Of a stretch of DNA of 29,221 bases, positions 1 to 29,221 are shown piece after piece. Within the stretch, counting starts at the first letter, position 1, and each line of letters opens with the position of its first letter. The notes under the pieces were generated by a model. It saw only the letters and a program-made list of their open reading frames with translations. It did not search any database and was not told the DNA's origin. Source of the stretch: Pseudobdellovibrionaceae bacterium (GTDB lineage: Bacteria > Bdellovibrionota > Bdellovibrionia > Bdellovibrionales > Bdellovibrionaceae); NCBI GenBank assembly GCA_043720315.1, contig JAYSSX010000639.1:1-29221 (forward strand), given 5' to 3'. Position numbers and translations under genes: made by a program.

Positions 1-9
1 TTGCGTTGC

Positions 10-687
10 TTAATTATTAGCAGCTTTCTTTTTCAGGAAAAAACGCGAGATCACCTGTTTAAATAACAAAACTAATGCGCCCACTAAAAGAATAGCTAAA
101 AATACATATTTGAATTGCTGTAGTTTTATCAAAATCGGCTCACCGTAGTGATAAACCAATAAAATCTGTGTCGGTACACTTACGCAAGCGGCAATGGAAT
201 CGACCAAAATAAATTGCCACACAGGAAAGGCCAACATACCAAAGGCTATATGTGCGGGAAATCGAATTCCTGGAGTAAAACGGAAAATAAATGCAGCAAA
301 TATTCCATAACGTTTTACCCACGTATTAATTCGGGCCATCACTTTTTCATTAAATACCATTTTAAATCTAGGCAATTGAATCAGACGTCTACCAAAAATT
401 CGCCCTAACATAAAAACTAAACAGTCAGTAAATATCACGGCTATGGTTGTAATAGCCGCCGCTTCATAGCCGTTAACAACTTTTGCATTAACATCTGGTG
501 GTGGAAAAAGTTCGGGGTTGGCTCCCATAAATGCGATCACACCAACAGTTAAAATAGTGACTTCTTCTGGCAACGGAAATCCAAACCCACTCGCTATCAT
601 CATCCCTATGACAAATAAATACACCAGACCGGGCTGATAAGCATATTGGGCCATCCAGTGAAAGATGGGTTCGTTGAAAAGACTCAT
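10..687 (-). CDS. dedA: DedA/SNARE-associated family membrane protein
   Basis: 225 aa, hydrophobic. Motifs GFGFPLPEEVTIL, D-x3-F-x-LGR-x-FG and FIFRFTPGIRF are typical of DedA (VTT domain). Confidence 0.9.
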   Translation of the reverse strand: MSLFNEPIFHWMAQYAYQPGLVYLFVIGMMIASGFGFPLPEEVTILTVGVIAFMGANPELFPPPDVNAKVVNGYEAAAITTIAVIFTDCLVFMLGRIFGRRLIQLPRFKMVFNEKVMARINTWVKRYGIFAAFIFRFTPGIRFPAHIAFGMLAFPVWQFILVDSIAACVSVPTQILLVYHYGEPILIKLQQFKYVFLAILLVGALVLLFKQVISRFFLKKKAANN

Positions 688-693
688 CGAAAT

Positions 694-702
694 ACAATAT
701 CA
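694..702 (-). promoter_or_regulatory. Extended -10 promoter (TGnTATTGT) for dedA, probably leaderless
   Basis: The minus strand reads TG-A-TATTGT-atttcg-ATG(687): 6 nt between hexamer and start codon, and no Shine-Dalgarno. Confidence 0.5.
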
Positions 703-752
703 GCTATTTTATCTATTGAAGAGACTCGGAACACCGTGCTAATCATAGATTT

Positions 753-1595
753 ATGGCAATTTCTGAAGGTAGAGGCTTTGAATACGGCGTTTTTCATATA
801 AAACCGGACCATTCTGCCCCTTTAATCGACTGCGTCTGTACTGAATTAGAATTAGAAACTACAAAAGTCCAAGAACTGCTCGACTTTGGAGCAGTTTACT
901 TAAATCAGGATCGCGTCTTTAAAAACCAAGATGTGGCCGCTGGCGATTTGATTCGGGTGCATAAAACCCCGCGCCGATTCGAAGTCGAAAGCATTGATTG
1001 GCAGGCGCGAATTGTTTCTGAAGAGGTAGATTTCTTAGTCATCAACAAACCACGCGGAGTTCCCTGCCACTCTAGTGTCGATAATTTTTATGAAAATGTT
1101 TTGCAGCAACTACAAAAAAAAATGCGTAGTAGTCTGTTTATTACGAATCGGTTGGACGTTCCCACTGGCGGATTATTAGTTTTAGCAAAGTCTAAAACCT
1201 TTCAGTCCGAATTTAATATTTTATTAGCAGAAAAAAAAATAAAAAAAATCTATAAAGCCATCGTTCCTGGTAACTGCAATCTGTCCGGCTTATTGACTCA
1301 TTATATGGAGCCGATGCCCACTGCCCCTAAAAAATTGAGTTTTGTACCTAAACATGGCTTCCTAAAATGCCAGCTGGAAATTTTAAACTCTTATTTTGAT
1401 CAAGAAAATAATCAATCTGAATTATTCATCGATTTAATTACTGGCCGCACCCACCAAATTCGGGCGCAGTTAGCTGAAATGAGTTTTCCAATATTAGGCG
1501 ATACTCAATACGACGGAATCGTCGATGAAAAAAATAAGATCTCGCTATGGTGTACAAAGTTGCAATTCAAACAATATGAGTTCGAACTGACTTAA
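753..1595 (+). CDS. RluA-family pseudouridine synthase with N-terminal S4-like region
   Basis: Motifs VINKPRGVPCH, NRLDVPTGGLLVLAK (catalytic Asp) and LITGRTHQIRAQLA...PILGD-x2-Y. Confidence 0.92.
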   Translation: MAISEGRGFEYGVFHIKPDHSAPLIDCVCTELELETTKVQELLDFGAVYLNQDRVFKNQDVAAGDLIRVHKTPRRFEVESIDWQARIVSEEVDFLVINKPRGVPCHSSVDNFYENVLQQLQKKMRSSLFITNRLDVPTGGLLVLAKSKTFQSEFNILLAEKKIKKIYKAIVPGNCNLSGLLTHYMEPMPTAPKKLSFVPKHGFLKCQLEILNSYFDQENNQSELFIDLITGRTHQIRAQLAEMSFPILGDTQYDGIVDEKNKISLWCTKLQFKQYEFELT

Positions 1596-2149
1596 TAGCC
1601 TGATATCTGAATTTCAAATTCTTCTTCGCCGACACCTTTAACGATTCTTTTTATAAAAACCTGATCCGATGTCAGTTTACGAAAATCTTCCCTTGGATAC
1701 ATGGTTGAGCTTTTCCAACAGGTCACTCCGTAACCTCGACAAAACGCGGAAATACCGGCTTCATTTTCCTTCGGGTTTAAACGAAAGTCTTCAAACAGTC
1801 GATCAATAATGTCATCGATAAGAATTCGATACCGACCAGCAAGAGTCTTTTCTTTATTTATTTTATCATCTACTCGATTAGATCCTTGGCGTTTGGGCAT
1901 ATACCAATCGCAACTCACATGAACTAGTGCCGTAAAATCTTCTTTGCAGACCACAAAGGCACAGTCTCCACTTTCGGTCTTCACAGTGCAGTCCTTTATT
2001 TTTCCCGGACCTATTGTTTGCCGTTGGCCAGATTGATCTACGATTTGAAATCGGCTGACCTCTTCGTTTGTCAACCGAATTGGATCGTAATACTGAACAG
2101 AAGTACATCCAACTAGCATCAAAATAATGAAAGGCAGCAGCCGAACCAT
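1592..2149 (-). CDS. Hypothetical lipoprotein (185 aa)
   Basis: Signal peptide with lipobox LVGC, GGAG SD upstream, several Cys. No family recognised. Confidence 0.75.
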   Translation of the reverse strand: MVRLLPFIILMLVGCTSVQYYDPIRLTNEEVSRFQIVDQSGQRQTIGPGKIKDCTVKTESGDCAFVVCKEDFTALVHVSCDWYMPKRQGSNRVDDKINKEKTLAGRYRILIDDIIDRLFEDFRLNPKENEAGISAFCRGYGVTCWKSSTMYPREDFRKLTSDQVFIKRIVKGVGEEEFEIQISGY

Positions 2150-2189
2150 TCAAGTCTCCAAACCAAAAGGTAACCGAATGCTAACCGAC

Positions 2190-2205
2190 TGGCTTGGAAT
2201 CTGCA
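2190..2205 (+). promoter_or_regulatory. Candidate sigma54 (-24/-12) promoter
   Basis: TGGCTTGGAATCTGCA has GG and GC at exactly the spacing of the consensus TGGCACGNNNNTTGCW, 43 nt upstream of the ATG at 2249. Confidence 0.55.
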
Positions 2206-2248
2206 AAGTCAATCTGTGTGTTAATTTAAAAAGATTAGAGGGATTTGT

Positions 2249-4429
2249 ATGAAAAAACTACTCGCAATTTTGGGCCTACTGTCAATTGTGTTTACAGCCG
2301 TGCTTAAGCCCCAACCTGCAAAAGCTGCTGATGATCAAATGCATCTTTATGGATCTGCATTTATGGCCATGGCCTCAGGAATACATCCTGACTATGCCAT
2401 TGCAATGTCATTAGGAAATGAAATGATCGACCGTGGAATCTGGACAACTCCAATGGGACTTCCGACTCCTCGCCTTCTATTCCACTTTCTAGGCACTCCT
2501 GCTGATTTTAATGTGGATGAAGGAATTATCCGTCGTGGTTTAGCCATCGCAACTATTAAACATCCACTGTTTTATAACTTGCTACATAAAGGTATGCTCA
2601 CAAAAAACCCCGTAGATCTTGGCAAGGCGCTGCACCTGTTAACTGATACCTTTTACCATGCCGGTTACTCGAATTTACTTGGCCATGGTGAAGGTGGTCA
2701 TCGTCCCGATATGCCTTATGATGAAATCTTAAAAGCGCGTCTTTGTTTTCAAGCGATCGTGGAAGTTCTTTTCATCATCCGCGACATGCAGCCGGGACCA
2801 AAGGACTTTAGCGTGCTAAAAAGAATCGTTGAAGACGTCAGTAAAAATCCTGCTTACGAAAGCAAATTAAAAGTGGTCACTGGCGCAAATACGGTTGACG
2901 GAATCGTTGAGATTCTTGCTCGTCGTCCCGATTTATTTACTCAAGTAGTATTGGATCACCCACAAGTAAGAAACACTTTTTTTACAACCATGGAAAGAAC
3001 TCCTGGCTATCGTAAATTATCAATGAAAGAAATTTTCGGACTTCTTATTAAAAAGGGCTATACAACTTTAAAACCACAAGACTTTGCCGAATTAGCAACC
3101 CAATTTCGTGATCTTTCAGCGCGAACTGATTTGATGCCGATGGATTCTACAAAAATCGTGATCTACCGTTTTTTACAGTTGCAAGATCCTATGCTTAAAC
3201 AACAGGCCGCTGAAGAGCTGAAAACCATTGGTTACGATGCCGCTGAAATGAAGGCAATATTAGACCGTGGTCACTTTGACTTTTCTACATTGGCTGGCTT
3301 TGACGACATGAAAGGTCTTAATGCAGAAATCAACACGAATTATATTAAACATATCGATTCTTTAAGATTCCTAACTACTAATTTGGAAACTTTTATGAGT
3401 CAAATTACCGAAATCGATAGTAACGGAAAAAAATCTTTTCTTCCTTCGTCTCGTTGGCCGCAAGACGTTCGTACTTTTGCCGACACTCTTCTTCCAGATA
3501 TGCTTGCTTGGACTCGCATTATTAATCATGGTGGAGCGATCCGTCTAGAAGAACATCGTGACATCGGAAATCTTTTTTCTACTCAAACCGATGCAGAAGC
3601 TGTTATTAGTTCTATCGATCGTGACCCAAGCTACTTGGAAAACACAGTTGAAATTCTTAAGGGAATCGAATCAAATGCTAAGACTTTAAAAACAGCGGCG
3701 CGTTTAAGAGCGTTGGCGGAGATCGCAAGATCTATTTCCTATGAACTTACTAAAGATATGTTTCCGATGAAAACTTCGGCTGATCATAAAGCTAATTTTG
3801 AAAATGATAAGTTGTCGCATGCTGTATTTGCAAAAGAAAGTCGAATTATGGCGGCTCGTAATTTAATTACGGAATTCTTTAACATCGATATTTTGCGTGG
3901 ACCAGATCCATTCCACGTTTTCGTAAAACAAAAGATGCAGGCCGGCTTCACTCGAATAAAGGGCAAAGTCCCACAAGTCGTTGCTCAGGTGGATGCACAA
4001 GTTGCTGAAATTATGGAATTAGCGCGTGAATTCAATCATTCCATTGGGTTTGGACAAAAAAATGCAGACGGAAAAATAGAACTTCCAATTGATCGTCCAG
4101 ATGTTTTTCGAGTAGCGCCTAACTTAAGCCTTTCAGGTTATCTCTCTTGGACAATGTCTACGTTTCAGTATGTTGGCCGAGTCATGTTAAAGCGTGCCCA
4201 ATCTAAAAACGCTGCAATCATGGGTTACGTTTCTAATGGTGAAAAAATGAAGTCCGAAGTTGTTCAGCAAATTGAACGGCAATATTACAAGCCGACAGAT
4301 TCACAAAAATCTAATTTGTGGAACCTTAAATTCGGTGAAATGAATTCACGTGATGAAGCTCGTAAATCTAAAGTAACAGGCCTTCCAGGAATCGTTCGCT
4401 GTGAAAGCCTTCATATCCGCGCAAAATAA
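2249..4429 (+). CDS. Secreted protein (726 aa) with N-terminal Zn-dependent phospholipase C/P1-nuclease-like (DUF6765-like) domain
   Basis: Sec signal (AKA/ADDQMH). Putative metal ligands: His6 of the mature protein, NEMID, FHF, LHLLTDTFYH and GHGEGGHRPD. SD AGAGGG upstream. Confidence 0.7.
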   Translation: MKKLLAILGLLSIVFTAVLKPQPAKAADDQMHLYGSAFMAMASGIHPDYAIAMSLGNEMIDRGIWTTPMGLPTPRLLFHFLGTPADFNVDEGIIRRGLAIATIKHPLFYNLLHKGMLTKNPVDLGKALHLLTDTFYHAGYSNLLGHGEGGHRPDMPYDEILKARLCFQAIVEVLFIIRDMQPGPKDFSVLKRIVEDVSKNPAYESKLKVVTGANTVDGIVEILARRPDLFTQVVLDHPQVRNTFFTTMERTPGYRKLSMKEIFGLLIKKGYTTLKPQDFAELATQFRDLSARTDLMPMDSTKIVIYRFLQLQDPMLKQQAAEELKTIGYDAAEMKAILDRGHFDFSTLAGFDDMKGLNAEINTNYIKHIDSLRFLTTNLETFMSQITEIDSNGKKSFLPSSRWPQDVRTFADTLLPDMLAWTRIINHGGAIRLEEHRDIGNLFSTQTDAEAVISSIDRDPSYLENTVEILKGIESNAKTLKTAARLRALAEIARSISYELTKDMFPMKTSADHKANFENDKLSHAVFAKESRIMAARNLITEFFNIDILRGPDPFHVFVKQKMQAGFTRIKGKVPQVVAQVDAQVAEIMELAREFNHSIGFGQKNADGKIELPIDRPDVFRVAPNLSLSGYLSWTMSTFQYVGRVMLKRAQSKNAAIMGYVSNGEKMKSEVVQQIERQYYKPTDSQKSNLWNLKFGEMNSRDEARKSKVTGLPGIVRCESLHIRAK

Positions 4430-4436
4430 AATCCGA

Positions 4437-4490
4437 TCCGTGACTTTTGATTGAGTACAATCAGTTCGAAATCACGGAAGTTTTATTTAA
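4437..4490 (+). terminator. Probable intrinsic terminator
   Basis: Outer stem TCCGTGA/TCACGGA, inner stem TGATTG-AGTA-CAATCA, followed by AGTTTTATTT just after the stop at 4429. Confidence 0.6.
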
Positions 4491-4570
4491 ATTTTTTCTA
4501 TCAGAGTTTGTCGAACTTTTTTACGTTAATGGACTATCTATTACTTTTTTACCTGTAAAAATCCTAACAG

Positions 4571-4599
4571 TTTAGATTACAACCATTTGCTACTATACT
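4571..4599 (+). promoter_or_regulatory. Candidate sigma70 promoter for the CDS at 4633
   Basis: TTTAGA-N17-TATACT; SD AGGAG at 4622-4626. Confidence 0.4.
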
Positions 4600-4632
4600 C
4601 CTGGCTGAATTACCCCCTACCAGGAGTACTAA

Positions 4633-6528
4633 ATGCGATCCCCGACGATACATAAAAAGGCCATCACTATGGCTTTAGTTGCGGCTTTAATTACGCCAGT
4701 AACATCCATACAAACACAGGCCGCCAGCAAAACTGGCCACAAGAAAGCTAAAAATCTGATCGAGCGATTAGTTGGATTTGACGTCCACTTGGCGCAGTTT
4801 GGATCTAATGTAAATCAAATGGTAGATGAAGTTCCCTTATCTGCAGCGACTCAGTCGGGAATGGCCTCAGACAAGCTGCACTTTCCAGCCGTTAAAACTC
4901 CGTCTGACTTAAAGAATGGCGATCTTCTTAATATCCAAAATAACAATGGTAAACGCACCCTAATGGGCGCAGTAAAGTCATTTGTGGTAACCAGCTCTAC
5001 GCTTCGTGGTGTGGGTGCCTTAGGCAATGCTGAGGGCTTTGAAATGGCTGCGCAGTCCTTAGACAAGGGTAATGCCACTGGCTTTTTTATGGGAATGCAC
5101 TACGCCATGGATATGAGCGCTTTATTTCATGATGGTTACTTAGGATCTCTAAATGCTCCTATCCCAGGATTAAACCGATTTCTAAAAGTGCCCTTGGGTC
5201 ATTTGGTCGACGGAACTTCTCCTGATGAACTAACCGTTGCTAAAATCTATTTCATGCTGGAAAACCTAGGTCCTTTCTTAATCGCATTTCGCGAGGCCCA
5301 AAACGGAGTCGGCGTAGACAACGTTTGGTTAGAACATCTAAAAGCTCAGGGCGTAAATGTAATGGATGCGAGCGCTATTGCAACATGGTTTTTCAAACAA
5401 AAAGAAATCGAACAAGTATTACGCCAAGAACTTCGCGGCGACCGTGTAGATCCTTATGTTGACTCAGTATTAACAGATCTTCGCTTTGCACTTACTGAAT
5501 TAGGATTTATTTCTGAAGAAAATTACAAATATATGGACGAGAATCTTGCGTTGATTAAAACACGAATGCAAAAAGCCCGTTTAGATATGAACGAATCGGT
5601 ACATTTGATCGACTTAGTTAAAGAATTTGCCAATCAAGCATGGAAAGACGGAAAATTTAACGAGCCAAACGTCATCGCCGAAACTACAACTGATTATCGC
5701 GGAAAATACGAGGCGACTCAAAGATTAGATCAGTTGATCATCGAGCCCAGCTATTTGAATCCGGCTATGCCACAGTATGTTCGTGATTCCGTAGAAGCAG
5801 GTTTAATGTCAAAATCAACGAATGCTCCTTATACACGCGGTTGGATTTTAGATCAGATCACTGAAAAATTAACTCGCGGAATGTTACATTCGCGTTGGTC
5901 AAAATTCAATTATGCTTTTTACAATGAAGACGTTAAGGCCGCCAAGGCCCAAGCCGAAACCGATGCCATTGATAAAATGGAAATGATCCTTTTCAAAAAT
6001 AAATCGATTTATATGTATGAAAATCCAAAAATGGTGTATTGGAATAAAGTATTTAAAACTTACTGGTCATTAACAATCGATGAACGTGGAAATTCATTAT
6101 TTAGAAAAGCGATTTCATTTTTCCGTGTGATTCTAGCTACCGAATTATTTCCGGGTTATGACATTCACAATCCCCGATTTACAACAAAAGTAGAGATTTT
6201 CTTTAAGACGATTGGATACCTCTTTAGCGAGGAACTAAAAAATCCTTTAACGACCAAAGGAAATTTAGCCGTGCGTTTTGATGATGTCAGGGATCGCTTG
6301 ATCAAAGAAATCAGAGTCAAATATCCAGATGGAATTATGACGGAAGCGACTTTGGCAAAAAATCGTGATCACTTTGTCACCGTCCAGTCCAGATACAATG
6401 ACAGTAATCAACGTTCGGGCCTAATCCAAAAAACCGCTGGCTTCATTGTCGATAAAGTCGATACACGTGATGCAAAGAAAAATAGCGTAAACCTAAGTCT
6501 ACGCTGCGAAAATGTTCATTTGAAATAA
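4633..6528 (+). CDS. Secreted protein (631 aa), paralogue of 2249..4429, with a Zn-PLC/P1-like N-terminal domain
   Basis: Sec signal (TQA/ASKTGH). Motifs NQMVD, LHF, MHYAMDMSALFH and GHLVDGTSPD align with the neighbouring gene. Confidence 0.7.
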   Translation: MRSPTIHKKAITMALVAALITPVTSIQTQAASKTGHKKAKNLIERLVGFDVHLAQFGSNVNQMVDEVPLSAATQSGMASDKLHFPAVKTPSDLKNGDLLNIQNNNGKRTLMGAVKSFVVTSSTLRGVGALGNAEGFEMAAQSLDKGNATGFFMGMHYAMDMSALFHDGYLGSLNAPIPGLNRFLKVPLGHLVDGTSPDELTVAKIYFMLENLGPFLIAFREAQNGVGVDNVWLEHLKAQGVNVMDASAIATWFFKQKEIEQVLRQELRGDRVDPYVDSVLTDLRFALTELGFISEENYKYMDENLALIKTRMQKARLDMNESVHLIDLVKEFANQAWKDGKFNEPNVIAETTTDYRGKYEATQRLDQLIIEPSYLNPAMPQYVRDSVEAGLMSKSTNAPYTRGWILDQITEKLTRGMLHSRWSKFNYAFYNEDVKAAKAQAETDAIDKMEMILFKNKSIYMYENPKMVYWNKVFKTYWSLTIDERGNSLFRKAISFFRVILATELFPGYDIHNPRFTTKVEIFFKTIGYLFSEELKNPLTTKGNLAVRFDDVRDRLIKEIRVKYPDGIMTEATLAKNRDHFVTVQSRYNDSNQRSGLIQKTAGFIVDKVDTRDAKKNSVNLSLRCENVHLK

Positions 6529-6540
6529 TCAATTATAGAA

Positions 6541-6558
6541 GCGCGCAGACATGCGTGC
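6541..6558. terminator. Short hairpin between convergent genes
   Basis: GCGCGCA-GACA-TGCGTGC with one G-U pair, flanked by AT-rich sequence. Confidence 0.45.
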
Positions 6559-6586
6559 ATTTAAATCAGTCGTGCAAACAGGCGAA

Positions 6587-7522
6587 TTACTGAAGAACTA
6601 GATTCTGCGCCAACTGGGCGTAGAATCTATCTTGTTCTCGCTTAATATAATCTAGGTTCAACACACCTAAAGGGAAAAATAAACGGTGATCCACCACTTG
6701 TTCCCAGTGCTCCAGATGCGCATAATCTTTCATTAACTTTGGTGTAATATTTCGGCCGGATTTTGAAATAAAATTTTTCACCGCAAAAGCCGAATCCCAA
6801 GTCACAATACCATCTGATGCTGTATCTCCGCCCAAAGCATCCGTTACCATCAGTACTGAACTTAATTGTTTGGCATCAAACCAAAGAAGCCCCGGTGACT
6901 GAAAACCACCATAAACTTGTACTGACAAATCATCAGGTACTTTTAACTTATTCATAAAATCAGTTATATTTTTGCGATTTAATTCAAGAAGATTTCCTAA
7001 ACTGATCCACTGAAGAAGATAATCAATTTTTGAAGCAAAGTCTTCAACATTATCTAAAAATCGAAGTCCAGAATAAGGAGTACTAATTGTTACAATTTTA
7101 GTAATCGGTAAATTAGTTTTCCCCGAAGCGTATAATGAATATAATCCACCAGCACTATGGCACACTAGGTACATTTTTTGATCAGCCCGCAATTTGCTTT
7201 GAATGCTGGTTAAAAAATGAATCAGAAGTTCGCCATTAACGGCGATGCCACCAATAGGTTTTAAATTATTCACTACATAAACATCAAAACCTTGTGCTTG
7301 GATTGCGGCTGAAATCGAACGGCTAAAATACGGATCCTTCCAAGGATTTCCCGACTCATTGGGCGCAGGAATACTGGGCGCCAAAGAGTTAAAAAAACCT
7401 GGAACCAAAACAACAACATCCCGTTTCAAATTCTTAACATTTCCTGGATAAAATTGTGCATTTGCTAAAAAAGAAAAACACAAACTGAACAGGATCAAAA
7501 CGGATTTAAAATATTTCTTCAT
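6587..7522 (-). CDS. Secreted alpha/beta hydrolase (lipase/esterase, PGAP1-like)
   Basis: Signal peptide; oxyanion motif VLVPGF; nucleophile elbow CHSAGG; STPYSG; SDGIV (Asp); HLEHWE (His). SD GGGGAGGG. Confidence 0.85.
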   Translation of the reverse strand: MKKYFKSVLILFSLCFSFLANAQFYPGNVKNLKRDVVVLVPGFFNSLAPSIPAPNESGNPWKDPYFSRSISAAIQAQGFDVYVVNNLKPIGGIAVNGELLIHFLTSIQSKLRADQKMYLVCHSAGGLYSLYASGKTNLPITKIVTISTPYSGLRFLDNVEDFASKIDYLLQWISLGNLLELNRKNITDFMNKLKVPDDLSVQVYGGFQSPGLLWFDAKQLSSVLMVTDALGGDTASDGIVTWDSAFAVKNFISKSGRNITPKLMKDYAHLEHWEQVVDHRLFFPLGVLNLDYIKREQDRFYAQLAQNLVLQ

Positions 7523-7546
7523 AAAAAACCCTCCCCTACGTACTAG

Positions 7547-7576
7547 AGTTTATTCTTTATCAGACAGAAGGGTCAA
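7547..7576 (-). promoter_or_regulatory. Candidate sigma70 promoter for the 311-aa lipase
   Basis: The minus strand reads TTGACC-N18-TAAACT upstream of a strong SD. Confidence 0.5.
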
Positions 7577-7660
7577 TAATACCGGCTAACGCGATATGGA
7601 AACTAACCTAAATTTCCTAAGAGTACTTATTTTTCATATCAACACACGTATATGCGCTCT

Positions 7661-7694
7661 GAAAAAGAAAAAGCCACGGTTTTAACCATGGCTT
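7661..7694 (-). terminator. Intrinsic terminator after the 693-aa lipase
   Basis: Minus strand AAGCCATGGTT-AA-AACCGTGGCTT followed by TTTCTTTTTC. Confidence 0.8.
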
Positions 7695-7729
7695 CAACTT
7701 AATGCGTCTTTTTTCTTACTATTTAATAG

Positions 7730-9811
7730 CTAGGCACCAAAACCCAGCCAGTTAAAAACGGGTGCTTCTTCAACTTGTGAAGGATCTTCTTTCAAATACA
7801 AATCAATGTATGTTGTATATGTCGGCTTAATTTTAGCGGTAATTTTTCGACTGTAAAGTCCCGGCAAACTCAAAGTGAAACTCAAAGGAATTCCGGCATC
7901 AAGAATGGCTCTGGCCTCTGCCTCACGACCAGGCTTTGGATAAGCTCGACCCATAAGAACAATTCGAATTTCTTTAGAGTTTTTGTACTTCTTTATCGTA
8001 GCAAATGAACTCATAAACTGACTTCGTCTTCCAACTTGGTGAATAAAGGGATCGGATTCAGTATCAACGCGACTTTGAAGTTTTGAATCATCACTTTCTA
8101 CATTCTTGATCGACGGATCGTTCATAAATTTTTTGATGTGATTCAAATCGTTTTGTGTCATTTCGTAACTAAGCGGAACACGTACGTTTAAAGTTAAGAT
8201 GTAAGTTCCTAACTCGTCTCTCAATAAATTACTGTCCGTTGATCGCGCTGATGCATTAGTCACATTAAAGTATTTATTTACTAAATCCTGATCGCAATTT
8301 ACGTTTGATCCTGCTTCACATTTAGTCAACGTTTGAATGACATGTTTGAAATTAGGATGTTTACAAGTTGCAGGATCGGCACATTCTTTATTCATAATAA
8401 CGACGTCAACGCCTAACCCCTCTGCAAAGTCTGTCATAGCTTTTGCCGCATCTGTACCGACACCACCTGCGGCCATTAAAGCCGGCGAAATCGTGGCATG
8501 CATATTTTCAACAAAAATTTCTTGGTTATTTACAGAAGATTTTTTTTCCAAATCAAAAGTGTTTGCGAACTGGTTCATCGTAATTGGCTTTTGTTCCGAA
8601 CCTTCTGGTTCTACGTAATATAAAAAGTCGGCAACTGCATTTGGTCCCTCAACCGGACCGTCTGCTTCCAAACGTTTCACACCAGCGAAAACACTAACTA
8701 AACCATCATTTAACTGTTTATAAGCAGGGGTTGTAAAGCCATTACAAGTGACTCCTTTGTCCGTCTTCTGCATACAAGGGAATACTCCCACGATGCTAGT
8801 CCATCTTGTTTTAAAGCGATTTCGTAAAGACTCGTCTGATAAATGCTTGATTCGACCTAAACGCATCAAGTGAATTGTTTCACTAGTTGGGCGCATATTA
8901 TCGAATTCAAGTGGATGCAGATTTCCAATTTTTGCATTCTTCGCCGCCATTCCTATAACGCCGGATGCTGCTCCAAGCGCTTTCAAAATTGCAGCAGTAC
9001 CCAGTCCACCTTTTTCAAGGCTATTGATATTGTTACAAGCGGCTTTTACGCTGGCATTTATGGAATTTAATTGTCTGGTGGCTTGCGGTAAAGATTTCTC
9101 AGCTCCACTTTGGATACTTTTTGCATACTTAATTAAATCTACTTTTGACGTAATACTAGCGATTTCTGGAAGTCGGCAAAAAGCTTGCAGCTTTGGAATT
9201 GTTCGTTCCAATTGCGAAGTGTCACCTTGACCGATGAATCCCCAACCCAACTCTGCCATTACTGATCCCCAGAAAACCGGACCTAAACCAATGACATTAT
9301 CCACTTTTGATAAAACGTTTTTTAAAGTTTCATACTCAGCAGCAGTATATTTTTTTTGCGGACCTAAAAAATTATGCATGGTATCGTAGTACCAAGTCAT
9401 GGTCATCATACCACCCATTGAATACGCAAGAATGGATATTTTATCATTCGGACCCAAATAAGGAATTTGTGCTTTTGGCCCGATGAAAAAATCGCGATTT
9501 AATTTTTGTCCGATTGAGTGTGGATCCCAATTAAAGCCGTCTCCCTCGACTGCTGCGCCCACCGGATAAGTCCAATTGTAAGTTTTTACCTCGATACTTG
9601 GATCAATTTTTTGCAAGACACCAGCCACAAATTCATGAAATTCACCGTAGGATTCTACATTTCCACGCACACCATGCAAGGTAATGACGTGATGAGTTCC
9701 ACCTCTATTTTGAGCAATGTTGTTAGTTGCAGGCGTACGTATACTTTCGCTTGTACATGCCGTTAAAACAGCAGCACAAACCATAACTAGTAACATAAAT
9801 AACGTTTTCAT
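7730..9811 (-). CDS. Large lipoprotein alpha/beta hydrolase (lipase-like, 693 aa)
   Basis: Lipobox LTAC; HVITLHGVRG; AYSMGG nucleophile elbow; GPVFWGS; EADGPV; ENMHA; many Cys. SD GGAGG. Confidence 0.8.
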   Translation of the reverse strand: MKTLFMLLVMVCAAVLTACTSESIRTPATNNIAQNRGGTHHVITLHGVRGNVESYGEFHEFVAGVLQKIDPSIEVKTYNWTYPVGAAVEGDGFNWDPHSIGQKLNRDFFIGPKAQIPYLGPNDKISILAYSMGGMMTMTWYYDTMHNFLGPQKKYTAAEYETLKNVLSKVDNVIGLGPVFWGSVMAELGWGFIGQGDTSQLERTIPKLQAFCRLPEIASITSKVDLIKYAKSIQSGAEKSLPQATRQLNSINASVKAACNNINSLEKGGLGTAAILKALGAASGVIGMAAKNAKIGNLHPLEFDNMRPTSETIHLMRLGRIKHLSDESLRNRFKTRWTSIVGVFPCMQKTDKGVTCNGFTTPAYKQLNDGLVSVFAGVKRLEADGPVEGPNAVADFLYYVEPEGSEQKPITMNQFANTFDLEKKSSVNNQEIFVENMHATISPALMAAGGVGTDAAKAMTDFAEGLGVDVVIMNKECADPATCKHPNFKHVIQTLTKCEAGSNVNCDQDLVNKYFNVTNASARSTDSNLLRDELGTYILTLNVRVPLSYEMTQNDLNHIKKFMNDPSIKNVESDDSKLQSRVDTESDPFIHQVGRRSQFMSSFATIKKYKNSKEIRIVLMGRAYPKPGREAEARAILDAGIPLSFTLSLPGLYSRKITAKIKPTYTTYIDLYLKEDPSQVEEAPVFNWLGFGA

Positions 9812-9849
9812 CGATCCTCCAATATAAAAAATATCTTACGATGCTAATT

Positions 9850-9876
9850 ATATCGGCTGATTTCAGTCTAACGTTA
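9850..9876 (-). promoter_or_regulatory. Candidate sigma28 (FliA) promoter
   Basis: The minus strand reads TAAC-N15-GCCGATAT against the consensus TAAA-N15-GCCGATAA, 38 nt upstream of the ATG at 9811. Confidence 0.65.
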
Positions 9877-9894
9877 GTACCTCTAAAAAGAACA

Positions 9895-9921
9895 AGACCA
9901 GACTTTACAATAGTCTGGTCT
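9895..9921 (-). terminator. Intrinsic terminator (possibly bidirectional)
   Basis: Perfect 10-bp stem AGACCAGACT/AGTCTGGTCT with a 7-nt loop and T-rich tracts on both sides. Confidence 0.8.
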
Positions 9922-9954
9922 CTTATTTTTTAATTTTTAACTGAATTATTTCTA

Positions 9955-11061
9955 TTAGAACAAGTCTGAAAAAGAAGCAAAAGTCATTAAGTACCACTGA
10001 AGGTCCTCATGCCGACCAAGAACTGGGTAAGGTTCGTTTTTTCCCAGTTTAACTTTGTTTTCTACTCCAAGAATAAACCAAAGGTTTTTGTGTACATGGA
10101 TTTCCGTTGTTGGTGCAATCTTTAAATAATCCACTTCTGGATCTTCATTATTCACTTGGTCACTCATGTGATACCATTCATGCACCATACCAACATCCAA
10201 AGCAGGAGTAAAAACAGAGTTCACTCTTTTCGCCACTGTCATGTAGTGATCCAAAGCACCTAATTTGTTAGTGCGTGCATTAATAAATATTTGACCGTTT
10301 TTTACTTGAACCTGGCGGTAAGCTTTTTGACTCTGAACATAATAATCTGGTTTTAAGTTGTAGCCAACATTCCAGCCATCTTGAAATTCTTTTTCAAAAC
10401 GAGTCCAAGAAGACAAACGTGTCTGCATTCTTTTTTCTTTTGAAGAATCACTGGTTGGTAAATAAAATTTGTAATCGCCCCACAAAATCCACTCATTGGC
10501 AGATTCCCAAATTTTATAATTTGTGTAAACCATGTGTAAATCTTGGCTTACCGTTTTCATTTCTTGCGAAACCCCTTTGTCGTCGTAGCCAGCAGAATTA
10601 ATTCCAATGGCCGGGCGAATCGCGAATTTAGAATCTTTTGATAATTTGTAATTGAAAGAAAGGTACATGTAATTTGATATACTAGGTGAACCTTTGCTGA
10701 TGTTGTCTTGATTAGCACTTGAAAACGCAAAATAAGATACGCGCCATTTGCTGCGGCCTTGGTTTTGCTCAACTAGACTATATGAGTTCGAATTTGCCGA
10801 TCCATCTGTGGCAAAAGTACCTATTGTAGAGGCAGGTATTAAGCCATCGTCTACACCGTCTTTTAAAGTCGATGCTAAAACATAGTTTGGTTTTAATTCG
10901 GCTTTTCCAAGAACCTCAGCAACAGGCTGAACCACCTGATCTAATTTCAAATCCGAAACCCTAACTACATTGGGAGCGTTTGTTTCAGCAGCCAAAACAT
11001 TGTCCGCAGACAAAATTTGGAACGCTAAAAAACTGAATAGATAAATGGCTACCTTAATCAT
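9955..11061 (-). CDS. Hypothetical outer-membrane beta-barrel protein
   Basis: Sec signal, alternating aromatic beta-strand pattern (WRVSYFAF, YLSFNYKL, WILWGDYKFYL, WNVGYNL), C-terminal Phe. Start moved to ATG 11061 behind SD AAGGAG. Confidence 0.65.
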   Translation of the reverse strand: MIKVAIYLFSFLAFQILSADNVLAAETNAPNVVRVSDLKLDQVVQPVAEVLGKAELKPNYVLASTLKDGVDDGLIPASTIGTFATDGSANSNSYSLVEQNQGRSKWRVSYFAFSSANQDNISKGSPSISNYMYLSFNYKLSKDSKFAIRPAIGINSAGYDDKGVSQEMKTVSQDLHMVYTNYKIWESANEWILWGDYKFYLPTSDSSKEKRMQTRLSSWTRFEKEFQDGWNVGYNLKPDYYVQSQKAYRQVQVKNGQIFINARTNKLGALDHYMTVAKRVNSVFTPALDVGMVHEWYHMSDQVNNEDPEVDYLKIAPTTEIHVHKNLWFILGVENKVKLGKNEPYPVLGRHEDLQWYLMTFASFSDLF

Positions 11062-11204
11062 AAACACTCCTTGAAAGCTACCGCATCAAGTTATGGCAAA
11101 TGCTTAAATAAACCGCAAGTCAGGACTGTATTATTAGTTGCTATTGAGAGTAATCGTGAATAAATTTTCAAATCTCCTATTGGCCCATATTCCTAAGAGG
11201 TTTT

Positions 11205-12329
11205 ATGCAGAAAATTTTACATATTTTAAACCGATCACAATTGCAACATGTGATGTTGAGTCTGATCACTGTAGCCATTTTGTCTAACTGTAGTGCCCCT
11301 GCGGTGAGTACTTCCAAAACTAATACTTACAAGACTTCGGATAAAATCATCAGCGTAATGGCCTACAACGTGGAAAACTTCTTTGATACCATTCACGATG
11401 CCAACCGCAACGACTTCACCTACCTTCCCAAGGCCGATAAAACCGCACCTGAAGTTCAAAAATTTTGTGCGGCCGAAAAAGATCCATTTTACCAGCGCGA
11501 ATGTTACGACATGGATTGGTCAGAGGACGTTCTTAAAGCCAAAATGGAGCACATTGCCGACTCGGTACTGCAAATCAATGGAATTGGACCAGACATTCTT
11601 ATCTTGGAAGAAGTTGAAAACCAACGTGTCTTGGATCGTTTAAATAAGGAATACCTTCAGAAAGCGGGATATATCACCGCAACTTTGATCGAAGGAGAAG
11701 ACCGTCGCGGAATTGATATTGGTGTCCTAAGCCGTTTTCCTTTAGCCTCGGATCCCCGCTTAGTACTTATTGATTTCACTCCAGATAAAAATGACCCTAG
11801 TTGGAAAGCCCCTAAAACTCGCGGAATCATGCACGTTCCGCTAAAACTTCCTAGCGGAGATGTTCTTTATGTTCATGGGGTTCACTTACCTTCCCAGGCT
11901 AATCCTGTTCAAGAAAGAATTGATGCTGTAAATACCTTGAACAAATTGAACGAACAGTTTGCAAACAAAACAATGGCTGTCGTCGGTGGTGACTTTAATA
12001 TTACGGAAGCGGAAAACCAAAAAGATGGACTGTTTTCTAAACTTCTATCCAGCCATTGGTTGGTTTCGCATTTAATTGGATGTTTTGATTGTAAAGGCAC
12101 TCATGGGCATCGCGGTGAATGGGGCTTCCTAGATGCTTTGATTTTGACTAAAAGTTTAGGACCCGATGGAAAAGCTCCATACATGGTTGATCTAAAATCA
12201 ATCCAAGTTCCTAAACATGGGAAACATCAGTTGCGCTCTAACGGTTTTCCAAATCGTTTTGATAACGAAAAGAAAACGGGTACTTCGGATCATTTGCCAA
12301 TTTACCTGGAATTAAAACCGCGATCGTAA
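11205..12329 (+). CDS. Endonuclease/exonuclease/phosphatase (EEP) family protein, probably an exported nuclease lipoprotein
   Basis: Motifs YNVENFFD, LEEVEN, HLPS, GDFN, LDAL and SDHLPI; lipobox-like LSNC. Confidence 0.9.
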   Translation: MQKILHILNRSQLQHVMLSLITVAILSNCSAPAVSTSKTNTYKTSDKIISVMAYNVENFFDTIHDANRNDFTYLPKADKTAPEVQKFCAAEKDPFYQRECYDMDWSEDVLKAKMEHIADSVLQINGIGPDILILEEVENQRVLDRLNKEYLQKAGYITATLIEGEDRRGIDIGVLSRFPLASDPRLVLIDFTPDKNDPSWKAPKTRGIMHVPLKLPSGDVLYVHGVHLPSQANPVQERIDAVNTLNKLNEQFANKTMAVVGGDFNITEAENQKDGLFSKLLSSHWLVSHLIGCFDCKGTHGHRGEWGFLDALILTKSLGPDGKAPYMVDLKSIQVPKHGKHQLRSNGFPNRFDNEKKTGTSDHLPIYLELKPRS

Positions 12330-12341
12330 TTTGGCGCCGAC

Positions 12342-12374
12342 GGCAGCGGGCCTGAGGCCCAACTAGCAGCTGCC
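12342..12374. terminator. GC-rich nested hairpin between convergent genes
   Basis: GGCAGC-[GGGCCT-G-AGGCCC]-AACTAGCA-GCTGCC. Confidence 0.4.
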
Positions 12375-12383
12375 ATGCAGTAA

Positions 12384-13511
12384 TTATTTACCCGACGTCG
12401 CAACTGGTTTTACGAGAAATAACAAGTCCACCGAATTTTGCATTTTGTTTTCACAAGGGAGCAAATTCAAAGAAGCTGGCTTACCTGTCGCATTTGCTTT
12501 TGGTTTGGTAGCAATAGAAGATTCAGAAATCAGCAACTCGCCCTTTACAATTTTTGATCCAACGGCAATTTCCATCGGTATTGATCCCTCATTGATGACG
12601 CAAGTTTTGTTCACTAGTTGTTTGACCGGTTTAGCTCTTAAATCTAAATTTAAACTAACGTTAGCATGTGCACCGCCAACGATTTCCATATCATAAACAA
12701 AACGAGTTTTTAAACTGTTCGTAACTTCATAATCAAACTTCTTCGGATTTGCTTCCCCAGCCTCAACCATTTTGATGGCTGCTAGTGGACTATTCGTGGC
12801 CCATAAAACCATTTTACCTTTTTCGGTTTTTTCATCAGTTGCTATCACGATATCTGTTGCGACATAAAGATTTTCGATAAACAAAGAACCATCTTCCTTA
12901 AGTGTTGCCGACAAATCCACTTGATCAACTAAAGTCGCCGCTTGGCCACCTTTAAAAGACTCTTTTCGAATAGTGACTTTTGGACTTAACAAAGGCTCTT
13001 CACTTTCCGATTTAACTTCCACTTTTTGAACTTTTCCTTCAGTCAATGTCAACTTCATGATCATTCTACCTGTTAAATCTAAAGTTCCCAATTTTACTGG
13101 TTTTCCTTTAGAATCTAAATTCGGAAGATCGTAATTCAGTAAACACATTTCCGTAATTATTGAGTACACACGAGTCGTTTCGGTTTGCTCTAAAAGGTCG
13201 ATAGCAGAACAATTTACCTGCGAGCTGGCTTTATTTTCAGTCACCAATTTGGTCGCCAAAGGAATTAAACTAAGTACGTTGGCTTGTTTTTCTAAAATGT
13301 AATTTGAAAATTCAAATTCTGGAAATTTAGATAGGTAGGGTCGGCTATTAAGGGGTCTTGTGGCTACTCCCGCATTTTTCTTCAGTTTGGCCTGCGCTTT
13401 TGCGTTCTCAACAAACTCTCGGTCTTCTTTGGAAATAGGATCCGTATCTCTCGGTGAACAAGCTAAAGTAGCTAAACAAAAAATAAGAAGTAATGAATTT
13501 AACAGCTTCAT
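12384..13511 (-). CDS. Hypothetical beta-rich lipoprotein (about 375 aa)
   Basis: Start reassigned to ATG 13511 (SD GGAG), giving MKLLNSLLLIFCLATLAC with lipobox TLAC. No family recognised. Confidence 0.7.
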   Translation of the reverse strand: MKLLNSLLLIFCLATLACSPRDTDPISKEDREFVENAKAQAKLKKNAGVATRPLNSRPYLSKFPEFEFSNYILEKQANVLSLIPLATKLVTENKASSQVNCSAIDLLEQTETTRVYSIITEMCLLNYDLPNLDSKGKPVKLGTLDLTGRMIMKLTLTEGKVQKVEVKSESEEPLLSPKVTIRKESFKGGQAATLVDQVDLSATLKEDGSLFIENLYVATDIVIATDEKTEKGKMVLWATNSPLAAIKMVEAGEANPKKFDYEVTNSLKTRFVYDMEIVGGAHANVSLNLDLRAKPVKQLVNKTCVINEGSIPMEIAVGSKIVKGELLISESSIATKPKANATGKPASLNLLPCENKMQNSVDLLFLVKPVATSGK

Positions 13512-13662
13512 AAAAACTCCGAAGTAGATTGGACCGCATTCAAACGGGGTCATACATACTTTAAAACAGAAAATAAGTAAAATTAGGATAATAAAACGGT
13601 TAGACTAATAAGTCTTTTAAGTACTTTTTATACGAATTCTAACGGTCACTATTCTATTTGTT

Positions 13663-14802
13663 CTATTTTTTTACTTGAAATAAGTAAAACTCAACTGCAA
13701 TTCCGCCGTTTTGGAATGCAAAATGTTTAGTCAATTCATAACCTTGGATCTCGCTAAACGAATATTTAGGGATAATAAATGCAATTCGTTGAGGTTTAAA
13801 TTTTGAAATCTGTGCTTCGACCATTTCCTGATAACTAAACGTCCATTTAAGACGATCGCCATAAGGGGGGTTACAAACAAGGTAAGTCTTTCGATCTCCG
13901 CTGATGGTCGGCTCAGCCGCAAAAAGATCACCTTGATTAAAATGTATAGGCACCTCCTCTAACTTTGGAAAAAACTCCAAAAAGGCGGCTTTGTTACTTA
14001 GAGAAGTCTGAATCTCTTTCGGATCAATGTCGAATCCATAATATTCAGAAAATACAGATTTATGAATGAGTTCAGAATACTGCACTTGAAAAGACTCGCT
14101 CAGAATCAGTTTTGGTAAAGGAATAAATTGCGATAGTAGACTAAAATCAATTTTATTTAAAGTATAAAAGGCAGCGGCTTCAAACAATAAAGTCCCCGAA
14201 CCGCAAAAAGGATCGATTAGAATCCCTTGCGCCATCTCGAACCGCGACAAATCGCTGAACGCTTCAAAAAACAGTAACGAGGCCAGCGTTTCTCGCAATG
14301 AAGCCTTGGCATTAAATTTTTTGTATCCTCTTTTATGCAGGTGATGCCCGGATATATCTAAACTAATATCACAAAGGTCTTTGTGAATACGAACAAATAT
14401 TGAGACTTCGGATTCCTTATTTTGCTTTATTTTCCGTTCGAAAATTTCTAAAACTCGCTTTTCGTTGCCAATCTTTGATTGCGAACAAGAAATGTGAAAT
14501 TGCGCTTCCTTGATTTTAAGATCCAACTTTTTAATCTGATTTTCCAACTGGAAAAATTCAACCGTTTTACCTTGACTCAATCGAATCAAAACTCGATTTG
14601 CCAATTTTGAAAAAAGCGGAATTTGTAAGCCAAATAAAAGATCGGCCTCAAGTAATACTCCACCAGACTCTTGGGAAATCAATTGCAATGGTTTTGTATT
14701 GGGCCGACCGTCACTTCCCAAAAATAGGAACGACTTCTCAGTTAACTCCCCTAATAGGGCCTGTTCTAATCCCAATGCGCAAGAAACAAAAAATGAATTC
14801 AT
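13663..14802 (-). CDS. THUMP-domain class I SAM-dependent RNA methyltransferase (RlmL/UPF0020-like, standalone)
   Basis: Motifs ALGLEQAL, ANRVLIRL, ISGHHLHKRGY, ASLRETLA, DPFCGSGTLLFEAA and CNPPYG. Confidence 0.88.
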   Translation of the reverse strand: MNSFFVSCALGLEQALLGELTEKSFLFLGSDGRPNTKPLQLISQESGGVLLEADLLFGLQIPLFSKLANRVLIRLSQGKTVEFFQLENQIKKLDLKIKEAQFHISCSQSKIGNEKRVLEIFERKIKQNKESEVSIFVRIHKDLCDISLDISGHHLHKRGYKKFNAKASLRETLASLLFFEAFSDLSRFEMAQGILIDPFCGSGTLLFEAAAFYTLNKIDFSLLSQFIPLPKLILSESFQVQYSELIHKSVFSEYYGFDIDPKEIQTSLSNKAAFLEFFPKLEEVPIHFNQGDLFAAEPTISGDRKTYLVCNPPYGDRLKWTFSYQEMVEAQISKFKPQRIAFIIPKYSFSEIQGYELTKHFAFQNGGIAVEFYLFQVKK

Positions 14803-14804
14803 AG

Positions 14805-15956
14805 TTACCAGTCCAATTGATGTTCTTTATAGTTCTTCGAAAACGAGAGCAGTAAAATCAAACAAATCACTAAAACCACAGGTCCTAACCAAAAGGCGTT
14901 AGCGATTCCAAATTTTTGAGTCATGTATCCTACCGAAGCATGCATAGTTATCACACAAACACTACTTAAAGCAATCGCCCAAGAAGCCGCCGTATGAACG
15001 TATCGTTTAAATATTGTCGATAGCGAGGCCATTGAGATCGGATAAAACACTGACATTGTCAAACCAGTTAATACCAAAAACAAAGGATGAACTAAAAGTC
15101 CTAAGGACAAACAAAACAGGCTGCTGATTAAAGAAACCGTAAGCACTTTCTTTTTTGACCAGGAAGGATGCCAAAAAGTAAACAACACCCTACCTGATAA
15201 CAGCAAAACGAAAAATGCGGACGTGTAATAGTTAGCATGTTCAATTCCAAACTCATAAACTCGAGTTAAATACAGCGTCATGCGAGTACTTACTAAGATT
15301 TCAGCCAACACATAAGTAGCGATCAAAAATCCAAAAATAATACTTTTTTTAGTTTCAACCGAAGGAACTTGAATTTTTTCTTCGTCCGATTTTTTATGGA
15401 CCGAACGGGTAAACTTTTTTCGTTTCCAGATTATACAAAAACTAAAAAGTAAGCAAGTGATCGAAGTTAAGAGAAAAACACTTCGCCAATTTTGAAAAAA
15501 TCCTAAACAAACATTCACTAAAAGTGGAGAAAACAAAGAAGCCAATCCGTACATACTATGCAAACCCGACTGGGCCTTAGAAATTCTAGCCGGTGAAGTC
15601 GAAGTCATAACCATTAAATTTTGAACCACCCCTAACATACCGACACTGGTGCCAACAAACATGGAACCGAACATCAAAACTAAATAACTATTAGAAACTG
15701 AAATAATAAACATCCCTAAAAACAAAAATACCGAAGAAACGGCCAAGCAAATATAATCATGATAGCGATGTAACATTTTTTTGACACTGATACTGCCCAG
15801 AATCCCCATTCCTGAGGAAATCGCAAAAAACAGAGAACCATTGAAGTCGTTCAACTTAAAATAATTGAGTATTTCAGGAAATACGGGTCCACGGACATTA
15901 TCGCAAAGTCCAAGAATAAAAAGACTAATGTAGGGAAAGACTAAGTATGGGTTCAA
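14805..15956 (-). CDS. MFS transporter (FucP/TsgA-like)
   Basis: About 12 hydrophobic segments; LGLCDNVRGPVFP, LHSMYGLASLFSP, LLSGR and SVFYP motifs. Confidence 0.85.
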   Translation of the reverse strand: MNPYLVFPYISLFILGLCDNVRGPVFPEILNYFKLNDFNGSLFFAISSGMGILGSISVKKMLHRYHDYICLAVSSVFLFLGMFIISVSNSYLVLMFGSMFVGTSVGMLGVVQNLMVMTSTSPARISKAQSGLHSMYGLASLFSPLLVNVCLGFFQNWRSVFLLTSITCLLFSFCIIWKRKKFTRSVHKKSDEEKIQVPSVETKKSIIFGFLIATYVLAEILVSTRMTLYLTRVYEFGIEHANYYTSAFFVLLLSGRVLFTFWHPSWSKKKVLTVSLISSLFCLSLGLLVHPLFLVLTGLTMSVFYPISMASLSTIFKRYVHTAASWAIALSSVCVITMHASVGYMTQKFGIANAFWLGPVVLVICLILLLSFSKNYKEHQLDW

Positions 15957-15960
15957 GACC

Positions 15961-18330
15961 TTACTTTTGCATATTTTGAGTATTAGCGATATCTTTTTTT
16001 AGTTCGCCGAGGACTTGTAACAACGATTGCCGAGTACCCTCCGGCAGATCATTTGGTTTCGGCAATCCCAACGCTGCAGCGACATCATTAGCCTTCTTGG
16101 ATGTTAAATATATAGGCAAAGTGATTAAATCCGGTTTTTTTCCATAAATGACCATGTACCTAAATATGTCCCCCACTAAGAAATTCCCAACCGGACTGAC
16201 CTGAGCTATAAAGTCTTTAAATCGAGGCGCAGCGGCATCGATTTCGCTGTCACTAAGAACTTGATTTTGATTGACGTCAAATTGAACCATCATCGATTCT
16301 ATGTACTGAATGATCGAAATCATTGTTCGGTATTCCGTGTATTCGACCTGGGTCGCAACCGGATTATCGATTCTAGAAATAGCCAAAACACTGTCGTAAA
16401 ATTTGTTATAAGCACTTTGATCAGCAGAATTAATAATTTTTAAAAGAAATTGATCCATCATAGGAGCATTTTCCATCATTTGAAGAACATTTTTCTTAAA
16501 TGTCTTATGAAAACAACTAGCCTCGGCAATGGGAACCTCAAAAACATCCTTTGACCCGGGAATTTCGCAATGATCAGCCTGTAGTTTTAGGCGAAGGTCT
16601 TTTGCCGTTTTAAATCCACCCGAAACTAACAGGTTCAGTAATTCATTGATTTCCAAATAATCTAATTGCTCATTGCCATTTCCGCTGTAAGTAAAAAAGT
16701 TTCCTTCTTTAAATAGGCGTGCTGAAGAGCTGAAGTTTCGAGGATCTAAAAGTTTTAACTCTTTACCAGCAACTTTAAAATCAACTTCCAACTGGGCCAG
16801 TGACTTTTCTGAAATTTTGTAGTTTTCAATATCTGCGGTTTCATTTTTGCCATAACCTCGCAAAACAATTCTCGAAACGGAATGCAAGGCATTGACTGTA
16901 TTAAGTCCTCGCAAACTTGTTTTAAGATTTCCCACATTATAATAAACAGAAACCTTATTATTAAGGCCCCAATTGATAGGTCGCTTAGTTAAAAATAACT
17001 CAGACCAATAATCCCATATTCTTTTAATAGACTCTTCATCAGTGCTAAATCCTGAATTTTGAATGAGGTCGGCAAAGGGAAACTTCTTCACCGGCTCTTT
17101 GATATCTGCCAACGGCACTTCTAAACGATTCTGCAAAACCGAATTAATGAAGGACTGTTTCATTTTCCAAATTTGGAATTCAAATTTAAGAATGCCGATA
17201 TGGCGCGCCGACAATTCAGTTGATTTTGCCGGGTCGGTTTTAACAGTGGCTCTTCCATCTAAGAAATAATAAAGTGCCTTTTTATAGTTTTCTTTTAAAA
17301 CATCTTTGGAAAAGGGTAGGTCCTTCCAATGTAAAACATAAAATTCATTAATTACGTTATCAATGGCAGCAAAGGAATAGGCATTATTTTTTAAATACAG
17401 AGGCGAAGATTCTAATAAAACAAAACCGCGTTCGGCGAACTGAATCACTCTTTCCCAAGATCGTACATCGGCAAATTCGCTCTTCCCTATATGGTAATAA
17501 TAAGAAACCGTCAACGGAAGTGCTTTGGACAGCCAAGTAAGGATTTCCTGATTTTGCAATTCTGACAAAGGTTTTGACTGGTCAACCGAAGTATCGTTTA
17601 GAAATAGATTTTTAAGGTATTCTACCAATGTAAAATATCTTTTTATTTTTCCAAACTGGGCTTCTTGGTTTAAGAAAACTCCTAATTCTATAATGAACGA
17701 CTTTAGATCTGCCATACTGTAATTTGTTTTTTTGAATTCAGTTTTTTCCAACACCTCATTCACTGACAATTGCAAATGGGACCCGATATCAGCCAGTTCA
17801 ACATCAGAAATATCACGCAGGGATTGGCCGGCTCTTTGATCATTAAATAAAAAATAGGAAACTTCATTTTTATGACGTAAAGAAATAGTTTTGGCTAATG
17901 ACATTAACCCAGACAAGCGATCAATTTCAGCGCGAGTAAACCGCCTGACATCTCCACCGACCAAAACGGTTTTGATTTTCATAATCTCAGCGATAAATGA
18001 ATCTTTAATTTTTTCTTCGGTAAGTAAATAGTTATTAAAAAATTTTTGCAATTCCTGAGGCGTATAGTAATTTTGATGTGCGCCTTTAGTTAGTTTGCTG
18101 AAATTATATAAAGAGCTATTTATACAATCAAATGATTTCCCGATCAAAAGATCAGAACTTTCCTGTTTAAAATATAATTTAAATTGGTTTGGAAGTTCTT
18201 TGACACATCCAACTTCCTTTTCCCCCAGCTGCTTAACTGGTTCGTCTTGTTTATTGCTTTTCGTATATTTCGAACAGCTTATAAAAGAAAAAATCATGGC
18301 TAAAATTAAAAGATACCGTTTAAAAGACAT
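15961..18330 (-). CDS. Large helical lipoprotein (789 aa) with EF-hand-like loops
   Basis: Lipobox FISC; loops DVNQNQVLSDSE and SGNGNEQLDYLE; start overlaps the stop of the upstream barrel gene. Confidence 0.7.
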   Translation of the reverse strand: MSFKRYLLILAMIFSFISCSKYTKSNKQDEPVKQLGEKEVGCVKELPNQFKLYFKQESSDLLIGKSFDCINSSLYNFSKLTKGAHQNYYTPQELQKFFNNYLLTEEKIKDSFIAEIMKIKTVLVGGDVRRFTRAEIDRLSGLMSLAKTISLRHKNEVSYFLFNDQRAGQSLRDISDVELADIGSHLQLSVNEVLEKTEFKKTNYSMADLKSFIIELGVFLNQEAQFGKIKRYFTLVEYLKNLFLNDTSVDQSKPLSELQNQEILTWLSKALPLTVSYYYHIGKSEFADVRSWERVIQFAERGFVLLESSPLYLKNNAYSFAAIDNVINEFYVLHWKDLPFSKDVLKENYKKALYYFLDGRATVKTDPAKSTELSARHIGILKFEFQIWKMKQSFINSVLQNRLEVPLADIKEPVKKFPFADLIQNSGFSTDEESIKRIWDYWSELFLTKRPINWGLNNKVSVYYNVGNLKTSLRGLNTVNALHSVSRIVLRGYGKNETADIENYKISEKSLAQLEVDFKVAGKELKLLDPRNFSSSARLFKEGNFFTYSGNGNEQLDYLEINELLNLLVSGGFKTAKDLRLKLQADHCEIPGSKDVFEVPIAEASCFHKTFKKNVLQMMENAPMMDQFLLKIINSADQSAYNKFYDSVLAISRIDNPVATQVEYTEYRTMISIIQYIESMMVQFDVNQNQVLSDSEIDAAAPRFKDFIAQVSPVGNFLVGDIFRYMVIYGKKPDLITLPIYLTSKKANDVAAALGLPKPNDLPEGTRQSLLQVLGELKKDIANTQNMQK

Positions 18331-19684
18331 AAGTTATCCCCATTTGAACCTGATCATTGTCCTGATAATTGTAGAAATCCGAAGATTCCTGTTTTGCATT
18401 TACTTCTGCGGCTATCAAAAGGAGTTTCCCTGATAACTTCAAATTGTCTGTCATAAAATAGGAAGAGTTCATTTTTACTGTGGAAAAGGAATCACTTAAA
18501 CTTGCAAGGTATTCAAATCCTAAATTAAAATGACCTTTCCATTCGTAGTTCAATTCCCATTTAGCTGCATTTTTAAATGGCATTCGGTTCGGCAACCAAT
18601 CCTGAATATAGTTAGCAAGTGGACCGGTCACTTTCTTTTCGCCGCCGTTAACGTGAACTAAAGCCAAACGGTTTTTTAACTCATACGTCGGAAACTGTGC
18701 TGCAATGGAAACGATGATTTGAGGCTCGTACAAACTAATCGTTTCTTGCTCGTTTACTGAAATGAAATCCTGCTTTTCATAAATTCCGCTGAAAACCAAA
18801 TTGAACCATTCGAAACTATATCCGGCGTCAGCGGCAAAAACTGTGTGTTGGTTTACAACCGGAGTGATCTGGGTTTCGATAGTTAAGTCCGGACTCAAGT
18901 AGCCGTCATATATTAATTGAAGTTGTTCAGTTGGTTTATAAAGAAAAGATGCGTTAAACGAAAAGCCATTTCCATAATCTAATCCATTAAAGCTGCTTTC
19001 CAAATATTGAAGATTTAAACCAATGGATTTTTGTTGCACAACATGCCCGATCTCAGGAGTGTTAAAATCATAGTTGACCCTGGTGAGATTTCCGTTCACA
19101 AGCACATTCGTTGGAGGTGACGTAAACCAGGGATTTACTGGCTTAAAACTTCCAGCTTCAATTTCAAAAGGTGCACCCTGGTCTGGAATAAATAGCGGTG
19201 ATACAAATAAAGCAGAACGCAACGTCGGCGTGTTCTGCATTTCGATAAATAGTCCTGTGAGTCCCTGTTGATTCAAATCTAATGAAGTGGTGCGATCCAC
19301 AGGTTGAATCACACCCAAATTAAAATTTTTATCTAGTTCCGACCATTTATATGTCGAGCGTCCAATCCGATAATTCACCTTTTTTACCTGAAAAGAGAAA
19401 AATAAGTCTTTTACATTTAAAGTACTTAGTGAAGAATCTTTCCAATACATTTGGGCGTGTAGATCAGCATAAAAAAATCGCTTCTCAATGTCAGTATTAT
19501 TATATCCTGCGGTAAAAGACTGAAAGGTTTTATGGTCGGTTTGTGCGTAGGCCTCACTTATAAACTGCGTATTTTGTAAGCCAAAAGAAATTTCGTTTTT
19601 GTACATAGAAGTATGCTGCCCGTAAACCATAGGAGATCCAAAAAGGCTCATAATCAGAAGAATATTTGGTAAGCGTTGACTCAT
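18320..19684 (-). CDS. Hypothetical outer-membrane beta-barrel (DUF1302-like motif)
   Basis: Signal peptide; VKDLFF...RIGRSTYKWSELD...GVIQP resembles the xGRQxxxWGxxD barrel motif; C-terminal QMGITYVF beta-signal. SD GGAG. Confidence 0.65.
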   Translation of the reverse strand: MSQRLPNILLIMSLFGSPMVYGQHTSMYKNEISFGLQNTQFISEAYAQTDHKTFQSFTAGYNNTDIEKRFFYADLHAQMYWKDSSLSTLNVKDLFFSFQVKKVNYRIGRSTYKWSELDKNFNLGVIQPVDRTTSLDLNQQGLTGLFIEMQNTPTLRSALFVSPLFIPDQGAPFEIEAGSFKPVNPWFTSPPTNVLVNGNLTRVNYDFNTPEIGHVVQQKSIGLNLQYLESSFNGLDYGNGFSFNASFLYKPTEQLQLIYDGYLSPDLTIETQITPVVNQHTVFAADAGYSFEWFNLVFSGIYEKQDFISVNEQETISLYEPQIIVSIAAQFPTYELKNRLALVHVNGGEKKVTGPLANYIQDWLPNRMPFKNAAKWELNYEWKGHFNLGFEYLASLSDSFSTVKMNSSYFMTDNLKLSGKLLLIAAEVNAKQESSDFYNYQDNDQVQMGITYVF

Positions 19685-19761
19685 TTTCTATCTCCAAGGT
19701 CCTTAAAGTACAAAACGCGGGCCTGACCAAATGCGAAATAACCCTTCTCAGCGTCAGCAAT

Positions 19762-19791
19762 TAGACATAAGGCCCATTTTTGCCCTATAAT
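19762..19791 (+). promoter_or_regulatory. sigma70 promoter for the GT9-waaA operon, probably leaderless
   Basis: TAGACA-N18-TATAAT, then 6 nt to the in-frame GTG at 19798; no SD. Confidence 0.65.
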
Positions 19792-19797
19792 AAACAT

Positions 19798-20865
19798 GTG
19801 ACCGAAAATAGCAGTTCTCGAAAAATATTAATCATTCGCTTTTCCAGTCTGGGAGATGTTCTTCAATCTCTTAGCATTCCTGCAAAAATTAAAAATCAGG
19901 ATTCTCCGTTTAAATCTGCAGAAATTCATTTTTTGACACGTTCTGATTTTAAAGACCTGGTCGAAAAAAATCCTAATATCAATAAGAGTTTTTTCTTTGA
20001 AAAAGGATCGGGAGTCAAGGGTCTTTGGCATTTATTACGAGTGCTTCGTAAAGAAAATTATACTTTTATTTATGATGCCCATAACAGCACCCGATCAAAA
20101 GTAATTAAAATTTTTCTGTGGTTGACAGGAATATTTTTGAATTTAAAAAACGGTTTATCTGTCTTAACCAAATCTCAAAATCGATTGAAAAGATTTTTGC
20201 TTTTTAAACTGCGTCGAAATTATTTCGAACAGCCCTTTTCTGGACAACGCGATTTTCTTGAGCCGCTTCTTGATTGGGGATTTGACTCACAAGCGCCCAA
20301 AACTCCCGTCCTTTTCATTCCCGATCGACAGTTTAAAATTCCACGTCAAATTTTTTCCAAAAATATTTCGCGACCTTTTATTACCTTGGCCCCGATGGCT
20401 GCTCATCCTTTAAAACGTTGGCCTTTAGAATATTGGCAAAAACTAATTGTCGAAAATCCTCGCCAGTTTTTTGTTGCCTTGGGCTCGGAGTCGGAACGCA
20501 GTGAGCTGGATCAAATTAAAGGTGAGAATTTTTTGAACCTTGCCGGGCAGCTTTCGATTATGGAAAGCGGAGCGATGATTTCACTATCAAGCCTTTTGGT
20601 TTCCAACGATACCGGGCTTATGCATATTGCGGAACAAACAGGAAAAGAATGTATTGCATTGATGGGACCTGCCCCTTTTGGTTTTCCTAGTCGACCAAAA
20701 ACCGTTATTTTGCAGAAAAATTTGTCGTGCCGACCGTGTAGCAAACATGGTCAAGGACCTTGTGTAAATTCCGAATTTCAAAAGTGCCTAAGAGACATTT
20801 CAGTAACGGAAGTGAGTCACGTTTTGAACCGAATAATGAATAAACAAGCTGAAGTGCATTTATGA
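19798..20865 (+). CDS. Glycosyltransferase family 9 (ADP-heptose:LPS heptosyltransferase-like)
   Basis: KILIIRFSSLGD, YDAH, KRWPLEY, NLAGQLS, LVSNDTGLMHIA, CRPCSKHG...C. The start is probably GTG 19798 (the ORF track gives TTG 19780). Confidence 0.9.
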   Translation: MTENSSSRKILIIRFSSLGDVLQSLSIPAKIKNQDSPFKSAEIHFLTRSDFKDLVEKNPNINKSFFFEKGSGVKGLWHLLRVLRKENYTFIYDAHNSTRSKVIKIFLWLTGIFLNLKNGLSVLTKSQNRLKRFLLFKLRRNYFEQPFSGQRDFLEPLLDWGFDSQAPKTPVLFIPDRQFKIPRQIFSKNISRPFITLAPMAAHPLKRWPLEYWQKLIVENPRQFFVALGSESERSELDQIKGENFLNLAGQLSIMESGAMISLSSLLVSNDTGLMHIAEQTGKECIALMGPAPFGFPSRPKTVILQKNLSCRPCSKHGQGPCVNSEFQKCLRDISVTEVSHVLNRIMNKQAEVHL

Positions 20866-22118
20866 TTAACCACCTCATTTTTCAGATTTATCGGCTACTG
20901 ATGTTGGTTTTAGTACCTGTTTTGAATCACCCCTTCTTTTTTTACCCCGAGAAAATCCGTCGCATGATTTTAGAGAGGAAGGAAAAAAATTTTCCCGTAT
21001 TAGTTGCGCCTCCTGTATGGATTCATGCTTCCAGCGGCGAAATTGAATATGCCAAACCCGTTATTAGACAAATTAAACTGCTATATCCCGAAATTCCTAT
21101 ATTGCTGACCTATTCTTCGCCTTCAGCGAAGCGTCTGATTGGCAAAGATCTTCCTATTGCAGCCGCTTTGGCTTTACCTTGGGACCTACCAGGCCCAATG
21201 ACCTTTTTCTTAGCGAAGTATCAGCCCAAGTGTCTTTTAATCGCCAGGACCGATGTGTGGCCGGAAATGATTTACCAATGCTACCGCGCTAAAATCCCGA
21301 GTCTTCTTTTTTCGACAACCTTAGCACCACAGTTCAGACGGCATTTACCTTTTGCAAAACAGCTTAATCGATTCAAATTTGGTCACGTTTCAAAAATCAG
21401 CTTGGTCAGCTCTCAAGATGAGTTGGAATTTAAAAAATTGGGAGTGAAATCGGAAATGATTGTTGATGGTGACTCAAGATACGATCAAGTCTTTTACCGG
21501 CAAGAAAATCAGTTGGTGAATCTCAAACTAAATTTGCGCCCACCTGCTAAAGAAAAAACAATTATTTTAGGTTCGACTTGGCCCGAAGATGACGAAGTTT
21601 TATTTCCTTGTTTACCGTTCTTAATGCAACAGGGTTTTCAATTTATCTTAGCTCCTCATGAAGTGGACGAACAAAGGATTCAGCAAATCACCGCGGCTAT
21701 TAAACTTCCGACAAAAAGATATACTACAGCCGAGGTTTGGGACCCGAAATCCGAAGTACTCATCGTAGATCAGATTGGTTGTCTTTTCGAAATTTACAAT
21801 TGGGGATTTGCTTCTTTTGTCGGCGGATCTTTTAAGGCAAAAGTACATAGCGTGATGGAACCTCTTTCTTGGGGACATTTAGTTTCAGTCGGTCCCTACT
21901 TTCAGAACAACAGAGAAGCTGTGGAGTTTGCTGAAATCATCATGGATCAGGATTTAAATTTGGTGAGCGTTTTGAACGATCGTCTCAACTTCACGGAATG
22001 GGCGCAAAAAATTCAACCACATGGCTTGAATTTGCTGCCCTCAATTCAGGGGTTATTAAAAAATCGTTGTGGTGCTACTAACAAAACGACTAAATGGGTG
22101 GTCGCAAATCTAAAGTGA
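20862..22118 (+). CDS. waaA: 3-deoxy-D-manno-octulosonic acid (Kdo) transferase
   Basis: WIHASSGEI, LPWD, DVWPEM, GDSRYD, GSTW, ILAPHE, FVGGSF...HSVMEP. ATGA overlap with the GT9 gene. Confidence 0.92.
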   Translation: MINHLIFQIYRLLMLVLVPVLNHPFFFYPEKIRRMILERKEKNFPVLVAPPVWIHASSGEIEYAKPVIRQIKLLYPEIPILLTYSSPSAKRLIGKDLPIAAALALPWDLPGPMTFFLAKYQPKCLLIARTDVWPEMIYQCYRAKIPSLLFSTTLAPQFRRHLPFAKQLNRFKFGHVSKISLVSSQDELEFKKLGVKSEMIVDGDSRYDQVFYRQENQLVNLKLNLRPPAKEKTIILGSTWPEDDEVLFPCLPFLMQQGFQFILAPHEVDEQRIQQITAAIKLPTKRYTTAEVWDPKSEVLIVDQIGCLFEIYNWGFASFVGGSFKAKVHSVMEPLSWGHLVSVGPYFQNNREAVEFAEIIMDQDLNLVSVLNDRLNFTEWAQKIQPHGLNLLPSIQGLLKNRCGATNKTTKWVVANLK

Positions 22119-22274
22119 CTAACTTTGGAACACTAGAGAATTCAAATTGTCACTTTGGACTCTACTTCAATGAATACCTGCCTTCCGGCTTGAAGTGCTC
22201 CAAAAAAGCTTTTAAACACAATTTAGAGCCTTTTAAGCGCTCTTAGTGCATGGTTCTTGAAACATCATCTTAAC

Positions 22275-23567
22275 ATGTTGTTAAAAGAACTTAGCCTGAT
22301 TTTGCCCGTCACCCTGCTGATACCGTTGATGGTTATGGCGAAGCCATACCAAATGATAGTGGCGCAGCCCTCCCAAATGACTGCCGCGAAGCCCCCTGTT
22401 CGGCTGCAACCCCTTGCCTCCACTGGAACCATTTCAAACCTCGTCAATCCTGAATCGACTCCCTTTCACAGCTTCATTGACCTGTCACTGGCGGCCCGCC
22501 AATTCACTTCGGAAGAAGCAAACAAGTCTTTGATTAACAGCCGACTTGATCTCAATTTGGTCTACAATCCCAATACTGATTTAGACAGTAAAGATCTTCT
22601 CAACTTCACCGGATTTGGTCGCGCGATGAGCCCTTACCGCCTGGGCAAAAGCATTTACGGATTTTACTTTTTAATGAGCCCAAGTTTAATTTTCAGCTCT
22701 GGCTATCAACAGGATGTCTACGACAGCAAACAAGACAGCCAAGTTGGATTAATCAATGGGAATTTTAATCTATATTACTTTGATAGCGATTATTTTACCC
22801 TAGCCAGCTTCGGCGTCAATTCTCACAGAAAACACAGCACTCTATTATTCAGCGTTGAAAGGTCATTCTACGGGATTCAGGCCGAACAACAATTTCACTG
22901 GAACGCGAGTCATCTAGGAGTATTCGCAGAATACGAAATTCCCACGGCTCAAAATCTATCAACGAAAACTGCTGAACAAGAAGTCACGCCCCACTTTATT
23001 TCCGGTGGCGCCGTTTTAAGAAACCGAACGCCATTTTTACAAAGCGAACTAACAGTGGCCTACTTTGAATTTAAAAATCTTCCGGTAAAATTGATGAGTG
23101 AAAGCACTTTAATCGGAAATTCGGGAACAGCGGTTAATCAGACTGAATATCAATTTCAGTATGATTACAGGGGCATTGAAGCACAGTTCAAACTAGACTT
23201 TTACATGGTTCGAAATTTTAACACTAAAATCAACTACAGCTATCTAGTAAATAACTCGGCACCCGATGAAATGAACAAAGGCAGTGACCTATTCTTAAGT
23301 CAGGATATCTACAGTACAAAAAAAATGTCAGTGGCCTTAATTTACGATTTTTTTAAAATTGATAGTGATGCCAGCGTGGCCATTTACAATGATAACAATT
23401 TGCAAACCAACCGCGTTGGCTACCTAGCTGGAGTCGAATTTAAGTTGAAACAACTACTTTCAGTGTCTATCCGCTCGGGCGAAAGAGACGTACTCGTTGA
23501 AAATGGTTTTCAAATACGTGAACGTAACATTATTTTAAAATTGGAGACTTCGAATGTCGAAATCTAA
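22275..23567 (+). CDS. Putative outer-membrane porin/beta-barrel (Porin_5-like C-terminus)
   Basis: Signal peptide from ATG 22275 (alternative TTG 22257), aromatic beta-strands, and DSDASVAIYNDNNLQTNRVGYLAGVEF resembling the D-A-x4-DSDF-x2-TN-x-G-Y motif of putative porins. Confidence 0.6.
   Translation: MLLKELSLILPVTLLIPLMVMAKPYQMIVAQPSQMTAAKPPVRLQPLASTGTISNLVNPESTPFHSFIDLSLAARQFTSEEANKSLINSRLDLNLVYNPNTDLDSKDLLNFTGFGRAMSPYRLGKSIYGFYFLMSPSLIFSSGYQQDVYDSKQDSQVGLINGNFNLYYFDSDYFTLASFGVNSHRKHSTLLFSVERSFYGIQAEQQFHWNASHLGVFAEYEIPTAQNLSTKTAEQEVTPHFISGGAVLRNRTPFLQSELTVAYFEFKNLPVKLMSESTLIGNSGTAVNQTEYQFQYDYRGIEAQFKLDFYMVRNFNTKINYSYLVNNSAPDEMNKGSDLFLSQDIYSTKKMSVALIYDFFKIDSDASVAIYNDNNLQTNRVGYLAGVEFKLKQLLSVSIRSGERDVLVENGFQIRERNIILKLETSNVEI

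Positions 23568-29221: not shown

Follow-up and report, generated by a model that had tools for sequence, protein, structure and literature searches.

Zinc-dependent phospholipases C (PF00882; B. cereus PLC, 1AH7; Listeria PlcB, 8CQM; clostridial alpha-toxin N-domain, 1OLP) carry Trp as residue 1 and their first His at position 14. In the S1/P1 nucleases (PF02265; P1, 1AK0; S1, 5FBA; SmNuc1, 8QJL) the mature N-terminus reads W-x4-H, that is, Trp1 and His6. In S1 nuclease the first mature residue binds the zinc ions through its main chain, together with His and Asp side chains (PMC5201275). Het-C toxin domains are predicted to be PLC/S1-P1-like (PMC3482391), and the Het-C/Tox-HET-C and YdjM domains (PMC3482391, PMC8557891) share with the DUF6765-type domain (PF20551) both the look of a PLC/S1-P1-type hydrolase and use as a C-terminal RHS toxin, since DUF6765-type domains also occur at the C-terminus of RHS-repeat proteins (e.g. 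P0104). Our literature searches found no paper on DUF6765 and no Bdellovibrio paper on this family. To our knowledge, no activity has been tested and no structure solved for any DUF6765 member.

Here we describe two adjacent genes in a 29,221-nucleotide stretch of DNA (the window) from a Pseudobdellovibrionaceae bacterium, an uncultured predator of the Bdellovibrio type. We consider it probable that both specify Sec-exported metallo-phosphoesterases of the PLC / S1-P1 nuclease / Het-C superfamily, representing two strongly diverged DUF6765 lineages. With sequences clustered at 50% identity, the DUF6765-type profile finds 132 clusters or more. The pair fits a description as diverged variants of a known superfamily, a large uncharacterised enzyme family, and not as a new kind of system.

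Gene layout and neighbourhood

The original prediction placed two secreted proteins with signal peptides at 2249-6528; these coordinates are exact, and the two open reading frames were confirmed at 2249-4429 and 4633-6528. The features are as follows.

2249..4429, forward strand: gene 1 (P0001), 726 aa, from the ORF and its translation; exported DUF6765/PLC-like protein, A1 family
2249..2326, forward strand: gene 1 signal peptide, aa 1-26, cleavage AKA|A; typical Sec type, read from the sequence
2327..2797, forward strand: gene 1 PLC/P1-nuclease-like metal-centre domain, aa 27-183; putative ligands N-terminal Ala27, H32, D61, H79, H129, D133, H137, H146, H151 and D154
2798..4396, forward strand: gene 1 all-helical body ("tail"), aa 184-716, matching no known family
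4397..4426, forward strand: gene 1 C-terminal tag R-C-E-S-L-H-I-R-A-K; C718 invariant in the A1 family, AF2 pLDDT <50 here
4430..4632, forward strand: intergenic spacer between genes 1 and 2; AGGAG ribosome-binding site at 4622-4626 and sigma-70-like match at 4571-4599, both consensus matches only
4633..6528, forward strand: gene 2 (P0002), 631 aa, from the ORF and its translation; exported DUF6765-related protein, A2 family
4633..4722, forward strand: gene 2 signal peptide, aa 1-30, cleavage TQA|A; typical Sec type, read from the sequence and the family alignment
4723..5307, forward strand: gene 2 diverged metal-centre domain, aa 31-225, from hhalign to 121 canonical domains and conserved columns; putative ligands Ala31, H36, D65, H83, H156, D160, H166, H190 and D198
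5308..6501, forward strand: gene 2 helical tail, aa 226-623, from AF2 secondary structure; only small helical-bundle matches
6502..6525, forward strand: gene 2 C-terminal tag R-C-E-N-V-H-L-K; C625 is the sole Cys of protein 2

A scan of the spacer (4430-4632) located no terminator-like hairpin 3' of gene 1. The promoter and terminator scans returned as many sites as expected from shuffled sequence and were not taken as evidence. The neighbours of the two genes include two lipase-like alpha/beta hydrolases and one EEP phosphoesterase, and at another locus a secreted lipase-like gene lies upstream of the homologue. The layout of an RHS-type polymorphic toxin is absent: the window proteins combine a Sec signal with an N-terminal domain and have no RHS repeats. 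In contrast to the Het-C/YdjM systems, they stand alone, are exported by Sec without RHS, T6SS or PVC trafficking parts, and have no adjacent immunity-like gene.

In related genomes, one conserved locus holds either an A1-type or an A2-type gene; its flanks are 76% identical, its occupants about 21%. The window proteins are two long-branched lineages of one superfamily and do not form a recent tandem duplicate pair.

Homology of the N-terminal domains

The two proteins had been called paralogues. Pairwise BLASTP does not reveal this (best E 0.079, not significant), but profile comparison establishes the homology. By hhalign, the A1 and A2 families match each other over about 180 residues (prob 87%, E 3.9e-6). 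Against 121 independent canonical DUF6765-type domains, several of them verified above the Pfam DUF6765 cut-off, the values are prob 100% and E 2.9e-41 for A1, and prob 99.2% and E 1.7e-19 for A2. The A1 family comprises 12 members at 40-51% identity; the A2 family has five at 38-40%, and further search found no A2 homologues beyond these.

Individually, the window proteins fall under the Pfam gathering thresholds. Protein 1 scores 11.5 bits (E 0.23) against DUF6765, for which the threshold is 26.6 bits, and 11.8 bits against Zn_dep_PLPC (PF00882; threshold 26.8 bits), while protein 2 matches neither HMM. Within the A1 family, 11 of the 12 members match DUF6765 (best E 4e-8) and four give faint matches to Zn_dep_PLPC, the best E among relatives being 0.04-0.06. 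Remote relatives collected by family-profile search score 48-64 bits against DUF6765, above the cut-off. Among language-model neighbours DUF6765 comes first, followed by Zn_dep_PLPC, VWA7_N and Het-C, the last only a distant neighbour (score 0.83).

Other sequence searches were less informative. Neither the family profile nor a 143-sequence profile found anything relevant when run by HMM search against PDB sequences, and a search of NCBIfam gave spurious weak matches only. The window proteins have no significant sequence match to zinc PLC, and when the canonical domain alignment was compared by hhalign with three small alignments, built from ORFs of related genomes that match PF00882, nothing significant emerged (best prob 48%, covering the H-x3-D helix only).

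The AF2 model of protein 1 (pLDDT 90, pTM 0.89) gives its N-domain an all-alpha, PLC/P1-like fold. Among 48,161 PDB representatives its best match is to the zinc phospholipases C, spanning exactly the mature N-terminus to residue 183; the match to S1/P1 nucleases is weaker. In the Atlas shape search a DUF6765 cluster came out on top (TM by target 0.56). Foldseek of the full-length model against the PDB produced only long, meaningless helical alignments. Within the PLC / S1-P1 nuclease / Het-C assemblage, placement of both N-domains in the DUF6765 branch is supported.

The putative metal centre

After signal cleavage both mature proteins have His as residue 6 (ADDQMH in protein 1, ASKTGH in protein 2), as had been predicted, and the ungapped identities reported from this His (G+12, A+18, S+22, N+25, M+27 and D+29) are all present. 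Since the G+12 and D+29 columns are at least 90% conserved in 143 superfamily sequences, the ungapped alignment reflects the true homologous register and not chance. The [FL]HF, H-x3-D-x3/5-H and GH-x3-G-x2-PD motifs also occur in both proteins and are mutually aligned by hhalign.

Nine columns are conserved in at least 90% of the 143 relatives, namely H32, D61, H79, H129, D133, H137, H146, H151 and D154 in protein 1 numbering, giving the pattern H, D, H, H-x3-D-x3-H, H, H, D. These His/Asp columns are identical to those of DUF6765. The superfamily consensus of the last motif is GH-x3-G-H-x-PD, and protein 1 retains its second His (H151). In about 120 of 129 relatives the first conserved His lies six residues past an AxA-type cleavage site. 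In the superfamily as a whole, residue +1 after cleavage is Tyr, Ala, Trp or Phe; both window proteins have Ala, instead of the Tyr of DUF6765 or the Trp1 of zinc PLC and the S1/P1 nucleases, with the latter of which they share His6.

We compared these residues with the ordered ligand set of PLC/P1 enzymes, compiled from established knowledge and PMC5201275: residue 1 main chain, His, Asp, His, His-x3-Asp, His, His, Asp/Glu. Protein 1 has the whole set and protein 2 all but the H151 equivalent. A match to the PLC/P1 ligand set in order and type, including the fixed spacing of His6 from the signal-peptidase site, is thus supported at the level of sequence. The pattern differs from that of PLC/P1 in its spacings (H-x3-D-x3-H, where zinc PLC has x5, and H-x4-H-x2-D), and it contains one conserved His more than PLC/P1.

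Helical tails

The long uncharacterised helical tails of the original prediction are indeed helical and, by AF2 models with structure and language-model searches, match no known fold or family; the language-model search with the protein 1 tail gave no usable match. A similarity between the proteins further down (ISYELTKDMFP vs ITEKLTRGMLH) had also been proposed. This did not hold up, as comparison of the two tails by hhalign and HMM revealed no similarity (prob 1%) and left these motifs unpaired.

Relative to DUF6765, the window proteins add family-specific helical bodies of 400-540 residues and a C-terminal Cys tag. Relative to zinc PLC, they lack the PLAT-like beta domain and have the large helical body in its stead, and in size and architecture they are very unlike the S1/P1 nucleases. 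Such a body would probably serve in targeting or substrate selection.

Proposed function

We propose that cleavage by signal peptidase would expose Ala as residue 1. By analogy with PLC and the P1/S1 nucleases, the free amino group and carbonyl of Ala1 would join with His6 and the other conserved His and Asp side chains (in protein 1 the residues from H32 to D154 listed above) to form a multinuclear zinc site, which would activate water for phosphodiester cleavage. Since this site would be completed by the cleaved N-terminus, the enzyme would be competent only after export. Protein 2, which has lost one conserved His, may hold a smaller number of metal ions, and its activity may be altered or absent. 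Metal binding, catalysis, substrate and use against prey are all inferred here. As for the substrate, a phospholipid head-group is our slightly favoured guess, with nucleic acid as the main alternative.

Perhaps these are S1/P1-like nucleases rather than phospholipases, secreted as single-strand or non-specific endonucleases that digest prey or environmental nucleic acids; we regard this as unlikely. Compared with the S1/P1 nucleases, the window proteins lack Trp1, and recognisable nucleoside-binding residues could not be mapped in them.

It is a little less likely again that one or both proteins are catalytically dead descendants of the enzyme fold with a binding or structural role, protein 2 in particular being a decoy of protein 1 or its pseudo-enzyme partner. 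Several features of protein 2 favour this. The GH-x3-G-x2-PD motif, present in both proteins as predicted, hides a difference at the position of H151, where the whole A2 family has Thr (T195) instead of the His carried by 130 of the 143 sequences. A longer insert separates the HF and H-x3-D motifs of protein 2, and the stem branch of its N-domain is very long, at 2.33 substitutions per site. With its full-length AF2 model (pLDDT 79, pTM 0.73), the VIA-align list was filled by three-helix-bundle matches at residues 271-417, PLC being absent from the top 50, and the Atlas shape search gave no PLC or DUF6765 row. On the other hand, the other eight conserved His/Asp positions are invariant in the A2 family, which argues for a retained metal site, and protein 1 keeps every conserved His and Asp. 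Moreover, in related genomes genes of the protein 2 type stand alone at the shared locus, with none of the protein 1 type beside them, so the partnership is not obligate.

The predicted PLC/P1-like identity stands as membership of the DUF6765 branch for both N-domains and as a PLC-like fold for protein 1, with the reservation of the missing His in protein 2.

If the two are exported metallo-phosphoesterases as we propose, DUF6765, a widespread family, gains a concrete and testable mechanism, a PLC/P1-type metal centre finished by an N-terminus that signal peptidase makes. Bdellovibrio-like predators carry strongly diversified exported versions of it with large novel helical bodies. Should these act on phospholipids or nucleic acids, they would be candidate members of a still poorly defined enzyme set, the one by which the envelopes or contents of prey are dismantled.

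The C-terminal Cys tag

The short tag R-C-x-x-[LV]-[HF] terminates both window proteins. Of 113 long family members, 56 have a lone Cys among their last 14 residues, where about 6% would be expected, and in many of these proteins there is no other Cys; all 12 relatives inspected, from the same bacterial family, possess it. A C166-C718 disulfide was considered and rejected as not general, many members, including protein 2, having a single Cys. A secreted cytidylyltransferase-like protein without a PLC-like domain (G000 C84) ends in this tag as well, and a homologue of that protein in another genome, 29% identical, ends K-C-G-A-L-F. The tag is thus portable and independent of the PLC-like active site, and its presence on an unrelated secreted protein makes it probably a sorting tag; most likely it is a separate module serving as a sorting or anchoring signal.

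A cysteine switch, in which the C-terminal Cys would cap the active-site zinc and keep the enzyme latent for as long as the tail is attached, would accord with the frequency of this Cys and with a tail modelled at low confidence, which may be mobile, but it was dropped once the tag turned up on the unrelated secreted family and is now very improbable.

A broader and rather speculative proposal, which we hold only tentatively, is that A1 and A2 are "cassettes", exchangeable forms of one exported predatory effector. All would carry a previously undescribed portable [RK]-C-x-x-[LIM]-[FH] tag. By way of a new Cys-dependent pathway of sorting or lipidation, this tag would bring Sec-exported enzymes that are otherwise unrelated (PLC-like, cytidylyltransferase-like) to one shared destination, for instance the prey or the outer surface. 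The swapping of A1 and A2 types at one locus, together with the common tag, suggests an effector repertoire under diversifying pressure and a dedicated delivery signal. In tags of the MYXO-CTERM and GlyGly-CTERM type the motif precedes a hydrophobic transmembrane helix and then a basic cluster, whereas the window tags lack a transmembrane segment and only 4-10 mostly polar residues follow the tag Cys.

Gene pair and export signals

The window is part of a MAG of 698 contigs that is 81% complete; among named organisms it is closest to a Pseudobdellovibrionaceae bacterium, at 87% identity. The two genes under study are as follows:

2249-4429, same strand as P0002: P0001 (protein 1), 726 aa
4633-6528, same strand as P0001: P0002 (protein 2), 631 aa

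They are separated by 203 bp, with a good AGGAG ribosome-binding site ahead of P0002, and a scan of this spacer revealed no terminator-like hairpin downstream of the P0001 gene. Both proteins start with a Sec-type signal peptide. Cleavage is predicted between AKA and ADDQMH in P0001 and between TQA and ASKTGH in P0002, so that residue 6 of each mature protein would be His. All the motifs listed in the original prediction were found in both proteins.

Homology of the N-terminal domains

The pair had been described as paralogues. Pairwise BLASTP did not bear this out (not significant; best E 0.079, for a match at the extreme C-terminus), but profile comparison did for the N-terminal domains. When family 1 (that of P0001; 12 sequences, 40-51% identity) was aligned with family 2 (that of P0002; 5 sequences, 38-40% identity), residues 1-183 matched 1-222 with a probability of 87% and an E-value of 3.9e-6, and every motif originally named was paired. 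When the family-1 profile was run against 1.84 billion representatives, at least 132 clusters emerged that have only the ~180-residue N-terminal domain in common. A reference alignment was built from 121 of these, both window families being left out; family 1 matched it with E 2.9e-41 and family 2 with E 1.7e-19 (probability 99.2%). Since both families match this independent alignment, the N-domains are, on profile evidence, homologous beyond reasonable doubt. In the tree, families 1 and 2 each make up a clade of their own on a long stem (1.17 and 2.33 substitutions per site, respectively), and the two form an unresolved trichotomy with the canonical clade of DUF6765-type domains outside both families. 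P0001 and P0002 are not a recent tandem duplication.

Family assignment and fold

Pfam DUF6765 was matched by 11 of the 12 family-1 members (best E 4e-8), and Zn_dep_PLPC faintly by four. P0001 itself scored 11.5 bits against DUF6765, below threshold, and P0002 matched neither in the Pfam search; remote relatives exceed the DUF6765 cut-off with 48-64 bits. The language-model neighbours of P0001 residues 27-200 were DUF6765 clusters first, then Zn_dep_PLPC, VWA7_N and Het-C.

With the 143-sequence superfamily alignment as input, AlphaFold2 modelled P0001 confidently over its full length (pLDDT 90, pTM 0.89). A Foldseek search with the entire model yielded nothing informative; among Atlas shapes the closest match was a DUF6765 cluster (TM 0.56 by target, 241 residues). 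The 50 best structural matches of the model of P0002 (pLDDT 79) included no PLC, and since that list was filled by three-helix bundles matching the tail, we infer the P0002 fold from sequence homology only. The central idea of the original prediction, that the N-domains are PLC/P1-like, survives the tests proposed for it, with a PLC-like fold seen in the predicted model of P0001 only and P0002 being without one conserved His. Both N-domains are very probably PLC/P1-superfamily metal centres, and the window proteins belong, as diverged variants, to a family that is known though uncharacterised; they do not represent a new kind of system.

Putative active site

Columns conserved in at least 90% of the 143 sequences are H32, G44, D61, H79, F80, H129, D133, H137, G139, G145, H146, H151, P153 and D154. 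Their order, His, Asp, His, His-x3-Asp, His, His, Asp, is that in which the ligands of PLC and P1/S1 run. Among 129 N-terminal members, an AxA-type signal-peptidase site precedes the first conserved His by six residues, with Ala or Ser at position -1 in 120, a small residue at -3 in 119, and Tyr (94), Ala (21), Trp (5) or Phe (4) at +1. The best explanation for so constant a distance is that the N-terminus freed by cleavage takes part in the putative metal site, the arrangement known from PLC and P1. For S1 nuclease, the zinc ligands come from the main chain of residue 1 of the mature protein and from His and Asp side chains (PMC5201275). Signal peptidase would cut the exported protein, the new N-terminus would join the metal site, and the enzyme would be switched on.

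P0001 keeps every conserved position. In the P0002 family eight are invariant, Thr195 stands where 130 of the 143 sequences have His, and the insert separating the HF motif from H-x3-D is longer. P0001 at least is likely to be an active secreted phosphodiesterase. Phospholipid is a plausible, tentative candidate for the substrate and nucleic acid a rather unlikely one, the rest of the probability falling to something else.

Tails

In the models the remainder of both proteins is almost wholly helical. Neither tail matches a Pfam family, no language-model neighbour of the P0001 tail was found, and structural matches were generic helical bundles only. The two tails share no detectable similarity (hhalign probability 1%), so the proposed pairing of ISYELTKDMFP with ITEKLTRGMLH finds no support. 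The high pTM suggests that the N-domain and body of P0001 form one compact unit, not beads on a string.

C-terminal cysteine tag

The two proteins share the ending R-C-E-x-[LV]-H-[IL]; in general form the tag reads [RK]-C-x-x-[LIMV]-[FH] and falls in the last 5-10 residues. Tags, or the genes that end in them, lie at:

Window, 4397-4426
Window, 6502-6525
Contig C84 of the same MAG, 1884-4106 (L023)
Locus L030, 1354-3126

Of 113 long superfamily members, 56 have a Cys among their last 14 residues, where about 6% would be expected; the tag Cys is often the sole Cys of the protein, and each of 12 relatives examined within the same bacterial family carried the tag. Scanning the whole MAG revealed one further convincing tagged protein, on C84, which is secreted, ~740 aa long and has a cytidylyltransferase-like domain; its 29%-identical homologue in another genome ends K-C-G-A-L-F. 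The C84 protein is without a PLC-like domain, which argues against an active-site cysteine switch: a tag found on an unrelated secreted family is portable, favouring a sorting, anchoring or modification signal. Unlike MYXO-CTERM and GlyGly-CTERM tags, it has no transmembrane helix at or after it and so is not of those types. On this sequence pattern, the tag is a candidate new sorting or modification signal.

Distribution and genomic neighbourhood

Of 182 genomes from the same taxonomic family, 40 have a match to the family-1 profile, in most cases to the N-domain only, and five have one to family 2; the largest genus, with 44 genomes, has no family-1 match. The tandem pair is kept in a same-genus genome only. 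In four contigs of a related lineage, one slot holds either a family-1 gene (P0008, P0007) or a family-2 gene (P0016, P0015). Its occupants lie at:

L024, 6001-8169
L028, 6001-7896
Two further contigs

The slot is bordered on one side by HAD, methyltransferase and short-chain dehydrogenase (SDR) genes and on the other by a ~250-aa gene, a ~940-aa gene, and TonB, PP2C and M23 genes. As one flanking protein is 76% identical between two slot contigs whereas the occupants are ~21% identical, the two types act as alternatives at a single locus.

Neighbours of the pair within the window are two lipase-like alpha/beta hydrolases, an OMP-like gene and an EEP-family phosphoesterase; a lipase-like gene from L024 is listed with them:

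6587-7522, minus strand: secreted alpha/beta hydrolase, DUF915, HSAGG motif
7730-9811, minus strand: lipoprotein alpha/beta hydrolase, YSMGG motif
9955-11067, minus strand: OMP-like protein, last residue F
11205-12329, plus strand: secreted EEP-family phosphoesterase
L024 4322-5875, plus strand: secreted lipase-like 517-aa protein, G-Y-S-R-G motif, without Pfam annotation on record

The four window genes (6587-12329) together make up a cluster of exported hydrolases. In some related genomes the family-1 or family-2 gene comes immediately after a gene for a secreted lipase-like protein. The lipase-like neighbours lend weak support to a lipid substrate.

The DUF6765-type domain is also found at the C-terminus of RHS/YD-repeat proteins (P0102, P0104, P0125, P0133, P0136, P0140 and P0146), P0104 having Pfam RHS_repeat matches and P0125 being 2656 aa long. 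The domain thus serves as a polymorphic-toxin module, in line with published work that sees toxin modules in Het-C-type PLC/S1-P1-like domains (PMC3482391; PMC8557891).

Weak PF00882 matches led to four secreted proteins of related genomes (L037, L038, L039 and L044) that start W-G-A-x-G-H-Q after a signal peptide ending in A. Such a start is the classic N-terminus of S1/P1 nucleases, so related organisms also have canonical S1/P1-like enzymes. Further PLC-superfamily members, distinct from the window pair, are present in the same MAG as Zn_dep_PLPC (PF00882) matches near the cut-off, both with an H-T-I-Q-D-S-F-S-x-A-H type motif:

Contig C277, 925-1335, minus strand
Contig C428, 21-284, plus strand

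Follow-up and report, generated by a model that had tools for sequence, protein, structure and literature searches.

Here, we identified a short cysteine-containing tail at the C-terminus of two neighbouring exported proteins encoded in the window, which is the whole stretch of 29,221 nucleotides analysed in this study. The tail is modular, being present behind linkers of variable length on unrelated exported proteins of the same genome. Its cysteine is kept across the phylum Bdellovibrionota in every carrier family, and one further residue has shifted in concert within one genus. Such tails look like a previously undescribed tag by which Bdellovibrio-like bacteria may tether or sort exported proteins; in full-text searches of the literature, we found no C-terminal signal described for these predators.

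Both window proteins (726 and 631 aa; Table 1) end as a preliminary description of this DNA had reported, with IVRCESLHIRAK and SLRCENVHLK, respectively. The tails indeed lie where it had placed them (4397-4426 and 6502-6525), but these ranges begin 6 nt late, at the Arg preceding the Cys. Two of its other observations were confirmed: the 631-aa protein has no Cys besides Cys625, and the ~100 residues upstream of the tails have little in common, the best BLASTP alignment between the two proteins being the tail region itself (E 0.079). The 726-aa protein contains two Cys residues, C166 and C718. Its family comprises 12 database homologues and that of the 631-aa protein 5, each protein itself counted; A26-A27-D28 is nearly invariant in the alignment of the former, and A30 and A31 are invariant in that of the latter.

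Table 1. Features of the two tail-bearing genes in the window
Feature	Position	Strand	Basis or remark
Gene of 726-aa protein, exported, carries tail	2249..4429	+	ORF
Probable Sec signal peptide of 726-aa protein, residues 1-26 (AKA then ADD)	2249..2326	+	Sequence and alignment
N-terminal region of 726-aa protein, residues 1-183, common to 631-aa family	2249..2797	+	hhalign
Cys166 codon of 726-aa protein	2744..2746	+	Second Cys; nearly invariant in family
C-terminal tail of 726-aa protein, IVRCESLHIRAK	4391..4426	+	Cys718 codon 4400-4402
Gene of 631-aa protein, exported, carries tail	4633..6528	+	ORF
Probable signal peptide of 631-aa protein, ~residues 1-31, cleavage site uncertain	4633..4725	+	Sequence and alignment
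N-terminal region of 631-aa protein, residues 1-224, homologous to 726-aa family	4633..5304	+	hhalign, template 1-222/224
C-terminal tail of 631-aa protein, SLRCENVHLK	6496..6525	+	Cys625 codon 6505-6507

Comparison of the two family profiles (hhalign probability 87%, E 3.9e-6, query 1-183) indicates that the families are remote paralogues, related only via their N-terminal ~180-220 residues. Because of this kinship, the two tails taken alone prove nothing. An exhaustive profile search yielded 132 representatives matching the N-terminal region of the 726-aa protein. In this superfamily, the last Cys lies 5-20 residues from the end in 42 of 99 full-length representatives, compared with 6.9 expected, and in 25 of those 42 it is also the sole Cys. 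Conserved His and Asp residues abound in the N-domain of the window proteins. Neither protein has a Pfam match at E up to 0.1, and no Pfam or NCBIfam family passes the cut-off for the 631-aa protein. One homologue in the 726-aa family (P0004) matches ~40 of the 325 model positions of DUF6765 (PF20551) with 33.7 bits; membership of the window proteins in this family was rejected since they themselves do not match it, and the phylum's full-length DUF6765 proteins, ~370 aa long, lack both a leader and the Cys-tail.

The preliminary description had conceded that confinement of the motif to the two neighbours would speak against a signal, yet at least three more unrelated exported families of the same genome carry it. 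These are represented by a 740-aa NMNAT-like nucleotidyltransferase (C84, ending in RCEKVHLLGA), a 472-aa protein (C39, ending in RACHLVHL) and a small protein of 238 aa with no known family (C513, ending in SCMHLF); a fragment (C598) ends in SCESIHIR. The 740-aa family appears unrelated to both window families by profile comparison (hhalign probability 0.2% against the 726-aa family and 2.1% against the 631-aa family). C39, which has no Pfam sequence match, is predicted to adopt the NIS synthetase (IucA/IucC) fold on the basis of a model with pLDDT 82.9 (Foldseek against solved IucA/AcsD: E 8.7e-13, probability 1.00, TM-score 0.49 by query), a likeness seen at the level of the fold. As judged from sequence, the tail is associated with export: all carriers bear Sec signal peptides, assigned by eye or by a crude rule on mechanically called ORFs, and among relatives of the 740-family N-domain the tail Cys is present in 6/6 full-length proteins with a signal peptide and in 0/9 leaderless ones.

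The tail Cys is strongly conserved. Counted back from the C-terminus, the last Cys is 5-19 residues away in 12/12 database homologues of the 726-aa protein (C718 being invariant), 5/5 of the 631-aa protein (Cys625 invariant, with a second Cys in 3/5 members) and 23/23 of the 740-aa protein, as well as in 3/3 members of the C513 family. The same holds for 29/29 C39 homologues with a complete C-terminus, where the alignment column of the tail Cys is invariant; in the three-Cys lipoprotein-type members, this aligned 'invariant' Cys is at -24/-25 and another Cys is at -11/-12. Homologues were included whose identity to the query is as low as ~25-31% (37-51% among those of the 726-aa and 631-aa proteins). 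The mature protein has a sole Cys in 19 of 22 members of the 740-aa family, and 28 of 29 members of the C39 family have an odd number of Cys residues. Terminal cysteines are not conserved by default, because in the C179 family, which served as a negative control, a terminal Cys within a conserved structural motif is mostly missing (absent from 26/29 foreign homologues).

The anatomy of the tail was analysed over 67 sequences. It consists of a variable linker, followed by [R/K/S]-C-x-x-hydrophobic-(F; H in this genus; or another hydrophobic residue) and 0-14 more residues, so that 4-18 residues follow the Cys; the segment preceding the Cys differs in both length and sequence among homologues. 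The motif R-C-E-x-[LV]-H-[IL] proposed previously holds in this genus, but elsewhere the core is C-x-x-hydrophobic-F, or more generally C-x-x-hydrophobic-(F or other hydrophobic), and the His is not conserved. The hydrophobic share is 76%, 90%, 58% and 51% at positions +3, +4, +7 and +8, and 27%, 22%, 41% and 43% at +1, +2, +5 and +6. These data are best explained by a Cys on the hydrophobic face of a helix of 1-3 turns that terminates the protein and is not part of its folded core. Consistent with this, the tail is not an in-fold element in the one good model available (C39), in which it is unpacked and confidence drops around Cys467, to ~53 over residues 461-470 and to less than 50 over 466-468. 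Residues 706-726 of the 726-aa protein also have pLDDT <50, in a weak model with an overall pLDDT of 61.6.

A hint of a common reader came from position +4. Of the six carrier families in this genus, five have His at this position, compared with 2 of 66 foreign tails (Fisher p 8.8e-6, which is overstated because the foreign tails are related to one another). A sister genome (G001) retains the His in its tail RCENIHIRAK, and no further carriers were found there that could confirm this dialect. The tail codons of the genus's carriers differ at synonymous sites and their flanks are unrelated, which implies that the tail was not copied from gene to gene. A joint shift to His that did not arise by DNA copying suggests a shared recognition partner.

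The tail marks only a handful of proteins, ~5-6 per genome. The pattern C-[ED]-x-[LIVMF]-H was found in the last 20 residues of 4 of 3744 mechanical ORFs, compared with 0.46 expected from the internal rate, and a matrix trained on foreign tails recovered only the three known families. There was no excess of ORFs with a sole Cys in the last 12 residues, either in the genome (14 vs 17.1 expected) or among ORFs with a signal-peptide-like start (7 vs 7.2 expected), and the loose pattern C-x-x-hydrophobic-hydrophobic was not enriched on terminal cysteines (34 vs 30.8 expected). In the neighbourhoods of 39 tail genes, no gene recurred alongside, and neither a processing enzyme nor a partner was found. 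None of the NCBIfam sorting-signal models matched the three carriers scanned at E up to 1.

Taken together, the further families, the conservation of the Cys, the variable linker, the unpacked tail and the joint residue shift fit a modular tag read by a common partner. The idea of a sorting or anchoring signal, as put forward in the preliminary description, therefore fits in this respect, with the reservation that no cognate enzyme was found and that few proteins carry the tail. From these observations we infer a partner, a thiol chemistry and an effect on location, and our preferred reading, which we hold tentatively, is that the thiol of the tail forms a covalent link by which the protein is tethered or retained. 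The carrier would first be exported by Sec, and its short amphipathic tail would then dock on a shared, co-evolving partner. The covalent link formed by the invariant thiol would most likely be a disulfide, with a carrier, an anchor or a second subunit at its other end, and would hold the enzyme in the envelope of the predator until release. Periplasmic disulfide formation is plausible given three DsbA-like thioredoxin-fold genes in the genome; DsbB was not found in this assembly, which is 80.7% complete. The same working principle is known from the tailpiece Cys of IgM/IgA, which mediates retention and assembly in the endoplasmic reticulum, and from the interchain disulfides of AB toxins: a lone Cys on a short terminal tail forms a disulfide in an oxidising compartment, and the protein is thereby held or assembled until it is released. 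Both kinds of system, eukaryotic or toxin, are unrelated in sequence to the Cys-tail.

Among the alternatives, it is unlikely that the tail is an ordinary structural element in each family, that is, an intramolecular disulfide or a homodimer staple, with independent convergence on a Cys in a terminal amphipathic helix and no common partner. The number of Cys residues in the 726-aa family is always even (odd in 0/11 members) and C166 hardly varies, which would allow an ordinary disulfide within the chain, with C166 as a candidate partner of C718. Moreover, the last helix of the C39 model (448-471) runs on into the tail, the solved relatives sharing its NIS-synthetase fold form oligomers, and carriers are few per genome without general enrichment. 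On the other hand, most members of the 740-aa, C39 and C513 families have no Cys other than that of the tail, which makes pairing within the chain impossible. The variation in linker length and the lack of the tail Cys in leaderless homologues also argue against this explanation, and without a common reader it would be difficult to account for five unrelated families of one genus having undergone the same F-to-H change.

A lipid anchor is an unlikely alternative to covalent tethering by a disulfide. Here, the tail Cys would be S-lipidated in the periplasm and a CPBP/Rce1-like protease would trim the rest, as in the eukaryotic CAAX box or MYXO-CTERM signals, leaving a C-terminal lipid that holds the enzyme on membranes or vesicles. 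The CAAX box, a substrate of prenylation and Rce1 cleavage, is likewise a very short C-terminal Cys motif with aliphatic residues and no membrane helix; however, its Cys is fourth from the end and its modification is cytosolic, whereas the Cys here is 5-19 residues from the end, never fourth in 67 tails, and the carriers are exported. The short, mostly hydrophobic and variable stretch behind the invariant Cys would resemble a cleaved-off remainder, and the genome has three CPBP (PF02517) genes. In the accessible parts of the reports, lipidation followed by CPBP cleavage is proposed as the mode of action of the known bacterial Cys-type C-terminal signals, which serve surface retention (10.1101/2023.06.07.544157; PMC11980579), and one protease superfamily, whose Rce1 family also occurs in bacteria, is said to handle both long signals and short CAAX boxes (10.1101/2023.06.07.544157). 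MYXO-CTERM-type signals share with the Cys-tail an invariant C-terminal Cys, unrelated Sec-exported carriers, lineage specificity and a set of proteins per genome. Unlike the Cys-tail, they are tripartite (motif, transmembrane helix and Arg cluster). In the 67 tails, the longest uncharged run after the Cys is ≤9, too short for a transmembrane segment, and only 5 have at least two R/K in the last five residues. A lipobox-like context is absent, and TIGR03901 (MYXO-CTERM) matched neither the carriers nor anything in the whole genome at E up to 1. CPBP genes are near-ubiquitous (11/14 control genomes) and none adjoins a carrier gene, while C39 members with an N-terminal lipoprotein signal still retain the tail.

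It is improbable that the tail is a signal for outer-membrane translocation or delivery, sending folded periplasmic enzymes to a secretion machine (such as a type II system) or into prey. Such an effector export route was proposed in the preliminary description by analogy with GlyGly-CTERM and T9SS signals, which are also C-terminal signals on Sec-exported enzymes. The analogy is not supported: GlyGly-CTERM comprises a Gly-Gly motif, a membrane helix and basic residues, and the T9SS signal folds into a domain some 70-100 residues long, whereas the Cys-tail has <20 residues behind a variable linker, no membrane-length helix and no Arg cluster, and the C-terminal regions of the carriers have no Pfam or NCBIfam match, Por_Secre_tail models included. 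Delivery would suit the Sec signal peptides of all carriers, and the two nucleotide-using folds (NMNAT-like and IucA-like) would make most sense in an ATP-containing compartment such as the prey cytoplasm. However, recognition by a secretion machine needs no invariant Cys, and the tail is on very few proteins although predators export many hydrolases. In Bdellovibrio bacteriovorus, as described in the accessible sections of one report, a NanoLuc reporter needed no more than a Sec signal peptide to be released into the medium, and those sections of its main text do not mention a C-terminal signal (PMC12622784); an export route is therefore less likely than tethering or retention. Similarly, the myxobacterial Cys-type tag serves retention rather than export, since TraA is released when the tag is missing, according to the available part of that study (PMC11980579). 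Very improbable is a latency or redox switch, in which the terminal thiol would block or regulate the protein's own active site in the style of a cysteine switch, to be relieved by reduction, oxidation or cleavage of the tail: the Cys on a flexible tail behind a linker, the His and Asp of the window N-domain and the need of Bdellovibrio for protection from its own enzymes, noted in the accessible part of one paper (PMC4686830), would suit it, but the folds of the carriers, and presumably their active sites, are unrelated, docking of the tail onto the domain is not predicted in the C39 or 726-aa models, and the concerted shift points to a common external reader.

A tag of <20 residues, found on unrelated exported enzymes and having one thiol that looks essential, would open a direct way into the question of how predators restrain, position and let go of the enzymes they export, as it could be moved onto the NanoLuc secretion reporter established in B. 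bacteriovorus, mutated at one residue and used as bait for its partner. Among Cys-type C-terminal signals, it would add a form without a membrane helix, and it draws attention to exported proteins with folds of the ATP or NAD type as subjects for study of their role in predation. As a bolder extension of thiol-based tethering, to which we give little credence, the tail may belong to an undescribed post-export pathway specific to Bdellovibrionota, in which a dedicated, co-evolving reader covalently parks a few nucleotide-using effectors on the envelope, through a disulfide or a lipid, until they are released upon prey contact or entry into the reducing interior. If true, the pathway would give bacteria an equivalent of thiol-mediated retention, or of the interchain disulfide found in AB toxins.

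A few families of exported proteins across the phylum Bdellovibrionota carry a cysteine-containing C-terminal tail that is real, conserved and modular. Both exported window proteins (see table) indeed end in the tail that the preliminary description had claimed for them, in the places it described, although the start coordinates it gave for the tails are 6 nt too far downstream. Cys625 is, as had been noted, the sole Cys of the 631-aa protein, and the 726-aa protein contains C166 and C718. The reported lack of likeness upstream of the tails was also borne out by BLASTP, which aligned nothing but the tail (E 0.079). Profile comparison of the two families revealed remote homology for the N-terminal ~180-220 residues only (probability 87%, E 3.9e-6), and the two proteins are old tandem paralogues. 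As remote paralogues, this pair alone is no proof of a portable tag.

Features of the window and tail carriers elsewhere in the same draft genome (698 contigs, 80.7% complete; ORFs are mechanical calls)
Feature	Location	Strand	Description
726-aa protein gene	2249-4429	+	signal-peptide-like N-terminus; function not assigned; ends ..RCESLHIRAK
726-aa protein tail	4391-4426	+	IVRCESLHIRAK
631-aa protein gene	4633-6528	+	signal-peptide-like N-terminus; function not assigned; adjoins 726-aa gene, same strand; ends ..RCENVHLK
631-aa protein tail	6496-6525	+	SLRCENVHLK
Terminator-like hairpin	6599-6629	+	13-bp stem
Alpha/beta-hydrolase	6587-7522	-	311 aa; signal peptide; DUF915, Abhydrolase_1 and DUF676 matches
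Lipoprotein-like protein	7730-9811	-	693 aa; no Pfam match
C84 carrier	C84:1887-4109	+	740 aa; cytidylyltransferase/NMNAT-like core behind signal peptide; ends ..RCEKVHLLGA
C39 carrier	C39:2653-4071	+	472 aa; no Pfam family; ends ..RACHLVHL
C513 carrier			238 aa; no Pfam family; ends ..SCMHLF
Gene directly after C513 carrier	C513:977-1834	+	285-aa signal-peptide protein, 8 Cys
C598 carrier			fragment, open at contig start; ends ..SCESIHIR

For the fold of the two window proteins, neither PDB sequence search (best E 0.2) nor Foldseek (best E 0.011, TM-score about 0.1) gave a match, and the ESM Atlas gave nothing usable; the model of the 726-aa family was poor (pLDDT 61.6, last 21 residues below 50) and too weak for the question of a C166-C718 disulfide. 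Among 41 related genomes (the comparison taking in G002-G040), the window genes occur only in the own and the sister genome; G036 gave a further, weak match at the N-terminus. Homologues with 37-51% identity are present in metagenome-derived protein sets and their distribution is patchy; two metagenome scans for gene order and type of tail in distant genomes gave nothing, and a genome-collection scan gave the sister genome only. The neighbourhood of the pair encodes many exported proteins, and the hydrolase and lipoprotein-like genes lie downstream on the opposite strand. The hairpin lies ~70 nt beyond the 631-aa gene's stop codon, within the 3' end of the convergent hydrolase gene, and the region contains as many such hairpins as chance predicts.

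The motif had been expected to lose its significance if it were confined to the two paralogues, which is not the case. Among all mechanical ORFs of the genome, C-[ED]-x-[LIVMF]-H was found within the last 20 residues of 4 ORFs versus 0.46 expected, and looser patterns yielded further candidates, so that proteins from contigs C84, C39 and C513 and a fragment on C598 also carry the tail. The 740-aa family (C84) is unrelated to both window-protein families (hhalign probability 0.2% and 2.1%). Outside the signal peptide, no Cys other than that of the tail occurs in the 631-aa protein, the C598 fragment or the carriers on C84, C39 and C513. The model of the C39 family was confident (pLDDT 82.9, pTM 0.85), and Foldseek found it similar to NIS synthetases, IucA and AcsD among them (E 8.7e-13).

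Some of these carriers have unusual architectures. The 740-aa protein (loci L007-L021) joins a cytidylyltransferase/NMNAT-like HxGH core to an N-terminal domain that is also found by itself in leaderless ~390-aa proteins, and an exported nucleotidyltransferase is unusual. Members of the C39 family (loci L023-L052), some with a lipoprotein-type signal (..LLSCQ..), place the adenylating-enzyme fold of ATP-dependent NIS synthetases on exported proteins. The 285-aa protein encoded after the C513 carrier ends ..KAGCLLPH, with Cys fifth from the end.

Conservation across species was examined family by family. In the protein database, the tail Cys is present in all homologues of the 726-aa family (12/12; 5-9 residues from the end), the 631-aa family (5/5; 5-10) and the 740-aa family (23/23; 5-19). 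The C39 family, present in 77/401 phylum genomes, retains it in 29/29 fetched homologues with a complete C-terminus (6-19 from the end; open-ended ORF L030 excluded), and the Cys column is invariant at merely 25-31% identity to the query. The C513 family is present in 3/301 genomes and keeps the Cys in 3/3 (5-7 from the end), its two foreign homologues (those from outside the genus) ending ..NCKKLFE and ..QCRAIFSE with a sole Cys in each. For the C598 fragment, 250 other genomes yielded no homologue. The sister genome lacks a C39 homologue and contains the 740-aa family only as a fragment. Another candidate, C179 (..DLDCEVVYAQ), was rejected as its Cys is missing from 26/29 foreign homologues, mostly with Ala instead, and this family provides a negative control for terminal Cys conservation.

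The N-terminal domain of the 726-aa family is shared by 132 representatives found in an exhaustive profile search. Of those with at least 450 aa, the last Cys falls 5-20 residues from the C-terminus in 42/99, versus 6.9 expected under uniform placement of the same cysteines, and 57/99 lack the tail; thus, the tail is an optional addition to exported members of this superfamily. C-x-x-hydrophobic-hydrophobic fits 28 of the 42, and the tail Cys is the sole Cys in 25. One exported member is devoid of Cys. In the phylum, full-length DUF6765 proteins are leaderless, ~370 aa long and without the tail. Six of seven leaderless full-length DUF6765 proteins (L057, L058, L060, L062, L064 and L065) end ..I-C-[VI]-[AS], a different conserved motif with Cys third from the end in apparently cytoplasmic proteins. 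The mature N-terminus of the exported superfamily (A-Y-D-x-D-T-H..) may resemble zinc phospholipase C or nuclease P1.

The tail also follows export within one domain family. Relatives of the 740-family N-domain were found in 16/401 genomes, with signal peptides judged by eye from the N-termini and partial ORF L022 excluded: in all six full-length relatives with a signal peptide, a Cys lies 7-18 residues from the C-terminus, and none of the nine leaderless ones, which are shorter (~210-395 aa), has a Cys in the last 50 residues. Several findings argue against a general tag. Motif-free tests detected no excess of terminal cysteines and a loose motif on them was not enriched (34 vs 30.8), so the case rests on family-by-family conservation. 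The carrier set is small (~5-6 proteins in a genome 80.7% complete), and a matrix trained on foreign tails alone recovers just the three known families in the own genome.

In 67 tails from four families, the stretch beyond the Cys is 4-18 residues long; R, S or K usually precedes the Cys (-1), and E is frequent at +1. Hydrophobic residues occupy +3 in 76% of tails, +4 in 90% (Phe in 48%), +7 in 58% and +8 in 51%, and +1, +2, +5 and +6 in 22-43%, the periodicity of an amphipathic helix whose hydrophobic face includes the Cys. Confidence in the final helix of the C39 model (448-471) holds up to around residue 460, then drops to ~53, with values below 50 at 466-468. Alignments show that the segment before the tail Cys varies in length and sequence. 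Mature proteins have an odd Cys count in 19/22 members of the 740-aa, 28/29 of the C39, 2/5 of the 631-aa and 0/11 of the 726-aa family.

The claimed R-C-E-x-[LV]-H-[IL] tail is real, but as R-C-E-x-[LIV]-H-[LI] it is only the dialect of this genus; the sister-genome orthologue ends ..RCENIHIRAK. His occupies +4 in 5/6 carrier families of the genus versus 2/66 foreign tails (Fisher p 8.8e-6, which is overstated given the relatedness among the foreign tails), and Phe is found there in 34/66 foreign tails. The His content of the proteome is not high (1.9%). Both a heme-type C-x-x-x-H site and a Cys/His metal site were rejected, as Phe or an aliphatic residue replaces His in 64/66 foreign tails. 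The six tail-coding stretches have differing synonymous codons and unrelated flanks, which rules out recent copying of tails between genes and implies that the +4 shift arose separately in each gene. Such a concerted shift is the pattern that would be expected if several clients follow one reader.

Among the rival mechanisms, family-specific structural disulfides or dimer staples are unlikely, though they deserve the most weight. A CAAX-like lipid anchor is more doubtful. Three CPBP/Rce1-like genes are present in the own genome, but this family is also matched in 11/14 control genomes. The tail is not a CAAX box because its Cys is never fourth from the end. For MYXO-CTERM-type Cys signals, lipidation with subsequent cleavage by CPBP proteases is proposed (10.1101/2023.06.07.544157; PMC11980579). 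The tail shares with them an invariant Cys, a C-terminal position, unrelated exported clients and lineage restriction, but it departs from them in two architectural respects and in the model match: it has no membrane helix (beyond the Cys, uncharged runs reach 9 residues at most), its tails end in a basic cluster in only 5/67 cases, and it does not match the model, MYXO-CTERM giving no match in the own genome. The suggested analogy to T9SS CTDs or GlyGly-CTERM did not hold, the defining features of both being absent.

A translocation signal seems improbable. According to the portions of the reports covered here, a Cys tag keeps protein on the cell in Myxococcus and TraA is released without it (PMC11980579), and a signal peptide was by itself enough for NanoLuc to reach the supernatant of B. 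bacteriovorus (PMC12622784), the main text of the latter, as far as covered, making no mention of a C-terminal signal. These two results speak for tethering or retention rather than for an export signal. Full-text searches of the literature, confined to main texts, turned up no description of such a tail in the Bdellovibrio-like group. Least probable of all is a latency switch.

Among the neighbours of 39 carrier loci, no ORF family recurred except the carriers themselves and antisense shadow ORFs. The own genome has three DsbA-like thioredoxin-fold genes, and DsbB gave no match in it at 80.7% completeness. The mechanism that we tentatively judge most likely is a docking helix with a reactive thiol: the helix of the tail would bring the thiol to a shared partner, with which it would form a covalent tether.
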